Notes: generated by a model from the sequence alone, not told the origin. DNA of 64,000 nucleotides from Pseudomonadota bacterium (GCA_039030375.1 JBCCEH010000007.1:42607-106606); one strand, 5' to 3'; numbered from the stretch's first letter, positions 1-64,000 are shown. Translations and numbers: made by a program.

Positions 1-4
1 ACCG

Positions 5-1330
5 TTGAGCTGGTACGCCGGCTTGTCATACTACGAAGAAGACATCGATACGGTGTTTACCGGACAACAAGCCGAAGACGCTTACTGTCTCGGCTACTTC
101 TACAACACCTGTCAGGACTTGTTCGACTATTACAACTACCTGGATACGTACAACGGTAATACGTATTACTGTGACTACATCCTCAGCTATTACTTCCAGG
201 ACTGCACGTTTACGCCGTCAGCGGACGGGCTAATCAATGACAGCAACCAGATCAAAGGACGCTATAAAGGCTACTCGGCATACGTTGATCTCAGTTACCA
301 GGTCAGCGATACGTTCGACTTCAGCGTCGGTGTGCGATACAGCTACGATGAGAAGTTCTTTTCGCAGGAAGTATTGAGCGACCCGGGCGCGTCGCAACTT
401 GCCTACAAGGTTCAAACCGGCTTTTCCACGCCAGGCGGCGCACTGACCGACAAGCAGGACTGGAACGACACCACCTATCGTTTGGTGGGTAACTGGCGAC
501 CCAATGATTCGACATTGATATTCGGCAGTGTCACCACCGGCTACAAACCCGGCGGCTTTGGCAGCTTTAATATCGAATCGCGTGTCGGACCCAACTGTGA
601 ACTGCCGTTCGGTTTGTGCGTCGGACTACCGGCCACCGATCGACCGGGCGACTTCGGTCCTGAAACCGTGACATCGTACGAAGTCGGTTACAAAGGCACC
701 GTGGCCGACGGCCGTACACAAGTGGGTATCAACGCGTTTATCTACGAATACGAAGATCTGCAGGCAATTTTCGGCGAGGGTCCACGAACCATCGTCGATA
801 ACGTCGGCAAGGTAGATGGCCGCGGCATTGAATTCGAAGCCATCACGGCACTGACCGACAACGTGGAATTGCACGTCGGCGGTTCATGGTTTGATTCGGA
901 GGCACGCAATGTTCAGGCTTTCTGTGGTGAAGGTGAAATTCTCACCGGCGACCCGGATGCCTGCGAAGGGAATTCTATTCCATGGGCGCCGGAATACACC
1001 GCGTTCGCTGTGCTTAGCGCAACGTTCCCGCGCGGCGACGGCGAGTTTTTTGGCAATCTCGCCTGGAGTTGGGAAGATGACTATCGCGGCGACTGGCCGA
1101 ATCCGAACGTCGCGTTCCAACGCTTAGAGGCTCTCAACCAAACCGATCTGGTGGTTGGCTATCAAGCTGAAAATTGGACACTCAGCGGCTACGTGGAAAA
1201 CGTATTCGATGAAATCTGGTATGACGGCAACTATGCCGATACAGCAGACCCGATTTCGATATACGTGCAGCACGCCTTCGGGCCGTCACGTCCGCGTACC
1301 GCTGGTATGCGATTCGTCTACGAATTCTGA
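5..1330 (+). CDS. TonB-dependent outer-membrane receptor, C-terminal beta-barrel portion (N-terminus lies upstream of the window)
   Basis: ORF is open to the window edge. Tyr/Gly/Asp-rich barrel-type sequence ends in the typical terminal aromatic (..MRFVYEF*). Confidence 0.8.
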   Translation: MSWYAGLSYYEEDIDTVFTGQQAEDAYCLGYFYNTCQDLFDYYNYLDTYNGNTYYCDYILSYYFQDCTFTPSADGLINDSNQIKGRYKGYSAYVDLSYQVSDTFDFSVGVRYSYDEKFFSQEVLSDPGASQLAYKVQTGFSTPGGALTDKQDWNDTTYRLVGNWRPNDSTLIFGSVTTGYKPGGFGSFNIESRVGPNCELPFGLCVGLPATDRPGDFGPETVTSYEVGYKGTVADGRTQVGINAFIYEYEDLQAIFGEGPRTIVDNVGKVDGRGIEFEAITALTDNVELHVGGSWFDSEARNVQAFCGEGEILTGDPDACEGNSIPWAPEYTAFAVLSATFPRGDGEFFGNLAWSWEDDYRGDWPNPNVAFQRLEALNQTDLVVGYQAENWTLSGYVENVFDEIWYDGNYADTADPISIYVQHAFGPSRPRTAGMRFVYEF

Positions 1331-1353
1331 TTTTCGCCGGGTCGAGGCGGTAA

Positions 1354-1923
1354 TTACAACGCCGAGACCTTCCAGCCTGTAGCGCTCGGCTCAAAGCGGT
1401 GCACCTGACCGTTTTGAGCCATGCGCGGCCGGCCGGTTAGCGCCTCCGTGAGCGCCCAGAACACCAAGCCATGCGACGCAAATAGAATAACTTCGTCGGA
1501 GTGACGCTCCGTCCATTCCCTAACCGCGCGGCAAACGCGCGGCGAGAATTCCTGCCAGTCATCCGCATCATCCGGAAGGATATCCAGCCAGGAGTCGCCC
1601 TGCTTGAGGCCGTACTCTTCTTGTACGTCGGACAACAATCGGCCCTCAAATGCGCCGATAAAAAACTCCCGCACATCATCTTCGATATGCAGGTCCAATC
1701 CGCTAGCACGCTCGAACGGTTGCGCACTCTGCACCGCGCGCTGTGCCGGACTGGCGACAATTCGATGTACAGTTTCGTCGCGTAGCGCGTGCACCGCGTC
1801 TTCGGCCTGCTGCCAGCCGGTATCATTTAGCGGAATATCGGAACCACCCTGGAAACGACCTTCGTGGTTATAGGCGGTTTGTCCATGACGCATGAACAAA
1901 AAGGTACGACGCGGCAAATGCAT
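1354..1923 (-). CDS. histidine phosphatase (phosphoglycerate-mutase-like) family protein
   Basis: 189 aa with the N-terminal catalytic motif FMRHGQTAYN (RHGxT). Confidence 0.8.
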   Translation of the reverse strand: MHLPRRTFLFMRHGQTAYNHEGRFQGGSDIPLNDTGWQQAEDAVHALRDETVHRIVASPAQRAVQSAQPFERASGLDLHIEDDVREFFIGAFEGRLLSDVQEEYGLKQGDSWLDILPDDADDWQEFSPRVCRAVREWTERHSDEVILFASHGLVFWALTEALTGRPRMAQNGQVHRFEPSATGWKVSAL

Positions 1924-1941
1924 AGTGAACGAATCGTACGA

Positions 1942-3189
1942 CTATAATGCCGCGTGTTTGCCCGCTTCATGGCGACCGACCACCATGTGGTGCACCTCAT
2001 CGGGACCATCGGCAAATCGCAGCGTTCGCATCCAGGTATACATTTGCGCCAACGGCGTCCATTTCGAGAGTCCCGTTGCGCCGTGCATCTGAATCGCCTG
2101 ATCGATAATGTCGCACATTTTCTCGGGCACCATCGCTTTGACCGCACTGACGTAAACGCGCGCTTGGCGGTTACCGAGCACATCCATCGCTTTCGCCGCT
2201 TGTAATACCATCAGGCGACACGCATCAATTTCGATACGCGCCCGCGCGATCACCTCAAGATTCTTGCCGAGCTTAATGATTGGTTTGCCGAATGCCTCTC
2301 GCGTGCTGGCACGTTTGATCATCAGCTCGAGCGCCACCTCACCTTGTCCAATCGATCGCATGCAGTGATGGATTCGACCCGGCCCCAAACGCTGTTGAGA
2401 AATCTCAAAACCTCGCCCCTCACCCAAAAGAATATTGTCTTTGGGAACTCGCACGTTCGTCAGTCGAATGTGCATATGTCCGTGCGGCGCGCCATCGTCA
2501 CCAAACGTGTGCATCGGGCCGACGATCTCCACGCCGGGCGCGTCGATCGGTACGAGAATCTGCGATTGCTGGCGAAAGGTCTCCGCGTCCGGGCTGGTCT
2601 TGACCATGGTAATCATGACCTTGCAGCGCGGATCGCCGGCGCCGGAAATATAGTACTTCTCGCCATTGATGACCCACTCGTCGCCATCGAGCACCGCCGT
2701 GGTCGAAATGTTCGTGGCATCGGACGAGGCAACGTTGGGCTCGGTCATGGCATAGGCGGATCGAATCTCGCCGTTGAGCAACGGCTTCAGCCACTGTTCT
2801 TTTTGCGCCGGAGTCCCGACGCGCTCCAGCACTTCCATGTTGCCGGTATCCGGAGCACTGCAATTCAGTGTTTCCGACGCTAACGGATTGCGGCCCAGCT
2901 CGGCGGCAATGTAGGCGTAATCAAGATTTGAGAGTCCCTCACCCGACTCGGCATCCGGCAAGAAAAAATTCCATAGCCCAGCCTCGCGCGCTCTTTGTTT
3001 AGCGCCTTCCATCAGTTCCGTCTGGCGCTCGGTGTGACTCCAAGGGTCATCCTTGGACTCATTTTCCGTAAAATATTCGTCGGTAATCGGATCGACGTGG
3101 TCGGCAATATGCTGCTTGACCGCCTCCAGCAACGGCCTCGCCTTTGCCGATAAGGTCAAATCGAATAATTCGGGGTGAAGGTCATTCAT
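1942..3189 (-). CDS. acyl-CoA dehydrogenase family protein
   Basis: 415 aa. ACAD-type sequence (..YAMTEPNVASSDATNI.., C-terminal ..LRFADGPDEVH..). Confidence 0.9.
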   Translation of the reverse strand: MNDLHPELFDLTLSAKARPLLEAVKQHIADHVDPITDEYFTENESKDDPWSHTERQTELMEGAKQRAREAGLWNFFLPDAESGEGLSNLDYAYIAAELGRNPLASETLNCSAPDTGNMEVLERVGTPAQKEQWLKPLLNGEIRSAYAMTEPNVASSDATNISTTAVLDGDEWVINGEKYYISGAGDPRCKVMITMVKTSPDAETFRQQSQILVPIDAPGVEIVGPMHTFGDDGAPHGHMHIRLTNVRVPKDNILLGEGRGFEISQQRLGPGRIHHCMRSIGQGEVALELMIKRASTREAFGKPIIKLGKNLEVIARARIEIDACRLMVLQAAKAMDVLGNRQARVYVSAVKAMVPEKMCDIIDQAIQMHGATGLSKWTPLAQMYTWMRTLRFADGPDEVHHMVVGRHEAGKHAAL

Positions 3190-3326
3190 TGAGATTCTCC
3201 TCAGCGGCCTTGATCATATAGTGTCTGCGGAAAATTCCCACAGCTTATGAATGGCGAAGTCACTTTGCGGCGCCACTAGCGTAGAATCCGGTGCTCACCC
3301 CTCACCAACCGAGAACAAGAAGAATG

Positions 3327-4091
3327 AGTGATCTGTTCGATCTCAGTGGCCGAGTGGCGGTTGTCACCGGCGGCTCTCGCGGCATCGGCAAGATGATTGC
3401 CGAAGAATTCGTTAAACGTGGTGTTCGTACCTACATCACGGCGCGTAGTGCGGACGCCTGCAATGCCACCGCGCAGGAATTGTCGGCGCACGGCGCGTGC
3501 ATCGCGGTGCCGCAGGATCTGTCGACGATGGATGGCGTCGAGCAGTTCGCCGCCGCGATCAGCGCCGAGGAATCGAGGCTGGACATTCTAATTAATAACG
3601 CCGGTGCGGCGTGGGGCGAAGACTTTGACGACTTCCAGGAAGTTGGCTGGGATAAGGTCATGAACCTAAATCTTAAGTCACTGTTCTTTTTGACGCAGAA
3701 ACTCATGCCGCTATTGCGTGCATCTGCGAGCGCAGAGCAGCCCGCCAAGGTGGTCAATATTGCCTCGATCGATGGCATCCGGAATCCAGATCTCGAAACG
3801 TACTCGTATGTCGCCAGCAAAGCTGGCCTGATTCATCTGACGCGGCGGCTCGCGAAGCGACTGGTCAAAGAACATGTTCACGTTAACGCGATTGCGCCGG
3901 GCGCCTTCGCCAGCGACATGAATACCTGGGCCCGCGACAATCCCGATATGGTGTCGGAGATGGTGCCGTCCGGAAGAATTGGTGCAGCAGCGGACATGGC
4001 TGGGACCGCCGTGTATATGTGCTCACGGGCGGGCAACTATTTGGTTGGGATCACGATCCCAGTAGACGGCGGCGTCGCGCTCGCTACGTAA
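3327..4091 (+). CDS. SDR-family oxidoreductase
   Basis: VTGGSRGIG Rossmann motif and YxxxK (YVASKAG). ATG at 3327 preferred over the in-frame GTG at 3291. Confidence 0.85.
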   Translation, partial: SDLFDLSGRVAVVTGGSRGIGKMIAEEFVKRGVRTYITARSADACNATAQELSAHGACIAVPQDLSTMDGVEQFAAAISAEESRLDILINNAGAAWGEDFDDFQEVGWDKVMNLNLKSLFFLTQKLMPLLRASASAEQPAKVVNIASIDGIRNPDLETYSYVASKAGLIHLTRRLAKRLVKEHVHVNAIAPGAFASDMNTWARDNPDMVSEMVPSGRIGAAADMAGTAVYMCSRAGNYLVGITIPVDGGVALAT

Positions 4092-4110
4092 ATTTATCGG
4101 AGATAACTAC

Positions 4111-6207
4111 ATGCAGGGCTCAATTGAGAAACGCGGTTCGGTCGGTGTCGTTTGGATCGACAACCCGCCGGTCAATGCCATCTCGCACGACGTGCGGCAA
4201 GGGCTCGTCAACGCCATCAATACGGCAGCAGCAGACGACGATATTGAGGCCTTGGTCCTCGCCTGCCGCGGACGCACCTTTATGGCCGGTGCCGACATCG
4301 CCGAATTTGCGGCAGGAATGAAAGACCCATTGCTACCGGAAGTGAATTCAACCATTGCTGCCAGTCCGAAGCTGGTGGTTGCCGCCATGTTCGGCACCAC
4401 GTTTGGTGGCGGATTCGAGGTGGCGCTGGCGTGCAATTACCGAATCTCGGCTGCCGCCGGCAAAGTGGGGTTGCCCGAAGTGAAGCTCGGCATTCTGCCG
4501 GGTGCACACGGCACGCAGCGACTAACCCGCGTCGCCGGTGTCGAATTTGCCCTTAAGCTCATGACATCTGGCAATCCTGCATCGGCGAAGGACGCGCTCG
4601 CTGCCGGAGCGATCGATCGGCTAACGGACGGCGACGTGGTTGACGACGCAGTGGCCTATGCCAATGAATTGCTTGCTGACAATGCGCCGCTACGGCGCAC
4701 CCAGGAAATAACGCCGGTTAAAGACGGCTTTGATGACGAATACTTCGCCGGCTTTCGTAAGTCGATTGCGCGCAAGACGCGCGGGATGCGCGCGCCGGAA
4801 CGCATCATTCGATGCGTTGAAGCGGCTCTCGAGAAGCCGTTCGACGAAGGTGTTCAATTTGAACGCGAAATGTTCATGGAATGCGCCAACGATTCGCAGG
4901 CGAAAGCCCTGCAGCACGTGTTCTTTGCCGAACGCCAGACCAGCAAAGTCCCCGGCGTCGGCAAGGACGTCGCGCTCAAGCCGATCGAGTCGGTCGGTAT
5001 CATCGGCGCTGGCACGATGGGTGGCGGCATTTCGATGAATTTTGCCAACGCCGGTATCCCGGTAAAAATCCTCGAGATGAATGACGACGCCCTGCAAAAA
5101 GGGCTCGGTATTATCCGCAAGAACTATGAGGCAACTGCACGTAAAGGCCGCATGACTGAGGAGCAAGTTGAGCAGTGCATGGCACTGCTCAATGGAACGA
5201 CCCACTACAGTGACTTAGCAGATGTCGATCTCGTTATCGAAGCGGTATTTGAGAACATGGAAGTTAAGAAGACCGTGTTCTCAACGCTCAACGAGACCGT
5301 ATCGAAAGATACGGTTTTGGCAACCAACACGTCTTACCTAGACATTAACGAGATTGCGTCGGTGGTCGATCACCCGGAACGCGTTCTTGGCATGCACTTC
5401 TTCTCGCCGGCGAATGTAATGAAGCTATTGGAAATCATCCGAGCAGAGAAAACCGCCCCAGAAGTGCTGGCAACGGTTCTAAAACTTTCCAAGACCATCC
5501 GCAAAGTCGGCGCGGTTGCCGGTGTCTGTTTCGGCTTTATCGGCAACCGAATGCTATCGGGCTACGCGCGTGAAGCGCAGCTGTTGGTATTGGAAGGCGC
5601 CAAACCTGAACATGTTGACCGCGTACTGTTTGATTTCGGCATGCCCATGGGTGTTTTAGCCATGGGCGACCTGGCCGGTATCGATATCGGCTATCGTCTG
5701 CGCGAGCAACTCGATGAAAGCCAGTATGACAAACGCGCCGTTTACGTGTCGGACAAGCTGGTCGAGATGGGTCGCTTAGGGCAAAAGACCGGCGCTGGCA
5801 CCTACGATTACGAGCCGGGAAATCGTAATCCGATCCCATCGCCAATTACCGAGAAGCTGATTGCTGAGGCGGCCGAGGAATTTGGCATTCAACAACGAAA
5901 AATTAGCGACGAAGAGATCATCGAACGATGCTTCTACTCGTTATTCAATACCGGCTGCAATGTATTGGACGAAGGCATGGCGTATCGATCGTCGGATATC
6001 GACATCGTGTATATCTATGGATATGGATTCCCGGCGTGGCGCGGCGGCCCGATGCACTGGGCCGAGCATGGCGTAGGGCTCGACAAAGTCCTCGATAAGA
6101 TTAAGGAGTTTGGCGAAGTCCATGGCGAACGCTGGTGGAAACCCTCGCCGCTGCTCGAACGACTGGTCGCTGACAGCGGTAGTTTGAGCGATATACAGAA
6201 TCGCTAG
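4111..6207 (+). CDS. multifunctional enoyl-CoA hydratase / 3-hydroxyacyl-CoA dehydrogenase (FadB/FadJ-like)
   Basis: 698 aa. N-terminal crotonase-like region, central NAD site IIGAGTMGGGI, GGAGA RBS upstream. Confidence 0.9.
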   Translation: MQGSIEKRGSVGVVWIDNPPVNAISHDVRQGLVNAINTAAADDDIEALVLACRGRTFMAGADIAEFAAGMKDPLLPEVNSTIAASPKLVVAAMFGTTFGGGFEVALACNYRISAAAGKVGLPEVKLGILPGAHGTQRLTRVAGVEFALKLMTSGNPASAKDALAAGAIDRLTDGDVVDDAVAYANELLADNAPLRRTQEITPVKDGFDDEYFAGFRKSIARKTRGMRAPERIIRCVEAALEKPFDEGVQFEREMFMECANDSQAKALQHVFFAERQTSKVPGVGKDVALKPIESVGIIGAGTMGGGISMNFANAGIPVKILEMNDDALQKGLGIIRKNYEATARKGRMTEEQVEQCMALLNGTTHYSDLADVDLVIEAVFENMEVKKTVFSTLNETVSKDTVLATNTSYLDINEIASVVDHPERVLGMHFFSPANVMKLLEIIRAEKTAPEVLATVLKLSKTIRKVGAVAGVCFGFIGNRMLSGYAREAQLLVLEGAKPEHVDRVLFDFGMPMGVLAMGDLAGIDIGYRLREQLDESQYDKRAVYVSDKLVEMGRLGQKTGAGTYDYEPGNRNPIPSPITEKLIAEAAEEFGIQQRKISDEEIIERCFYSLFNTGCNVLDEGMAYRSSDIDIVYIYGYGFPAWRGGPMHWAEHGVGLDKVLDKIKEFGEVHGERWWKPSPLLERLVADSGSLSDIQNR

Positions 6208-7250
6208 GCGTCTTTGATCGCATCCCAACCCGAGCTTGCAATACTTTCAAAGAATGGCCGCTGCTGAGTCGCTGTTTGCGATGATGCGTTGCCATCAAGA
6301 CCGCGTTTGTAAACGCCTTGGATAATGGCCGCCAAACGGAACTTGCAGAAAGCAATATAGAACGGCCAGTTTTTAACGCCGTCGCGGCCGACCTGCTGGC
6401 AATAAATGTCGATCAGCTCTTCTTCCTCGGGCACACCTAAAGCGCGAATCTGTTTGCGCGATAGACCGAAGCCATGAAAGAACTGGCAGGTATAGGCCAA
6501 GTCGGCGAGCGGGTGGCCTATGGTACTGAGCTCCCAATCGAGTACCGCGGCAACACGGGGTTCGCTCGGGTGCAGCACCATATTTCGAATCGAAAAGTCG
6601 CCGTGAACGATCGATGTCGCCTCGTCAGTCGGTATGTTGTCGGGTAACCACTCGATAAGGCGATTCATCGGCGCAAACGGCTCGGTTTCGGATGCCTGAT
6701 ACTGCTTCGTCCAGCGACCGATCTGGCGCTCAAAGTAGTTGCCCGGTTTGCCGAAATCTTCCAGGCCCGCGGCGACGTAATCAACTCGATGCAATCGGCC
6801 GAGCACGGCAATGTAGTCACGGAAGATTGTATTGACTTCGTCGGCGGGTAGGCCGGTTTCTAACGGTTGCTTGGCGACGCGTCCGTCGACCCACTCCATA
6901 ACAAAAAATGGCGTTCCGATTACACCGTCGTCTTCACACAGAAAGTTCATTCGAGGAACCGGAACGTCGGTCGCCTGCAAGGCGTTCATTACTCGAAATT
7001 CTCGTTCAACGGCATGGGCGGACTTCAGTAACTTGCCGGGTGGTTTCTTGCGTAGCACCCAACGCGTTCCTTGAGACTCTAATAAATAGGTGGGGTTCGA
7101 CTGTCCACCCTCATACTGCCGGATTTGTAAATCGCCTTGAAAACCTTGCAGATGCTCGGCCAAGTACTCTTCAAGTCGCGCCTTATCCAGGACATGCTCA
7201 GCACGAACATCGGTAAGCTGTGGATCGGTGTCCAAATTCTTATTCCCCAT
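6204..7250 (-). CDS. phosphotransferase (aminoglycoside/choline-kinase-like) family protein
   Basis: 348 aa. Kinase-like HGDFSIRN and DWE motifs. Convergent with the FadB-like gene; the 3' ends overlap by 4 nt. Confidence 0.75.
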   Translation of the reverse strand: MGNKNLDTDPQLTDVRAEHVLDKARLEEYLAEHLQGFQGDLQIRQYEGGQSNPTYLLESQGTRWVLRKKPPGKLLKSAHAVEREFRVMNALQATDVPVPRMNFLCEDDGVIGTPFFVMEWVDGRVAKQPLETGLPADEVNTIFRDYIAVLGRLHRVDYVAAGLEDFGKPGNYFERQIGRWTKQYQASETEPFAPMNRLIEWLPDNIPTDEATSIVHGDFSIRNMVLHPSEPRVAAVLDWELSTIGHPLADLAYTCQFFHGFGLSRKQIRALGVPEEEELIDIYCQQVGRDGVKNWPFYIAFCKFRLAAIIQGVYKRGLDGNASSQTATQQRPFFESIASSGWDAIKDA

Positions 7251-7275
7251 CAGTCCGAGGAGTCATCCTACACGA

Positions 7276-8148
7276 CTACCGGTATTCGAAGTATGCGTTT
7301 GAGATGACGACTTGGTCGTCGGTCACCGCATCGAAAATCACCCGACCTTCGCCGTCGTTCCAGGTACGTATTTGCAACGGCGCATCCAACAACATCGGCG
7401 CGGTGAAGCGCACCTGAATCTTCTTGAAACGGCTCGCCTCGCCGTCGCCCAATTCACCGAGCAATCGGTACGCGCAATGACCAAAGGTACAAAGTCCGTG
7501 AAGAATCGGCTGGTCAAATCCACCGAAACGCGCTGCATCCGGATCAATGTGTAACGGATTGTAATCACCGGACAACCGATACACGTGTGCTTGGTTTGCC
7601 GCGATTCGAGTGTCAATCCGATTGTCGGGAGGCCGTTGCGGCATTTCGATTGGGTTTGAGTAGACCTTCCCAGCCCCTTCGAACGGCTCTATGTCACCTA
7701 ACGTCTTTATGCCGCGCATAAAAGCACCGGTTACCATGCGTAGATAGATGTCACCATCAGCATCGACGACCTGGCTTTCGCACTCAATGAATGCATTTCC
7801 CTTACCTTTGGGATGCACGCTGAGCAGTCGCGATCGCACCTGCACAGTGCCTTCAGTAGGTAGCGGTCGAATGACCTCCAGATAACGCTCCGCATCGATA
7901 CTCAACGGGCCAGGTGTGAACGGAATTAGCTCGGGATCGACGTCCAGGCCTTCGAACCCCCATCGAATTGGGAACGTCGGAAACACGGCGAAATCGGCGT
8001 GACCTTCATACACGAAACGCAGATCGTCGATTCCGATTCCAACCGCATACAACAGAACGTCACGTACATCGTAGGTCTTAGGAAGATGCGTTCCCCACGG
8101 TCCTGCCTCATCACCAGGCAGTGCTTTAACTGCGTTATACGTTGGCAC
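7276..8148 (-). CDS. MaoC-like (R)-specific enoyl-CoA hydratase, double hot-dog
   Basis: 290 aa. The C-terminal half has the MaoC signature (..YRLSGDYNPLHIDPDAA..). Confidence 0.8.
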   Translation of the reverse strand: MPTYNAVKALPGDEAGPWGTHLPKTYDVRDVLLYAVGIGIDDLRFVYEGHADFAVFPTFPIRWGFEGLDVDPELIPFTPGPLSIDAERYLEVIRPLPTEGTVQVRSRLLSVHPKGKGNAFIECESQVVDADGDIYLRMVTGAFMRGIKTLGDIEPFEGAGKVYSNPIEMPQRPPDNRIDTRIAANQAHVYRLSGDYNPLHIDPDAARFGGFDQPILHGLCTFGHCAYRLLGELGDGEASRFKKIQVRFTAPMLLDAPLQIRTWNDGEGRVIFDAVTDDQVVISNAYFEYR

Positions 8149-8368
8149 TTAGCCCCCTATTCTTGCGGCATCAATCGGGCAGACTAACCAATCGATGCGG
8201 GTCGTGACAGAGCTGGCTCGCGAATCGCGCCTGTCGGCCCAATCCTAGGACCACACCGCGGCCCGCCAAATGCCCGCATTAGGGCTACATAATCCCCTTG
8301 GTTCCTGTTGTAAATAAGAATGATTCGCATTACGATTCTCAGTCGTCTATTTTTTTGCCGGATTCCTA

Positions 8369-8890
8369 ATGCCAATTACGGACCACGCCAAGGCTCTGCC
8401 TTCTGACGGGCGGCAACCGCTGCTTCTGTGGCTATCTCGCTGCTACCTGAGATTTCATATTTCGGGCGAGAGCCTGCCATCAGAACTCTTCGATTTCCTA
8501 CAAAACCCTGCTCGTCGAAACGTCTATCAGGCGCTGAGTAACGTCTGGGATGTCATGTTGTCCTCGACCCACGAGGGCCTCGCCTTGCATGACCCGTTCT
8601 GTCCATGTTTGTCGACGCATGAACAGGCACTTATCATGGGGTTGGGATGCATTGAAACGCGCACTCCGCGCGGTTTCAAAGCAACCATGCTGGCGATCGT
8701 CCCGCCCACTGCGGTTCGCGTACTAGAAGTTCACATGCAGGTGCTTGCCGACGCCATAGCAATTCTGGAGTCTAACCACGATATTTTTCTTACCTCTTTA
8801 CAGGAATCTCAAAATGATCCGCATTATTTCGATTTTGGTTCTTCTATGGGCAGCGACACCGGCAAACGCGGCATGCGAGTTCGCCATTGA
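8369..8890 (+). CDS. hypothetical protein (extent doubtful)
   Basis: 173-aa ORF with no motif I recognise. Its 3' end overlaps the azurin start by 77 nt. Confidence 0.3.
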   Translation: MPITDHAKALPSDGRQPLLLWLSRCYLRFHISGESLPSELFDFLQNPARRNVYQALSNVWDVMLSSTHEGLALHDPFCPCLSTHEQALIMGLGCIETRTPRGFKATMLAIVPPTAVRVLEVHMQVLADAIAILESNHDIFLTSLQESQNDPHYFDFGSSMGSDTGKRGMRVRH

Positions 8891-9254
8891 AGGCGACGAC
8901 ATGCTCAAATTTAATGTCAGTGACATCGCTGTTGCTGGCGACTGCGAATCGGTGACGATCAACTTAACGCACACCGGCAAAACTGCGGCAAACGTAATGG
9001 GCCACAACTGGGTCCTGACGACCGACGCAGACTATCAACCTGTCGCAATCGATGGCATGGCAGCTGGCCTTGAAGGCAACTATGTTCCTGCCGACGACGC
9101 GCGTGTCATCGCCGCAACAAAAATTATTGGCGGCGGCGAATCCACCAGCGTGACGTTTTCGATTGCCGATCTTGACCCCTCCGTTTCGTACACCTTCTTT
9201 TGCTCGTTCCCAGGACATTGGGGCGTGATGAAGGGTACGTTTCGTATTACCTAA
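8814..9254 (+). CDS. azu: azurin (type-1 blue copper protein) precursor
   Basis: Signal peptide ..ATPANA/AC. Copper-ligand regions MGHNWVL and FFCSFPGHWGVMKG (Cys-His-Met). Confidence 0.9.
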   Translation: MIRIISILVLLWAATPANAACEFAIEGDDMLKFNVSDIAVAGDCESVTINLTHTGKTAANVMGHNWVLTTDADYQPVAIDGMAAGLEGNYVPADDARVIAATKIIGGGESTSVTFSIADLDPSVSYTFFCSFPGHWGVMKGTFRIT

Positions 9255-9275
9255 TCACTCAATACAGCGTTCGAC

Positions 9276-9530
9276 GTGGAATCAAGAGCGTCCGCGTGGC
9301 GCATGAGTTGGATCATTACGATATGCGTGCTGGCGCTGGTCGCCAGCGCGCATTCGTTTGCTGCCGATAAAGATCAGCATTCGGCAAGCGCAAGAGCATT
9401 GCATCCCGGCGGCAGCACTCATACTTTCGTAATTGGCGAACCCGAGGCGGCACCGTCAAGATATCACTATCGTCTCTTGAATCCGTGTAACGCGACGCGC
9501 TACTGCGATGCGTTCGATCACGATGAGTAG
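9276..9530 (+). CDS. hypothetical small secreted protein
   Basis: 84-aa ORF with a signal-peptide-like WIITICVLALVASAHSFA. No other support. Confidence 0.3.
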   Translation: MESRASAWRMSWIITICVLALVASAHSFAADKDQHSASARALHPGGSTHTFVIGEPEAAPSRYHYRLLNPCNATRYCDAFDHDE

Positions 9531-10368
9531 CGCCGGTGAACAGGTGGTGCTCGATGGCGTTCCAAAGACGATGCTGTGGCCATTGTGGAACAGAGCCGCG
9601 GAGCAATCCGCGCCAACGCCGCTCATTGCGGACCCGCTAGCCGCACAGCTGGTCGATAACCTCGATTTTGATTTTGAGGGCACGTTTGGGCGACCGAATG
9701 TGATGCATTCCATTCGCGCGCGCTATTGCGACGACCTGGTTAATCAATACATTGACGAATGTGACGACGAGCCCATTGTTGTCTCTTTGGGTGATGGCTT
9801 GGATACGCAGCAATGGCGCATCAGCGATAGGCAAACGCGCTGGGTCAGCGTCGATGTGCCGGAGGCGATTGAGGTACGAAAACGGTTACTGCCAGGTCAC
9901 GAAAACTCTGAATTCATCCCCTGTTCGGCGCTGGACACAACCTGGTGTACGACCTTGCCACGAGGAAGCGCGCCCTTTGTGAACGCATCCGGCCTGCTCA
10001 TGTATTTCGATGAAATGGATGTACGACGCTTACTGGCGATGGTCGCTGACTACTTCCCTAAAGCGCGAATTTTTTTCGACACGATTCCGCCGTTCTTTTC
10101 GAAAAAGACACAACAGGGCTTGGCCGTAACGCCCGACTACACGGCGCCGCCAATGCCATGGGGTATTTCGGTGGACGACGTCGCAACGTTTCTCGATGCG
10201 ATACCGGGTATCAAGTCGGACACGGTATTAACTTACGCGGATCCGTATCCCAGTCGATTACGTCTTTACCACTGGCTTTCAAGGATCGGGCCGATCCGCC
10301 GACGGCTGGCTGGCGGTCTTGTAGTCGCGAAAGCCGTGCGCAAAACGGCACACGGCTACGTCAATTGA
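9508..10368 (+). CDS. class I SAM-dependent O-methyltransferase (leucine-carboxyl/TcmP-like)
   Basis: 286 aa. SAM-binding-type VVSLGDGLDT motif. Start could be the internal Met at 9523. Confidence 0.65.
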   Translation: MRSITMSSAGEQVVLDGVPKTMLWPLWNRAAEQSAPTPLIADPLAAQLVDNLDFDFEGTFGRPNVMHSIRARYCDDLVNQYIDECDDEPIVVSLGDGLDTQQWRISDRQTRWVSVDVPEAIEVRKRLLPGHENSEFIPCSALDTTWCTTLPRGSAPFVNASGLLMYFDEMDVRRLLAMVADYFPKARIFFDTIPPFFSKKTQQGLAVTPDYTAPPMPWGISVDDVATFLDAIPGIKSDTVLTYADPYPSRLRLYHWLSRIGPIRRRLAGGLVVAKAVRKTAHGYVN

Positions 10369-10414
10369 TTTAAGTAACGCTTTTAAGAAGCACATCCAAA
10401 GAAGGAAACAAGAA

Positions 10415-11038
10415 ATGAGTGTATTGGTAGGCAAACAAGCACCCGACTTCACTACCCAAGCCGTACTAGCAGACGGCACGATTGTCGATGACTTTAGTTT
10501 CAGCAAGTCAACGGCGGGTAAGTATGCAGTTGTGTGTTTTTACCCAATGGATTTCACCTTTGTCTGTCCGTCGGAGCTAATTGCGCTTTCGAATCGTACG
10601 GAGCATTTGAATCAACTCGGCGCTGAGGTCGTCGCCGTCTCGATTGATTCACACCACACGCATAACGCGTGGCGCAACACGGACTTTGCAGCAGGTGGTA
10701 TCGGTGCCGTCAAATACACGTTAGCCGCCGACATGGATCACAGCATTTCGAAGGCATATGGCATCTCCTCAGAAGGCGGCGATTCGTATTACCCGCCGGG
10801 AGTGGCGATGCGCGGTACGTTCATCATTGATCAGCAAGGCATCGTTCGCAGCCAAGTTGTCAACGACGAACCGCTCGGTCGTAATATGGATGAGGTAGTG
10901 CGAACGCTTGAATCGCTGCAATTCTTTGAAGAGCACGGCCAGGTTTGCCCGGCCGGCTGGAACAAAGGTGACGATGGCATGACCAACACCGCTGAAGGTG
11001 TCGCTGACTACCTCGGTAAGAACGCGGGTAGCTTGTAG
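10415..11038 (+). CDS. typical 2-Cys peroxiredoxin (AhpC/Prx1 family)
   Basis: FTFVCPSE peroxidatic Cys and C-terminal HGQVCPAGW resolving Cys. AAGGAA RBS. Confidence 0.9.
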   Translation: MSVLVGKQAPDFTTQAVLADGTIVDDFSFSKSTAGKYAVVCFYPMDFTFVCPSELIALSNRTEHLNQLGAEVVAVSIDSHHTHNAWRNTDFAAGGIGAVKYTLAADMDHSISKAYGISSEGGDSYYPPGVAMRGTFIIDQQGIVRSQVVNDEPLGRNMDEVVRTLESLQFFEEHGQVCPAGWNKGDDGMTNTAEGVADYLGKNAGSL

Positions 11039-11226
11039 CGTTTGTCGCTGTAACCATTGACTTCAACGGCCGCAGATCAACTGGGCCGATAGCGATGACC
11101 TAGCTTAACGGCGCCCCTTGGGGCGCCGTTTTCGTATCCCCACCCGCACAAGCCAGCAGCGTTGACTTATTTATCTTAATCGAGTTAACTTGATTAATGT
11201 TATGACCCACTGAGAGGCAAAAAGCG

Positions 11227-12108
11227 ATGGAAGTCACCGTAGCGGCCACGCAGATGGCCTGTTCCTGGGACGTTGAGGCAAACGTTGAAACCGCCATTGG
11301 ACTCGTGAACGAGGCGGCCGATGCAGGCGCCGAAATCGTGCTCATCCAGGAACTGTTTGAGACGCCCTATTTTTGTATCGACGAGCAGGTCCGACATTTC
11401 GACCTGGCACACAGCTTGGAGGCCCAGCCGACCATCAAGCGCATGCAGACCCTGGCAAAAGAACGCGGCCTGGTCATCCCGGTCTCGTTCTTTGAAAAAT
11501 CCGGTCTCGCACACTACAACTCGATTGCGGTGGTGGATGCCGACGGGTCAATCGTTGGTCACTACCGAAAAAGCCATATTCCCGATTTCCCGTTGTATGA
11601 GGAAAAGTATTACTTCAGTCCGGGCGATACCGGCTTTAAGGCGATCGACACCGCATACGGCCGTATCGGGATTGGAATCTGCTGGGACCAGTGGTTTCCC
11701 GAAGCGGCGCGTGCCATGGCATTACAAGGTGCGGAACTCCTGTTTTACCCTACCGCAATTGGTAGTGAACTCGACAAGCCGGAGTTCGATAGCAAAGACC
11801 ATTGGCAAATGGCGATGCGCGGTCACGCCGCGGCGAACATCGTTCCCGTGATTGCCTCGAATCGAATCGGCACTGAAACCGCTGACAACTTGAGCATGGA
11901 TTTTTATGGCTCATCGTTCATCGCCGACGCGACCGGCCAAATGGTTGCAGAGGCCGACCGAGAATCTCAGACCGTGTTAACGCACACTTTCGATCTGGCG
12001 GCTATCGCCGATTTTCGACGCGAATGGGGCGTGTACCGGGACCGTCGACCCGATCTGTATAAGACGTTACTCACGTTGGACGGCGAAAATGTCGTTCACG
12101 GCGTATAG
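11227..12108 (+). CDS. aguB: N-carbamoylputrescine amidase (nitrilase superfamily)
   Basis: 293 aa. VAATQMACSWD..IQELFETPYFC..ICWDQWFPE, as in AguB. Confidence 0.85.
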   Translation: MEVTVAATQMACSWDVEANVETAIGLVNEAADAGAEIVLIQELFETPYFCIDEQVRHFDLAHSLEAQPTIKRMQTLAKERGLVIPVSFFEKSGLAHYNSIAVVDADGSIVGHYRKSHIPDFPLYEEKYYFSPGDTGFKAIDTAYGRIGIGICWDQWFPEAARAMALQGAELLFYPTAIGSELDKPEFDSKDHWQMAMRGHAAANIVPVIASNRIGTETADNLSMDFYGSSFIADATGQMVAEADRESQTVLTHTFDLAAIADFRREWGVYRDRRPDLYKTLLTLDGENVVHGV

Positions 12109-12119
12109 CGAGGGCGCGA

Positions 12120-13259
12120 GTGCCTAACCTCGGTCGCTTCCTCGCTTTTTCTGTTATTGGCTCGGTAGCACTTATGCCGTTGCTGGCACTGCCGGCGATG
12201 ATCGGCGTGCTCGTCGATAACGCCGGCATGACCGATTCCGCTGCCGGCTGGTCTGCGTCGATTCATTTCCTTGCCGCCGCGCTTATTGGTATTGCACTGT
12301 CATTGCGCATCCATCACGTGAGCCTGCGAACCATCGCCCGAATTGCTTTGGTGGTCGCGGTCGCAGCAGACATCGGTTCGGCAATGACCGACGGATCGTC
12401 CGATACTTTTTTGGTGGCGCGTGTCGTCGCCGGACTCGGCCTTGGGTGCGCATATGTCACCAGCGTGGCCGCTTTTGCACGGTTCGATAACTATGAGCGC
12501 GGCTACGGCTTGTTCGTCACTCTTCAGTTTGCCATCAGTGGCCTGAGTCTCTATGCGATTCCCGTGTTTGCCGACGATATCGGAGCCACCGGTCTGTTCG
12601 TATTGTTCGCCATGGGCGACGCGATCGCTTTGCTGCTGACACACTACTTGCCAAGCGAGAAAGCATCGTCAAAGGACACCTCATCATCAACCAGCGAGCT
12701 CAAGATCTTACTTTCCGGCGCAGCGTTATTTGCAATCGTTGGCTTTATCCTTTTTGAGGCTGCGAACAACGCGCAGTTTACGTACATCGAGCGATTCGGC
12801 GTGGCACTGAGTGCTAGCGACGAGCAGATTGGCATCTCTCTGATGATTGCATCCCTTCTCGGTATTCCCGGTGCCTTCGCCATCGTGTTGATCGGGCGGC
12901 GGTTCGGGACGCTGGCGCCGTTGATGGTCGGTGTCGGTATCGCCACGCTGGGTCTGACGATTCTGTACAACGCCCATTCGTATACCGCTTACTTCGTCGG
13001 CGGGTGCTTCATGGGTTTTTCATGGGCCTTCAGCTTACCGTTTATCCAGACGTTGTTAGCGTCCATTGATCGCAACGGTAGCGCCATCTCCGCAGGATCC
13101 TCTCTCTCGTCACTCGGCACCGCACTCGGCCCGGCTCTCGCCGCAACGGTAGTTGCCAACGGCGGCTATCGGCACGTTTTCATTCTGGCCATGGCGTTGT
13201 TTGCCGTCACCGTAATCGCCTTTGTGTTGTCCCACCGCAACCGAGACCACGCCGTATGA
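12120..13259 (+). CDS. MFS transporter
   Basis: 379 aa, about 12 hydrophobic segments, GTG start. Sits between aguB and aguA. Confidence 0.75.
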   Translation: MPNLGRFLAFSVIGSVALMPLLALPAMIGVLVDNAGMTDSAAGWSASIHFLAAALIGIALSLRIHHVSLRTIARIALVVAVAADIGSAMTDGSSDTFLVARVVAGLGLGCAYVTSVAAFARFDNYERGYGLFVTLQFAISGLSLYAIPVFADDIGATGLFVLFAMGDAIALLLTHYLPSEKASSKDTSSSTSELKILLSGAALFAIVGFILFEAANNAQFTYIERFGVALSASDEQIGISLMIASLLGIPGAFAIVLIGRRFGTLAPLMVGVGIATLGLTILYNAHSYTAYFVGGCFMGFSWAFSLPFIQTLLASIDRNGSAISAGSSLSSLGTALGPALAATVVANGGYRHVFILAMALFAVTVIAFVLSHRNRDHAV

Positions 13260-14293
13260 ACTCGACCGACTACGATATCGACCCGCGCGATTTCGGCTAC
13301 TACATGCCCGCCGAATGGACGCTACATAGCGGCTGCTGGATGGCCTGGCCCTGCCGCGAGGGCATGTGGGAGGACGAGACCGCGACCGCTCAGGACTACG
13401 CCAACGTCGCCAATGCGATCGCGCGGTTCGAACCGGTGAAAATGGTGACGCCAGCGCACAAAACCCACGATGCGAGACAGTTGTTGAATGACAGCGTTGA
13501 GATTGTCGAGTTGCCGATTGACGACTCCTGGACACGGGACAACGGCCCTAATTTCTTGATCGGCGGCGATGCTTTGGCGGGGTCCGACTGGGTGTTCAAC
13601 GCATGGGGCGAAAAGTACTCGCCCTATGACCAAGACGCCCGATTAGCCGAGCGCATTCTCGATCGGCTCGGCGCAAGACGATTTCCAAGCTGGCTGGTTG
13701 CCGAAGGCGGCGGTATCACCGTCGACGGTGAGGGCACAGTCATAACCACCGCGTCGTGCTATCTCAATAAAAATAGAAATCCGGGCGTCTCGAAGAAAGA
13801 TATTGAACGGGAGCTGTGCCGAACACTGGGCGCCGAAAAGGTCTTGTGGATACCCGGTGATGTCGAAGAAACCGAAACCGATGGCCACATTGACGGCATT
13901 GCCGCATTTATCGAACCGGGTCGCGTTTTGGTCCAGGTGAACCCGGACAAAACGGACCCGCATTACTCGGTCGGTATGGAGAACGTTCAGGCGTTATCGA
14001 AACTGACCGATGCTAAAGGTCGACGATTAGAGCTCGAATTTATTGACGAGGGTATTTATCACCCTGGCACTTGGAACGGTGGCTGTAGCTCCTACATCAA
14101 TTCATACTTGGCCAATAATGCAGTGATCGTGCCCGCCTATGGATATGATCGAGATGCATCCTGCGTTGAAACCTACCAACGGCTTTACCCCGAACGAACA
14201 GTGGTTCAGGTGCCGATCAACAACATCGCTGTGGGCGGTGGCGGCATCCACTGCATTACCCAGCAGCAACCCCAATTTGCGAACGATGCATGA
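13256..14293 (+). CDS. aguA: agmatine deiminase
   Basis: 345 aa. ..CWMAWP.., ..DSWTRDNGP.., C-terminal GGGIHCITQQQP catalytic Cys motif. 4-nt overlap with the MFS gene. Confidence 0.9.
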   Translation: MNSTDYDIDPRDFGYYMPAEWTLHSGCWMAWPCREGMWEDETATAQDYANVANAIARFEPVKMVTPAHKTHDARQLLNDSVEIVELPIDDSWTRDNGPNFLIGGDALAGSDWVFNAWGEKYSPYDQDARLAERILDRLGARRFPSWLVAEGGGITVDGEGTVITTASCYLNKNRNPGVSKKDIERELCRTLGAEKVLWIPGDVEETETDGHIDGIAAFIEPGRVLVQVNPDKTDPHYSVGMENVQALSKLTDAKGRRLELEFIDEGIYHPGTWNGGCSSYINSYLANNAVIVPAYGYDRDASCVETYQRLYPERTVVQVPINNIAVGGGGIHCITQQQPQFANDA

Positions 14294-14916
14294 GTAATCG
14301 TCAGCGCATCGGCTTGCGCAAGGAAGCGCCGCCTACAACCCGCGCACCCGGACGAAAGCGACGTCAGCAACTGCTCGATGCGACAGCCGCGTTGCTCAGC
14401 GAAAAGGAAATCGAGGATGTCTCGTTTCGAGATATCGCTAAACGAGCGGGCGTGCCGGAAGGCTCTGCTTATCATTTCTTTGCCAATCGATTCGACATTT
14501 TCTCGGCTCTCGCTTGCGAGCTCAACGAAGTCTTCATAAAGGCCCACAAAAAAACAGTACCTGCATCCAAGCGTGCCCAGCCGCGACAACTCATTGAGTA
14601 CATGGTCGACGTCGGCGCCCGCATCTACGGCAAGAGCGCGCCGGCGCGGCAAATTTTCGTCGGTGGCAAGACGCCACCCGAAGTAAAACAGGCTGAACGT
14701 CGTAATGATCGTGATGTTGCCGATGCAATGTTTGATTCCTACGTACGATATTTCGATATTGCCGATTCTGACGAAACGCGCAATGCCTTTGGTTATTTCA
14801 TCGAAATCACCGACTTAATGTTTACGCTATCGATCGTCGAGCACGGCACGATCACGCCAAGAATGCTCGACGAAGCCAAGCGCGCCGGTGTTGCTTATCT
14901 CGAGACCTATCTGTGA
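14290..14916 (+). CDS. TetR/AcrR-family transcriptional regulator
   Basis: 208 aa. N-terminal HTH (..VSFRDIAKRAGVPEGSAYHFF..). Confidence 0.8.
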   Translation: MSNRQRIGLRKEAPPTTRAPGRKRRQQLLDATAALLSEKEIEDVSFRDIAKRAGVPEGSAYHFFANRFDIFSALACELNEVFIKAHKKTVPASKRAQPRQLIEYMVDVGARIYGKSAPARQIFVGGKTPPEVKQAERRNDRDVADAMFDSYVRYFDIADSDETRNAFGYFIEITDLMFTLSIVEHGTITPRMLDEAKRAGVAYLETYL

Positions 14917-16622
14917 GCGTACGCATACTGTCTGTGTTGGTGCTGGTGTCGCTCACCATTTCCTGTGCCTCTGGCGGCGTACGCGATACAACCCATTCGC
15001 CTCTCGCTTCGTCGCGCGTGCTGCTCACTGGTGGTGTCATATACACGGCCAATAACGGCCAATTCGCCGAAGCGTTCGTCATGGACCATGGTGAAATACT
15101 GGCGGTTGGCACGAACCAGGAAATCGCCGCATTTGCTACCGCGGACGCGCAGCGCATCGATCTGAAGGGTCGGCTGGTGTTACCGGGATTACATGATAGT
15201 CATACGCACATTCTCGAAGGACACATGCCGCTTAGCGGCACCTGTTACGTTCGAGCCGGCCGAGCTCCAAACGAACTCGTCAATGCGCTGACTCGATGCG
15301 CGCCCTACCAGCAGGTTCTCGACTGGGTATTGGGCTACGGATGGGACATTTATAGTTTTCTTGAATCGGACGATGACCCACTCACTGCCATTGATGCCGC
15401 AATCCCCGACCGTCCGGCCGCGATTATGGAGGAGACTTCGCACGCGGTTTGGGTCAATTCCATGGCGCTGGATGCGTTGCGCATCGACGCCACAACGCCG
15501 AATCCACCCGGCGGCATTATCGCAAAAGACCAGTACGGCAGGCCGAACGGGCTATTAATCGACAATGCCGGCGACCTCGCTTTTGAAGCCGCTCTCACGC
15601 GCACGCCGCGCGTCGATGAAGCCCACTACAACGGATTGCTCGATGGACTGGATAGCCTCGCGCGCAACGGCATTACGTCGTTTGTCGATGCACGTGCGTA
15701 TTGGACACGTGGCTACCACGAATTCTATGAACGCGCCGATGTCGAAAATCAACTTACCGCTCGCGCACTATTGAGTTTATGGGCGTATCCCCAGATGGAC
15801 GATAGCGTTCAGATCGCCGAGCTCACGCGCCTGTTCTCGAATAGCAGCAACAACGGCGTCCGGCGGTCGCAAATCAAAGTGTATGTGGACGGTATTATCG
15901 GCAATACCACCGCGCGAACGATCTCACCGTACTTGATTGACTACGGCTTCGGCACGACCAAGGGACTCAACTACTTTGACGAAGACCGGCTTGCCGGTTT
16001 GATAATTGCTTTGGAGCCGATTGGCTACGATTTTCATATCCATGCGATTGGCGCCGGTGGGGTTCGTGACGCCCTAAACGCGATAGAACGCGCCCGCTCA
16101 GCGAACCCCGACCTCGAACCACGACACCGACTGACGCATGTCGAATACGTGCACCCCGATGATATTCCACGGTTCAGATCACTCGGTGTGATCGCTGACA
16201 TCCAGCTTGCCGGTGCTTTTACCGATCCGAAACGATTTGCGCAGTACAACCGCCCGTTCATCGGCGCAAGCAACCCGGCGCTGCCACTACCTGCCCGCGC
16301 TTTGATCGATGCCGGCGCGCTTGTGACGTTGAGCAGCGACTTCGACGTCAGCCCATTGAATCCGTTTATCGGTATAGAGAATGCCGTTACCCGCAGTCGC
16401 GATGCGCTCAGCGTCCGCGAAGCGGTCGATGGATATACCATCAACGCCGCTTTCCTGATGCGCCAGGAAGATCGAGTAGGATCGATCGAAGTAGGCAAGC
16501 GCGCCGACTTCGTCGTGGTTGATCAGAATATTTTTACGATCGATCCGGAGCGAATTGACGACACCGAGGTGGTCTTAACCGTATTGGACGGCAACGAAGT
16601 CTTCCGCAGCCCGTCGTACTAA
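14913..16622 (+). CDS. amidohydrolase-family metallohydrolase, probable lipoprotein
   Basis: 569 aa. LTISC lipobox-like signal, HDSHTH metal motif. 4-nt overlap with the TetR gene. Confidence 0.8.
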   Translation: MSVRILSVLVLVSLTISCASGGVRDTTHSPLASSRVLLTGGVIYTANNGQFAEAFVMDHGEILAVGTNQEIAAFATADAQRIDLKGRLVLPGLHDSHTHILEGHMPLSGTCYVRAGRAPNELVNALTRCAPYQQVLDWVLGYGWDIYSFLESDDDPLTAIDAAIPDRPAAIMEETSHAVWVNSMALDALRIDATTPNPPGGIIAKDQYGRPNGLLIDNAGDLAFEAALTRTPRVDEAHYNGLLDGLDSLARNGITSFVDARAYWTRGYHEFYERADVENQLTARALLSLWAYPQMDDSVQIAELTRLFSNSSNNGVRRSQIKVYVDGIIGNTTARTISPYLIDYGFGTTKGLNYFDEDRLAGLIIALEPIGYDFHIHAIGAGGVRDALNAIERARSANPDLEPRHRLTHVEYVHPDDIPRFRSLGVIADIQLAGAFTDPKRFAQYNRPFIGASNPALPLPARALIDAGALVTLSSDFDVSPLNPFIGIENAVTRSRDALSVREAVDGYTINAAFLMRQEDRVGSIEVGKRADFVVVDQNIFTIDPERIDDTEVVLTVLDGNEVFRSPSY

Positions 16623-16632
16623 CGGCACAGAC

Positions 16633-16660
16633 AAAAAAAGGGCACCTAATCGGTGCCCTT
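16633..16660. terminator. bidirectional intrinsic terminator shared by the amidohydrolase gene and rtcB
   Basis: AAAAAAA-GGGCACC-taatc-GGTGCCC-TTGATGTTT. The hairpin overlaps the rtcB stop codon, and there is a T-run on both strands. Confidence 0.75.
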
Positions 16661-18055
16661 GATGTTTGCGACCGGATACAGACGATTCGCCACGCGAGCG
16701 ATACCTTCTGTTTCCAGTACGCGCAGGACCTCATCAAGATCCTTGTACACATGACCACATTCATCGAGCGGTGTACGACGCGTGTTACCGACGATACCTT
16801 CGATTTCAACGCCACCCAGCGTTCGCTTGATGTAGCGCATCTCATCGTCAATTTCGTCGTGGATGTCAGCCAGCTCGCGCTTTGCTTTACCACGCGCCAT
16901 TACGCGGCCGGATCCGTGATTCACTGAACAGCCGCTATGAAACGCGCCATCCAGTGGATACAAGATCGCCGCACCATCGAGCATCGAACCCGGCACCAAG
17001 CACGGATGACCGGTGTGTTCCCACTTGGTCCCAACCAGGTCAGGATGGCCAGCAGGGAACGCACGAGTCGCACCCTTACGATGAACGAAACCCTTCTTGG
17101 TGGTTCCATCCGGCAGCACCAGCGTTTCTTCCTGCACCAGGTTGTGCGAAATCTCGTAGAAGACTTCGCCGGTTACGTTGAAAACGTTCTCCAGTGCCGT
17201 TTGTACACCGCGCACAATCACGTGTCGGTTGGCAACCGCGTAGTTGGCCGCCGAGTTGTGATGTGCCCAGTACTCCTTGCCGAGCGGCTCATCGATGCGT
17301 AGCCACGATTCTTCGCGTCGGTTTTTAGCTAAGCCGCGAAGCTCCGCACCTGCATAGAAGTAGTGGTTCGCGGTTTGCCAGCCATAGCCGCGCGAGCCGC
17401 AATGGATCATCACCCACACCGAACCATCGTTAACATCGACCTGCATTTCCACAAAATGGTTGCCGCCGCCGACGGAACCGATCTGCGGACAGGCTTTGTC
17501 ACGCGCGCGCTTGATTCGCTCGGAATCCAACACCTGATCATCGACCTCGATGTACTGACGTTCGCACACGTCGGCATGCACACCAATCGCCTTCGCGCCG
17601 TAGTGGAAAATGTCATCGATTTTGGCCTCGGACATTCGCGGCATGTGCTTAGGTCGATGCGAACCAACACCCGTTGCAATACGCTGCTCAACATCGTTGA
17701 TCCACGCACGACGCTTATCCCAATCCGCAACGTCCGCTGCCGACAACCCCGGCACCTTCAGGTATACGACACCACAAGAGATGTCGTACCCCGAACCTGC
17801 CTGAATAATGACGTCTTCGGTAACCGCAACGCCGCCCACCGGGATCCCGTAGCCCAAATGGGTATCAGGCATCAGATATAGGCCAATAATTCCCGGATAC
17901 GACGCGGCATTCGCGGCCTGGCGCCACAGCGCCTCATCGGTTTGCGCGAAGAGCGTTTCCGACAGGTACGCATGGACCTCGGTATTCATCGCACCGATTT
18001 TCGGTAGCACGTAGTGTGCTTCTGAAACTTTTTGCACTTCATGTAGAAACGACAT
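16646..18055 (-). CDS. rtcB: RNA ligase RtcB (joins 3'-phosphate or 2',3'-cyclic-phosphate ends to 5'-OH ends), long 469-aa form
   Basis: RtcB metal/GMP-site motifs in order: MPDTHLGYG, GYDISCG, GGGNHFVE, HCGSRGYG, ISHN, VNHGSGR. AAGGAGGAT RBS 8 nt upstream. Confidence 0.95.
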   Translation of the reverse strand: MSFLHEVQKVSEAHYVLPKIGAMNTEVHAYLSETLFAQTDEALWRQAANAASYPGIIGLYLMPDTHLGYGIPVGGVAVTEDVIIQAGSGYDISCGVVYLKVPGLSAADVADWDKRRAWINDVEQRIATGVGSHRPKHMPRMSEAKIDDIFHYGAKAIGVHADVCERQYIEVDDQVLDSERIKRARDKACPQIGSVGGGNHFVEMQVDVNDGSVWVMIHCGSRGYGWQTANHYFYAGAELRGLAKNRREESWLRIDEPLGKEYWAHHNSAANYAVANRHVIVRGVQTALENVFNVTGEVFYEISHNLVQEETLVLPDGTTKKGFVHRKGATRAFPAGHPDLVGTKWEHTGHPCLVPGSMLDGAAILYPLDGAFHSGCSVNHGSGRVMARGKAKRELADIHDEIDDEMRYIKRTLGGVEIEGIVGNTRRTPLDECGHVYKDLDEVLRVLETEGIARVANRLYPVANIKGTD

Positions 18056-18072
18056 CGGTCGATCCTCCTTGA

Positions 18073-18645
18073 TTATTGTTTGTACAGCAACGCATTCCGC
18101 TTACCACCGTGATCCCTCAGGAATTCCATTTGGTCTCCCATGATGTGGCGGTTTTCCAAAATCAAACCTTCCGCACGGTTTGGGGCGTACGGCAGCGCCA
18201 GCAGTCGCATGTTGCATTCCTCGAGCAACCGGTCCGCCTTGCGGTGGTTGCAGATTCGGCAAGCGGTCACCACGTTTTCCCAGGTGTCTGCACCACCGCG
18301 CGATACCGGCACGACGTGGTCGCGCGTCAACTCGCAGTCGTACAGGTAGTCACCGCAGTACATGCACATGTGCGCATCGCGACGAAATAGGTTGCGGTTG
18401 GTCAGCGATGGCATGTCGTTCAATAAGCTGTACTCATGAACACCACCGTAAGCCGCGACAATCGTCGAAACGTACAGCACCGAACGTGCACCGGTCGCGC
18501 GCGAAATACCGCCGCGCAGGCACACGAACTCGATGCCTGCCTCCCAGGCAACCTGGTTTCGGCAGTACAGCAGCGTGCCCTCTTCCCTGGAGATCCAGGC
18601 CAAAGGGCGACCGGCAACATTGAGTTTTAGAATTTTTGCGTTCAT
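18073..18645 (-). CDS. HNH nuclease-domain protein with an uncharacterised N-terminal domain of about 100 aa
   Basis: The ORF-track start at 18741 runs into a tRNA-like element, so the internal ATG (MNAKILKL..) is used. HNH core CMYCG..LTRDHVVPVSRGG..WENVVTACRICNHRK. The stop is 17 nt before rtcB. Confidence 0.8.
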   Translation of the reverse strand: MNAKILKLNVAGRPLAWISREEGTLLYCRNQVAWEAGIEFVCLRGGISRATGARSVLYVSTIVAAYGGVHEYSLLNDMPSLTNRNLFRRDAHMCMYCGDYLYDCELTRDHVVPVSRGGADTWENVVTACRICNHRKADRLLEECNMRLLALPYAPNRAEGLILENRHIMGDQMEFLRDHGGKRNALLYKQ

Positions 18646-18692
18646 TGCTTTGTCTTCGTTATTCACTTTGACAATAGGGATTGCGTAGATGG

Positions 18693-18778
18693 TGGTGGAC
18701 ACGGCGGGTATCGAACCCGCATATCGAAGTAACCGGTGCATTACTACCGGCAGGTCGGTTGTTGGAAAACGCGCGCCA
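18693..18778 (-). ncRNA. tRNA-like element (canonical T arm + A-CCA, non-canonical body; 5' boundary uncertain)
   Basis: RNA 3' end ..GCGGG-TTCGATA-CCCGC-CGTGTCC-A-CCA. Hairpin CCGGT/ACCGG carries an 8-nt loop AGTAATGC. No D arm. The best 5' acceptor partner (TGGCGCG) has 1 mismatch and 2 G.U pairs. Confidence 0.35.
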
Positions 18779-18915
18779 GCGAGTAACCCTTACGCAGAGC
18801 AGTCGCCTGCATCCTCAACCATGCCATTCCGACCTCTTAGACAACGACCGGTGTTACCCGGACCACCTGACTAATCGTTTTGTGTGGCGGCATCCGTTTG
18901 CCAACGTGCCCTTAT

Positions 18916-18991
18916 TGGTACGCAGCCCGAGATTCGAACTCGGAAACAAGTCGGTTTGAGCGACTTAGGTATAACGTTCCCTCAGCTGCGT
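18916..18991 (-). tRNA. tRNA with leucine anticodon CAA on a class-I body (5-nt variable loop), 76 nt, CCA encoded
   Basis: RNA: ACGCAGC-TG-AGGG-AACGTTAT-ACCT-A-AGTCG-CTCAAAC-CGACT-TGTTT-CCGAG-TTCGAAT-CTCGG-GCTGCGT-A-CCA. Acceptor pairs 7/7. D loop lacks GG. Confidence 0.7.
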
Positions 18992-18996
18992 AAAAT

Positions 18997-19075
18997 TGGT
19001 AGCCGCCCTCGGAGTCGAACCGAGAAACACCTGTTTCTAAAACAGGTAGGTATGCCTAATTCCCATCAGACGGCC
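18997..19075 (-). tRNA. tRNA with leucine anticodon UAG on a class-I body, 79 nt, CCA encoded
   Basis: RNA: GGCCGTC..CCTGT-TTTAGAA-ACAGG-TGTTT-CTCGG-TTCGACT-CCGAG-GGCGGCT-A-CCA. Acceptor has two G.U pairs. D arm is irregular but has GG. Confidence 0.65.
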
Positions 19076-19083
19076 ATTGAAGT

Positions 19084-19160
19084 TGGAACCCTCGGCAGGA
19101 CTCGAACCTGCAACACCCGAGGTAGAAGCTCGGTGCTCTAATCCATTGAGCTACGAAGGT
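19084..19160 (-). tRNA. tRNA-Arg (anticodon UCU), CCA encoded
   Basis: Acceptor ACCTTCG/CGAGGGT (one G.U), D arm GCTC-AATGGATTA-GAGC, anticodon loop CTTCTAC, T arm GCAGG-TTCGAGT-CCTGC. Confidence 0.85.
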
Positions 19161-19161
19161 C

Positions 19162-19256
19162 TGGTGGCCCAGGCGGGAATCGAACCCAACCTGCCTGGGA
19201 TTTGCTGAGCACTAAGAGGGCGATTGCAGATTGATCTTTAGTGTCCCTGCCAGGCC
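19162..19256 (-). ncRNA. family-A tRNA-like RNA (CACTAAAG core), 95 nt, lacks D and anticodon arms
   Basis: RNA: GGCCTGG-CAGGGACACTAAAGATC-AATCTGC-(31 nt)-GCAGGTT-GGG-TTCGATT-CCC-GCCTGGGCC-A-CCA. Confidence 0.6.
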
Positions 19257-19333
19257 GTGAGTCTGAAGTCACCGAGCCAAATTGCCGTTGCTCGCAACGT
19301 AGTTCTGACGATGTAGTCCGAAGTCGATTGAGT

Positions 19334-19483
19334 TGGACATGCCGCCCGGACTTGAACCCAGTTTGCCTGCTCCGCGAAATTGTTCGCTCCGGACTGATGC
19401 AAACTGACCTTTAGTGATCAGACGGAAAACAACGACTGCGCAATTGATGCTCGTCGACTATGGCTTAGCTCGGCCACGGCATG
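19334..19483 (-). ncRNA. family-A tRNA-like RNA, 150 nt
   Basis: RNA: CATGCCG-TG-GCCGAGC..CTGATCACTAAAGGTC-AGTTTGC-(32 nt)-GCAAACT-GGG-TTCAAGT-CCGGG-CGGCATG-T-CCA. Acceptor pairs 7/7. Confidence 0.6.
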
Positions 19484-19490
19484 ATTCGGT

Positions 19491-19564
19491 TGGCAGGCCA
19501 GGAGCGATTCGAACGCCCATTTGCGGGTTTGGAAGCCGCAGTCCTACCTTTAGACGACTGGCCT
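19491..19564 (-). tRNA. tRNA-Trp (anticodon CCA), CCA encoded
   Basis: Acceptor AGGCCAG/CTGGCCT 7/7, discriminator G, anticodon loop TTCCAAA (C31.C39 mismatch), D loop AAAGGTA, T loop TTCGAAT. Confidence 0.8.
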
Positions 19565-19604
19565 AATTCCAATCTGTCGATACTCATCGACCCATACTTG
19601 TATT

Positions 19605-19680
19605 TGGCACGGCCGGCTGGACTTGAACCAGCGCCCTCGACTTTCGCAAAGTCGCGCTCTGTCCACTGAGCTACGGCCGT
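19605..19680 (-). tRNA. tRNA-Arg (anticodon GCG), CCA encoded
   Basis: Acceptor ACGGCCG/CGGCCGT 7/7, D arm GCTC-AGTGGACA-GAGC, anticodon arm CGACT-TTGCGAA-AGTCG, T arm GCTGG-TTCAAGT-CCAGC. Confidence 0.85.
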
Positions 19681-19692
19681 ATAGAATAAGTT

Positions 19693-19717
19693 GGGAGGGT
19701 GCGTTGCACACCCTCCC
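19693..19717 (-). terminator. hairpin downstream of the SPFH gene (possible attenuating terminator or processing site)
   Basis: GGGAGGGTG-tgcaacg-CACCCTCCC on the minus strand, followed by only a weak T-rich tract (AACTTATTCTAT). Confidence 0.45.
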
Positions 19718-19726
19718 GGTGCTGAA

Positions 19727-21016
19727 TTAAGACTTGATGTTTACCAGGCCATTCAGCAAAGCGTCGAGACCACCCACGACGGATAGATCGCCGACGTTTT
19801 CGGTGATCTTCTCGAGAGTCTCCAGCTCTTTGAGACGTAGCGCTACGTTGTTGCTTTCCATCACTTTCGCGGTGTTCAGCAACGAGCGCGTTGCATTGGT
19901 CTCTTCGCGACGGCGAATCACGTTCGCTTGCGCCGCTTTTTCGGCTTCAACCACCTTGCCCAGCAGGTCTTTCATATCGCCGGGAAGGATGATGTCTTTG
20001 ACACCCACGCTAAGCACGCTGAGGCCGATTTCAGCAAAACGCTCACCAAGATGCTCAGCGATGTCGCGGTCGATCGCTGTCTTGTCCTCGAGCAGCGCAT
20101 CCAGTTTGCGAGTACCCACCGCAGCGCGAAGACCAAATTGGATCTCTTTGTACAGCTGATCCAGCGGGTCTTTGACGGCGCGAACGGCCTTGGCCGCATC
20201 GACGTACTGGTAAGACGCGGTGACGTTGATACGCAGTGCCACTTTGTCCTTGGTCAGGATTTCCTGACCTTGAACTTCCAGCGCTTTGACACGCAGGTCC
20301 ACCAGCTCTACGCCAACGGCGTGCGCAACATTCCAAAACGCGTGCAGGCCCGCTGTTAATGATTTGGTGAACTCACCGTCCACGTACAGCAGACCGACAT
20401 GACCATCTGGCACGATGCGCGCGCAAACCGCTTTGTCGACCACCGCAAGCACTTTCGCGTCGCGGCCATTCACAAGGCGCTTGGTCAGACGTGAATCCAG
20501 CGCAATACCCTCGTTGAGGTCGTAGCGCTCAACACGAACATTGACCACGCCCTTCCAGTAGAGCTTGCGCTCTGCCGGAGCAAGCACGGCCGCCGCACGT
20601 CCATTGAGATAGACCAATGCGACTTCATCGGCATTGGTTTCAACGATATGAAACTGGTGCTCGATCACTGCACGTTCGGCTTCGATCAGATAGTCGGCCA
20701 GACGGTGTTCAAACGCGGCGAACGAAATATCAAAACGCTCAACCGCATACTGGCCGCGCACACCGAAGTAACGATAAGTTCCCGGTGCCAGGAACTCGAT
20801 GAAGTCTCCGTCTTTAAACAGGAGACCGCGCTCGTGCTTGCGCACGACGAATTTCGTATAGAACCACATTAGGCGTTCTCCTTCTTCGTTGTTGTTACCG
20901 TCCAATGACGGTGGTTGATTAGGACGTAAAACGCGTACCGGCTGATCCGCAGGGCGGCTTAGCGTCTGCACGCGAATGCGTCGTTCTACTTCTGCTAGTC
21001 GACTGAGACCAGCCAC
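19727..21016 (-). CDS. SPFH/band-7 (slipin-like) domain protein
   Basis: C-terminal half has band-7-type sequence (..ILTKDKVALRINVTASYQ..VKDIILPGDMKDLL..AEKAAQANVIRRREE..). Two candidate starts: GTG 21016 (13-nt SD) or ATG 20869 (AAGGAG SD). Confidence 0.85.
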   Translation of the reverse strand: MAGLSRLAEVERRIRVQTLSRPADQPVRVLRPNQPPSLDGNNNEEGERLMWFYTKFVVRKHERGLLFKDGDFIEFLAPGTYRYFGVRGQYAVERFDISFAAFEHRLADYLIEAERAVIEHQFHIVETNADEVALVYLNGRAAAVLAPAERKLYWKGVVNVRVERYDLNEGIALDSRLTKRLVNGRDAKVLAVVDKAVCARIVPDGHVGLLYVDGEFTKSLTAGLHAFWNVAHAVGVELVDLRVKALEVQGQEILTKDKVALRINVTASYQYVDAAKAVRAVKDPLDQLYKEIQFGLRAAVGTRKLDALLEDKTAIDRDIAEHLGERFAEIGLSVLSVGVKDIILPGDMKDLLGKVVEAEKAAQANVIRRREETNATRSLLNTAKVMESNNVALRLKELETLEKITENVGDLSVVGGLDALLNGLVNIKS

Positions 21017-21019
21017 TTG

Positions 21020-21032
21020 GGATCACCTCCTT
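21020..21032 (-). promoter_or_regulatory. over-long Shine-Dalgarno (AAGGAGGUGAUCC), 13-nt complement of the 16S rRNA 3' tail
   Basis: The plus strand reads GGATCACCTCCTT, which is the 16S 3'-terminal sequence. The AGGAGG core lies 9 nt upstream of GTG 21016. Confidence 0.6.
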
Positions 21033-21336
21033 TGTTGTCGATAGTTAGGCGGCCCAGACCATCGCTGGCCGGAGACTTAGAATATGTGTGCCCGTCATCA
21101 CAAAACTGCTGGAGATCGGCGGCGCCGGTGAATCGGGCACATCGTGCACGCGTCGTCGACTGTTGCCCACGATCAAGATTGCTATCGCAGGTAACGAGCG
21201 GACGAGGCGTGGGCGGTATGCTGGATTGACACGACGGATCACTAATCGGCAGCAACCGTGTTGCTCCAACGTAGGACGTCCTTGCGGATCGTCAATCGTC
21301 TTTGCCGACAACGGACACGGGTGGGGCGATATCCTC

Positions 21337-21399
21337 GCCCGGGAGCGGATTCGAACCGCAAGGCGCTAGCCTTACCCTTAAGACCGAGTGAAGGTCGGT
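21337..21399 (-). pseudogene. 3'-partial tRNA-like element (anticodon-type hairpin + long variable hairpin + T arm, no 5' acceptor/D arm, no CCA)
   Basis: RNA: ACCGA-CCTTCAC-TCGGT-CTTA-AGGG-TAAG-GCTAGCGCCT-TGCGG-TTCGAAT-CCGCT-CCCGGGC. The next element starts immediately 5' of it. Confidence 0.35.
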
Positions 21400-21471
21400 G
21401 TGGAAATGCAAGATTCGAACTTGCGACACTCAGATTCTGGTCTGATGCTCTAACCACTGAGCTAAATTCCC
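21397..21471 (-). pseudogene. degenerate tRNA (intact D and T arms, 6-nt anticodon loop, 2 acceptor mismatches, no CCA)
   Basis: RNA: GGGAATT-TA-GCTC-AGTGGTTA-GAGC-A-TCAGA-CCAGAA-TCTGA-GTGTC-GCAAG-TTCGAAT-CTTGC-ATTTCCA. Confidence 0.4.
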
Positions 21472-21472
21472 G

Positions 21473-21581
21473 TGGTGGTTGAGTGCTAACGGTACGCTCG
21501 GTACACACCGTGCGATCGGAGCGTAAGTGCGCCAGACGGGATAGAAACCCGAACCGCTGAACGCCGTGCGCATGCCCAACC
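21473..21581 (-). ncRNA. 109-nt RNA closed by an acceptor stem and ending A-CCA (not a cloverleaf)
   Basis: GGTTGGG pairs with CTCAACC (one G.U), then A-CCA. Internal helices TGCGC/GCGCA (enclosing CGGG-TTTCTAT-CCCG) and TACGCTC/GAGCGTA. No T arm next to the 3' acceptor strand. Confidence 0.5.
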
Positions 21582-21582
21582 C

Positions 21583-21659
21583 TGGTAGTCCGAGACGGAT
21601 TCGAACCGACGACCTCCGCTTTGTAAGAGCGGCGCTCTAACCCACTGAGCTATCGGACA
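21583..21659 (-). tRNA. tRNA-Val (anticodon UAC), CCA encoded
   Basis: Anticodon arm CCGCT-CTTACAA-AGCGG, D arm GCTC-AGTGGGTTA-GAGC, T loop TTCGAAT. U1.U72 and U50.U64 mismatches. Confidence 0.8.
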
Positions 21660-21662
21660 ACT

Positions 21663-21733
21663 TGGTCGAGAGGGCGGGATTCGAACCCGCGTTAACAGGG
21701 TTATGAGCCCTGCCTGAGACCACCTCCCTCTCA
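21663..21733 (-). tRNA. tRNA with anticodon CAU (Met or Ile2 type) and a reduced D arm, 71 nt, CCA encoded
   Basis: RNA: TGAGAGG-GAG-GTGGT-CTC-AGG-CAGGG-CTCATAA-CCCTG-TTAAC-GCGGG-TTCGAAT-CCCGC-CCTCTCG-A-CCA. Confidence 0.5.
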
Positions 21734-21734
21734 T

Positions 21735-21810
21735 TGGTGCGGGCAGCAGAATTCGAATCTACAACCTCGACGATGGCGGCGTCGTGCTCTACCGTTGGAG
21801 CTATACCCGC
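21735..21810 (-). tRNA. tRNA-Gly (anticodon GCC), CCA encoded, C at position 33
   Basis: Acceptor GCGGGTA/TGCCCGC (U6.G67), D arm GCTC-CAACGGTA-GAGC, anticodon arm CGACG-CCGCCAT-CGTCG, T arm GTAGA-TTCGAAT-TCTGC. Confidence 0.8.
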
Positions 21811-21817
21811 ATAAACT

Positions 21818-21891
21818 TGGTCCGTCCTGAGAGAATCGAACTCCCGTCAACAGGTTAAAAGCCTGCTGCTCCACCACTAAGCCAAGGACGG
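21818..21891 (-). tRNA. tRNA-Lys (anticodon UUU), CCA encoded
   Basis: Acceptor CCGTCCT/AGGACGG 7/7, anticodon loop CTTTTAA, D loop AGTGGTG, T loop TTCGATT. Confidence 0.85.
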
Positions 21892-21893
21892 AT

Positions 21894-21972
21894 TGGCCTG
21901 CCCGGCAGGACTTGAACCTGCACATCGCCTGGTTCGAAGCCAGGTGCCTTCATCCAGTTTGGCCACGGGCAG
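21894..21972 (-). tRNA. tRNA-Arg (anticodon UCG), CCA encoded
   Basis: RNA: CTGCCCG-TG-GCCA-AACTGGATGA-AGGC-A-CCTGG-CTTCGAA-CCAGG-CGATGT-GCAGG-TTCAAGT-CCTGC-CGGGCAG-G-CCA. Confidence 0.75.
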
Positions 21973-21975
21973 TTT

Positions 21976-22046
21976 TGGCGGAGAAGCCCAATTCGCCCGC
22001 GGACGCTAGGGCTTCTCCATAGATTGGTGCGAATTGATCTTTAGTG
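21976..22046 (-). ncRNA. family-A RNA, T-arm-deleted variant
   Basis: RNA: CACTAAAGATC-AATTCGC-ACCAATCTAT(GGAGAAGCCC)TAGCGTCCGCGG-GCGAATT-GGGCTTCTCC-G-CCA. The bracketed loop segment pairs with the 3' terminal strand. 5' extent uncertain (up to about 22092). Confidence 0.5.
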
Positions 22047-22092
22047 CTTGTGTTTCCAAGTGCCGGCATCCGCCATCTGCGGCGGGAGGATT

Positions 22093-22168
22093 TGGGGTGA
22101 ACGACCGGAATCGAACCCGCATCGTCCAGAGTCACATTCTGGAGCTTTACCGTTAAGCTACGTTCACC
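22093..22168 (-). tRNA. tRNA-His (anticodon GUG) with encoded G-1 and C73, CCA encoded
   Basis: Acceptor GTGAACG/CGTTCAC 7/7 plus an extra 5' G opposite C73. Anticodon loop ATGTGAC, D arm GCTT-AACGGTA-AAGC. Confidence 0.85.
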
Positions 22169-22174
22169 ATGATT

Positions 22175-22344
22175 TGGCGGAGACTGAGAGGATCAAAATC
22201 CCACATCCTTTCGGACTTCACCGGGTTCACAAAACGCATACGTTTTGGACGCACGAGTGAAAGCGAGTGCGGGGCACCGCCCCGAGAATCGCCCCAAGGC
22301 GATTCGAGTCAAACCGGATAAGCACGCCGGCCTTGCGAGTCTCC
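22175..22344 (-). ncRNA. 170-nt highly structured RNA closed by a tRNA-like acceptor stem and ending G-CCA
   Basis: GGAGACT pairs with AGTCTCC 7/7. Internal helices CAAGGC/GCCTTG, CGGGGC-GGT-GCCCCG, CGCAC/GTGCG, CAAAACG-TATG-CGTTTTG, TCC-GAAA-GGA. No CACTAAAG core and no canonical T loop. Confidence 0.5.
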
Positions 22345-22351
22345 GTACGAT

Positions 22352-22425
22352 TGGTGCGGGCATTCAGAATCGAACTGAATCATCTTGGGTGGAAGCCAAG
22401 CACTCTGCCAATGAGCTATACCCGC
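22352..22425 (-). tRNA. tRNA-Gly (anticodon UCC), CCA encoded
   Basis: Same acceptor as the GCC isoacceptor (GCGGGTA/TGCCCGC). Anticodon arm CTTGG-CTTCCAC-CCAAG, T arm TTCAG-TTCGATT-CTGAA. Confidence 0.85.
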
Positions 22426-22431
22426 GGAAAC

Positions 22432-22606
22432 TGGTCTGGAAGGCTGGATTTGAACCCCAATCTGCCTGCTTTGCATCGAGCACTGAGTTGGTCCCCGCAG
22501 ATTGACCTTTAGCCAGATCGTTCGATCGTGCGCATTGAAGGTTGAATCGTTTCTCGACGCACAACAACGATTACTTGCCTCCCTGACCAGGCTGAGCTAC
22601 TTCCAG
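22432..22606 (-). ncRNA. family-A tRNA-like RNA, 175 nt, with a tRNA-type 5' acceptor and D arm
   Basis: RNA: CTGGAAG-TA-GCTC-AGCCTGGTCAGG-GAGG-C..AATCGTT-(14 nt)-AACGATT..GGCTAAAGGTC-AATCTGC-(31 nt)-GCAGATT-GGGG-TTCAAAT-CCAGC-CTTCCAG-A-CCA. Confidence 0.6.
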
Positions 22607-22610
22607 AAAG

Positions 22611-22688
22611 TGGTAGACCGGGGCCGAATCGAACGGCCGACCTCGCGAATATCAGTCGCGTGCTCTCGACCAACTGAGCTACCGGTCT
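22611..22688 (-). tRNA. tRNA-Ile (anticodon GAU), CCA encoded
   Basis: All four stems are perfect: AGACCGG/CCGGTCT, GCTC/GAGC, CGCGA-CTGATAT-TCGCG, GGCCG-TTCGATT-CGGCC. Confidence 0.9.
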
Positions 22689-22697
22689 ACAGAGTCA

Positions 22698-22922
22698 TTA
22701 CGCCAGAGGTACAAAAGATCCCTCGCCCATCGCTCGCTTGATATAGCGCATGAAGAAAATAGCTTTATCTTCGAGTTCGAGAGTGGCATCGCCGATATCT
22801 TCCAGCGGAACCGGAAACTGAAATGCGCCCTGCAATGGCACCGATACGCCGTAGTAGGCAATGCCCTGGCGGTACCGAACGAATCGAACGGTGTTGTCTT
22901 TCACAATGTCTTTAATGTTCAT
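22698..22922 (-). CDS. hypothetical 74-aa protein embedded in the tRNA array
   Basis: ATG 22922 is preceded by GGGAGAA, 21 nt downstream of the CCA of the 22943 RNA. The upstream part of the track ORF overlaps that RNA and was trimmed. No motif recognised. Confidence 0.4.
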   Translation of the reverse strand: MNIKDIVKDNTVRFVRYRQGIAYYGVSVPLQGAFQFPVPLEDIGDATLELEDKAIFFMRYIKRAMGEGSFVPLA

Positions 22923-22942
22923 AGTTTCTCCCGAATTAAAGT

Positions 22943-23137
22943 TGGTAATCCCGACAGGATTTGAACCCAATCCGCCCTCCGCGTTTATGAGCAAGAAGAC
23001 GGTTGGTGCGGATTGATCTTTAGGATGCTGTGTGTGAGCACTCCGGTCATGCGAGCACTGAAGATCAATCTGCAGTTAGTTAAGCCTGACAATTAAGACC
23101 GCGGGCAGATTGGGCTTAACCATTCGCCCACGGGATC
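22943..23137 (-). ncRNA. family-A tRNA-like RNA, 195 nt, with a class-II-type D arm
   Basis: RNA: GATCCCG-TG-GGCG-AATGGTTA-A-GCC-C-AATCTGC-(31)-GCAGATT-GATCTTCAG-(33)-CTAAAGATC-AATCCGC-(32)-GCGGATT-GGG-TTCAAAT-CCTGT-CGGGATT-A-CCA. Confidence 0.6.
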
Positions 23138-23152
23138 ATTTGAAAAATGAGT

Positions 23153-23289
23153 GTTTGGTGCGGATTGATCTTCAGTGCGTTCCGTGGAAGCACTCCGATG
23201 ATGCGAGCACTAACGATCAATCTGCACTTAGCCAAGCCTGACAATTAAGACCGCGGGCAGATTGGGCTTAACCATTCGCCCACGGGATC
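23153..23289 (-). ncRNA. 5'-partial tandem duplicate of the 22943-23137 RNA (lacks last loop, T arm and acceptor 3' strand)
   Basis: 23230-23289 is nearly identical to 23078-23137. The copy ends after ..CACTGAAGATC-AATCCGC-ACCAA. Confidence 0.55.
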
Positions 23290-23296
23290 GGAAAAG

Positions 23297-23372
23297 TGGC
23301 GGTGCGACCCGGACTTGAACCGAGATCTCCTTGATCGACAATCAAGCGCTCGACCGATTGAGCTACCGCACC
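23297..23372 (-). tRNA. tRNA-Asp (anticodon GUC), CCA encoded
   Basis: Discriminator G, anticodon arm CTTGA-TTGTCGA-TCAAG, D arm GCTC-AATCGGTC-GAGC, T arm CTCGG-TTCAAGT-CCGGG. Confidence 0.85.
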
Positions 23373-23376
23373 GAGT

Positions 23377-23403
23377 AGAAAAAAGCGCTGAGACTAAGCG
23401 CTT
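23377..23403 (-). terminator. intrinsic terminator inside the array
   Basis: Minus strand: AAGCGCT-TAGTCTC-AGCGCTT followed by TTTTTC, ending 5 nt upstream of tRNA-Asp. Confidence 0.7.
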
Positions 23404-23728
23404 CGCGGCCATCCTTTTGCGCGAGTACCGGACCGCCCTGCCGGGCGCCGTTGCGCGCGTGTCCACGACGACCTAACCGAAGCCAGCGCCGGCGTATACA
23501 GCCATGACTGCCTTTTTGAGAGTGTGGCGATTCACTCGTCGTACGAACCTATTCAGCAACTCGCGTACCGTGGACCTTGCGGGCCCTAAATGGGAGCTCC
23601 CCAACCGTGCGGCTTACTGCAAAGAACACGCTTGCTTGCGGCTCACGCGTTCGCCGAATTACCCGAGGGCTCCGGCCTTAAGCCATTTTCAGTTCGTACC
23701 GAGACACGTCTTTGCGTTGATTGTCGGT
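23404..23728 (-). ncRNA. ORF-free 325-nt GC-rich segment ending at its own terminator (candidate structured RNA of unknown class)
   Basis: No ORF with coding character on either strand. Local helices include GAGTG-AATCGCCA-CACTC and CTGGC-TTCG-GTTAG. Confidence 0.35.
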
Positions 23729-23799
23729 GTGTAATGCCGGATTCGAACCGGCAACCGATCGCTTAGGAGGCGATTGCTCTACCTCTGAGCTTAAAACAC
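23729..23799 (-). tRNA. tRNA-Arg (anticodon CCU), weak acceptor stem, no encoded CCA
   Basis: Anticodon arm ATCGC-CTCCTAA-GCGAT, D arm GCTC-AGAGGTA-GAGC, T arm GCCGG-TTCGAAT-CCGGC all perfect. Acceptor pairs only 5/7 (two U.U). Confidence 0.5.
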
Positions 23800-24274
23800 A
23801 AATACCCATTTCGACGTGCGTGCCTCAGTTGCTTCGTTGCTTGCTTCGCAACGAAATACAACACGCCGAATGTCGTTCACCTGCCGGTTACTGAACCGGA
23901 ACCAAGGACGCTGACTGCGCACCAGCTCCCCAAATTCCTGCACGATCGCACTTGCTGGCAAAGCTCGTACTGATTCGCACTATCTGTTACCCGTCACGAT
24001 CTACGGTTTGGTATCTCGGGTTGCGCCACCACGCGTTCTTTCACGGACACGTATTTACCCGGCAAAGCCAGTACGTTAAGCCCGCTACTTCCGTGCACCG
24101 CTGGACTCGCTATCACCGGCTAAACCGATGACTATTGGGGGCCAGACTTGCCTGGATCAACCAATTCGAAAACTGGCGAAGCACCATGGGTAGTACTCCT
24201 TTCCCGCCGTTACCGACGGTTAGCAGCGCCAGGCCGCTATAAAGAACCTCGACCGAAATCGATGGCCCTGAATG
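23800..24274 (-). ncRNA. ORF-free 475-nt segment between two tRNAs (candidate large structured RNA)
   Basis: No credible ORF. Many short GC helices. Strand is assumed from the surrounding genes. Confidence 0.3.
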
Positions 24275-24350
24275 TGGTGGAGGACCGCGGATTCAAACCG
24301 CGCACCTTCCGCTTGCAAAACGGATGCTCTATCGACTGAGCTAGTCCCCC
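24275..24350 (-). tRNA. tRNA-Ala (anticodon UGC) with the G3.U70 identity pair, CCA encoded
   Basis: Acceptor GGGGGAC/GTCCTCC gives G3.U70. D arm GCTC-AGTCGATA-GAGC, anticodon loop TTTGCAA, T arm CGCGG-TTTGAAT-CCGCG. Confidence 0.9.
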
Positions 24351-24470
24351 GTTGTTCTTGAATTCGTAATCGATAATTTGCGAAAAATAAATACGCGCCT
24401 ACCGTGATGCGGGTATGCATCTATGGCTTAGAAACTTGATTTATTAGTTAGCCACTTGAATGACTCTTGT

Positions 24471-24650
24471 CACTAAAGCTAATCGCGCACCGGCCGTGAT
24501 ACGAAATGATTTCTAACTTCATGCACGCACCTTCTGCATGGAACACTAAAGATAAATACGCGCCTACCGTGATACGAAATGATTTCTAACTTCATGCACG
24601 CACCTTTTGCATGGAACACTAAAGATAAATACGAGCCTACCGTGATGCGC
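24471..24650. repeat. 73-bp tandem repeat, 2.5 copies (24471, 24544, 24617)
   Basis: Each unit starts CACTAAAG(A/C)T(A)AAT on the plus strand, and the last 50 bp of units 1 and 2 are nearly identical. A 25-bp direct repeat ATAAATACG(C/A)GCCTACCGTGATGCG occurs at 24387-24411 and 24625-24649. Confidence 0.85.
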
Positions 24651-24673
24651 TCTAGAGAGTACGCCTGCGTATT

Positions 24674-24748
24674 TGGCTGGCACGGCTGGACTCGAACCCG
24701 CATCTTTCCGCTTAACAGGCGGACGCTCTACCATTGAGCTACATGCCA
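24674..24748 (-). tRNA. tRNA-Asn (anticodon GUU), CCA encoded
   Basis: Discriminator G, anticodon arm TCCGC-CTGTTAA-GCGGA, D arm GCTC-AATGGTA-GAGC. T stem has one G.A mismatch. Confidence 0.85.
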
Positions 24749-24853
24749 GGAATACTCTCGGATACGCCAAGATGTCGGCGCAATAACCGGATTGCCACTC
24801 AAGCGAATTCCGCGATTACCAGGAATTGCGCGAAAGACTCTTATAGGCGGAGT

Positions 24854-24932
24854 TGGTGGATCGGGATGGAGTCGAACCATCACCGCGTCAGTCTTCAGCC
24901 GACCGCTCTACCCATTAGAGTAGGACCGATCC
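24854..24932 (-). tRNA. tRNA-Phe (anticodon GAA), 79 nt, irregular D/anticodon junction, CCA encoded
   Basis: RNA: GGATCGG-TC-CTAC-TCTAATGG-GTAG-AGCG-GTCGG-CTGAAGA-CTGAC-GCGGT-GATGG-TTCGACT-CCATC-CCGATCC-A-CCA. Confidence 0.7.
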
Positions 24933-25054
24933 TAGGGGTGACGCTGCCGGCTGCACTGTCGGAAATCCGGCTTATCCATCCAAGGGGCCCGATCACGTCG
25001 CCGTAGAAACGCCTCGGGCCAAGAGTCATTCCATTGCCGGCACGCCAGAAAAAC

Positions 25055-25140
25055 TGGTGGAGAAGGAAGGATTCGAACCTCCAAAGCTATTAAAGCGCCT
25101 GGTTTACAGCCAGGGTATCTCGCCACGTGAATGCTTCTCC
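25055..25140 (-). tRNA. tRNA-Tyr (anticodon GUA), class II (15-nt variable arm), CCA encoded
   Basis: Acceptor GGAGAAG/CTTCTCC 7/7, anticodon arm CCTGG-CTGTAAA-CCAGG, variable arm with GCT-TTAAT-AGC, T loop TTCGAAT. D arm is poorly paired. Confidence 0.75.
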
Positions 25141-25215
25141 GGTGCTGAAGATAGGCGTCGAACCTATAACCTGCCGCTTACAAGGCGGCTGCTCTGCCAA
25201 TTGAGCTACATCAGC
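25141..25215 (-). tRNA. tRNA-Thr (anticodon UGU); its 3' ..A-CC abuts G1 of tRNA-Tyr with no spacer
   Basis: Anticodon arm GCCGC-CTTGTAA-GCGGC, D arm GCTC-AATTGGCA-GAGC, T arm ATAGG-TTCGACG-CCTAT. One U.U in the acceptor. Confidence 0.8.
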
Positions 25216-25335
25216 GAATACCGTTGGGGCAGGCGTATACGCACAGCCGGGTCTGAGTGCTGCGGCCGTTCCGAGGAATGACCCTGCCCCAACGTCTACT
25301 ACACAATCCATATTGTTAAAGAGCGTTCCGGGGCA

Positions 25336-25369
25336 TAAAAAAACCCCGGTTAGTTAGAACCAACCGGGG
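25336..25369 (-). terminator. strong intrinsic terminator upstream of the tRNA array (ends the XRE/small-ORF transcript)
   Basis: Minus strand: CCCCGGTT-ggttctaact-AACCGGGG-TTTTTTTA. Confidence 0.8.
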
Positions 25370-25434
25370 TTTACTCTTTGAGTGTCCCTGGAAGGTTCGA
25401 TTTGCGAGCCTTCCAGGAAAAATTCTGGAAAGGC

Positions 25435-25632
25435 TTACGTCATCAAATCCCCACGATTTGTGGCGAGTGATTCAAAACGGTTAATGACCGCGTGTGCGGA
25501 TATCGGGCACAGGCGGACGCCACCGTCTCTCGATGGCATGGCATAGCTATGCCGGTGCTCGCGAGCGGCGTTGGTTAAACCGAATTGATGGCTGTTTGTT
25601 TTCATAGGGGGCAGGAGTATACGCATCGACAT
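25435..25632 (-). CDS. hypothetical small protein (doubtful)
   Basis: 65-aa ORF downstream of the XRE gene. No SD, no motif. Confidence 0.2.
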   Translation of the reverse strand: MSMRILLPPMKTNSHQFGLTNAAREHRHSYAMPSRDGGVRLCPISAHAVINRFESLATNRGDLMT

Positions 25633-25678
25633 CTATCTGTCAACACCGAAAGTGAACAAATGTTCCGTTAAAGTGAAC

Positions 25679-26089
25679 TTACTTCACAGAATACGGTTTG
25701 CGGGTTTGTTTCGGTTGATTCTCACGAACGCTGCGGAGCCAATTTTGGATCGTCGATTCTTGCCGCGCGGTGAGGTCCAACGCCCCCACCATGAGTTCAA
25801 TGGTGTCGATGACGCGACCACGAATCGCTTTGCCCACTTCGTTACCCGGCACTGCCGCACCCTCACCGAACAGGATCCAACTCGGCGACACATTGGTGAT
25901 TTCTGCGATCGCCTGTATAAGTTTCAGGTTGGGATTCTTGGCATCGATTGACTCGAGGCGATACAGCCCGGTCTTAGACAGATCGATTCCTCTTTCCCGT
26001 AGTGCGTGACGCAACTCCACGGGAGACAACTGCGCCTGCTCTCGGGCGCGCTTGATGCGATCTGCAACGGTGGTTTTAGGTTTCTTCAT
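25679..26089 (-). CDS. XRE (Cro/CI-type) helix-turn-helix transcriptional regulator
   Basis: 136 aa. N-terminal HTH ..VADRIKRAREQAQLSPVELRHALRERGIDLSKTGLYRLES.. Confidence 0.8.
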   Translation of the reverse strand: MKKPKTTVADRIKRAREQAQLSPVELRHALRERGIDLSKTGLYRLESIDAKNPNLKLIQAIAEITNVSPSWILFGEGAAVPGNEVGKAIRGRVIDTIELMVGALDLTARQESTIQNWLRSVRENQPKQTRKPYSVK

Positions 26090-26259
26090 GACTGTTTGCG
26101 CAGCGAGCTTTGGTCAAAATTCCGTCATTCGAGTCGAGTGAAAGACTCTGAGCGACGTTTTCCCGATCGTCACCACCGTATCACCTACACAACGAGAACG
26201 ACAGGTGTAAGATGATTGAAGATTGAGCCTTTCGAGCCGCAATAACGCGGGGCCGCGCA

Positions 26260-26514
26260 ATGTCGGATAAGACTGTAGTTAGCTGTGACCAGTACGATTA
26301 CTTCGAGATCGCGTGTATGGATCACTATCATTTAGAAGTAGAAACGGACCAAGGATCGATCGTTGGACAGGCGAAGACGTTGCGCGCCAGCGACGGCGAA
26401 GAGTATCTGATCCTGGAGACGGAATCGGCCGAAGAGCAGGTGCGATTGACCGAGATTGTTGCGATTACCGTGCTGTCAGAGACACGTCGTTTCGATCGTA
26501 AACAATTCAAGTAG
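26260..26514 (+). CDS. rof: Rho-binding antiterminator Rof (YaeO family)
   Basis: 84 aa. Matches E. coli Rof as I remember it: ..SCDQYDYFEIAC..QAKTLRASDGEEYLILE..VRLTEIVAI.. Confidence 0.8.
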   Translation: MSDKTVVSCDQYDYFEIACMDHYHLEVETDQGSIVGQAKTLRASDGEEYLILETESAEEQVRLTEIVAITVLSETRRFDRKQFK

Positions 26515-26576
26515 AAACCCCTCGCCGTGAATCCCGCTTGCAACTAGCGTAGGCTGTTGCTGCGAGAGGGGGGACT

Positions 26577-28283
26577 ATGGTCGCGAATAACCTGGCAATT
26601 ACACTCGGCAGCTGCGCGGTATTTATGGCGTTGGTCGCCTGGATTTCATATCTCAAAACACGCGGCGAAGTTGATACCAAGGACGGCTACTTCCTCGCGG
26701 GTCGTGGCCTCACCGGCGTGTTCATCGCCGGCTCGATGCTGCTGACCAACCTGTCCGCTGAGCAGCTGATCGGCCTCAACGGTTCTGCGTATGGCTTCAA
26801 CCTCTCCAGCATGGCGTGGGAAGTCACCGCGGCGTTCGCCACCATTTGCATGGCGCTCATTTTCTTACCGAAGTATCTGGCGGGCGCCTTTACGACGCTG
26901 CCGGAGTTTTTGAACAACCGTTTCGACGATAGCGTTCGACGCATGTCGGTGGTGCTGTTCATGGTGGGTTATGGGCTGGTCACAATACCTTCCGTGCTCT
27001 ATTCCGGATCTATCGCGGTCCTACTGCTTTTCGACGTCCCAACCTTACTCAATGTGAGCTACAGCACCGGCCTGGTGATTACGATCGTGGCGATCGGCTG
27101 CGTCGGAGCCATCTATGCCATTTTTGGTGGGCTTAAAGCAGTTGCGGTATCCGACACGCTCAATGGTGTCGGCTTGCTAATCGTGGGGATACTGGTGCCC
27201 ATACTAGGTCTTGCGGCGCTCGGTGGTGGTAGCGTTTCCGCCGGCCTGGAGACTATCACCACGACGAATACCGACAAGCTCAATGCGATTGGCGGAGCGG
27301 AAGACCCGACGCCGTTCGGTACGCTGTTCACCGGCATGATCTTTGCGAACTTGTTCTACTGGTGCACCAATCAATACGTTATTCAACGGACCTTAGGTGC
27401 CAAGAATCTCGCTGAAGGGCAAAAAGGCGTTCTTTTTTCGGGATTCTTCAAGGTGATGGTGCCGTTCATGATGATGATTCCCGGCGTCATCGCATTTCAT
27501 CTCTACGGAGATGGTTTGGGATCGATTGATCAAGCCTATCCGAAACTCATCAGCGATTACCTGCCCGCGTATCTAGGCGGGTTTTTCCTCGCCGTTTTGT
27601 TAGGGGCGGTGTTTAGCTCATTCAATTCGTTACTGAACAGCGCCGCAACTCTGTTCTGTCTCGATGTCTACGCGCCGATGAAGAAGGAAGAAGTTTCGAA
27701 CCGGCAAATCGTCAAAGTCGCCAAAATTGCCAGCGTCGTCATCGCGCTCTTCTCGTTTATTGTCGCGCCGCTGCTGCAATACGCGCCGGAAGGACTGTGG
27801 CAAATCATTCGAATATTTACCGGCTTCTACAACATTCCGGTAGTTGTCATTGTTCTGGTTGGCCTGTTTACCCGGCGCGTTCCGGCACTCGGCGCAAAAA
27901 TTGTCATCATTTTTCATGTCATTGCCTATGGTTTGGCCAAATTCGTGTTTGATGATGTGATTACCATGCACTTCCTCCACCTGTATGCGGTGCTGTTCGT
28001 GATTGAGGTCGCGATCATGTTGGCTACCGGCGTGCTGCGACCCCGTCTGGAAGCTTGGCAATACGAACAAAAGAACCTGGTCGATCTGACCCCGTGGCGA
28101 TTTGCGGTGCCGACCGCGATCACGCTGTTTGCCTGCGTCGTGTTCTTGTACTTGCTGTTCTCTCCGGTCGGGCTGGTCGACGGGCTGAGTCCGCTGTTTT
28201 GGCCGCTCACCGCCGGGCTGATTGGCCTAAATGTGGTCGTTTGGTGGTTTTTCGGGCGCCAGCGTCGTGCAGACCTCTCGTAA
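26577..28283 (+). CDS. sodium:solute symporter (SSF/SGLT family)
   Basis: 568 aa, about 14 TM segments, SSF-type N-terminal region (..DGYFLAGRGLTGVFIAGSMLLTNLSAEQLIGLNG..). Confidence 0.9.
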   Translation: MVANNLAITLGSCAVFMALVAWISYLKTRGEVDTKDGYFLAGRGLTGVFIAGSMLLTNLSAEQLIGLNGSAYGFNLSSMAWEVTAAFATICMALIFLPKYLAGAFTTLPEFLNNRFDDSVRRMSVVLFMVGYGLVTIPSVLYSGSIAVLLLFDVPTLLNVSYSTGLVITIVAIGCVGAIYAIFGGLKAVAVSDTLNGVGLLIVGILVPILGLAALGGGSVSAGLETITTTNTDKLNAIGGAEDPTPFGTLFTGMIFANLFYWCTNQYVIQRTLGAKNLAEGQKGVLFSGFFKVMVPFMMMIPGVIAFHLYGDGLGSIDQAYPKLISDYLPAYLGGFFLAVLLGAVFSSFNSLLNSAATLFCLDVYAPMKKEEVSNRQIVKVAKIASVVIALFSFIVAPLLQYAPEGLWQIIRIFTGFYNIPVVVIVLVGLFTRRVPALGAKIVIIFHVIAYGLAKFVFDDVITMHFLHLYAVLFVIEVAIMLATGVLRPRLEAWQYEQKNLVDLTPWRFAVPTAITLFACVVFLYLLFSPVGLVDGLSPLFWPLTAGLIGLNVVVWWFFGRQRRADLS

Positions 28284-28447
28284 CTTATTGATTTATAACG
28301 CTCAATCTCAGCATAAAAATACAAACGTTTGCATTTTTGTGCTGTGAGGAGTAGAAATATTGGTATCGAGCTCGGGGGGGCTTGGGCGGTTGCCGTTTCC
28401 GGACCCGCAGACCTGTCGAGACATTTGACGTCAAATAGGAGCTAACG

Positions 28448-30763
28448 ATGCGTTATTTCAGGGGGGGAACGCTCGCGATAGTCATCGCCAGCCTCTGCCA
28501 ATTCAGCATTTTAGGGACTGCTCATGCGCAGTCCGCCATCGAAGAAATTACCGTTACCGCACAGAAACGCGAAGAAAACATCACCGATGTTCCGATCGCC
28601 GTTTCTGTCATTGGCGAGCAAACCATCAATGGTGCGTTTGCTTCCAATCTTGAAGAGCTGCAGGCCTTAGTACCTTCAGTCAGCCTGCGCACCGGTAACA
28701 CCACCCGTAACAGTGCTTTAACGATTCGCGGCATCGGCACAATTTCGTTCTCTGTTGCCGCTGAGCCGAGCGTATCGACTGTGGTCGATGGCGTGGTTCT
28801 GGGTCGTTCAGGCCAAGCCTTTGGCGATCTCTATGATCTAGAGCGCGTTGAGGTCTTGCGCGGACCGCAGGGCACACTCTTCGGCAAAAACGCCTCAGCC
28901 GGCGTGGTCAATATCACGACGAAACGACCCAGTGAGGAGCTCGAGGGCTACATTAGCGGTACCTTCTATGAGGACAACGAGTACCAGCTGCGCGCTCGTC
29001 TTTCGGCTCCACTCACGGACGACCTGCGTGGCTCTGTCACAATTCTCGATAGCGAATTTGACGGCTACATTCGCAACGTCTTCAACAATGAGACGATCAA
29101 TGGCTACGACAAGCGCGGCATCCGCGCGATGCTCGAATACGATGCCACAGAGTCGACCGAGATATTGTTCATCTACGAGGACTATGACGCCGATAACGAT
29201 TGCTGTGTTGATCTCGAAGCTCGCGCCAGCGGCCGAAACCCGGCATCGGAAGCCGTACCTAGCGGTAACGGCCTCGACCTAGATCAGCGACTCGCGGATC
29301 ATGATTTCGAAACCCGTACGCTGGATGCCACGACAGCCATGTCGATTCAGATTACCGCGGATGTGGGCGACTACACGCTGACGTCCATTACGGCGCAACG
29401 TACCTGGGACAACACCGAGTTTCGTGAAGGTGATTTCACCTCTATCGCAGGTGACTCCACCGATCCCGTTTTCGGCGTACCCTTCCAATTGCATGATGTT
29501 GGTCCCCAGGAATGGCGCCAGCTGTCACAAGAATTGCGAATCGCGTCTCCGCAAGGAGAGAACTTTGAGTGGCAGGCCGGTTTGTTTTTCTGGAATATCG
29601 AATCGCAACGTAATTTCACGCGTGAAGCGAGTTGCCAAAACAACAACGGTCAGCTCGATGCGGCGATCGCTAACCACTTAGGCACTACGCTCGGTCTACC
29701 GAACACCCCCACCGACGTCGCCAACTTTATTGCCGCGAACAACATCACTTGTAATGCGAATGACATTGTTTCCGCCACCGGCTTTATGGATACGGAGTTT
29801 GACAACTTCGCGGTCTTCGGCCAAGGCAGCTACGCATTCTCAGATACATTGCGCTTGCTCGCTGGCTTGCGCTACACCAGTGATGATGTGTCGTATAACC
29901 ACAACCGCCGTAACAACGACATTTACGGTCGTCGCGGCGTCGGCGTTCGCCCGCGCTTTTCGGATGGCAACAACCAGACCGATACCAACCTTTCTGGCAG
30001 CACCGATGACACTAACGTTTCTGGCAAGATCGGATTGCAATGGGATGTCACCGACTCCGTGATGGTGTACGGCACCTACAGCACCGGCTACAAAGGACCG
30101 GCGTTCAACGTGTTCTACAACATGGATGACGACGATGTGAATCCGATTGAGGCGGAAGAATCGGACACCATCGAATTGGGTGTGAAGTGGGTTAACGACT
30201 GGGGCTTGGTCAGTCTCGCCGTTTACGATATGGAAATTGAGAACTTCCAAGCTAACGACTTCGATGCGTCCGATGGCACAACGATTACCGGCTTCACCAA
30301 TGGCGGTGATGTTGAGACGTCGGGATTCGAGATCGACTTTATCCTACAACCGACCGACCAACTCACATTGAGCGGCGGTGCTGCGTTTTCTGATTCCGAA
30401 TCGACGGTCGGTGATCCATTACCGTTCGCACCGGATACCAAGTACTCGGTTGCTGCGGCGTATGAGTGGCCATTGGCGAGTGGCGCACATCTGCGACTCA
30501 ATGGTAGTTACGTGTATACCGACGAGAAGCTGTCTGGAAACATCGGTCAGACAGCGGACGACCCGTTCTTGCTACCGGACTACAGCATCCTGAATGCAGC
30601 GTTCGGTTACCACTCGGTGGACGATACGTTCAGCATTACGCTGGTCGGTAAGAACTTGACCGACGAGTCTTTTGCAACGACCTATTCGGGTGACGGTTTC
30701 CGTTATCAGATTCCGCGCGATGCGGACCAATTCTGGGGCGTTAACTTCCGTCTCAACTATTGA
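28448..30763 (+). CDS. TonB-dependent receptor
   Basis: 771 aa. Signal peptide, plug region (..EEITVTAQKREENITDVPIAVSV..), C-terminal ..NFRLNY*. Confidence 0.9.
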   Translation: MRYFRGGTLAIVIASLCQFSILGTAHAQSAIEEITVTAQKREENITDVPIAVSVIGEQTINGAFASNLEELQALVPSVSLRTGNTTRNSALTIRGIGTISFSVAAEPSVSTVVDGVVLGRSGQAFGDLYDLERVEVLRGPQGTLFGKNASAGVVNITTKRPSEELEGYISGTFYEDNEYQLRARLSAPLTDDLRGSVTILDSEFDGYIRNVFNNETINGYDKRGIRAMLEYDATESTEILFIYEDYDADNDCCVDLEARASGRNPASEAVPSGNGLDLDQRLADHDFETRTLDATTAMSIQITADVGDYTLTSITAQRTWDNTEFREGDFTSIAGDSTDPVFGVPFQLHDVGPQEWRQLSQELRIASPQGENFEWQAGLFFWNIESQRNFTREASCQNNNGQLDAAIANHLGTTLGLPNTPTDVANFIAANNITCNANDIVSATGFMDTEFDNFAVFGQGSYAFSDTLRLLAGLRYTSDDVSYNHNRRNNDIYGRRGVGVRPRFSDGNNQTDTNLSGSTDDTNVSGKIGLQWDVTDSVMVYGTYSTGYKGPAFNVFYNMDDDDVNPIEAEESDTIELGVKWVNDWGLVSLAVYDMEIENFQANDFDASDGTTITGFTNGGDVETSGFEIDFILQPTDQLTLSGGAAFSDSESTVGDPLPFAPDTKYSVAAAYEWPLASGAHLRLNGSYVYTDEKLSGNIGQTADDPFLLPDYSILNAAFGYHSVDDTFSITLVGKNLTDESFATTYSGDGFRYQIPRDADQFWGVNFRLNY

Positions 30764-31790
30764 TGTCATGAACACGGGCGGTCTTCGGGCCGCCCGTGCT
30801 TTCTCTAACCACCAACCGTGGCGCGGGCAACTGGGACTCACCGGGCGCCTGACCATGACCGAGACTACATAAGTACCTTACGCTCTGCTGACCGAGCTCG
30901 TACATGGGCCAACCGACGGTCGTGAGCGGTGGATCAACACAACCTGCCAATAAGATGTCATCGTGACCGGCTATCGACAAATCATCAGGAATACTGACGC
31001 CATGCTCGCGCAACGCGTGCATCATGGCGATCGCATTAACATCGTTCCAGGCAAATATCGCCGTAGGACGGCGCTCCATCGCGACCAGCTGCTCTGCCAA
31101 CGCCTGACTCGATTCGATGGTACCGTCAAACGAGAAGATCAATTCCGGATCGTAATCGAGCCCAGCCTTCTCCAGCTCGGAGCGATAGGCATACATTTTT
31201 GGTTCAAGTGCCGGTCCAGCGGGTCCGCGCACGAATCCTATGCGACGATGTCCAAGCTCGATCAAGTGCTTCATGATCATGACGCTGCCGCCCACCATGT
31301 CACAGCTGACCTGGTGGGGCATGTCATCACGATTGACATGAACAATGGGCACCGCGCCGCCGATACTTTCGTAAAACTCTTGTGTGCAGCGGGCGCTGGG
31401 AACAATGATGCCGTCAACCTTGAGCTCGAGATACAAGTGAACCGCATCGCGCTCGGTAGCCTCGACCGCATCGGTGTCGGTGATCAAGATTCTAAGGTCA
31501 TGCTTGGCCGCCTCTTCTTCGATACCCTTACCCAGATCGCGAAAGAACGGGTTGGTCATATCCGGTATGACCACACCGACCAAACCGCTCGACTGGCTGA
31601 CCAAAGTACGAGCAGCAATATTCGGTACGTAACCCAGATCCGCCGCCAACGAAGCAATGCGCTCCCGCGTCGCCGCTTTGACGCGCGGGCTGCCTTGCAG
31701 AGCGCGGGTTACAGTCGACGGGTCAACGTTTGCAGCCCGCGCAATGTCTTTAATCGTGACGCGTCGAGTTTGCCAGCGAGAACCTTTCAT
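30753..31790 (-). CDS. LacI-family transcriptional regulator
   Basis: 345 aa. N-terminal HTH VTIKDIARAANVDPSTVTRAL plus a periplasmic-binding-fold domain. Confidence 0.9.
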   Translation of the reverse strand: MKGSRWQTRRVTIKDIARAANVDPSTVTRALQGSPRVKAATRERIASLAADLGYVPNIAARTLVSQSSGLVGVVIPDMTNPFFRDLGKGIEEEAAKHDLRILITDTDAVEATERDAVHLYLELKVDGIIVPSARCTQEFYESIGGAVPIVHVNRDDMPHQVSCDMVGGSVMIMKHLIELGHRRIGFVRGPAGPALEPKMYAYRSELEKAGLDYDPELIFSFDGTIESSQALAEQLVAMERRPTAIFAWNDVNAIAMMHALREHGVSIPDDLSIAGHDDILLAGCVDPPLTTVGWPMYELGQQSVRYLCSLGHGQAPGESQLPAPRLVVRESTGGPKTARVHDINS

Positions 31791-31909
31791 AGGGCCTTGA
31801 TACGTGTTGGCTCGATGCGGACAGCTTACCCGAATCGTTCGATGTACAGAAATTTAGCGGCAGCGACTTAGCGCTCCGCGGAGTACAATTATTAGAAGAA
31901 CCCAGAATT

Positions 31910-33145
31910 ATGACGGATAAGTACAACAAACCCCGGCTACGCTTTTTCGAGGAATCGACCTCGCAGCGCCATATCATGGACGGTGATCGTTATATTTATC
32001 GCCGCAATGACGAGGCGCGCTATCGTTTTGTAATCCTCGGCACCGGCACCATTGGACAAGAGCATATGCGGGTCACGCACATGCTCGGTAGTGCCACGGT
32101 ACATGGCATTTACGATCGATCTGAGCACAGCATGGCGATCGCGGCACAAGAATATGCAAAGTACGCCGACAATGAGCTGATCCAATACGAGAGTGTCGAA
32201 GCGGCTTGTGCTGACCCGGACGTTGACGCACTGTTGATTTGTACACCGAACTATACGCACATCGACGTTCTGGAAACGGCCGCTGCATGCGGCAAGCCGG
32301 TATTGCTAGAAAAACCAATGGCAACCACGATCGAGGATGCTCGGCGCATTATAGAAATCGCCGAGCAGCACGCTAGTTTTATTCAAGTGGGTTTGCAGTA
32401 CCGTTACAAAGCGCCCTATGTCGAAGCTCGGCATGAGGCGCTAGAGCGCGTCGTATTAGGTGATATCAAAACGATCAGCATGAGCGAGTACCGCCCACCG
32501 TTTCTCGACAAAGTGGATCAGTGGAACAAGTTTTCGGAATTTACCGGCGGCACACTGATTGAAAAATGCTGTCACTACTTCGACCTAATGAATCTGTTCG
32601 CTAAGACTCGCCCAGCATTCGTCTATGCGAGCTCCGGACAAGCCGTGAATTTCCGTGATTTTGAACGTGACGGCCGTGTCAGTGATATCGACGATCATGC
32701 CTTTGTGGTCATCGACTACGACAACGGTGTGCGCGGCAATTTCACTCTGAATATGTTTTCGCCGCACTTCTATGAAGAGCTGATCGTGTGCGGCGACCAG
32801 GGCCGCTTGGTCGCCAGTGAGCGCTTCGATTTTTTAACCGACGATGTCGCGCGGTCGAGTATTCACGTGGAGTTGGGAGAAGACGGAAGTTCGCGAACTA
32901 CCGACGTGGGCTACGCCCGCCCCATCGAACAAAGTGGTCATCATGGCGCGACGTTCTTCGAACACGTGGAATTCGTAAAACAGCTTGACGGCAAGAGCAC
33001 CTCGGCGGCAACGCCGATTGAGGGACTGTGGTCGATTATTGTTGCCGCCGCTGCACAGGAGTCCGCTGATACAGGACAACGTGTCGATATTGCGAACTTC
33101 CTTAAGCAACACCAGCTCACCGATCTAATGGACGCCAAACGATAG
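31910..33145 (+). CDS. Gfo/Idh/MocA-family NAD(P) oxidoreductase
   Basis: 411 aa. Rossmann ..FVILGTGTIGQEH.. and the EKP motif (LLEKPMAT). Confidence 0.85.
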   Translation: MTDKYNKPRLRFFEESTSQRHIMDGDRYIYRRNDEARYRFVILGTGTIGQEHMRVTHMLGSATVHGIYDRSEHSMAIAAQEYAKYADNELIQYESVEAACADPDVDALLICTPNYTHIDVLETAAACGKPVLLEKPMATTIEDARRIIEIAEQHASFIQVGLQYRYKAPYVEARHEALERVVLGDIKTISMSEYRPPFLDKVDQWNKFSEFTGGTLIEKCCHYFDLMNLFAKTRPAFVYASSGQAVNFRDFERDGRVSDIDDHAFVVIDYDNGVRGNFTLNMFSPHFYEELIVCGDQGRLVASERFDFLTDDVARSSIHVELGEDGSSRTTDVGYARPIEQSGHHGATFFEHVEFVKQLDGKSTSAATPIEGLWSIIVAAAAQESADTGQRVDIANFLKQHQLTDLMDAKR

Positions 33146-33159
33146 GACAACGAACTAGA

Positions 33160-34146
33160 ATGACCACAGCAACAGATACAATACGGGTCGGTAACCTGCA
33201 GATGCCGACCGTCGGCCTCGGGCTTTGGAAAATCGATCCGCATGATGCCAGTCAAGCAGTGGTCGATGCGGTCAATGCTGGTTATCGGCATCTGGATTCA
33301 GCAGCAGACTATGGCAATGAGGCCGAGGTCGGCGACGGCATACGTACGGTTCTTCAGTCCGGCCAGTGCACGCGTGACGATTTATGGATCACCTCAAAAC
33401 TCTGGAACACCTATCATCGCCACGAACACGTGCGGCCCGCGTGCGAGAAAACGCTACGCGATCTGGGCGTCGATTACCTCGATCTCTACCTGATTCACTT
33501 TCCCATATCGCTCAAGTTCGTTGATTTCGAGACGCGCTATCCGGCGGAATGGTTTTATGATCCGGATGCAGCGGAACCGAAGATGGAACTGGACTTCGTT
33601 CCACTCGCCGAAACTTGGGCAGCTATGGAAGAACTGGTCGATGCCGGCCTGGTTCGCGAAATTGGAGTCTGCAACTATACCTCCGGCTTGATGCTCGATC
33701 TGTTTGCTTACTCGCGTATCAAGCCCGCCATGCTGCAGATCGAATCACACCCGTTCCTAACGCAAGAAAACCTGCTTCGACTGATGAACGACCTAGGTGT
33801 CGCAGTTACCGCCTTCTCGCCACTGGGTGCGTTGTCTTACGTTCAACTGGATATGGCCACCGACGCTGACACGGTTTTGACCGCACCAGCAGTAGTGAGC
33901 GCCGCCCAACGAACCGGCAAAACACCCGCACAGGTGGTGCTGCGTTGGGGTGTGCAACGGGGTACCTCGATCATTCCAAAAACAACCAAACCGGAGCGGC
34001 TGAGCGAGAACATCGCGCTGTTTGATTTCGAGCTCAGCACGGAAGAGATGCATGCCATCTCAGCGCTCAATCAGAATCGGCGATTCAACGACCCCGCCGA
34101 ATTCTGTGAGCAAGCCTTTAACACCTTCTGCCCCATCTACGATTAA
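33160..34146 (+). CDS. aldo/keto reductase (xylose/aldose-reductase-like)
   Basis: 328 aa. AKR motifs GYRHLDSAADYGNE, ..SKLWNT.., ..IPKT.. Confidence 0.9.
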   Translation: MTTATDTIRVGNLQMPTVGLGLWKIDPHDASQAVVDAVNAGYRHLDSAADYGNEAEVGDGIRTVLQSGQCTRDDLWITSKLWNTYHRHEHVRPACEKTLRDLGVDYLDLYLIHFPISLKFVDFETRYPAEWFYDPDAAEPKMELDFVPLAETWAAMEELVDAGLVREIGVCNYTSGLMLDLFAYSRIKPAMLQIESHPFLTQENLLRLMNDLGVAVTAFSPLGALSYVQLDMATDADTVLTAPAVVSAAQRTGKTPAQVVLRWGVQRGTSIIPKTTKPERLSENIALFDFELSTEEMHAISALNQNRRFNDPAEFCEQAFNTFCPIYD

Positions 34147-34158
34147 TCGAACACCGCT

Positions 34159-35160
34159 ATGAAAATCACAATTAATGAAGACGTTGTGCTCGAAGGCCAA
34201 CAATTTCACCCAGAGTCTTTCCCGCATGTCATTGCGATGCAACCTTCCGCTGCAACGCTAGAGGATGTGAGAGCGTGGATCCAGACAGAGAAGTCGAACT
34301 TGCTCGACAGATTAGCGCTGCATGGCACGCTGCTGTTTCGCGGTTTTCCGTTGGCCGGTGCCGACGATTTCGATGCCTTCATCCGCGCGTTTGACCTGGA
34401 CAGCTTCACCTATGAAGAGTCGTTATCTAATGCGGTGAGAATTAATAAGACCGACCTTGTCTTCACCGCTAATGAAGCACCGCCGGAAGTATCCATTTTT
34501 CTACATCATGAAATGGCACAGACTCCGTTATTTCCATCGCGTCTGTTCTTCTATTGCGAACAAGCGCCAACGACGGATGGACAGACCCCGCTGTGCCGGT
34601 CTGACGTTCTGCTAGATCAGATCGAGCAGGAGCTACCCGAGTTTGTCGAAAAGTGTGTTCACAACGGTGTTCGCTACTCGAACATCATGCCGGGCCACGA
34701 TGATCCGGAGTCCGGACAAGGACGCAGCTGGCGATCAACTCTCGGCGTGACGAGCAAAAGTGAGGCCGAGTCGTTTCTCGATAAGCGTGGCTATCGCTAC
34801 GAATGGTTAGCAAACGAGGTATTGCGAGCCACCACCGCAGCGATGCCGGCGGTGCGGACGCTGCAAGATGGTCGGCGAGTGTTCTTCAATCAGCTCATAG
34901 CCGCATTTCGCGGCTGGAGCGTCGCACCGAATGATTCGCGCAAAGCGATTTGTTTTGGTGATGACTCGGATATCCCGACCGATGCGATGCAGCGTGTTAG
35001 CGACCTGGCGGATGACTTATCGTTCGATGTCGCTTGGCAAACCGGTGACGTTGCGCTGGTCGACAACTTTCTGGTCATGCATGGTCGACGTCCGTTCTCC
35101 GGAAAACGTTGCGTGCTGGTGTCGCTAGTATCCGATGACGGGTCACGCCTGGCCGCCTAA
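34159..35160 (+). CDS. TauD/TfdA-family Fe(II)/2-oxoglutarate dioxygenase
   Basis: 333 aa. HxE-type site (FLHHEMA) and distal His (LVMHGRRPF). Confidence 0.75.
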   Translation: MKITINEDVVLEGQQFHPESFPHVIAMQPSAATLEDVRAWIQTEKSNLLDRLALHGTLLFRGFPLAGADDFDAFIRAFDLDSFTYEESLSNAVRINKTDLVFTANEAPPEVSIFLHHEMAQTPLFPSRLFFYCEQAPTTDGQTPLCRSDVLLDQIEQELPEFVEKCVHNGVRYSNIMPGHDDPESGQGRSWRSTLGVTSKSEAESFLDKRGYRYEWLANEVLRATTAAMPAVRTLQDGRRVFFNQLIAAFRGWSVAPNDSRKAICFGDDSDIPTDAMQRVSDLADDLSFDVAWQTGDVALVDNFLVMHGRRPFSGKRCVLVSLVSDDGSRLAA

Positions 35161-35231
35161 TTTAGAATTTAGCAGCAAAAGAAAAGGCCGGCACTCGAAG
35201 AGTACCGGCCTTTAATCTTGTAGCGACTGAA

Positions 35232-37637
35232 CTACTTGTCGAAACTATACCCGACCTGCACACCGTAGGTACGCGGCGCGCCGTAGTTTGCGAACGTCCA
35301 AAGAACACCAACCGCCTGGGCCGCCGTCTTGTAACGATCGTCACTCAGGTTCTTGCCAAAGACTGACGCGTACCAAGTGTCATCCGCACTCGTCCAAGTA
35401 AGACTCGCGTTGAAAATATCGCGCGAATCCAGAACCGTATCGAATTGCGACCCGAGATCGTCATTGTAGTAATAGACGTTGTCGTCTTCATGGTTGTAGT
35501 TCAGGTTGAAGCGTAGACCGGCGCCCGACCCCAACTCCGTGTCGTAGGTCAGGTCAACACCAGCCGTTAGCTCCGGCGAACGGACAACGTCACGACCTGA
35601 CAGGTCATCGGGGGGCGTCAGAGGATCGTTGTCGCGGTCGAGCAGGAACTCGTTGTACTCCGCGTCTAACGTACCAACGTTAGCGCGTAGTGAGAGGTTA
35701 TCAGTGAATTGATACCACAACTCCAGCTCCAGACCCGATGCGTCCACGTCCGCAGCGTTAAAGGTACGTGTTTCCTGGAATGCAGTACCAGGAACCGATA
35801 CCACTGTACTGCGCTGGAAGTCTTCGTAATTGACCGAGAAGTAGGTGGCGTTTAGACGGCCTCGACCGTCTGCGAAATCGGTCTTCAAACCAATTTCGTA
35901 ACTATCAGCAAATTCTGGATCGTAAGAGCTGACCGGGAAGTTGCCGAATCCACCTGAACCCGCTTGGTCGTTGTAGCCCCCGGATTTGAAACCGCGAGCA
36001 TAGGTGAAGTACGTGAAAACGTTATCGGTTGCTTGATACGACGCGGTAACCCGATAGGTCGGTTCTTGCCACGACTCCTTGTCGGTCTGCACCAGGCCCG
36101 GCAGCAACGAAAAGTCCTGGCCGTCGAGCGGTTCGCGATAACCACCTGGGAACAGAACTGCCGCGGGGACGCCTTCGCGTGCAATATAGTCTTTCTCTTC
36201 ATCGGTATAACGTGCACCAAGACCCAATGAGAATTGATCGGTCAAGTCGATGGTGACATCGGCGAAAAAGGCGACTGCAGATGCGTCCTGCGCGTTACAC
36301 AGCAACAGCGGATTTTCGTTATCCAACACGCCGGGGACGGCCGAACCGAAGAACTCAAGCAAGCCCAGCTGCTGTTCGACGCAAAATTCGACGTCGTTGG
36401 TTTGATAGAACAAACCGCCGACCCAGTTGACGTTGCCGTCTAGGTCAGACGCAATGCGCACTTCAGCTTGGAAGGTTTCACGATCGTCATCACGACTGGC
36501 TGAGAAAAAGCTTTCGTACGGCGTGCCCAAGTACTCATTGGGCAAACGTGAATCCTGTTCGCGATAACCGAGCAATCCGTACACCGTGTGATTATCGAGT
36601 TCGTACTCAAGATTCAAATACGCACCGAACACATCGACTTCTTGATCGTTATTCAAACCGACGACAGCGCTGTTGTGGATACCGGCCTGATCGATCGGAT
36701 CACCATTTGCGACGCCAGGGAAACCGAACAACGTCGCCAACTGGCCGGCTGCTGCCGGGGTAACGTTGACCACGGGCACAGGGTCAGAACGATCTTGAAT
36801 CACTTCCAACTGACCCATGACGGTTAAGCGATCGTTGGGTTGCACCAACAGCTTAGCGCGTGCCGACAAAATGTCTTTCCCACCAACGTTATCGCCATTA
36901 CCCGCCACCGGCGCGCCGGCTGAGAATTGCGGGTCGACCAAACCGGTACCGAAGACGTCGGTCGGGGTGTCGACCTTACCGTTTTCATAATAGCCATCGC
37001 TTTGCTGGTACAACGCTGCAAAACGTAACGCTGCGGTGTCGCCGATCGGGAAGTTGGCGGCTAGATTCACCTTGGTGTCGTCGAAGGATGCGAGCTGCAG
37101 GCTGGCATCAAAGCTAGTTGACTCGAGCTCAGGACGTTTGGTGCGCACTACCACAGCACCGGAGGTGGTGTTCTTACCGAACAACGTGCCTTGCGGACCG
37201 CGCAGCACTTCGATGGCCTCAATGTCGAAGGGTTCGAGTAGCTGTGTCTGTACGTGTGGCACCACGAAGTCATCAACAATTACACCGACTTTCGGATCGA
37301 AGTACACGATGATGTCGGTTTCAGCGGCGCCACGCATGCCAAAGGAAGCGGCGTTAAATCCGGTTACCGTAGCTGCGGTAAATCCGGGCACGTAGGTCGC
37401 CACTTCGCCGATATCCTGTGCAAATAGCTGGCTGAATTCCGCCTCGCTCACGGCTGATACCGCAACCGGCGTTACCTGCAGGTCGGTTTCCGCACGGCGA
37501 GTTGCCGTGACTGTGATTTCTTCGAGCTGCTGCGCCGCGACCATACCTGGTGCGGTCAGCGTGCCGATTGCGAGCAACACAGCGAACACTGATACGCCCG
37601 CCGAACCAAATAAAACTTGGGTAAACCGTGTTTGCAT
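35232..37637 (-). CDS. TonB-dependent receptor
   Basis: 801 aa. Signal peptide, plug (..LEEITVTATRRAETDLQVTPVAVSAV..), C-terminal ..VGYSFDK*. Confidence 0.9.
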   Translation of the reverse strand: MQTRFTQVLFGSAGVSVFAVLLAIGTLTAPGMVAAQQLEEITVTATRRAETDLQVTPVAVSAVSEAEFSQLFAQDIGEVATYVPGFTAATVTGFNAASFGMRGAAETDIIVYFDPKVGVIVDDFVVPHVQTQLLEPFDIEAIEVLRGPQGTLFGKNTTSGAVVVRTKRPELESTSFDASLQLASFDDTKVNLAANFPIGDTAALRFAALYQQSDGYYENGKVDTPTDVFGTGLVDPQFSAGAPVAGNGDNVGGKDILSARAKLLVQPNDRLTVMGQLEVIQDRSDPVPVVNVTPAAAGQLATLFGFPGVANGDPIDQAGIHNSAVVGLNNDQEVDVFGAYLNLEYELDNHTVYGLLGYREQDSRLPNEYLGTPYESFFSASRDDDRETFQAEVRIASDLDGNVNWVGGLFYQTNDVEFCVEQQLGLLEFFGSAVPGVLDNENPLLLCNAQDASAVAFFADVTIDLTDQFSLGLGARYTDEEKDYIAREGVPAAVLFPGGYREPLDGQDFSLLPGLVQTDKESWQEPTYRVTASYQATDNVFTYFTYARGFKSGGYNDQAGSGGFGNFPVSSYDPEFADSYEIGLKTDFADGRGRLNATYFSVNYEDFQRSTVVSVPGTAFQETRTFNAADVDASGLELELWYQFTDNLSLRANVGTLDAEYNEFLLDRDNDPLTPPDDLSGRDVVRSPELTAGVDLTYDTELGSGAGLRFNLNYNHEDDNVYYYNDDLGSQFDTVLDSRDIFNASLTWTSADDTWYASVFGKNLSDDRYKTAAQAVGVLWTFANYGAPRTYGVQVGYSFDK

Positions 37638-37760
37638 TGGGGCCCCCCTCCAACGGTTTTTCGGATTTGTGTGTACTGATGCTCAACTATCCGCAAAAAA
37701 AAGTCAAGCACGATTGTTTTTTTTAGGCCGCAACCATATACCGCTAAGTCATTGTTTTTA

Positions 37761-39635
37761 TTAGTTACTGCTGCTTGGACCGAAAGCTAGCAAGACATTT
37801 CCTGGCATATGGAAGTACATACCGTAGCCGGACGTCATGTACAGCATGCCGTCATTGACGACCGGCCCGCTGCTACCGCCAATGGAGCCACCCAGGCCTT
37901 TCGCGCCACCCAGCGCGTCGTACTCACGCGCGGTATCGAACTGCCACAGCACTTCGCCGCTGTCAGTATCGTAGGCACGCAATACACCATCCATCGCGCC
38001 GGCAAACACCGCCGACGAGGTTGTTGTTGCCGGCGCTGAAATTCCAGGATCGCAGTCGGCACGATCGCCGCACTGGTTTTCGTGTGGCGTATGCCAAAGC
38101 ACCTCGCCGGTCGCTGCATCGAGCGCAAACATACCCGGTCGTGCCGGCAGTTCGTGTTCCTGGTCGTCGTCAAAATCCGAAATCGGTGCGAAGACAACGC
38201 CATTAGCCGCCGCCATACCAAAATGAATGCCGGCCTGAATGCCACCACGACCGAGTCGATTGCGCCACACCAATTCGCCGGTTGCCGGGTCGATACCAAA
38301 CGCTTCACCGGATTTTTGCCCGGCCACCAGGCGTACGCCATCGTCGGTGTCCACCAGCATCGTACCGGCACCAAAATCGTAGTCCGGTCCATCTTCTTCG
38401 GGACAGTTCTCTCGCGCGTCCGGCATCATGCAGGCCACGTTCCAAGCATCGTTGGCGGTTGCCTGGAACACCCATTGCTTTTCGCCGGTGGCGAGATCCA
38501 TCGCCATGATGGCATCACTGTTCCCTTCGGCGGGGCTGGAATAGTTTTCACCGGTTCCGACGTACAACCAGCCGCGCGCCTCATCGACACTCGGGCTGTT
38601 CCAGATTGGTGCACCCGACGGCGCAATGATCGGTGTGCCGACGGATGTCTCACCGACATTTTTGCCGTCGCCATCAACGGTGTGTTGTTTCCACAAAATC
38701 GTGCCGTCGCTCGCATCGAGTGCCATCACCGCACCGCGGAACGTGCAGCACGGATAATTCGGGTCCGCCGCTGAGGTCACTTCCAATGATGAAATCGGTA
38801 CCAACACGCGGTCACCGGCTAACGTTGGCGTACCGGTAATCGTCGCATTGGCGTGATCATCGACTTTCACCGACCACAACAATTCGCCGGTTAATGCATC
38901 AATCGAGTACGCACGCGCCAATAGGTCGCCGAAGAAAAGTTGTGGCCGCGCGTTGGTATCGCCAGCCTCCCAAGACTGCACCACGATTGCGGTCCGAACT
39001 TCGGCTGACGCACGGAATGTCCAACGTAAACATCCGCTCTTCTGGTTAAGTGCGTATACGGTGCCGTCCTGACTGCCGACGAACAGCGAGCCGCCGGCAA
39101 TGCCTGGCTCCGACCTCGCCCGCAATGCATTCGGGAACGCCATCGTCCATTTGAGTTCCAGCGACTTAATACCATCTTTGTCCAAACCCGCGGCCGCGTC
39201 GCTAACGTAGCGGTTGCTATTGAGGCTGACGCCCCAGCCTGTGGAGTGTGGCGGACGGTCGAAATCAAACTCGGCATCCTCGGCGGAACACGCGGGCGGC
39301 AACGCCGGAGCGTTGTACGCGTCGATGCTGCCACCGGCCAAATACTCTGCAACGGCTCGCTTCTGCGCATCATCGAGGACTGCCGATTGAGCCTGCATGA
39401 TGCCTTCCTGCATCGAGTTATAAATCGCATCGGGTGCCATCATCTGCAAGAACATCTTGTGCGGTGCTTTTGCGACACCGCCTTCATGACAGTGCGAACA
39501 ATTTTGTTGGTACACGGCCTCACCGGCCGGAGCCTCAATCGTTGCAACCGGTTCCGCTTCAGCGGGCGTTTGTGACTCATTGCTGCATCCCATCAACAAC
39601 AATGCAATCACGCTCAATTGGAATACAGCGCGCAT
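37761..39635 (-). CDS. lipoprotein with an N-terminal c-type cytochrome domain and a PQQ-like beta-propeller (quinohemoprotein-dehydrogenase-like)
   Basis: Start trimmed to MRAVFQLSVIALLLMGC (lipobox), 1 nt after the E2 stop. CSHCH heme motif and repeated propeller-type W/G segments. Confidence 0.75.
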   Translation of the reverse strand: MRAVFQLSVIALLLMGCSNESQTPAEAEPVATIEAPAGEAVYQQNCSHCHEGGVAKAPHKMFLQMMAPDAIYNSMQEGIMQAQSAVLDDAQKRAVAEYLAGGSIDAYNAPALPPACSAEDAEFDFDRPPHSTGWGVSLNSNRYVSDAAAGLDKDGIKSLELKWTMAFPNALRARSEPGIAGGSLFVGSQDGTVYALNQKSGCLRWTFRASAEVRTAIVVQSWEAGDTNARPQLFFGDLLARAYSIDALTGELLWSVKVDDHANATITGTPTLAGDRVLVPISSLEVTSAADPNYPCCTFRGAVMALDASDGTILWKQHTVDGDGKNVGETSVGTPIIAPSGAPIWNSPSVDEARGWLYVGTGENYSSPAEGNSDAIMAMDLATGEKQWVFQATANDAWNVACMMPDARENCPEEDGPDYDFGAGTMLVDTDDGVRLVAGQKSGEAFGIDPATGELVWRNRLGRGGIQAGIHFGMAAANGVVFAPISDFDDDQEHELPARPGMFALDAATGEVLWHTPHENQCGDRADCDPGISAPATTTSSAVFAGAMDGVLRAYDTDSGEVLWQFDTAREYDALGGAKGLGGSIGGSSGPVVNDGMLYMTSGYGMYFHMPGNVLLAFGPSSSN

Positions 39636-39636
39636 A

Positions 39637-40782
39637 TCACCCCCCAGTGTTTTGCAAGCAGTCCGCCAATGTTTGTAAAAATCGTGCGCCGTCCGCACCG
39701 TCAATAACGCGATGATCAGCGGACATCGTCACTTTCATATGCCCATCCACCGCTGCGCCGACGGCAAGAATCGCCGCCTGCGGCGGATTGATAATCGCCG
39801 TAAATGATTCGATACCCAGCGCACCCAAATTCGACACGGTAAAGCCGCCGAGCTCGAGGTCGCTTGCGCTCAATTGATTGCTGCGCGCCTTGTCGGCGAT
39901 CGCCGCAGCGGCGGTCGTAATCTCGCTTAGACTCTGCGACGCAACATCGCGTAGCAGCGGCGCACTTAGCCCATTCTCAGTGTCGACCGCCATGTTGATG
40001 TCTACGCTGTCGAAGGATTGAACGCCGTTGTCCACCACATGGCAATTCACGTTCGGATGTTTGACCAGCGCCGCGGCAATCGCCTTAAGAAGAATTGCAT
40101 TCAACGACACGCTCGACGATTTCTGCGCTAGCGCCGCAGTGACGTCGATGGATCGCGTCAGATAGTAGTGCGGTATATCTTGTTTCGACTGGGTCAGCCG
40201 ACGTGCAATCGTCTGCCGGCGGCTACTCATTGCTGTAACCGTCGGCGCCTCTGTCGACGAACCGGCACTCGCGGCAGCGACTTCGACATCCTCTTTGGAA
40301 ATTCGACCGTTACGGCCGGTGCCCACGACCGCGCTGAGATCGACACCAAGCTCTTTCGCTCGCCGTTTTGCCACCGGACTAACGCGAATATTGCCACCGG
40401 ACGATGCGGGCGCTGCCGGTGGCGCCGCTTCGGCGGCCGGCGCTACTGACGCCTCTTCATCATCGATACCGAAACTCGCGTCGGCAGGGACAAAGTCTTT
40501 AACGAACGCATCAATGGCTGCATCGTCAACATCCGCGGCGGTTGCGATCACGCCCAATAATTCGCCGACCTTCAGCGTGTCGCCTTCTGCCACCAAATGA
40601 CGACAAACGACACCGTCGACCGGCGCTTCCATAGAGTTCACGATCTTGTCGGTCTCAATATCGATTAGCTCGTCACCTTTCGTGACTGCGCCACCAATCT
40701 CAATCTGCCACGCGGTGATCGTTCCTTCCTGCATTTCGATACCCCATTTCGGCATCGTAATCGGATACAGCGCATCAGCCAT
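39637..40782 (-). CDS. dihydrolipoamide acyltransferase E2 (AcoC-like)
   Basis: Lipoyl domain (..IETDKIVNSMEAP..), Ala/Pro linker, catalytic ..DHRVIDGADGARF.. Start ATG overlaps the E1-beta stop (ATGGCTGA). Confidence 0.9.
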   Translation of the reverse strand: MADALYPITMPKWGIEMQEGTITAWQIEIGGAVTKGDELIDIETDKIVNSMEAPVDGVVCRHLVAEGDTLKVGELLGVIATAADVDDAAIDAFVKDFVPADASFGIDDEEASVAPAAEAAPPAAPASSGGNIRVSPVAKRRAKELGVDLSAVVGTGRNGRISKEDVEVAAASAGSSTEAPTVTAMSSRRQTIARRLTQSKQDIPHYYLTRSIDVTAALAQKSSSVSLNAILLKAIAAALVKHPNVNCHVVDNGVQSFDSVDINMAVDTENGLSAPLLRDVASQSLSEITTAAAAIADKARSNQLSASDLELGGFTVSNLGALGIESFTAIINPPQAAILAVGAAVDGHMKVTMSADHRVIDGADGARFLQTLADCLQNTGG

Positions 40783-41785
40783 TGCAGACATCCTGAATTG
40801 CCGCTGCGATATCGCCAGGACCCGGCATGTACGCACGTTCGAGTTCGCGCGCGAACGGCACCGGCGCATGCGGCGCGGTCACCAACTTGATTGGCGCCCG
40901 CAAACTACCAAACGCTTCGGAAGCAACGATGCCGGCGATGTCTGACGCAACACTGCACCGCGGTGGCGATTCATCGACGATCACCAACCGACCGGTATGC
41001 TCAAGACTTTCGAAAATGGTATCGGTATCCAGCGGCGACAGCGTGCGCGGATCGATCAGGTCGCAGGTGATACCGCTGGCTGCCAGACCATCAATCGCTT
41101 TTTCAGCAAACACGACCATTCGGCCCATGGCAACGACGGTGCAGTCGTCACCTTCTCTTGGCATCGCCGCCTCACCGAACGGCACCAAGTGCTCACCGTC
41201 CGGAACTTCACATTTGCGGTTGTACAGAGCCTTGTGTTCGAAGAACACGACTGGATCGTCGTCGCGGATCGCTGTCTTCAATAGACCTTTGGCATCGGCC
41301 GCGTTCGACGGCACCACGACTTTCAGTCCGGGAACGCCGGTCAGAATCGGATAGATGGTTTGCGAGTGCTGTGCGCCCATGTTCATACCCGCACCCATGG
41401 CAGTACGAATGACCAGCGGACAACGCGTTTTACCACCGAACATGTAGCGGAACTTTGCCGCCTGATTGTAGATCTGGTCCATGCAGACGCCGACGAAATC
41501 CGCAAACATGATCTCCGAAATCGGGCGAAGCCCGGCGAGGGCCGCGCCCGCACCTGCACCGATAATGGCCGATTCAGAAATCGGCGTATCGATTACACGG
41601 TCCTCACCAAACTCAAATATCAAACCTTTACTCACGCCGAAGATGCCGCCGGATGCATCGCGCTCGCCGGAGGTACCGCCGGCGCCGCCGGATACATCCT
41701 CACCCAGAATGATGACGCGTTCATCACGCCGCATTTCCTCGAACATCGCATCGTTCAAGGCCTGACGAAAAGTCGTTTCAGTCAT
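40775..41785 (-). CDS. 2-oxoacid (acetoin/pyruvate-type) dehydrogenase E1 beta subunit
   Basis: 336 aa, transketolase-like pyrimidine-binding and C-terminal domains. Confidence 0.9.
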   Translation of the reverse strand: MTETTFRQALNDAMFEEMRRDERVIILGEDVSGGAGGTSGERDASGGIFGVSKGLIFEFGEDRVIDTPISESAIIGAGAGAALAGLRPISEIMFADFVGVCMDQIYNQAAKFRYMFGGKTRCPLVIRTAMGAGMNMGAQHSQTIYPILTGVPGLKVVVPSNAADAKGLLKTAIRDDDPVVFFEHKALYNRKCEVPDGEHLVPFGEAAMPREGDDCTVVAMGRMVVFAEKAIDGLAASGITCDLIDPRTLSPLDTDTIFESLEHTGRLVIVDESPPRCSVASDIAGIVASEAFGSLRAPIKLVTAPHAPVPFARELERAYMPGPGDIAAAIQDVCNG

Positions 41786-41796
41786 CGGTGTCAGCC

Positions 41797-42780
41797 CTAG
41801 TAAGCGATGTAAACATCGGTAGTCAATTCATCAACCGACGGCGGCGGCGCAGCCTGAGCTTGCGCGACCGCGTCGTCGATCAGCGCCAACACTTCAGCGT
41901 CGACCGCATCCAGCTCTGCTTCGTCAAGCCACCCTTCATCCGTGACCCGTTGACGAAAATTTTTCAGACAGTCGCGGTCCTCGCGATGGCGTTCAACCTC
42001 ATCTTTAGCCCGGTAGCGCTGTGGGTCTCCTTCGAAATGACCGAAGAAGCGCGTCGTGGTGCACTCCAGCGCATAGGGGCCATTGCCAGCCCGCGCGTGG
42101 TCGAGTGCTTTTTGCATCGCTGCATGCACGGCAAAGAAATCATCGCCATCAACCCGCTCGGCCGGCATACCAAACCCAGCACAACGGCCGGCGATATCTT
42201 TGCTGCCAACCGCATAGTCAGCGCCGGTATGTTCGCTGTAGCCGTTGTCCTCAAACACGAAAATCGTCGGCAGCTGTAACACCACGGCGAGATTCATCGC
42301 TTCGAACACGGTGCCTTGGTTGCAGCTGCCATCGCCACCGAATGCAACGCTAACGTGACGCTCGCCAGCATTGCGGGCTGCAATTGCAGCACCTACCGCC
42401 AACGGTGGACCACCGCCGACGATAGCATTCGCGCCGAGCATGCCCTTGTCAAAGTCGGCGATATGCATCGAGCCACCCTTACCTTTGCACAGGCCGTCGG
42501 CACGCCCATAAATTTCTTTCATCATGGCGATCACGTCACAGCCTTTGGCGATGCAATGACCGTGACCACGGTGTGTGCTCACGATGTAATCCTGATCACT
42601 CAGGTGTTCACATACGCCCACGGCAACCGCTTCCTGGCCGGAATACAAATGGGTGAAGCCGGCGATCTGACCCTGTTGGATTTCAAGGTGCAGACGCTCC
42701 TCGAATTCGCGAATGGTTTTCATACGCCGATACGCGGCCAGCAAATTATCGTTGTTCCAGTCCGTCACTAAATGCCTCAA
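41797..42780 (-). CDS. 2-oxoacid dehydrogenase E1 alpha subunit (TPP-dependent)
   Basis: 327 aa. TPP motif region ..GDGSCNQGTVFEAMNLA.. Confidence 0.9.
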   Translation of the reverse strand: MRHLVTDWNNDNLLAAYRRMKTIREFEERLHLEIQQGQIAGFTHLYSGQEAVAVGVCEHLSDQDYIVSTHRGHGHCIAKGCDVIAMMKEIYGRADGLCKGKGGSMHIADFDKGMLGANAIVGGGPPLAVGAAIAARNAGERHVSVAFGGDGSCNQGTVFEAMNLAVVLQLPTIFVFEDNGYSEHTGADYAVGSKDIAGRCAGFGMPAERVDGDDFFAVHAAMQKALDHARAGNGPYALECTTTRFFGHFEGDPQRYRAKDEVERHREDRDCLKNFRQRVTDEGWLDEAELDAVDAEVLALIDDAVAQAQAAPPPSVDELTTDVYIAY

Positions 42781-44066
42781 TAGGCGCCATCGGGTTTGCC
42801 GTCAGCGCCGTAAATATAATCGTCGATAGTTTTGTGAAAATGTCGAATGCGTAATTCTTGATTGCCCAGCCATAGCCCGCGGTAGCCACGCGAATTCATA
42901 CCCTGCTGCACACCGGGGAGGTTCTCAGCGTCCTGGTCCAAGACCAGACCAATGCTTTTTTCGCCGTGTTTGAACTGGCGATGCTCGGGACGTTCCGGCC
43001 ACTCTTCACCATCGGCAATCAGTTCGAACGTCCAAATATCGAAGTACATTTTGTTCGGGTCGGTAGCATGCGGCCGCTGGCGAAACAGCCAGAAGTCGTC
43101 GGCATGAACGTTCAGCGTGTTGTTCGGAAAAATCATGTAGTGATAGTCGTCGGTGAGCTGCTCGTCGTTCAGTGCGGAGTAGTCACGCCCTTGCTCGTGT
43201 CCGTGGTCGCGTTTATACCGTTGCACGTCTTCGCGAATCTCACTAACGCGGCCGTCGTAGTCGGCCGGGTCCATTCCCGCCTGCTTCATCACCGCCTTAA
43301 TTCCCTCAGGAATGGCGGGCGGCACACGTACGCGCGGGCTCAGCGTGGCAAATTGGATTAGATAGCGATTGTGTTTATCGTAGCAATCGATCTGCAGATT
43401 GAGATCATCCAGATGCCATAACAGCTGCGGATGAATGCCCTGCACATGATAGGACTCATTGAACGCATCCACCGAGGTTTTCCAATTACAGTCCCACTCC
43501 ACCGTAATATCACGCGTCATTGCCATGCGCGGCAGGTTGTAGGGATCCAGATGCTCCGGCATGACGTTAAGAAACTCCGCCAACGGTTCGCAATCGGGAT
43601 TCAGGTTGTACCAAATGAAACCGCCCCAGCTGTCGCAAGGGATTTCCTCGAGTCCGCTGCAGGGCGCGCCTTGTGGAAACGTATCGAGATCGGGAATTCT
43701 TTCGAACGAACCATCAAGTTTGTATTCCCAATGGTGATAGGCACACTGAAATGTTTTTGCTGCACCGAGTCCGGAGGGGCGCAGCCGATTGCCACGATGT
43801 TGGCAGACGTTATAAAACGCACGCACCCCGCCATCGTCTTGTTTGACCAACAAAATTGACTCGGGACCGATTTCGGTACAGCAATAGTCGCCAGGCTCCT
43901 CGAGATCGCGTTCCAGACAGCCGACCAACCAAACTTTGGTCCACATGTGCTCCCATTCCAACCGCATGAACTCAGCATCGGTATATCGCTCTTTGGCAAT
44001 CAACTCATTGCCAAGCTCCGGGTCTGGCGCCTTTTCCAGCGGCGTACCGTGAGTATCTTTGCTCAT
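42777..44066 (-). CDS. Rieske [2Fe-2S] aromatic-ring-hydroxylating oxygenase, alpha subunit
   Basis: CQHRGNRL..CAYHHWEY Rieske motif. Start set at the ATG in ATGA overlap with the upstream gene's stop. Confidence 0.85.
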   Translation of the reverse strand: MSKDTHGTPLEKAPDPELGNELIAKERYTDAEFMRLEWEHMWTKVWLVGCLERDLEEPGDYCCTEIGPESILLVKQDDGGVRAFYNVCQHRGNRLRPSGLGAAKTFQCAYHHWEYKLDGSFERIPDLDTFPQGAPCSGLEEIPCDSWGGFIWYNLNPDCEPLAEFLNVMPEHLDPYNLPRMAMTRDITVEWDCNWKTSVDAFNESYHVQGIHPQLLWHLDDLNLQIDCYDKHNRYLIQFATLSPRVRVPPAIPEGIKAVMKQAGMDPADYDGRVSEIREDVQRYKRDHGHEQGRDYSALNDEQLTDDYHYMIFPNNTLNVHADDFWLFRQRPHATDPNKMYFDIWTFELIADGEEWPERPEHRQFKHGEKSIGLVLDQDAENLPGVQQGMNSRGYRGLWLGNQELRIRHFHKTIDDYIYGADGKPDGAY

Positions 44067-44818
44067 GCCGCTTGTCCTATCGGTTCGTCGACCATCCAAC
44101 GCATGCCGCGTCGCAGCAGCTCGTAAAAAGCGGGTTGTTTCCAGCTGCCACGCTCAACATCTGGGTACTCTTTCATCAAAGGCAACATGTCGTAGTGGCC
44201 ACGCGCGTGTCCGAGATTGAGGTACAACACATCGCCACCGCATGATTGCTTTAGGTACATGATCGGCACTTCGTCGTTATCGGACCAATCGCTTCTCTCA
44301 AAGCCCTCCGCGGTACCAGTGTAGTGCGTGGCAAGCAAGCACTCGTGTTCACCGTAAAAATCGCACAGGTAAATTTCGTCATCCGCCTCAAATGGCTCGA
44401 TACCGTCGACCAGCGGATGGGCCGCAGCAACGGATACCGTAAATGGTTGGATCGGCGGATGCGCGACGAATTGACTACCGAGCATCTCAACAAATCGAGG
44501 CGCATCGTTCGGCGCCGTCCAACCGGTGCCTTTGACGTACTTCAATCGCGAATTGGTGCCGTGCAATGCGAACCAGCGTTTGCCTTGTCCGAGAAATTCT
44601 TCCAATGCGGCCTGCGCCGCTTCGCTGGGCAACACTTCGCAGGTGTAAGTAATCAGCGCGTCACAGTCCTTGATGGCCTGATGATCGTCGTAGTCGGTTC
44701 GCACCGTAACTCGGAAGTGCTCACGTTCGGCCAGCAACTTCAGCAACTCCAGACGCACAAAATCGATGTCGTGATACAAACCACCACAGATCAGCAAAAT
44801 GTCACGACGCGCGGCCAC
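44063..44818 (-). CDS. ThuA-like (class-I glutamine-amidotransferase-fold) protein
   Basis: 251 aa. General resemblance to ThuA-domain proteins (..ILLICGGLYHD..FALHGTNS..). Assignment is tentative. Confidence 0.55.
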   Translation of the reverse strand: MAARRDILLICGGLYHDIDFVRLELLKLLAEREHFRVTVRTDYDDHQAIKDCDALITYTCEVLPSEAAQAALEEFLGQGKRWFALHGTNSRLKYVKGTGWTAPNDAPRFVEMLGSQFVAHPPIQPFTVSVAAAHPLVDGIEPFEADDEIYLCDFYGEHECLLATHYTGTAEGFERSDWSDNDEVPIMYLKQSCGGDVLYLNLGHARGHYDMLPLMKEYPDVERGSWKQPAFYELLRRGMRWMVDEPIGQAA

Positions 44819-44823
44819 CGAAC

Positions 44824-45576
44824 CTACGACTGAACGCGTTTGGTGTAACCGTTATCAGCAACCAAATTGGTACCGGTAACCAGACTTGCAGCCGGGCTCG
44901 CTAAGAACGCGACAACGTTGGCAACTTCCTCTGGCGTGCCCATTCGACCGGCGGGAATTTTACGCACCGTGCTTTCGTAAAATTTTGGCATCGTGCCTTT
45001 GATCATTTCCCAGGCGCCGCCCTCGAAGTAGATCGGACCCGGCGACACGGTATTGACCCGCACACCTTCGGCGCGAACGAACTGCGACAACTGGCTGGAG
45101 TAATTGACTAACGCCGCTTTCATCGCGTTATAGGCCATCGGCCCGCCAAAAAACTCGACCGCATTCGTGGAGCCGATAATGACAATCGCGCCGTCGTCGG
45201 ATTCTTTGAGTTTCGGCAGCAACGTTTCGCAGCCACGCACCGTGTGCAGCACATCGATTTCGAAGTTACGCCACCAATTTTTTTCCGAGTCCATGCCGCC
45301 ACCGCCGGATACGTTCGGCACGAAAATATCGACGCCGCCCATTTCCTCAGCCACTTTTTCCAGCCATGCCTGGTACTCATCCGCGTCGCGAACATTGACG
45401 GCGCCACCAATGGTTTTGCCGCCCAGCGCGGCGACGGTTTCGTCGACCGCCTCTTGGTCTCGCGCACATACCGCAACGCGGGCACCTTCTTCATTGAGTC
45501 GTTCCGCGATCGCGCGCCCGATTCCACGACTTGCGCCGGTCACGATCGCCCGTTTCCCCCCTAGTCCCAGGTCCAT
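44824..45576 (-). CDS. SDR-family oxidoreductase
   Basis: 250 aa. VTGASRGIG and YNAMK motifs. Confidence 0.85.
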   Translation of the reverse strand: MDLGLGGKRAIVTGASRGIGRAIAERLNEEGARVAVCARDQEAVDETVAALGGKTIGGAVNVRDADEYQAWLEKVAEEMGGVDIFVPNVSGGGGMDSEKNWWRNFEIDVLHTVRGCETLLPKLKESDDGAIVIIGSTNAVEFFGGPMAYNAMKAALVNYSSQLSQFVRAEGVRVNTVSPGPIYFEGGAWEMIKGTMPKFYESTVRKIPAGRMGTPEEVANVVAFLASPAASLVTGTNLVADNGYTKRVQS

Positions 45577-45630
45577 GTATTTGCTCCAAATAGGTCAGAG
45601 CGCCAGTATACGTGCCGCCCTGTGGAAAAT

Positions 45631-45648
45631 AAACAGTCATGACTGTTT
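45631..45648. promoter_or_regulatory. perfect 18-bp palindrome AAACAGTCATGACTGTTT in a divergent promoter region (operator candidate)
   Basis: Flanked by an A-tract and a T-tract. Related copies at 55782, 57030 and 59133, with weaker ones at 37697, 46821 and 48988. Confidence 0.55.
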
Positions 45649-45695
45649 GTTTTTGATGATATAGTCGCGACTGTCCATAAGGCAGTGATGTTTGA

Positions 45696-46007
45696 ATGAA
45701 AATCAATGTAACGGATCGGGACGGCAACGCCCACCAGGTCGATGGCGAAGAAGGCCTAAAGCTGATGGAGGTCCTGTGCGAACTCGAATATGGCGTCGAA
45801 GCCATTTGCGGCGGCATGTGCTCCTGCGCCACCTGCCATGTTTACGTCGATCCTGCATGGCGCGACAAACTCCAGGCGCTCGACTATGAGGAAGAGGACC
45901 TGCTCGACGCGCTCGATGGCCGCGAAGATAATTCGCGGCTGAGCTGTCAGATCGAACTAACGCCGGACTTGGATGGTATTGCGGTCACCATCGCGCCAGA
46001 CGAATAA
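45696..46007 (+). CDS. [2Fe-2S] ferredoxin (adrenodoxin/putidaredoxin type)
   Basis: 103 aa. Cys ligands in ..CGGMCSCATCHV.. and ..LSCQI.. Confidence 0.9.
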   Translation: MKINVTDRDGNAHQVDGEEGLKLMEVLCELEYGVEAICGGMCSCATCHVYVDPAWRDKLQALDYEEEDLLDALDGREDNSRLSCQIELTPDLDGIAVTIAPDE

Positions 46008-46009
46008 CG

Positions 46010-46774
46010 CTACTGAACGGAAAGCGCGTTATCTAGGACGATCTCGGCACCATTCATGTAACGCGACTCATCACTCGCCAGATACACCACCAGGTTCGCC
46101 ACATCTTCAGGTCGACCGACGCCGACAGGATCTTCGGTGCTATCCGGATCCGGCGGTGGCATGCCCAACGCTTTGTTGACGCCCTGCACCATCGGTGTAT
46201 CGATGGCTCCGGGGTGTAGTGAATTGACGCGAATATTGTCGCCATTCATCTGGCAGGTGACCGCCAAGGACTTGGTCAACGCTCGAACCGCACCTTTGGC
46301 TGCGGTATAGGCAAAAAAGATCGGGTATCCCAAGTGCGACGCGACCGAAGACATATTGATAATCGAGCCGCCGCCGCGCTTACGCATCGCCGGAATCGCC
46401 GTACGGCAACCCAAGAACACACCCTCATTCATCACCGCGTTAGCCAGCCGGTACTGTTCTAGAGTGGTCTCTTCTGGGGTCGCAATAACAACGATGCCGG
46501 CATTATTCACCAACACATCGACGCCGCCGTACTCGGCTTCGACTTCGTCAATGACTTCTTGCCAGCGTGCTTCGTCGGTTACATCCTGCTGTTTGAACGC
46601 AACCGTGCCGCCAGTCTCCGCGGCAATTTCGTCGGCGACGGCCTGCCCAGCATCACTGACATCGGTAATGACTACAGTAGCGCCTTCGCGTGCTAACGCC
46701 TGCGCATCTGCTTTGCCGAGACCGGACGCGCCGCCTGTAATAATCACTACTTTGCCGTCTACTCTGCCCGCCAT
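46010..46774 (-). CDS. SDR-family oxidoreductase
   Basis: 254 aa. ITGGASGLG and YTAAK motifs. Confidence 0.9.
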   Translation of the reverse strand: MAGRVDGKVVIITGGASGLGKADAQALAREGATVVITDVSDAGQAVADEIAAETGGTVAFKQQDVTDEARWQEVIDEVEAEYGGVDVLVNNAGIVVIATPEETTLEQYRLANAVMNEGVFLGCRTAIPAMRKRGGGSIINMSSVASHLGYPIFFAYTAAKGAVRALTKSLAVTCQMNGDNIRVNSLHPGAIDTPMVQGVNKALGMPPPDPDSTEDPVGVGRPEDVANLVVYLASDESRYMNGAEIVLDNALSVQ

Positions 46775-46833
46775 CGTTGTCTCCGCAAGGCTTAAAAAGG
46801 GACAAAGATGCTAACAATCACTCCTGACTGTTT

Positions 46834-46849
46834 CAATCACGCGTGATTG
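46834..46849. promoter_or_regulatory. perfect 16-bp palindrome CAATCACGCGTGATTG upstream of the TetR gene (candidate autoregulatory operator)
   Basis: Lies in the 143-bp divergent SDR/TetR intergenic region, next to a GACTGTTT half-site. Confidence 0.45.
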
Positions 46850-46917
46850 TTTTTTGTCGGCAATCGGTTACCCTATAAAAAGCGTCAACAAAAATAGCCG
46901 CGGCTTCGGAGCAATTA

Positions 46918-47556
46918 GTGGCAAGAAAGACAGCAGCACCTAGCGGACCCGGCGATCAAGGCTGGCAGGCGCAAAAGAGCGCCGCAACACGCGATCAGAT
47001 ACTCAGCGCCGCCGTTCGCTGCATCGTCGACCTCGGTTACTCGCGTACCACGACGATGAAAATTGCCGAGCGTGCCGGCCTGTCGCGTGGCGCAACCTTG
47101 CACCACTTTCCGTCAAAACTGGATGTGATTCGAGCGGCCGTCGACTATTTGCATGAGCGGCGACTAAAGGGCTTCCAAGCTGCAGTGGAGTCGATTCCGG
47201 AGGGCGCCGATCGAATTAAGACGGCGACCGATGCCTACTGGGCACACGCAACGCACCCGATCTTTGTCGCATTTTTTGAATTGTCGGTGGCGGCACGCAC
47301 CGATGACGAGCTAAGGAAGATTCTGGTACCGGCGCAGAAATCGTTCGACCAGGCGTGGTACGAAATGGCGGAGAAGCTGTTTCCGGAATGGCAATCGGAT
47401 AAGGATGCGTTTGATCTCGCACTGAGCTTGGTTCAACACCTGATGGAAGGCATCGCGATCAGCTCGATGACGCATCCTCGCTCCGAAAACCACGATCGGC
47501 TGCATCAATACCTGGAAGACAAGCTGCGGGAACTCGCCCCTCAGTCGCTCAAATAA
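46918..47556 (+). CDS. TetR-family transcriptional regulator
   Basis: 212 aa. HTH ..YSRTTTMKIAERAGLSRGATLHHF.. Confidence 0.85.
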   Translation: MARKTAAPSGPGDQGWQAQKSAATRDQILSAAVRCIVDLGYSRTTTMKIAERAGLSRGATLHHFPSKLDVIRAAVDYLHERRLKGFQAAVESIPEGADRIKTATDAYWAHATHPIFVAFFELSVAARTDDELRKILVPAQKSFDQAWYEMAEKLFPEWQSDKDAFDLALSLVQHLMEGIAISSMTHPRSENHDRLHQYLEDKLRELAPQSLK

Positions 47557-47562
47557 GTCCGA

Positions 47563-48930
47563 CTATTTGTGACCACTAAGATAGGCGTCCACTTCTGCAT
47601 GGAAGTGACGCAGGCGTAACTCCTGCTCTGACCACAGCGGTCCCTGAAACGCTCGTGACCGAATACCCTTCTGCACCACCGGCAACAATTCGGAATCCTG
47701 ATCCAATACCAGGCCAAGATTCGGTTCGGCGCCGAGCGGCATATATTCGCGTTCCGCACGTACTTCACCGCTCACGTCAGTGCCTTCCGGCAAACCCATC
47801 CAGTCTGGCACTTTGAAAGTGTCATCGTCGATCGGTCGGTATAGCGTAATCGTGTCGTAATAGAAGCGCTCCGGATCGGTCGGGTGAGGCATGAAGCGCA
47901 TCAGGAATGCACCTTCCGGATGCAAACCGATTTGCACGTTCGGGAAGATACCGGTCGCCCAGCTATCGGTCAGCTGACCATCGACGAGACCTTCGTAACC
48001 GAGATTGAGGCGCTCGGCTCGTCTGCGTTTGAATGCCTGAATCGCCTTGCGCACCTGTTTCGCGTCACCGTCAAACTCTTCCGGCTGCATACCTGAATCG
48101 CTGAGCATGTACTGCAAACCTGGGTCGACCGTGTCCTGGTCATCCTCGCGCGGGCTCTTCTTCGCCAGTGGCACGATCATGCGGCTGAAACCGTGCGGAT
48201 AAATATCCACCTGCGTGCCGTAGTCATCCATAACCGTCGACGTTTGCGGATGCACCGCGTGCAGGTGATATACCTCGTAGAACGCGTCGACGCCGGTTTT
48301 CCAGTTCGCCGCCCACTCCGAAATGGTGTGACGCACTGCGACCATCTTGTCGAGCTGGTAACCCTCGAGATAACCATCCGGCAGTCCGAAGCGTTCCGCC
48401 AGCGGCGGCGCATCGTCATCCAAGTTGACGAAGATCAGTCCCGCCTTCTCTTCAACTCTGACCGACTTTAATTTCGGCCGCCCGGCTATAACGCCCGGCC
48501 GGAACGTTTCTTCATCGGTGATCGAGGTGCACTGACCGTCAAGATCAAACTTCCAAGAATGAAAGCTACACGTGAATTGATTGACGAAGCCTTCATCATT
48601 GAGGATCAGCTGGTTACCACGATGCGGGCATACGTTATAAAAAGCGCGCAATTCATCATCATCGTTTAACGTCACGATGATGGACTCGCGACCGATGTCG
48701 AAACGGAAGTAATCGCCCGGCTCACGAAGATCCGAGCGCGGCCCGGCAATCAGCCAGGCGCGTGTCCAAAGATGGTCCCATTCCTTCTGCATGAACGCTT
48801 GTGTGTAGTAGCGTTCGGCGTCGACGCGACCGGTGCCGAGGTCGGTATCGTTATACGCGCTACGATGCTCGAGGGAATCTTCGGGTGAATCCGGGTTCAC
48901 AGGCAACGTGTATTCGAACTTCGCGGCCAT
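47563..48930 (-). CDS. Rieske [2Fe-2S] oxygenase alpha subunit
   Basis: 455 aa. CPHRGNQL..CSFHSWKF. Confidence 0.85.
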   Translation of the reverse strand: MAAKFEYTLPVNPDSPEDSLEHRSAYNDTDLGTGRVDAERYYTQAFMQKEWDHLWTRAWLIAGPRSDLREPGDYFRFDIGRESIIVTLNDDDELRAFYNVCPHRGNQLILNDEGFVNQFTCSFHSWKFDLDGQCTSITDEETFRPGVIAGRPKLKSVRVEEKAGLIFVNLDDDAPPLAERFGLPDGYLEGYQLDKMVAVRHTISEWAANWKTGVDAFYEVYHLHAVHPQTSTVMDDYGTQVDIYPHGFSRMIVPLAKKSPREDDQDTVDPGLQYMLSDSGMQPEEFDGDAKQVRKAIQAFKRRRAERLNLGYEGLVDGQLTDSWATGIFPNVQIGLHPEGAFLMRFMPHPTDPERFYYDTITLYRPIDDDTFKVPDWMGLPEGTDVSGEVRAEREYMPLGAEPNLGLVLDQDSELLPVVQKGIRSRAFQGPLWSEQELRLRHFHAEVDAYLSGHK

Positions 48931-49062
48931 GATCTTTCCTCTGCAGCTACAGCATTACCCGATCGATAATAGCGTCTCGCCGGACCAAAAAAAACAGGAC
49001 AGCTTGCTTTTTTCTAGACCTACCGCTGTAATGCCAAAGGAGTCAGCAAGACGAGACGTGCT

Positions 49063-49980
49063 ATGCAGGAACTGGTTCTTCACCACCATGATCCCTCCCC
49101 GTTTGCCGAGAAAATTCGGCTGGTTTTTGGGCTGAAGGGCCTCGCGTGGTCGTCGGTTCAGGTGCCCATGATCATGCCGAAACCGGATCTGACGTCGTTA
49201 ACCGGTGGCTATCGCAAAGCGCCGGTGTTACAGATCGGCGCAGACATCTATTGCGACACCTCGCTCATCGCGCGCGAACTCGAATCGCGTTTCCCGAAAC
49301 CGACATTGTTCCCCGCCGGCCATCATGGCCTTTCATACGCGCTTGCCCGTTGGAGTGACAAGGCTTTCTTCGAACCCGGGGCCGGCCTGTCGATGGGCGA
49401 GAACAAAGAAATCCCGCAGCCCGTGCTCGAGGATCGCAGCAATTTTTTCGAATTTATGGACTTCGATCGCATGGCCGAAGAGATGCCAAATTGCTACGCG
49501 CAGTTTCAAGCGCAGTGCCAATTGCTCGAGGATGAACTGGCCGCGCAACGGCAGGATTTTCTTGGTGGAGACGCAGCGTCATGGATTGACATCCAGGCCT
49601 ACTTCTCAGTCTGGATGGCCCACGGCAATATCCCGCGCGCGGCCGAACTGATGGCGCCGTTTACGGCAATTGAGGCATGGCGTCAGCGCATGGAAACCAT
49701 CGGCCGTGGCCAACGTAGCGACATCGACGCAACCGACGCACTGGCCATGGCGCGAGATGCCTCCCCTATCGGCGGCGGCTCGGTGGTGGACAACGCATTC
49801 AGCGGTTTCAACGACGGTGACGACGTGGTCGTCCTGCCCGACGATTATGGCTTCGACCCGGTCAAAGGCACGCTGACATCACTCGATAATCATCGCATTA
49901 CAATTCTGCGACGTACCGCAGACCTGGGTGACGTAGCAGTACACTTTCCCCGCATCGGCTACCGAATCAATCACGCATGA
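49063..49980 (+). CDS. glutathione S-transferase-family protein
   Basis: 305 aa. N-terminal thioredoxin-like GST fold (..SPFAEKIRLVFGLKGL..KAPVLQIG..). Confidence 0.7.
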   Translation: MQELVLHHHDPSPFAEKIRLVFGLKGLAWSSVQVPMIMPKPDLTSLTGGYRKAPVLQIGADIYCDTSLIARELESRFPKPTLFPAGHHGLSYALARWSDKAFFEPGAGLSMGENKEIPQPVLEDRSNFFEFMDFDRMAEEMPNCYAQFQAQCQLLEDELAAQRQDFLGGDAASWIDIQAYFSVWMAHGNIPRAAELMAPFTAIEAWRQRMETIGRGQRSDIDATDALAMARDASPIGGGSVVDNAFSGFNDGDDVVVLPDDYGFDPVKGTLTSLDNHRITILRRTADLGDVAVHFPRIGYRINHA

Positions 49981-50441
49981 TTGAGCCGCATCGCTACTAC
50001 GAGGATCTCGCGATCGGTGAATCACACGTATCTTCGTCGCGGCAAGTGAGCGAGGCGGAGATTATCGAATTCGCCAGCCGCTACGATCCGCAATACTTTC
50101 ATGCCGATCCGGACACGGCTGGGGCACACCCGGTATTTGGTGGCGTGGTTGCTTCGGGTATTCACATCCTGGCGATCTGGCGACAGTTAGACCACCTAAT
50201 CACCGGTGACGTGCATTGGATCTGTGGCATCGATTGGCAGAATCTTCGCTGGAATCGACCCATGCGAGCCGGCGATGAAGTACGTGCGAGCGCGGAACTG
50301 CTCAGCAAACGACCGTCTGCAAGCCGACCCTATGCCGGCATTGTTCAGTACCGCTACGCGCTACTGAACCAGAACGATGAAGAACTCTTCTACTGTGTCA
50401 GCAACAACCTGGTGGAGCGACGACCCGATAGCAACGCGTAG
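49977..50441 (+). CDS. MaoC-like hot-dog-fold dehydratase
   Basis: 154 aa. ..YDPQYFHADPD.. motif. 4-nt overlap with the GST gene. Confidence 0.75.
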   Translation: MIEPHRYYEDLAIGESHVSSSRQVSEAEIIEFASRYDPQYFHADPDTAGAHPVFGGVVASGIHILAIWRQLDHLITGDVHWICGIDWQNLRWNRPMRAGDEVRASAELLSKRPSASRPYAGIVQYRYALLNQNDEELFYCVSNNLVERRPDSNA

Positions 50442-50444
50442 TCG

Positions 50445-51002
50445 TCAGGCAGCAAACGGACAGTAATCTTCTCGCTCAACCAGCTGCATAACGAATGACA
50501 GCTTTGCCATGCCGCTGATCACCGCCATCACCGTGCCCAACTCGCAGATTTCTGCGTCGTCAAAATGCGCCGACAACGACGCATACAGGTCATCGTCCAT
50601 CTTGCCGTCATGGTTGGTAAGTGCGACCTGCTCGGCGAAAGCGAGGACGGCTCGCTCGGCATCGCTGAAGAGTTCTTCGCTGGGGGCTTCTAGTGCCGCC
50701 ACCTGCGCATCGGTGAAGCCCGCCGCTTTGGCGCCAGGCACGTTTTGTTTGTTGCAGGTGCGGCAACCGTGAATCTGGCTTAGGCGTAATCGTGCCAGCT
50801 GCTTGTAGCGTTCATCGACGCGTCCGCCGAAGAAGATGTTGCCGTAGAACCGACGCATAACGAAGTCGAGAAGCTCCGGCGCCTGCGCAAACACCTCAAC
50901 AAAAGTGGCGTCGCCGGTCAGATCGTTTAGCGTCGACCAGACCTGTTTCAACTCATCCGGCATCGCGTCCGGTGACATTCGTTGCATTGGAGTCGCGGTC
51001 AT
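50445..51002 (-). CDS. carboxymuconolactone decarboxylase (AhpD-like) family protein
   Basis: 185 aa. CxxC-type ..IHGCRTCNK.. Confidence 0.7.
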   Translation of the reverse strand: MTATPMQRMSPDAMPDELKQVWSTLNDLTGDATFVEVFAQAPELLDFVMRRFYGNIFFGGRVDERYKQLARLRLSQIHGCRTCNKQNVPGAKAAGFTDAQVAALEAPSEELFSDAERAVLAFAEQVALTNHDGKMDDDLYASLSAHFDDAEICELGTVMAVISGMAKLSFVMQLVEREDYCPFAA

Positions 51003-51017
51003 CGTGATGCCCTCGGT

Positions 51018-51899
51018 TTAGGTTTTGAAGTAGTCGGGTTTACCGGCTGGCCAAACATCGCCCCACTGCTGATTGCCGCCGTCTACCGTCAACACTTCGC
51101 CAGTGATGTACTTGCCGGATGCCGCGCTGAGGTAAACCACCGCCTCAGCGATATCGTAAGCGTCGCCGACACTGCGCATCGGGCTTGCATCTTTAAACAT
51201 CTCCGCATACTCCGGGTCGTAGACATTAAAACCTTCGGTCTCGATGGTGCCCGGGGAAACGCAGTTCACCCGAATGTTGAGTGGCGCCCACTCCGTGGAT
51301 ACGGTTTTGGACAGATAGATAACACCCGCACGCGCGGCACAGGTATGTGCTACTTGCGGCATGCCGCGCGAAATATTCGCAACGATGTTCACAATACTGC
51401 CGGCGTGACTTTCCGCCTGCCAGCGACGCGCCGCGCGTTGCATCATGTACCAAGTACCATTGAGGTTGGTATCGATCACAGCGCGCCAACCTTTGTCGGA
51501 AAAATCAATCGCCGACTGCGGAAACTGACCGCCGCCATTGTTGACCAGAATGTCGAGCTGCCCGAATTGCGCCCAAGTTTTGTCGATTAACTGTTCAACG
51601 TCATCCGGCTCTCGAATCGTCATCGCCTGATAGCCCACCTCAGCGCCGAGCAAGCGCTGTATCGACTCGGCTGCATCCGCGAGTTTGTGCTCCCGCCGAC
51701 CACAGATCATCACCTTGGCGCCGAGACGACTCATCAAGAACGCCATTGCCCGCCCCATTCCGGACCCACCGCCGGAGATCAGGGCAACCTTGCCGTCTAA
51801 CAAGCCGTCGCGATACACCGTCGGCGCGGTCGCCAGGGCTTCGTCACTCATTCCATAGCGACGTTCGCGGTTAATGGTTTCTGAATTGGCAGCAGCCAT
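51018..51899 (-). CDS. SDR-family oxidoreductase
   Basis: 293 aa. ISGGGSGMG Rossmann motif. Confidence 0.85.
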   Translation of the reverse strand: MAAANSETINRERRYGMSDEALATAPTVYRDGLLDGKVALISGGGSGMGRAMAFLMSRLGAKVMICGRREHKLADAAESIQRLLGAEVGYQAMTIREPDDVEQLIDKTWAQFGQLDILVNNGGGQFPQSAIDFSDKGWRAVIDTNLNGTWYMMQRAARRWQAESHAGSIVNIVANISRGMPQVAHTCAARAGVIYLSKTVSTEWAPLNIRVNCVSPGTIETEGFNVYDPEYAEMFKDASPMRSVGDAYDIAEAVVYLSAASGKYITGEVLTVDGGNQQWGDVWPAGKPDYFKT

Positions 51900-51902
51900 G
51901 TC

Positions 51903-53111
51903 TTACCCCTTTAGGTCCTGAAGGCCGTAGATCGCGACGCTCGAAACATTGCGATTCGGCACGCCTCCCAGGTTTTGCGCCACCCCGATGGATGGCGAAT
52001 TCAACTGTCGGTCGTCTGCGCGTCCGAGCAGCTGCAAATACATTTCATAAGCCATACGCAGCCCACTCGCGCCGATTGGGTGACCGAAACATTTCAGCCC
52101 GCCATCAATCTGACACGGCACCGCGCCGTCGTGATCGTAACGACCGTCCAGAACATCGTCGATCGCCTGACCGTCTTTAGACAGGCCCAAGTCTTCCATC
52201 AACACCAGTTCGGTAATCGAAAAGCAATCGTGGACCTCAAGCATGTCAATTTGGTTCGCTGGATTGTCAATGCCGGCTTCTTGGTAGACGCGCTTCGCTG
52301 CGATTCGCGTCGTCAACGTATGGCCGCCATCCCAACCGTCATTGGTCAATTCGTAGCCGTTGCTCGGTGCCAATTGCAGCGCCTTGATGGAAACCACATC
52401 GTTACGACCCAGCTGCTTCGCAATCTCCGGCGTGCACACAATCGCGCACGCCGCGCCATCGCTCACCCCGCAGCAGTCCAATAAACCCAATGGATAGGCA
52501 ACCATCGGCGCATTCAACACATCGTCCTCGGATATTTCTCGGTGCAGATGTGCCTTTGGATTTTTCATCGCGTTGCGATGACTCTTGACCGAGATGTGCG
52601 CCATCGCGCGTTTCAAGTCACTCATATCGCGATTGTGTTTAGCCGCATACGCACTCGCTAGCTGCGCAAACGATCCCGGCGCCGTGCTATTGGGTAACCA
52701 CAGATCCTCAACAGATCCTTTGGTGCGCTCCGGCAACCCGCCGAAGCCGGTGTCTTTTAGTTTTTCCACGCCCATCGCCAAGGCGATGTCGCAAGCGCCA
52801 GCGGCGACCGCGTATACCGCGCCGCGAAGTGCCTCAGTGCCGGTGGCACACAAGTTCTCAACGCGGGTAACCGGGACGTTGGGCAAGCGCAACGCCTGGC
52901 TGAGTGGGATACCCGATTTGCCAGTACTTTGCTCCTGGAAGAACACGCCGAGCCAAGCGGCTTCGATCTGCTCCTTCTCAATACCAGCATCCGCGACTGC
53001 CTCGGTAAACGCCTCGTTCATGAGATCGTCAGGACCACTTTCCCAACGTTCACCAAACTGGCTGCACCCCATGCCGAGGATGACGACTTTGTCTTTGATC
53101 CCGCTAGCCAT
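51903..53111 (-). CDS. thiolase-like protein (SCP-x / lipid-transfer-protein type)
   Basis: Start trimmed to MASGIKDKVVILGMG (ATG overlaps the upstream stop, ATGGCTAG). Thiolase-fold C-terminal ..GHPIGASGLR.. Confidence 0.85.
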   Translation of the reverse strand: MASGIKDKVVILGMGCSQFGERWESGPDDLMNEAFTEAVADAGIEKEQIEAAWLGVFFQEQSTGKSGIPLSQALRLPNVPVTRVENLCATGTEALRGAVYAVAAGACDIALAMGVEKLKDTGFGGLPERTKGSVEDLWLPNSTAPGSFAQLASAYAAKHNRDMSDLKRAMAHISVKSHRNAMKNPKAHLHREISEDDVLNAPMVAYPLGLLDCCGVSDGAACAIVCTPEIAKQLGRNDVVSIKALQLAPSNGYELTNDGWDGGHTLTTRIAAKRVYQEAGIDNPANQIDMLEVHDCFSITELVLMEDLGLSKDGQAIDDVLDGRYDHDGAVPCQIDGGLKCFGHPIGASGLRMAYEMYLQLLGRADDRQLNSPSIGVAQNLGGVPNRNVSSVAIYGLQDLKG

Positions 53112-54516
53112 CCGCGCGTTCCCCGATCGGCGTCGGTTTCCAGAAGTAGCGTCGAAAACCCCGCCGGTCGTCGAAGTCCTTGATACGAAATTGCATACGC
53201 ACTTCATCGCCGACGGCGAGCTGCCCGGCTTCGATGTCGGTGAACTCCATCATGACGTTCGCACCATCGGTGAAACCCACGTTACCGAACACCAAGGGTG
53301 GTCGTGGTGTATACGCCAACCAATCCTCGGTATAGGAACGCACCGTGCCGGTCATATCAGCCAACCGATGCAATGACTGTGTGCCGGTGGCACCGCAACG
53401 TACGCACACTTCACTGGCCGGAAACTGCAGCGTGTTACACGCAGAACAACGGCCGCCTTTGAATCCGGTGACCGCTTGGTGCGAGCGCCAGGCTGCGGAC
53501 TGGGCGGTGCGATTGTCACGCTCAGCGCGAATACCTTCATCTTTGTTAAGCAGCCGCCGCATCGACAAATAGCGTGTGTAATTGTCTTCATTCGTAACCG
53601 GCAGGTCTGCGATCGGCGCCGGATCGGCTTGCAGCTCAAAGACACTGACGTCGACACCTTGGCCGATCGTAATCAACGCGATTGTGTCGCCCCGTTTCGC
53701 CTGGGATAGCGCATCCACCAGCATCAATAGCGCCTGCGCCGCGCCGCAGTATCCGACCGACTCGGCGAAGCCCAACCCACCGTTTTTACCACCAACCTGT
53801 TTTACAATCGCACGCTGCAAGGCGAGCGGGGCAGCAACGGCAAGGTGATCAACATCCTTGAGGCCGGCCTCGTCGAGCGCCAGTCGATACGTACCGAGCA
53901 CTTGATCTCGATAGCCCGCATCACGAGTCCAACGCGCTTCCAAAACATAGCTAAAGCGCTCGCCGGCCGCGCGATAGTGATCAACGAAATCCTGGTGCAA
54001 GCTGGCGCGCCCAGTCAAAGTTGCGATCGGTTCGCCGTCACCCACGACCACCGCTGCAGCACCGTGTCCGTGCGACACTTCATCGGCACTCGCCGGTTGT
54101 GTGTCGACACAGTCGCTGGCGATCACCAACTGCTTTCCTGCACGCTGCGCGCTCAATGCATCGTCAAGCGCAGTGCTGCCGGCACGCATACTGCCGCTAC
54201 TTTCACAGACGGTTGCCGAGTCCACAATATCCAGCGCCTCACGCACAACGCCGACATTTGAGCGGTCTGCAAACGGCAACGTTGTCGATGCCAGCACAAT
54301 GCGAGACACATCACTGACATCGACGGTACCCAGTCCGTCGCGTGCAGCTTCGACCGCCATGGTCAAGGCATCCTCATCCCAATGGGCAAAACTACGCGAC
54401 TGCTCGCGCGCAGCCTTCAATGCCGGTTGAAACCAGCCGAGTGCGTCGGCAACCACGCTGGCGGACAGTCGATAGCGCGGCACATAACGTCCAACGGCGA
54501 GAATCCCGAAACTCAT
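53104..54516 (-). CDS. fusion of an HMG-CoA-synthase-like/thiolase-fold domain with a C-terminal Zn-ribbon + OB-fold (DUF35) domain
   Basis: 470 aa. The N-terminal ~330 aa are condensing-enzyme-like. The C-terminal part has CSACNTLQFPASEVCVRCG followed by an OB-like segment. Confidence 0.7.
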   Translation of the reverse strand: MSFGILAVGRYVPRYRLSASVVADALGWFQPALKAAREQSRSFAHWDEDALTMAVEAARDGLGTVDVSDVSRIVLASTTLPFADRSNVGVVREALDIVDSATVCESSGSMRAGSTALDDALSAQRAGKQLVIASDCVDTQPASADEVSHGHGAAAVVVGDGEPIATLTGRASLHQDFVDHYRAAGERFSYVLEARWTRDAGYRDQVLGTYRLALDEAGLKDVDHLAVAAPLALQRAIVKQVGGKNGGLGFAESVGYCGAAQALLMLVDALSQAKRGDTIALITIGQGVDVSVFELQADPAPIADLPVTNEDNYTRYLSMRRLLNKDEGIRAERDNRTAQSAAWRSHQAVTGFKGGRCSACNTLQFPASEVCVRCGATGTQSLHRLADMTGTVRSYTEDWLAYTPRPPLVFGNVGFTDGANVMMEFTDIEAGQLAVGDEVRMQFRIKDFDDRRGFRRYFWKPTPIGERADG

Positions 54517-55727
54517 GCGCGATCCACAAAATTGTCTAGACGCGGCTCGACGCGCATCTCGGCGGGTATCGCATCGCTACCGATGCGGCGATCGAGTTCT
54601 TCGTGCCAATGATAAATGCGCCGTTCCTGATAGTTCAGGCTAATGCCTTGAAACCCGGGTGACTCGACCGACTCCTGAATTTGCGGCGCGAACTGCGTGT
54701 CTTCGTAAAGAATGCGCTCAAAATTATCGATGCGTGTTTGCCATAGCGGATCCTGCTCACCGTCTCCCCAATCCGGAGCGAACCAATGGCAATCGACTTG
54801 CATTGTGTTTGCCGTCTTCGGCCAGAACGTGAGAAACGGCATGCCGGTTGGCGCAACCGGTGTAACCAGATTGGGATACAGGTTGTAGGACAAGTTGTAT
54901 TTCGCCGGTAACTCGGTGCACGACGGGAACTCCGCCATTCCAACCGTGCCAGGATCGACCCAGTCGTCACGGCGATTCGGCGTCACCATCAAGGAGTGCC
55001 CGTTCGGCCACAGTGTGATGTCGGTGCCGCGGTGATCAAGAAAGCGGTCGACCGTGTCCTTGTGAATTGATTTTAGGTGGTACACCTCCAAGAAGGCATC
55101 GAGAATCACTTTGACGTTGCAATCGACGTCGTAGCTACGAGTATCGACATGCCGCGTGGTGTCGAGATCAAATTGTGCGAGCTGCTCGGGAATTACGCCA
55201 AGGTGTTGCAACAGCGGTTCGGCATGCGGATCCTCGTTAACGAAGACCCAGTTACCAAGACGCTCGCAACGGACATCGACTAACGCATGTTGGCTCTTGT
55301 CGAGATCGACAAAATCTCGATTGTCGCGGAGATTAACCAGCTTGCCGGTAAGGTCGTAAGTCCAGCCGTGATAACCACACACGAAGCCGCGCACCTTGCC
55401 GCAGGCGTCCTTGACCAACGGTCCGCCCCGATGACGACAGGTGTTATAGAAGGCGCGCACCTGATCGTCCTTACCGCGCACGATCAAAATCGGTGAACCG
55501 GTCTTCTTCCACAGAATGAAGTTGCCGGCATTGGGAATCTCGTCGACGTGACAGGCGTACAGCCACGACCGCTTCCACATCCGCGCATCTTCCAACGCGA
55601 GGAACTGAGGATCGGTATAGCGCCCGCCAGAGACCGGCGGGAACGACGGAAATTCTTCCGGCGGTCCTTTTCGTTCCCGTTGATATTCGACGTTGCGCTT
55701 AACGCGCTCGATGAATGCAGCGTCCAT
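54513..55727 (-). CDS. Rieske [2Fe-2S] oxygenase alpha subunit
   Basis: CRHRGGPL..CGYHGWTY. Start uncertain (ATG 55727 used; the ORF is open to 55787). Confidence 0.85.
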   Translation of the reverse strand: MDAAFIERVKRNVEYQRERKGPPEEFPSFPPVSGGRYTDPQFLALEDARMWKRSWLYACHVDEIPNAGNFILWKKTGSPILIVRGKDDQVRAFYNTCRHRGGPLVKDACGKVRGFVCGYHGWTYDLTGKLVNLRDNRDFVDLDKSQHALVDVRCERLGNWVFVNEDPHAEPLLQHLGVIPEQLAQFDLDTTRHVDTRSYDVDCNVKVILDAFLEVYHLKSIHKDTVDRFLDHRGTDITLWPNGHSLMVTPNRRDDWVDPGTVGMAEFPSCTELPAKYNLSYNLYPNLVTPVAPTGMPFLTFWPKTANTMQVDCHWFAPDWGDGEQDPLWQTRIDNFERILYEDTQFAPQIQESVESPGFQGISLNYQERRIYHWHEELDRRIGSDAIPAEMRVEPRLDNFVDRA

Positions 55728-55781
55728 CCAGCAGAGCCCCAATTTGACCCGATTCAGTATAGAAGCCCGCCTCAAAAAAAG

Positions 55782-55799
55782 AAACAAGCATGACTGTTT
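55782..55799. promoter_or_regulatory. operator-like inverted repeat AAACAAGCATGACTGTTT
   Basis: Upstream of the Rieske gene start. A-tract and T-tract flanks. Confidence 0.5.
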
Positions 55800-55837
55800 T
55801 TTTTGTACTCGGTCACGAATTCGTGAAGAATCCGAGC

Positions 55838-57025
55838 TTAGGTGGTGCCCTCGTCGCTAAGCCTTTGAATTTCTTGCTCAGAATAGCCGATTTCAGACAA
55901 GATTTCGGCGCTGTGCTCAGATGTCCGTGGTGGCCTACGTTCGATGCCACCGGGCGTCCGAGACAGGCGAATGGGCAGATCGGCAACCGGCGACGGAGCC
56001 GAATGCCCCGGATAGTCGACGTCTTTGAGCGATCCGAGCGCTTGAACTTGCGGGTGGGACAGAGCATCCGCCAGGCTTAACACCGGACCGCAGGGCACGC
56101 CGGCGTTGGCCAGGGCTTCGAGCACCGCGTCAGTCGATTGATCCGCAGCCCAACTCGCGACCTGCTCGCACAGATCATCCCGTCGATCGCCACGTTGTTG
56201 ATCGGTCTTCAACGACTCGTCGTCCAGCCAATCATCGGCACCGATCAACTGAGCCAGTCGGCGAAACAGGCCACCGCCGACGACATGTACCAACACATGC
56301 CCATCCTGCGTCGCAATTACGTCCGAAGGCGCCGAAGTCTGGACACGATTACCGCTCGGTTCTCGGCCACGACCAAGCGTGCCCTCTTCGACCAGATGCG
56401 AATTGAAGACGGCTAAAGCCGTTCCAAGTAACGAACCCTCAACGTGCTGCCCTTCTCCGGATCGCTCACGCTCAATGAGGGCTGCCAGCGCACCGAATGC
56501 CGCTAAAGTAGCGGTTGAATAATCAACGTACGGCGCCGCTGCTTTTGCAGGCGCACCGGGCACTCCGGTCATGAATGCTGCGCCGGACATAGCCTGACCG
56601 ACACCGTCAAAGCCGCCGCGCTTCGCCCACGGCCCTTGCGTACCAAAAGCGGATTGTGTGACCAGAATAATGCGCGGATTGATGGCACGAATGCGCTCGT
56701 AGTCCAAACCGATCGATTGCAGGAAGGGTGGCGGCAGATTGGCGATGACAATATCGGATCGCTCTACCAATCGATCTAGAATTTCGCGACTTTCCTCTGC
56801 TTTTAGGTTTAGGGTGAGACTGCGTTTGTTGCAGCCGGTCTGCATCATCACACTGCCGGCATCGTCATCCTCAGCCAGCGGTGCGATGAATCGATCTTCA
56901 CCGCCGCCGGGCCTCTCGATGCGAATTACATCGGCGCCCAGATAACCCAACAAAGTTGCGCAATACGGTCCTGCAACAAAGCGACCGAGGTCGAGCACGC
57001 GTACGCCTTTTAAGATCGCGGCCAT
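55838..57025 (-). CDS. family III CoA-transferase (CaiB/BaiF type)
   Basis: 395 aa. ..LKGVRVLDLGRFVAGPYCATLLGYLGADVI.. Confidence 0.9.
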   Translation of the reverse strand: MAAILKGVRVLDLGRFVAGPYCATLLGYLGADVIRIERPGGGEDRFIAPLAEDDDAGSVMMQTGCNKRSLTLNLKAEESREILDRLVERSDIVIANLPPPFLQSIGLDYERIRAINPRIILVTQSAFGTQGPWAKRGGFDGVGQAMSGAAFMTGVPGAPAKAAAPYVDYSTATLAAFGALAALIERERSGEGQHVEGSLLGTALAVFNSHLVEEGTLGRGREPSGNRVQTSAPSDVIATQDGHVLVHVVGGGLFRRLAQLIGADDWLDDESLKTDQQRGDRRDDLCEQVASWAADQSTDAVLEALANAGVPCGPVLSLADALSHPQVQALGSLKDVDYPGHSAPSPVADLPIRLSRTPGGIERRPPRTSEHSAEILSEIGYSEQEIQRLSDEGTT

Positions 57026-57029
57026 TGCA

Positions 57030-57048
57030 AAAAACAGTCAGGCTTGAT
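57030..57048. promoter_or_regulatory. operator-like inverted repeat AAACAGTCAGGCTTGATTT
   Basis: In the divergent CoA-transferase/ACAD intergenic region. Confidence 0.45.
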
Positions 57049-57111
57049 TTTTTTCGTTGGGCATGCGACGAGTATAGAGATTGAGGGCATCGACACAAGC
57101 GAAGCAGAACT

Positions 57112-58275
57112 ATGGATTTTCGTCTGAGCGAGGAGCAAACCGAACTTAAAGAGAGTGTGCGCCGCTACGCACAGGAAAAACTGATAGCGGAGGCCGAAGA
57201 GATCGAAGCGACCGGCAAACCGCCCAGCCGCGAACTCATTCGTGAATTCGCCGATATGGGTTACCTGGGAATCAATGTTCCGGAGTCTCTCGGCGGCGCC
57301 GGTCTTGGCAATCTTGAGGCATTGATTGTCGTCGAAGAGGTCTCGCGCATATCCGCAGCTGTCGCATTCCCTATTTTTGAATCTTGCGTGGGACCGGTAC
57401 GTGCTATTGAGCGCTTCGCCAGCGACGAATTGAGGCAGCGCGTGGTGCCCGAAGTGTGCCGCGGTGACACCGTCGTGGCGATCGCAATGTCGGAACCCAA
57501 TGCCGGTTCCGCGCTTACCGACTTATCCACGCGAGCGACAACCGATGGCGACGAGCTGGTGCTGAACGGCAGTAAACGTTGGTGCTCCGGCGGCGGCCAT
57601 GCCGATGGCTATGTCGTGTATTGCCGCATGTCCGACGATCCCGGTGCCAAAGGCATTGGCGCCGTGTATGTCGAGAAGGACACGCCGGGGTTGAGCTTCG
57701 GCGAGCAGGAAGAGCTGATGGGCTTTCGTGGTGTGCCGTCCTCGGACATCTTTTTCGATAACGTGCGTGTGCCGGTAACCAACCAGGTGGTACCGGCGGG
57801 CGGCTTCAAAAAACTGATGAGCGCATTCGATCTGGAACGCTGCGGCAACGCGACCATGGCATTGGCGCAGGCGAGCGGCGCACTGGCCGATGCCGTGCAG
57901 TATGTGCAGGAGCGCAAGCAGTTCGGCAAACCGATCATCGACTTTCAAGCGGTTCAACTGAAGCTCGCCGAGATGAAGATGCAGGTAGAAGCGTCACGGT
58001 TGTTGATTTATCGCGCCGCCTGCAATGCCGAACAAGGGATGCCATCGATGCTCGACTCATCGGTCGCTAAGTGTTTCGCCAACGAAATTGCTCGCACAGT
58101 CACTGGCAACGCCGTGCAGCTGCTTGGCGGCTACGGCTATTCGAAAGAGTATCCAATGGAACGCCGCATGCGTGACGGCTGGGGTTGGGGAATTGCCGGC
58201 GGCTCAATCGATATCCAGAAAATTAATATCGCATCGGCGCTGGTCGGCCGGCGATTCAATCAACGCGGCGATTAG
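57112..58275 (+). CDS. acyl-CoA dehydrogenase
   Basis: 387 aa. ..AMSEPNAGSALTDL.. and C-terminal ..GGYGYSKEYPMERRMRD.. Confidence 0.9.
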   Translation: MDFRLSEEQTELKESVRRYAQEKLIAEAEEIEATGKPPSRELIREFADMGYLGINVPESLGGAGLGNLEALIVVEEVSRISAAVAFPIFESCVGPVRAIERFASDELRQRVVPEVCRGDTVVAIAMSEPNAGSALTDLSTRATTDGDELVLNGSKRWCSGGGHADGYVVYCRMSDDPGAKGIGAVYVEKDTPGLSFGEQEELMGFRGVPSSDIFFDNVRVPVTNQVVPAGGFKKLMSAFDLERCGNATMALAQASGALADAVQYVQERKQFGKPIIDFQAVQLKLAEMKMQVEASRLLIYRAACNAEQGMPSMLDSSVAKCFANEIARTVTGNAVQLLGGYGYSKEYPMERRMRDGWGWGIAGGSIDIQKINIASALVGRRFNQRGD

Positions 58276-58277
58276 TC

Positions 58278-58790
58278 ATGTCGCAGCTCGGTACCATCAT
58301 GCAAAACGGCTTTGTGGTGCACGATTGGCGCGAGGCCGCTATGCATTGGGCGACACATCTTGGCGTCGGGCCGTTCTTTGTGTTGCCGCACGTCCAGTTT
58401 GACGAATGTCGCTACCGCGGCAATCCGGCGGAAATCGACATGACCGTTGCAATCGCCTACAGCGGTGAATATCAAATCGAATTGGTTCAACAACATAACA
58501 ATACGCCGTCAATCTACACCGATTTTTTGGCCAATAACGAACCGGGGCTCCAACATGTGGGCACTCTCGTGGACGATTTGGATACCACACTGGATTCCCA
58601 TCAATGGCGGAGCAAAATCCTGCAAGATGGTACTACCGCTGCCGGCCAACGCTTTGCGTATGTAGACACGGTGCAGCACAACGGCACGATGCTGGAACTC
58701 ATTGAAGCCGACGATGCGATGAAAAAGTCATTCGCCTATATGCGCGATGCGGCGGCGAACTGGGACGGTAGCGACCCGATCCGCGGCTAA
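58278..58790 (+). CDS. VOC (glyoxalase/bleomycin-resistance/dioxygenase) family protein
   Basis: 170 aa. Size and ..GLQHVG.. element are typical of VOC folds. Confidence 0.7.
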   Translation: MSQLGTIMQNGFVVHDWREAAMHWATHLGVGPFFVLPHVQFDECRYRGNPAEIDMTVAIAYSGEYQIELVQQHNNTPSIYTDFLANNEPGLQHVGTLVDDLDTTLDSHQWRSKILQDGTTAAGQRFAYVDTVQHNGTMLELIEADDAMKKSFAYMRDAAANWDGSDPIRG

Positions 58791-59119
58791 GCCTCCAGCT
58801 TGACGAAAACCCGATCGTCAACGATTTCGACCGGAAACGATCGAATACCATGCGCAGCGGGCGGTCCCATGGTGGCCCCGGTACGAATGTCGAAGCATGC
58901 GCCATGTAGCGGACACATCAATCGGTAGCCGCGTAGACGCCCGCCATCAAATCGAGCGAAAGCGTGCGAACACAGGTTCTCCACCGCGTGCACACCGCCG
59001 TCGTACCGAGCAAGAACGATCTGCACGTCGTCCGCCGCTTTGACCACAAAGCCTTTATCGGGAAGCTCATCGACCGCAGCGATATCCGTAAAACCGTCTA
59101 AGCTCAAGCGTCCAACCAC
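58787..59119 (-). CDS. Rieske-type [2Fe-2S] ferredoxin component
   Basis: 110 aa. CSHAF..CPLHGACF. Confidence 0.85.
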   Translation of the reverse strand: MVGRLSLDGFTDIAAVDELPDKGFVVKAADDVQIVLARYDGGVHAVENLCSHAFARFDGGRLRGYRLMCPLHGACFDIRTGATMGPPAAHGIRSFPVEIVDDRVFVKLEA

Positions 59120-59132
59120 CTATCCGACATAA

Positions 59133-59150
59133 AAAACAGTCATGCTTGTT
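59133..59150. promoter_or_regulatory. operator-like inverted repeat AAACAGTCATGCTTGTTT
   Basis: In the divergent Rieske-ferredoxin/ABM intergenic region. Confidence 0.5.
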
Positions 59151-59200
59151 TATTTTCTCGGCGCGATGCTACCATGCCGAATCACCTGGAGGGATAGGCC

Positions 59201-59491
59201 ATGATGACATTTTTGGCAAAGATGACCGTCAAAGAAGGTCGCGAAGACGATTTTGTAAGGCTGGCCAAAGCGTTAACCGAAAAAGTACGAGCCAACGAAC
59301 CGGACACATTGGCGTACTCGTTTTTCAAGTTGCGAGACCAAGAACGAGGCTACGCCGTTTACGAGCAGTTTGCTTCAGAGGAAGCCGAAGAGGCGCACCA
59401 AAACACAGCGTATTTTAATGAGATCGCTCCCGATCTTATTGAGTGTCTGGATGGAACCTACGTGCGCACCTATCTCGACGATCTCGACTAG
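59201..59491 (+). CDS. antibiotic-biosynthesis-monooxygenase (ABM) domain protein
   Basis: 96 aa, ferredoxin-like ABM pattern (..YEQFASEEAEEAHQNT..). Confidence 0.7.
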   Translation: MMTFLAKMTVKEGREDDFVRLAKALTEKVRANEPDTLAYSFFKLRDQERGYAVYEQFASEEAEEAHQNTAYFNEIAPDLIECLDGTYVRTYLDDLD

Positions 59492-59502
59492 GTAAGACCG
59501 AT

Positions 59503-61152
59503 ATGAGTGACGATCTCGCGAGCGTCCGCGTTCACGCAACCACCCTGGGCGACCTGCTACTCACAGCCGCCGATAGCAACGCCGATACCGATGTCGTGGT
59601 GCTGCCCGATAAACGCGTGACGTATGCGGAGTTGGTCGAGCGCGCAATGCATCGTGCGAGAAGTCTTCGCGCGCTGGGCGTGGGGCCGGGCGATCACGTC
59701 GGACTGTTACTGCCGACCAGTATGGATTTTGTCGAAAGCATGTTCGCCATTTCCATGCTCGGTGCCGTTACGGTACCAATTAACGCACGTTATCAGCCGC
59801 CGGAAATCGCCTACGTCGCCGAGAACGCTGATCTGGTTGCAATACTGACCACCGACGAGTTTGATGACGCCGTCAATTTTGTCGAACGATTGCACAGCGC
59901 GCTGCCGGAACTCAAAACGGCGGACGCCAACGCATTGTCGCTTACCGCAGCACCGCGTCTGAAGAATGTGATCATATTCGGCGAAACCGAAGCAGCCGGC
60001 TTGATGTCCCAAGCCGATTTCGAATCGCGAGCGGCCGAAATCGATGAGGCCGAAGTCCACTTGCGCCGCGTGCAAACTCGCGTCGGCAGTATTGCACTAA
60101 TCCTGTACACGTCCGGTACTACCGCAAATCCGAAAGGCTGCATGATCAGCCACGAGGCAATGGTGCGCAGTAGTATGGCATTGGCGGATCGTTACGAACT
60201 CACCGCCACGGATAGCTTCTGGTCACCGCTTCCGATGTTTCACATCGCGGCAATTTTGCCGTTGGCCGCATCCATGTCACGTGGCGGCACCTATATCACC
60301 ACACCTCATTTTGATGCCGGCGAGGCTCTGGCAACGCTCGAAAAAGAAAAAGTCACCTGCACCTACCCGTGTTTCTGGACGATTATGGGCGACTTAATCA
60401 ATCACCCGGATTTCGCCACGACGGATCTCAGTCGCGTTCGACTGATGAATGCCAATTTTGCAGTGCAGCCAGCGGTGGTCGGCGAGACCATGGAAGCGGC
60501 TATGCCAGACACCGTGTATGTCGGAACGTTTGGTATGACCGAAACGGCCGGCACGGTGGCCACGAGCCGCCTGGATGATTCGCGCGAGCAGCGTTTCAAT
60601 CGCCTCGGTGTGCCGCTCGCGGGATTAGAACTCAAAGTTGTCGACGAAGACGGCAACGAGCAGCCTACCGGTGAACGCGGCGAAGCATTGATTCGCGGCT
60701 TTAGCTTGTTTACTGAATACTATAAGTCGCCCGAAAAAACCGCCGAAGCGTTGGATGCAGACGGCTGGTTTCATTCCGGCGATCTGTGCTCAATCCGCGA
60801 GGATGGTCAGATCATGTTTCACGGCCGGCTCAAAGATATGCTCAAAGTGGGCGGCGAGAATGTTGCGGCGATTGAGATCGAAACCTGTCTACAACAACAC
60901 GATGCGGTGAAATTTGCTCAGGTCGTCGGTGTGCCGGATCCTCGACTACAGGAAGTCCCGGCCGCCTTTGTCGAATTTAATGACGATACGAGTGCGACCG
61001 AAGAAGAGCTGATGGCGTTCTGCAAAGGCAAGATTTCCAACTTCAAGGTGCCACGCTACGTTCGCGTTGTGACCGAATGGCCGCAATCGTCAACCAAGAT
61101 TCAAAAATTCAAACTGCAGGAAACTATCGTCGCCGAACTCGGCTTGGGTTAA
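59503..61152 (+). CDS. AMP-dependent acyl-CoA synthetase/ligase
   Basis: Start trimmed to MSDDLASV. AMP-binding motif LYTSGTTANPKG and ..GWFHSGD.. Confidence 0.9.
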   Translation: MSDDLASVRVHATTLGDLLLTAADSNADTDVVVLPDKRVTYAELVERAMHRARSLRALGVGPGDHVGLLLPTSMDFVESMFAISMLGAVTVPINARYQPPEIAYVAENADLVAILTTDEFDDAVNFVERLHSALPELKTADANALSLTAAPRLKNVIIFGETEAAGLMSQADFESRAAEIDEAEVHLRRVQTRVGSIALILYTSGTTANPKGCMISHEAMVRSSMALADRYELTATDSFWSPLPMFHIAAILPLAASMSRGGTYITTPHFDAGEALATLEKEKVTCTYPCFWTIMGDLINHPDFATTDLSRVRLMNANFAVQPAVVGETMEAAMPDTVYVGTFGMTETAGTVATSRLDDSREQRFNRLGVPLAGLELKVVDEDGNEQPTGERGEALIRGFSLFTEYYKSPEKTAEALDADGWFHSGDLCSIREDGQIMFHGRLKDMLKVGGENVAAIEIETCLQQHDAVKFAQVVGVPDPRLQEVPAAFVEFNDDTSATEEELMAFCKGKISNFKVPRYVRVVTEWPQSSTKIQKFKLQETIVAELGLG

Positions 61153-61162
61153 GGAGCTAACT

Positions 61163-61453
61163 ATGACCACTTTTGTTGCAACACTTGTTGTCAATCCGGA
61201 CAAGCATGACGAGTTTGAGCGCCTGCAAACCGAATTGTCACAACTCGCGCACGAGCAGGAAACGGATATGTTTGTGTACGATGTGATTAAGCATCGAGAG
61301 AAGGACAATACGTATGTGGTGTATGCGCGCTTTAAGGACGAAGATGCGTTCAATCATCATATGGGCATCGATTTTCACGATCGGTTGGTGCCGCCGATTC
61401 TGGAATGTCTCGACGAAGAAATGCAGCTCGAGTTTTTCGACCACATCGCCTAA
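61163..61453 (+). CDS. ABM domain protein (second copy)
   Basis: 96 aa, same length and pattern as 59201-59491. Confidence 0.7.
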   Translation: MTTFVATLVVNPDKHDEFERLQTELSQLAHEQETDMFVYDVIKHREKDNTYVVYARFKDEDAFNHHMGIDFHDRLVPPILECLDEEMQLEFFDHIA

Positions 61454-61588
61454 CGACCACAACAACGGGTAACGAGCTTCATCCATTTGCTCAAAAACCG
61501 AACCCGATCCGTCCCTATGGGTTAGGCGACTTTCGACCAGCCAATCCACTAGACTCGATTACTGGTTTTTCAGTGGTGAGTCACGCGC

Positions 61589-63250
61589 ATGACCTTTACT
61601 CGGTTTTTAGCCTTCGCGGCGCTGTCACTGGCTGCCACAGCGTCGGCACAGGACACCACCCACGACGTCATCATCGTCGGTGCGGGTAGCGCTGGCCTCT
61701 ATGCCGCCCGCACCCTCATTGCAGATGGTTACGACGTCCTCATCATCGAAGCAACAGATCGCATTGGTGGTCGCGTGTATAGCGCAACACTGGGTGGCAC
61801 TCGTGTTGATCTGGGGGCTGAAGAACACTATCTCGCGGACGGTAATAACCCGGTATGGCCCGCGATCCGAGAGGAATTCGGCAACGACATTTATGTATCC
61901 GCCTACCTAGGCGGCACGGCGTACTCAATGGACGGCGGCACGACTACCTGCTGGGACCTTGGCTCAGCAACGCGGAACTGTGCTGATGATGCCGATACTG
62001 TGGTGTATGACGGATTCGGCGGTTGGGCAGCGACGATCAACCAACATCAGGATCCCACCACCTCGCTAGCGGAAGATGTCTTTGCTGAATACGGCGTGCA
62101 AGAGGGTGACCGCTCTTATCATCTCTACGACGCTGGCTATGCCGGCGGAATATGGGCCACTTCGTTGCAGAACCTCGGCGCACGAAGCCTGGCACTTCAA
62201 GACAATCAATGGACGTTATCGAATGGAGTTCGTGTTCTGAATGACCCGAGCCTTGGTTACTCTGATGCGCTCGAAATGGTCTGGTGGAACGACGTCGTCG
62301 CGAACAGCGATCTGTTACTGAGCCGCCCGGTTACCCGCATCGATACCAGCGGCGACGACGTCACCGTTACCGATACCAGCGGTGACCGACACGCCGCTCG
62401 CCAAGTGATCGTCACTGTGTCCATAGGCGTACTACAGTCAGAGATGATCAATTTCGTGCCAGACCTGCCCACCTCCACGGTGGATGCCTATAGCAACATC
62501 GGTATCGATAAAGGCATGAAAGTGCCGATTCGATTCACGAATCCTTGGTGGGAGACCGAGGGCCAACCACTGGCTTGGCTGGTAACGGAAGGCGTTGCCG
62601 GTGCCTGCTGGGTGCCGTCGGACTACAAAGTGGGAAGCAGCGATAACATCTTGCTGTGCTACCCGATGGGCAACAATGCGCAAGCACTGGATGACATCGC
62701 CATCGCTGCCGGCGGTGGCAGTGCGGGAGACTCCGCGATCATTGACGCCGTGCTTGCCGATCTGGATAGCGTATTTCCGGTTGCCGCAGGCGCTGCGAGT
62801 GCGAATTTCATTGACGGAATCGTGCAAAACTGGGGCGCACACCCGTACACCTTAGGCGCCTATTCCTACCCATCCGTCAGTACCTACACGTCCGGCAATG
62901 ATAGTCGGCGGTTGGATTTACGGGCTCCTGTCGCCAATAACCGAATCTATTTCGCCGGCGAGGCGACCAATCATCAAAACCCGTCCACCGTAGTCGGCGC
63001 TTTGCAAGAAGGCGAACGCGCCGCCACCGAAGTTGCCGCCATCAACGGCAACCCCAATAACCCGCCACCGCTACCCGGCACGGGTGGCGGCGGCGGTAAT
63101 CCCGGCGCAGGTGGCGGTGGTGGCGGCAATTCCGGCGGAGGTGGCGGCGGTGCCACATCGATCGTATGGCTTGCCCTGCTCTCCTTAGTACTGAACTACC
63201 GTCGCCGACAACATTCCTCGTTAACTACGGCTTGCGAAACAAAAAAGTAA
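61589..63250 (+). CDS. secreted FAD-dependent amine oxidase with a Gly-rich tail + TM + RRR C-terminal sorting-type signal
   Basis: Signal peptide. FAD site VIIVGAGSAGLYAA and ..YFAGEAT.. C-terminus is GGGGGGATSIVWLALLSLVLNYRRRQ. Confidence 0.85.
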   Translation: MTFTRFLAFAALSLAATASAQDTTHDVIIVGAGSAGLYAARTLIADGYDVLIIEATDRIGGRVYSATLGGTRVDLGAEEHYLADGNNPVWPAIREEFGNDIYVSAYLGGTAYSMDGGTTTCWDLGSATRNCADDADTVVYDGFGGWAATINQHQDPTTSLAEDVFAEYGVQEGDRSYHLYDAGYAGGIWATSLQNLGARSLALQDNQWTLSNGVRVLNDPSLGYSDALEMVWWNDVVANSDLLLSRPVTRIDTSGDDVTVTDTSGDRHAARQVIVTVSIGVLQSEMINFVPDLPTSTVDAYSNIGIDKGMKVPIRFTNPWWETEGQPLAWLVTEGVAGACWVPSDYKVGSSDNILLCYPMGNNAQALDDIAIAAGGGSAGDSAIIDAVLADLDSVFPVAAGAASANFIDGIVQNWGAHPYTLGAYSYPSVSTYTSGNDSRRLDLRAPVANNRIYFAGEATNHQNPSTVVGALQEGERAATEVAAINGNPNNPPPLPGTGGGGGNPGAGGGGGGNSGGGGGGATSIVWLALLSLVLNYRRRQHSSLTTACETKK

Positions 63251-63965
63251 ACCGATCCGTATTACCCGAAACGGCTCGCCGCCCGACTTCATATTCAAGC
63301 TCGTCGTCGGCGCGAAAATGTAAGTCCGTGTAGTCAACAAACTCGAAACCCGCATCTAACACCTCTTTGATTACCAGCACCGGGTCGATACGACGACGAT
63401 TCTCATGATTGTCACGCTCCATGTGACGGCGCGTGTGGTCGACGATGCCGTAGAGTCCACCGCTCTTCAGCACGTTAAAAGACTCTTGATGCATCAGGCG
63501 GCGACCCTCTTCAGCAAAGTTGTGCACGTTCCGAAACGTCAACACCATATCGAGATCGCTGATACCGAACTCGAATTCATCCATGACGTACAGCGGCGCA
63601 CCTTCTGGACGATGGATGTTGGCATCGATCGACAACACCTCAACGTTCTCAAAACCCGGTAGCGGCAGCACGTTTGCTTCTACGCGGCCGGTACCCAGCG
63701 CAACGTAGAGTTGACCGTTTTCGGCCAGCACCGGTCCGAGCACACGGGTATACCAACCGCCACCTGGAAACAGCTCCAGTACGCGCATATCGTCTTCCAT
63801 ACCGAAGAACTTCAGCGTCTCCAGCGGTCTGCGATTGGCATCTCTGGCGACGTCGCCAAGTGGCCGACCTTCGGCCGCTAGTGCCGCCTCTACCTTGCTG
63901 TCAATTTCACCCGCCTGTGCGGCAAAACCCAAAAATACGATGCAAACCAACCAAAATCGTTTCAC
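63225..63965 (-). CDS. class I SAM-dependent methyltransferase with signal peptide
   Basis: 246 aa. ..VLELFPGGGWYT.. SAM motif. Confidence 0.75.
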   Translation of the reverse strand: MKRFWLVCIVFLGFAAQAGEIDSKVEAALAAEGRPLGDVARDANRRPLETLKFFGMEDDMRVLELFPGGGWYTRVLGPVLAENGQLYVALGTGRVEANVLPLPGFENVEVLSIDANIHRPEGAPLYVMDEFEFGISDLDMVLTFRNVHNFAEEGRRLMHQESFNVLKSGGLYGIVDHTRRHMERDNHENRRRIDPVLVIKEVLDAGFEFVDYTDLHFRADDELEYEVGRRAVSGNTDRFTFLFRKP

Positions 63966-64000
63966 GTTGCGACTCCTATCACCAAGCTGAAATTCTGTTG

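Follow-up and report, generated by a model that had tools for sequence, protein, structure and literature searches.

A tRNA array island with HNH and RtcB genes in which a small module replaces the anticodon arms of tRNA genes

Introduction

Why should about 20 tRNA genes lie on one strand together with an HNH nuclease and an RNA ligase, and what are the longer, mostly CCA-ended RNAs interspersed among them? Arrays with related content have been described. In cyanobacterial L-arrays an HNH gene is a conserved neighbour, rtcB and dpsA lie nearby and all are co-induced by translational stress (PMC8421152), and in Anabaena TrcR is the common repressor of the trn operon, rtcB, an HNH gene and a slipin gene (PMC10272220). 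Mycobacterial arrays include GOLLD RNA and HNH (PMC6582537), and GOLLD has been found close to tRNA islands and holds tRNAs in its linker (PMC12286853). Like the cyanobacterial L-arrays, the present island joins HNH, RtcB and an SPFH protein (slipin in Anabaena) to a tRNA array and, like the mycobacterial arrays, it has GOLLD and HNH; an earlier note on this DNA was therefore mistaken in stating that no such system had been described.

Islands of this kind are known as long "L-type" tRNA arrays or tRNA array units, and what is new here is a ~73-nt module, R1, that replaces anticodon arms in its tRNA genes. We think it probable that the locus is a ~9.5-kb horizontally transferred L-type array island of a Woeseiaceae-like gammaproteobacterium, combining stress-induced spare tRNAs, RtcB repair and insertion-derived chimeras.

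Organisation of the island

The island occupies 16633-26089 (minus strand) of the window, the whole 64,000-nucleotide stretch of DNA that was analysed. From the regulator it runs through promoter, leader ORF with terminator and about 20 tRNA genes to GOLLD RNA, a 74-aa ORF, an SPFH protein, an HNH nuclease and RtcB.

25679-26089, minus strand: XRE/DicA-like HTH regulator, the island's first gene (weak Pfam HTH_3 and NCBIfam DicA subfamily matches)
25616-25643, minus strand: sigma-70-type promoter, TTGACA-16-TATACT (11/12 consensus positions)
25435-25605, minus strand: 56-codon leader ORF, starting a few bases past the -10 box
25386-25418, minus strand: conserved leader hairpin (CUGGAAGG...CCUUCCAG), with alternative pairing to 25424-25433
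25341-25372, minus strand: intrinsic terminator between leader ORF and first tRNA (conserved hairpin), candidate attenuator
18916-25215, minus strand: tRNA array (ARAGORN, Rfam); first half Thr, Tyr, Phe-like, Asn, Ala, Arg-CCU (in GOLLD), Asp, Ile, Gly-UCC, His, Arg-UCG; second half Lys, Gly-GCC, CAU, Val, odd-loop tRNA, Arg-GCG, Trp, Arg-UCU, Leu-UAG, Leu-CAA
23373-24274, minus strand: GOLLD RNA (Rfam-matched 3' domain 23385-23871)
22698-22922, minus strand: orf74, conserved 74-aa protein within the array
19727-21016, minus strand: SPFH/Band_7 protein (Pfam E 7e-26)
18073-18654, minus strand: HNH endonuclease, ~190 aa (Pfam HNH, E 2e-15, and HNH_5)
16646-18055, minus strand: RtcB RNA ligase, archaeal/eukaryal type, 469 aa (Pfam E 4e-90)
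16638-16660, minus strand: terminator-like hairpin ending the island

All tRNAs and the four real ORFs between the two minus-strand terminator-like hairpins (25372-25341 and 16660-16638) share that strand, which bears out the earlier description of a single-strand tRNA island ending in HNH-rtcB. The XRE gene, previously placed at the edge, is present but belongs inside the island, as does the leader region; both lie beyond the array-start boundary drawn before.

The same gene order is found in five to six sister islands whose chromosomal contexts differ, and the tRNA genes are syntenic with those of L181, L160, L002, L180, L182 and L183. The L181 island holds 29 tRNAs covering all 20 amino acids. 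Recurrence of rtcB-HNH homologs with arrays in other genomes had been set beforehand as a test, and the association does recur, so it was not refuted: the close relatives L002, L180, L181 and L183 have it, Verrucomicrobia (L024, L063, L080) show the pairing as well, and a same-strand array lies upstream in 13/80 HNH-homolog loci. The proposal that the tRNA operon is accessory and horizontally mobile, with an RNA ligase physically coupled to it, is supported. As to its suggested mobile or phage origin, horizontal mobility stands, but there is no phage, integrase or transposase gene within about 15 kb of the island, and the link to phages is indirect, through GOLLD and the jumbo-phage relatives of orf74.

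Regulator, promoter and leader

In L180, L182 and L183 a regulator homolog (67-73% identity) lies immediately upstream of the array; IS elements interrupt the L181 gene. The promoter hexamers and their spacing are both kept in L004 and L180-L183. A counterpart of the leader ORF, 55-59 codons long and with a conserved C-terminus (...SGEPMT-stop), occupies the same location in six islands, and the hairpin at its 3' end shows covariation. The leader hairpin has two compensatory pairs across six islands, the leader fold has z = -5.35 against shuffles, and the terminator is conserved, with one-sided changes that preserve pairing. At 25335-25459 Rfam scores a His_leader-like match of 43 bits, short of the gathering score of 49. 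A search of the leader for an explicit antiterminator pairing overlapping the terminator found none.

We propose that this single promoter drives the entire operon and is probably repressed by the adjoining XRE/DicA-like protein, with the leader ORF and intrinsic terminator coming after it. The transcript would comprise ~20 supernumerary tRNAs, GOLLD RNA, orf74, SPFH, HNH and an active-looking RtcB. Induction and attenuation are suggested by analogy and by conserved structure; as the island regulator is of XRE type whereas TrcR is of RHH type, the regulatory analogy with Anabaena is functional, not homologous.

GOLLD RNA and protein genes

Two ORF-free blocks had been reported, one of which (23373-24274) is GOLLD RNA. 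The match to RF02032 (119 bits, E 1e-31) lies below the gathering score of 150 and aligns over the full length, 1-416, including the pseudoknot and conserved motifs; the orthologs in L002 (157 bits) and L182 (152 bits) exceed that score, and the region is 74% identical to L002 over 1 kb. The GOLLD linker harbours tRNA-Arg(CCU), 23726-23799.

The reported SPFH, HNH and 469-aa RtcB genes are confirmed by Pfam, and the 74-aa ORF lies where listed above. Homologs of orf74 (n=273, all without a name) include one in every sister island and a relative in jumbo phage Tunturi_5 that lies within a tRNA array; its AF2 model (pLDDT 90) has no significant fold match in the PDB. The SPFH protein shows 64-91% identity in L002, L003, L160, L180, L181 and L183, and its gene has a conserved 5' leader (21017-21399) and an SD and GTG start kept in L002. 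The N-terminal ~80 aa of the HNH protein are uncharacterised; its closest solved relatives match only the HNH core, where alone the AF2 model is confident. For RtcB the top PDB match is P. horikoshii RtcB, and the residues aligned to the ligase motifs GYDINCG, GNHF, HTGSRG, AHN and CHGAGR are all retained, suggesting an active enzyme.

The tRNA complement

ARAGORN called 18 tRNAs, and Rfam added Tyr-GUA (25058-25140, 34 bits) and a CAU tRNA without a D-arm (21666-21729, 39.8 bits). Most of the 20 cloverleaves claimed before were recovered, but the Phe-GAA candidate (24858-24932) is only a sub-threshold match (24.7 bits, as tRNA-Sec) and a tRNA with a 6-nt anticodon loop (21400-21472, 51 bits) had been overlooked, giving about 17 solid tRNAs and 4 weak or odd ones. 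The reported identity marks (His G-1/C73, Ala G3.U70, G73 in Asp, Asn and Trp), read directly in the sequence, are all correct. In one orthologous tRNA the anticodon loop is hypervariable.

The earlier note took the anticodon set to reflect the targets of colicin E5 (Tyr/His/Asn/Asp), colicin D (Arg) and PrrC (Lys-UUU), making the island a tailored replacement-plus-repair kit against anticodon nucleases. All named target tRNAs are present, RtcB is intact, phage tRNAs counter tRNA-cleaving defences (PMC11464382, PMC11555353, PMC10264068), and the hypervariable loop would fit nuclease evasion. We nevertheless judge this distinctly improbable, since the ancestral set, as seen in L181, covers every amino acid, so that target selection is unneeded to explain the anticodon content. 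Among the specificities reported as missing, Gln is absent, but for Glu, Pro, Ser and Cys the window has genes that insertions have disrupted, which is why intact ones are lacking. With ~20 of ~29 genes left, the 9 named targets are expected by chance, and a PADLOC scan of six island proteins gave no defence-model match past generic HNH or HTH domains.

Long RNAs derived from tRNA genes

The earlier note listed at least eight non-tRNA RNAs ending in NCCA. Elements b to h do have an acceptor-like stem and an NCCA end; a has no 3' end, i does not end in CCA, and the "non-tRNA" label was wrong for most of them.

23147-23290, minus strand: element a, tandem copy of b cut short: tRNA-Glu 5' part and modules without a 3' end
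22941-23143, minus strand: element b, tRNA-Glu(UUC) with antisense and sense R1 modules in place of the anticodon arm
22431-22609, minus strand: element c, tRNA-Pro(UGG), positions ~22-52 replaced by ~130 nt including an R1 module
22171-22351, minus strand: element h, tRNA-Ser(UGA) interrupted directly behind the anticodon by 83 nt, T-arm decayed
21975-22092, minus strand: element d, tRNA-Ser(GCU) remnant
21474-21582, minus strand: element g, ~105-nt structured RNA closed by GGGUUGG/UCAACC plus ACCA
19336-19484, minus strand: element e, tRNA-Cys(GCA), U73 kept, R1 module for the anticodon arm
19163-19334, minus strand: element f, R1-bearing tRNA derivative at the Ile(UAU) position
18695-18915, minus strand: element i, tRNA-like scaffold (acceptor, D-like arm, perfect T-arm) with a ~140-nt insert that lacks R1

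Comparison with sister islands makes the insertion polymorphism directly visible, and comparison with L181 tRNAs supports a tRNA origin for a, b, c, e and h. Over 28 nt at either end (5' and 3'), b matches the tRNA-Glu of L181; a and b form a tandem repeat (period 152, 88% matches), with R1 matches in b at 22957-23029 (-, 74.9 bits) and 23052-23123 (+, 39.8 bits) and in a at 23204-23275 (+) and 23112-23181 (-). The L160 ortholog of c is an intact tRNA-Pro, identical in the 5' part and one base different in the 3' part (R1 match 22446-22518, 57 bits). In d (R1 match 21980-22050, 51.7 bits) the module directly joins the acceptor 3' strand and GCCA, the 5' acceptor strand lies within the module loop, and position and 3' end agree with L181 Ser-GCU. 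The 3' 29 nt of e match the L181 tRNA-Cys, and its R1 match lies at 19348-19420 (65 bits). For f (R1 match 19176-19247, 59 bits), position and a weak 3' match to L181 Ile-UAU tentatively suggest an Ile(UAU) origin. The insertion in h is evident against intact Ser-UGA genes of L181, L182 and L183, and L180 Ser-UGA bears an unrelated insertion at the same site. The 5' part of i also occurs in L180, and i is missing from L181. Element g, nearly invariant in L002 and L160 and more conserved than its flanks (no covariation being available), is not recognisably a tRNA derivative.

In six of the long RNAs, then, R1 has taken the place of a tRNA gene's anticodon arm, tentatively so for f; judged by sequence, the long RNAs are mostly tRNA-derived and not a separate designed class. 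They go back to the ancestral set of 29 tRNAs, namely to Glu, Pro, two Ser, Cys and probably Ile-UAU; about a quarter of that set (seven or more of ~29) is disrupted in the window. Such a proportion could equally mean a decaying copy rather than one in use.

The R1 module

The module reads CACUAAAGAUCAAUCCGC-(~32 nt)-GCGGAUUG-T-loop. It is the main insertion type, with a unit of ~58 nt that abuts the T-loop singly or in head-to-head pairs. Across 38 copies the helix is 99.7% paired with three covarying pairs, a score reached by 0/500 shuffles; single-stranded CACUAAAGAU is invariant and loop length is fixed. R1 targets differ between arrays (other tRNAs are struck in L180), the module is absent from L002, L003, L181, L182 and L183, and copies lie next to housekeeping tRNA genes in 35 metagenome contigs. 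Rfam, viral contigs and, by sequence, the literature searched yielded no R1 match.

The position of some insertions raises the question of introns, removed by an endonuclease and with exons joined by the co-encoded RtcB. In favour, this ligase is of the archaeal/eukaryal splicing type, the insertions of h and its L180 counterpart lie exactly after the anticodon, and further insertions are located in T-loops. Against it, elements a-f have no anticodon arm, so splicing could restore no functional tRNA, and h has decayed exons. A splicing endonuclease was not found, HNH chemistry yields ends unsuitable for RtcB, and the Rfam scan shows no ribozyme or group I intron. We consider introns extremely improbable.

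A second alternative is that the window copy is a functionally irrelevant, decaying remnant, its long RNAs pseudogenes and R1 selfish MITE/REP-like or att-remnant (CIME-like) DNA without an RNA role. The disrupted genes fit this, as do the decayed h T-arm, the 6-nt anticodon loop, and the IS insertions (XRE and RtcB genes) and one GOLLD deletion in sister islands. R1 units are also found in either orientation and in inverted pairs, and direct repeats of 21-26 nt, corresponding to the tRNA 3' part, border them in a way that resembles an integration footprint. Here, however, the regulator, SPFH, HNH and orf74 genes, the promoter, the leader and the RtcB motif residues all remain intact, and the L160 ortholog of b carries a compensatory acceptor-stem change, a two-sided change maintaining the stem after insertion. 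No transposase, integrase or other enzyme able to move R1 was found near any copy. Moreover, the helix has U.G in three cells against one C.A mismatch, and five helix variants stand side by side in one array, which fits nucleic-acid pairing and not the two half-sites of a protein. Decay is a real possibility, if an unlikely one.

Conversely, the chimeras might be functional tRNA-scaffolded ncRNAs with a conserved effector domain for the anticodon arm, for instance decoys of acceptor-end-reading enzymes or toxins, or guide/platform RNAs. The retained acceptor stem, T-loop and CCA, the compensatory change in b, and the invariant CACUAAAGAU, covarying stem and fixed-length loop would agree with this, and chromosomal copies carry a near-identical (23-26/26) copy of the adjoining tRNA's acceptor/T part. 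The design resembles engineered tRNA scaffolds, which are used for stable RNA expression. Against it, the ~32-nt loop has no structure and no complementarity to nearby sequence, chromosomal copies often have no clean 5' acceptor strand or have the CCA paired, antisense-oriented units exist, and many arrays do well in the absence of R1. We hold an effector role to be rather unlikely.

Proposed workings

In our preferred reading, a horizontally transferred L-type array, the island may stay silent until translation is disturbed, whereupon read-through of the leader terminator would flood the cell with a spare tRNA set and RtcB would reseal tRNAs or rRNA cleaved by ribotoxins, by analogy with the Anabaena trn operon. 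R1 and other small non-coding insertions would have replaced or interrupted the anticodon arms of ancestral tRNA genes and scaffold i. As acceptor stem, T-loop and usually CCA survive, processing should still release the chimeras from the transcript as it does tRNAs, and they may persist as tRNA-scaffolded RNAs.

Organisation of the island

The tRNA island exists as the earlier note described it, with terminators at both ends, minus-strand tRNAs and open reading frames for an HNH nuclease and RtcB, all of which were confirmed. Between 18916 and 25215 ARAGORN places 18 tRNA genes, every one of them minus-strand. Two more reach at least the gathering score in Rfam, namely a class-II Tyr-GUA (25058-25140) and a CAU tRNA that lacks the D-arm (21666-21729), and the Phe-GAA listed in that note is found below threshold only. 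Counted within the 64-kb window, 20-21 tRNA or tRNA-like genes are packed into 6.3 kb of this one strand, and the tRNA identity marks that had been listed are correct as read in the sequence. Two terminator-like hairpins (25372-25341 and 16660-16638) enclose the region, which includes the following protein genes.

Protein genes of the island
16646-18055, minus strand, RtcB, real ORF
18073-18654, minus strand, HNH nuclease, real ORF
19727-21016, minus strand, SPFH/Band_7 protein, real ORF
22698-22922, minus strand, 74-aa ORF (orf74), real ORF

The genes flanking the island are those of ordinary metabolism and transport, and comparison of the array with known phages gave single-tRNA matches only, with no extended similarity.

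The array 'Leu' tRNAs (window 18916-19075; L181:13449-13772 in a sister island; and those of the related loci L051, L060, L063 and L069) measure 73-79 nt across phyla and are thus without the long variable arm of class II. The tRNA at 21400-21472 (minus strand) has a body that is 88% conserved among its orthologs (L002:3110-3182, L160:1963-2036, L180:11619-11690, L181:11263-11336 and L183:11027-11102) and a hypervariable anticodon loop, which reads CAU, UGU or UCU or has just 6 nt, and which carries C instead of U33 wherever it is of the normal 7 nt; CCA is encoded in the L183 copy only. Element g (window 21474-21582; L002:3001-3108; L160:~2037-2147) is a structured RNA of ~105 nt closed by an acceptor-like stem; its conservation exceeds that of the tRNAs next to it, and no Rfam family corresponds to it. 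The 5' leader of the SPFH gene (21017-21399), conserved in L002 and L160, contains the remnant of a tRNA 3' half, with its T-arm at ~21341-21363, and a strong SD precedes the GTG start.

Sister islands and horizontal spread

We compared 80 loci encoding relatives of the window HNH protein, and 13 of these have a same-strand tRNA array of 3 to 20 genes directly upstream, the HNH-linked arrays coming from Gammaproteobacteria, Verrucomicrobia and Acidobacteria. RtcB follows HNH in four loci (L002, L024, L063 and L080) and SPFH recurs in L002, L003, L020 and L070, and so the linkage of HNH and rtcB with tRNA arrays that the earlier note looked for in other genomes does occur. Four further islands (L180-L183), found via homologs of orf74, share the order XRE regulator, array, orf74, SPFH, HNH, RtcB, except that L182 is without SPFH and RtcB. 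The sister islands hold 19-29 tRNAs, and the flanking genes differ between the window, L180, L181, L182 and L183, which places the islands in different chromosomal contexts. The window island thus shows the patchy distribution and horizontal transfer that characterise L-type arrays. To see in it a mobile operon of spare tRNAs coupled to a repair ligase, broadly as had been proposed, is reasonable; no integrase or transposase was found within about 15 kb of the island.

In L181 (ERZ25072999 contig, 3.8 Mb) the tRNAs are intact, but two DDE transposase genes interrupt the XRE gene, an IS21 interrupts RtcB and the 3' domain of the GOLLD RNA is deleted. The chromosomal flanks of two sister islands contain c-di-GMP-I riboswitches (L180:3571-3658 and L182:14746-14819), which are unrelated to the island.

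The long CCA-ended RNAs

The long structured RNAs ending in NCCA had been taken for non-tRNA species. Set against L181 and the syntenic metagenome array L160, however, elements a-e and h are disrupted tRNA genes, and f is probably another.

Counterparts in L181 of the long RNAs of the window array
Elements a and b: Glu-UUC
Element c: Pro-UGG
Element d: Ser-GCU
Element e: Cys-GCA
Element f: probably Ile-UAU
Element h: Ser-UGA
Element i: nothing, just a short spacer between Leu-CAG and HNH

The clearest case is element c, whose counterpart in L160 is a tRNA-Pro that is still intact: in the window copy the acceptor and D-loop of the 5' part are unchanged, the 3' T-loop, acceptor and CCA are kept with one base different, and positions ~22-52 of the tRNA are replaced by about 130 nt. 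Element h (22171-22351) is a tRNA-Ser(UGA) with an 83-nt insertion immediately after the anticodon, and the tRNA-Ser(UGA) of L180 (L180:10539-10769) carries an unrelated insertion at exactly the same site, which suggests a site-specific insertion hot spot. A two-sided change that preserves the acceptor stem separates the b chimera of the window from its L160 ortholog, and this hints that pairing is still selected, perhaps only because the operon needs RNase P processing.

GC-rich hairpin-forming insertions that are not related to R1, the module considered below, lie inside T-loops or T-loop-like sequences in L148, L154, L159 (after GGTTCGA) and L180:10690-10745, and may form a second insertion family. 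As identities for the long RNAs, tmRNA, permuted tmRNA and YrlA (Y RNA-like) were rejected, with Rfam matches below threshold at 13-29 bits against gathering scores of 47-69; ARAGORN found no tmRNA.

That the window array is without Glu, Pro, Ser and Cys is therefore due to insertions into these genes, and not to design; a Gln tRNA is absent altogether. The argument that the anticodons had been selected as colicin targets thereby loses its basis. With 29 tRNAs, the undisturbed array of L181 serves all 20 amino acids, and the inference of specific targets fails.

The R1 module

Common to elements a-f is a module of ~73 nt, R1, consisting of CACUAAAGRUCARUYYGC, 30-33 variable nt and GCRRAYUG joined to the T-loop. 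Scanning metagenomes with a search pattern from which the 3' strand was left out gave 38 loci, and the complementary strand is present in 35 of them. The helix of 8-9 bp is 99.7% paired across the 38 copies and shows two-sided changes at three positions (18 cells); its covariation score was reached by 0 of 500 shuffles, and slid registers collapse. Five variants of the helix are found together in the window array, and the cells that depart from Watson-Crick pairing comprise three U.G and one C.A, which speaks for pairing between nucleic-acid strands (RNA or single-stranded DNA) and against two protein half-sites. The ~32-nt loop shows no structured inner hairpin, its stability being no better than that of shuffles (mean z -0.11, p 0.46), and a pseudoknot between the loop and the 3' tail (the downstream tRNA part), as in element d, did not rise above shuffles in the 11 copies scored. 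As possible guides to nearby DNA, the loops match only themselves or tandem copies among the sequences compared. R1 has no Rfam family match, the literature searched by sequence and keywords gave no earlier report, and in viral contigs the 17-mer core gave 60 hits, all of them chance matches to coding sequence, and a longer pattern none.

R1 units in the window and related islands, counted with a covariance model
Window: 8 units (6 sense, 2 antisense), every one inside the array
L002 and L003: none
L160: 2 units
L180: 6 units, in or beside other tRNA genes (Pro, Met, Gln, a Leu)
L181, L182 and L183: none

Related arrays thus have R1 in different tRNAs or not at all, which points to several independent insertions, and the combination of multiple copies with insertion polymorphism is that of a MITE/REP-like mobile repeat. 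We rank first the possibility that R1 is a mobile non-coding element colonising tRNA genes, which accounts for the facts at the level of DNA. In metagenomes most copies follow an intact housekeeping tRNA (Asn, Phe, Met, His, Leu, Lys and others) at a distance of 60-130 nt, copies are frequently in tandem, and in 18 of 30 testable cases R1 is followed by a copy of the T-loop-to-CCA segment of the neighbouring tRNA, with at least 23 of 26 positions identical. The complete unit at L146, one of the metagenome loci, runs tRNA-His, antisense R1, ~125 nt, sense R1 and a 21-nt repeat of the 3' part of the tRNA; the repeats flanking R1 copies are 21-26 nt of tRNA 3' sequence. No cognate transposase (DDE, RAYT/Y1 HUH) was found near any R1 copy, short target-site duplications were not seen, and the chromosomal copies have no recurrent protein neighbour, the adjacent genes being housekeeping ones. 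Like REP/REPIN sequences, MITEs and CIME-type att-flanked remnants, R1 is short, non-coding, multi-copy, hairpin-forming, polymorphic between close relatives and present singly or as inverted doublets, and in some copies direct repeats of the target lie on its flanks. However, it differs from these in being specific to tRNA genes (at the T-loop junction) and in having a stem that encloses an unstructured loop of fixed length (~32 nt), and its target repeats, at 21-26 nt, greatly exceed the target-site duplications of transposons, with no RAYT, transposase or integrase found alongside.

Between tRNA-Asn and tRNA-Ala of the window, which are adjacent in L160 and L181, lies a 73-nt tandem repeat (24494-24646; 2.1 copies, 97% matches) that carries the R1 box CACTAAAGAT in antisense.

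Second in our ranking is that the R1 chimeras are working tRNA-scaffolded RNAs. In engineered tRNA scaffolds, a foreign RNA is placed in the anticodon arm while the acceptor and T-arm are kept, and the product is processed and stabilised like a tRNA. The chimeras resemble such scaffolds, and the tRNA embedded in GOLLD, in their layout, and would be a natural case, possibly processed and stabilised in a similar way. In its most specific form, which we consider unlikely, R1 would be an unrecognised class of tRNA-gene-specific element that docks at the T-loop and replaces the anticodon arm, giving tRNA-scaffolded RNAs with an invariant CACUAAAGAU strand and a variable loop of fixed length (~32 nt) on a covarying stem. 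The RNA, matured by the tRNA machinery, would then be the active species, either as guide or platform for a recombinase or nuclease, possibly the HNH of the array, or as an acceptor-end decoy, and the element would also spread to housekeeping tRNA loci. It is very unlikely, and ranked third, that R1 or the other insertions are spliceable tRNA introns, as the anticodon arm is gone from a-f, Rfam detects no intron or ribozyme family and there is no splicing-type endonuclease among the island genes.

Probable GOLLD RNA

The first of the two blocks that had been called ORF-free is treated here as a probable GOLLD RNA. A permissive Rfam scan places GOLLD (RF02032) at 23385-23871 with 119.3 bits against a gathering score of 150 (E 1e-31), the alignment covering the whole model, including the pseudoknot and conserved motifs, and syntenic copies exceed the gathering score in L002, a Woeseiaceae MAG (157 bits), and in L182 (152 bits). 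The match contains tRNA-Arg(CCU) (23726-23799) in its linker, in agreement with the known association of GOLLD with tRNA islands and with tRNAs in the linker (PMC12286853). The 14-mer nanocage of GOLLD is known only for the env-38 representative (PMC12286853). At 23382-23404 the end of GOLLD forms a hairpin and T-run that score as an intrinsic terminator just before tRNA-Asp, and partial termination inside the operon is possible.

Proteins of the island

The island RtcB most resembles the archaeal/eukaryal splicing ligase (P. horikoshii RtcB, E 5e-53), has a Pfam match of 303 bits and keeps the residues aligned to the P. horikoshii motifs GYDINCG, GNHF, HTGSRG, AHN and CHGAGR, whilst its scores do not reach the cut-offs that NCBIfam sets for E. 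coli-type RtcB and PrfH-linked RtcB2. With the fold, the metal-binding residues and the guanylylated His all recognisable in its sequence, it is predicted to be a 3'-P/2',3'-cP RNA ligase. The HNH core is like that of IscB, Cas9 and McrA at domain level only, and the N-terminal ~80 residues of the protein gave an AF2 model too poor for a fold search (pLDDT below 50). Defence-system models (PADLOC) matched none of the six island proteins scanned, with only generic HNH and HTH domain hits. There are 273 homologs of orf74, all unnamed, and its confident structural model reached no significant PDB match. Relatives of orf74 are present in jumbo phages, and in Tunturiibacter phage Tunturi_5 one lies inside a nine-tRNA array, adjoining a CCA-adding enzyme; a search of plasmids gave no hits.

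Control region

A near-consensus promoter lies at 25643-25616, and a leader ORF of 56 codons begins almost at the start of the transcript, followed by alternative hairpins and a strong terminator, all before the first tRNA. The promoter, leader ORF, position of its stop, hairpins and terminator are kept in six islands, including the distant L004, with compensatory changes in two leader hairpins, and directly upstream is a conserved XRE/DicA-like gene. This conserved structure suggests that the array would be controlled by XRE repression together with translation-coupled attenuation. An antiterminator pairing that overlaps or competes directly with the leader terminator was looked for and not found.

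Comparison with known systems

The window locus has the layout of an L-type tRNA array or tRNA array unit, a dense one-strand array with an HNH gene beside it and rtcB near. In cyanobacteria the HNH gene is conserved beside the L-array, with rtcB and dpsA nearby, and translation inhibitors induce all of them together (PMC8421152). The regulon of the Anabaena repressor TrcR comprises the trn operon, rtcB, an HNH gene and a slipin gene (PMC10272220), and mycobacterial arrays contain GOLLD and HNH (PMC6582537). The parts are thus already linked in these arrays, so that the claim that no described system combines them was wrong, and the window locus is a new variant.

Specifically, the Anabaena PCC 7120 trn operon and cyanobacterial L-arrays (Santamaria-Gomez et al. 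2021, PMC8421152; PMC10272220) are likewise long one-strand operons of 20-40 supernumerary tRNAs spread by HGT, with an adjoining HNH, an rtcB that is nearby or co-regulated, a slipin/SPFH gene belonging to the regulon, a dedicated repressor and some array pseudogenes. In contrast, the host here is a gammaproteobacterium, HNH and RtcB close the operon as its 3'-terminal genes, an XRE/DicA-like protein takes the place of the RHH regulator, a leader ORF and terminator are conserved, GOLLD, orf74 and SPFH are embedded in the array and R1 has colonised it. Mycobacterium tRNA array units (PMC6582537, PMC5966550; Morgado 2020, cited in PMC12286853) share a cluster of ~30 tRNA genes, an HNH gene, HGT and an internal GOLLD that itself holds a tRNA or pseudo-tRNA. 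They belong to another phylum, however, RtcB and SPFH are not reported there, and the window GOLLD is below the gathering score whereas its orthologs are above it. Phage tRNA clusters, which act in counter-defence (PMC11464382, PMC11555353, PMC10264068), also have anticodon-loop variation and spare tRNAs that can replace cleaved host tRNAs, some contain a homing endonuclease gene (SegB, PMC13096335), and those of jumbo phages include orf74 relatives. Unlike these, the island lies in a chromosome, has a repressor of its own and is not close to any phage genes.

Implications

The finding is real. The system is of a kind already described, and it places a gammaproteobacterial family (Woeseiaceae-type, from marine sediment) among the L-type tRNA arrays. 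Worth pursuing are the R1 module, the leader-ORF/terminator region with its XRE repressor, the orf74 family common to jumbo phages and the GOLLD-RtcB operon. Whether selfish repeat or working RNA, R1 explains puzzling 'long tRNA-like' genes as the mark of a cleanly defined, covarying element that targets tRNA genes, and it warns that specificities missing from arrays can be insertion casualties. The repressor, leader ORF and terminator make a concrete control region, which could explain how such arrays sense translational stress. One operon here unites tRNAs, GOLLD, SPFH, HNH and RtcB, which the literature links only piecemeal, and for GOLLD, whose structure is solved, a compact operon joining it with RtcB and spare tRNAs offers a promising setting in which to seek a function.
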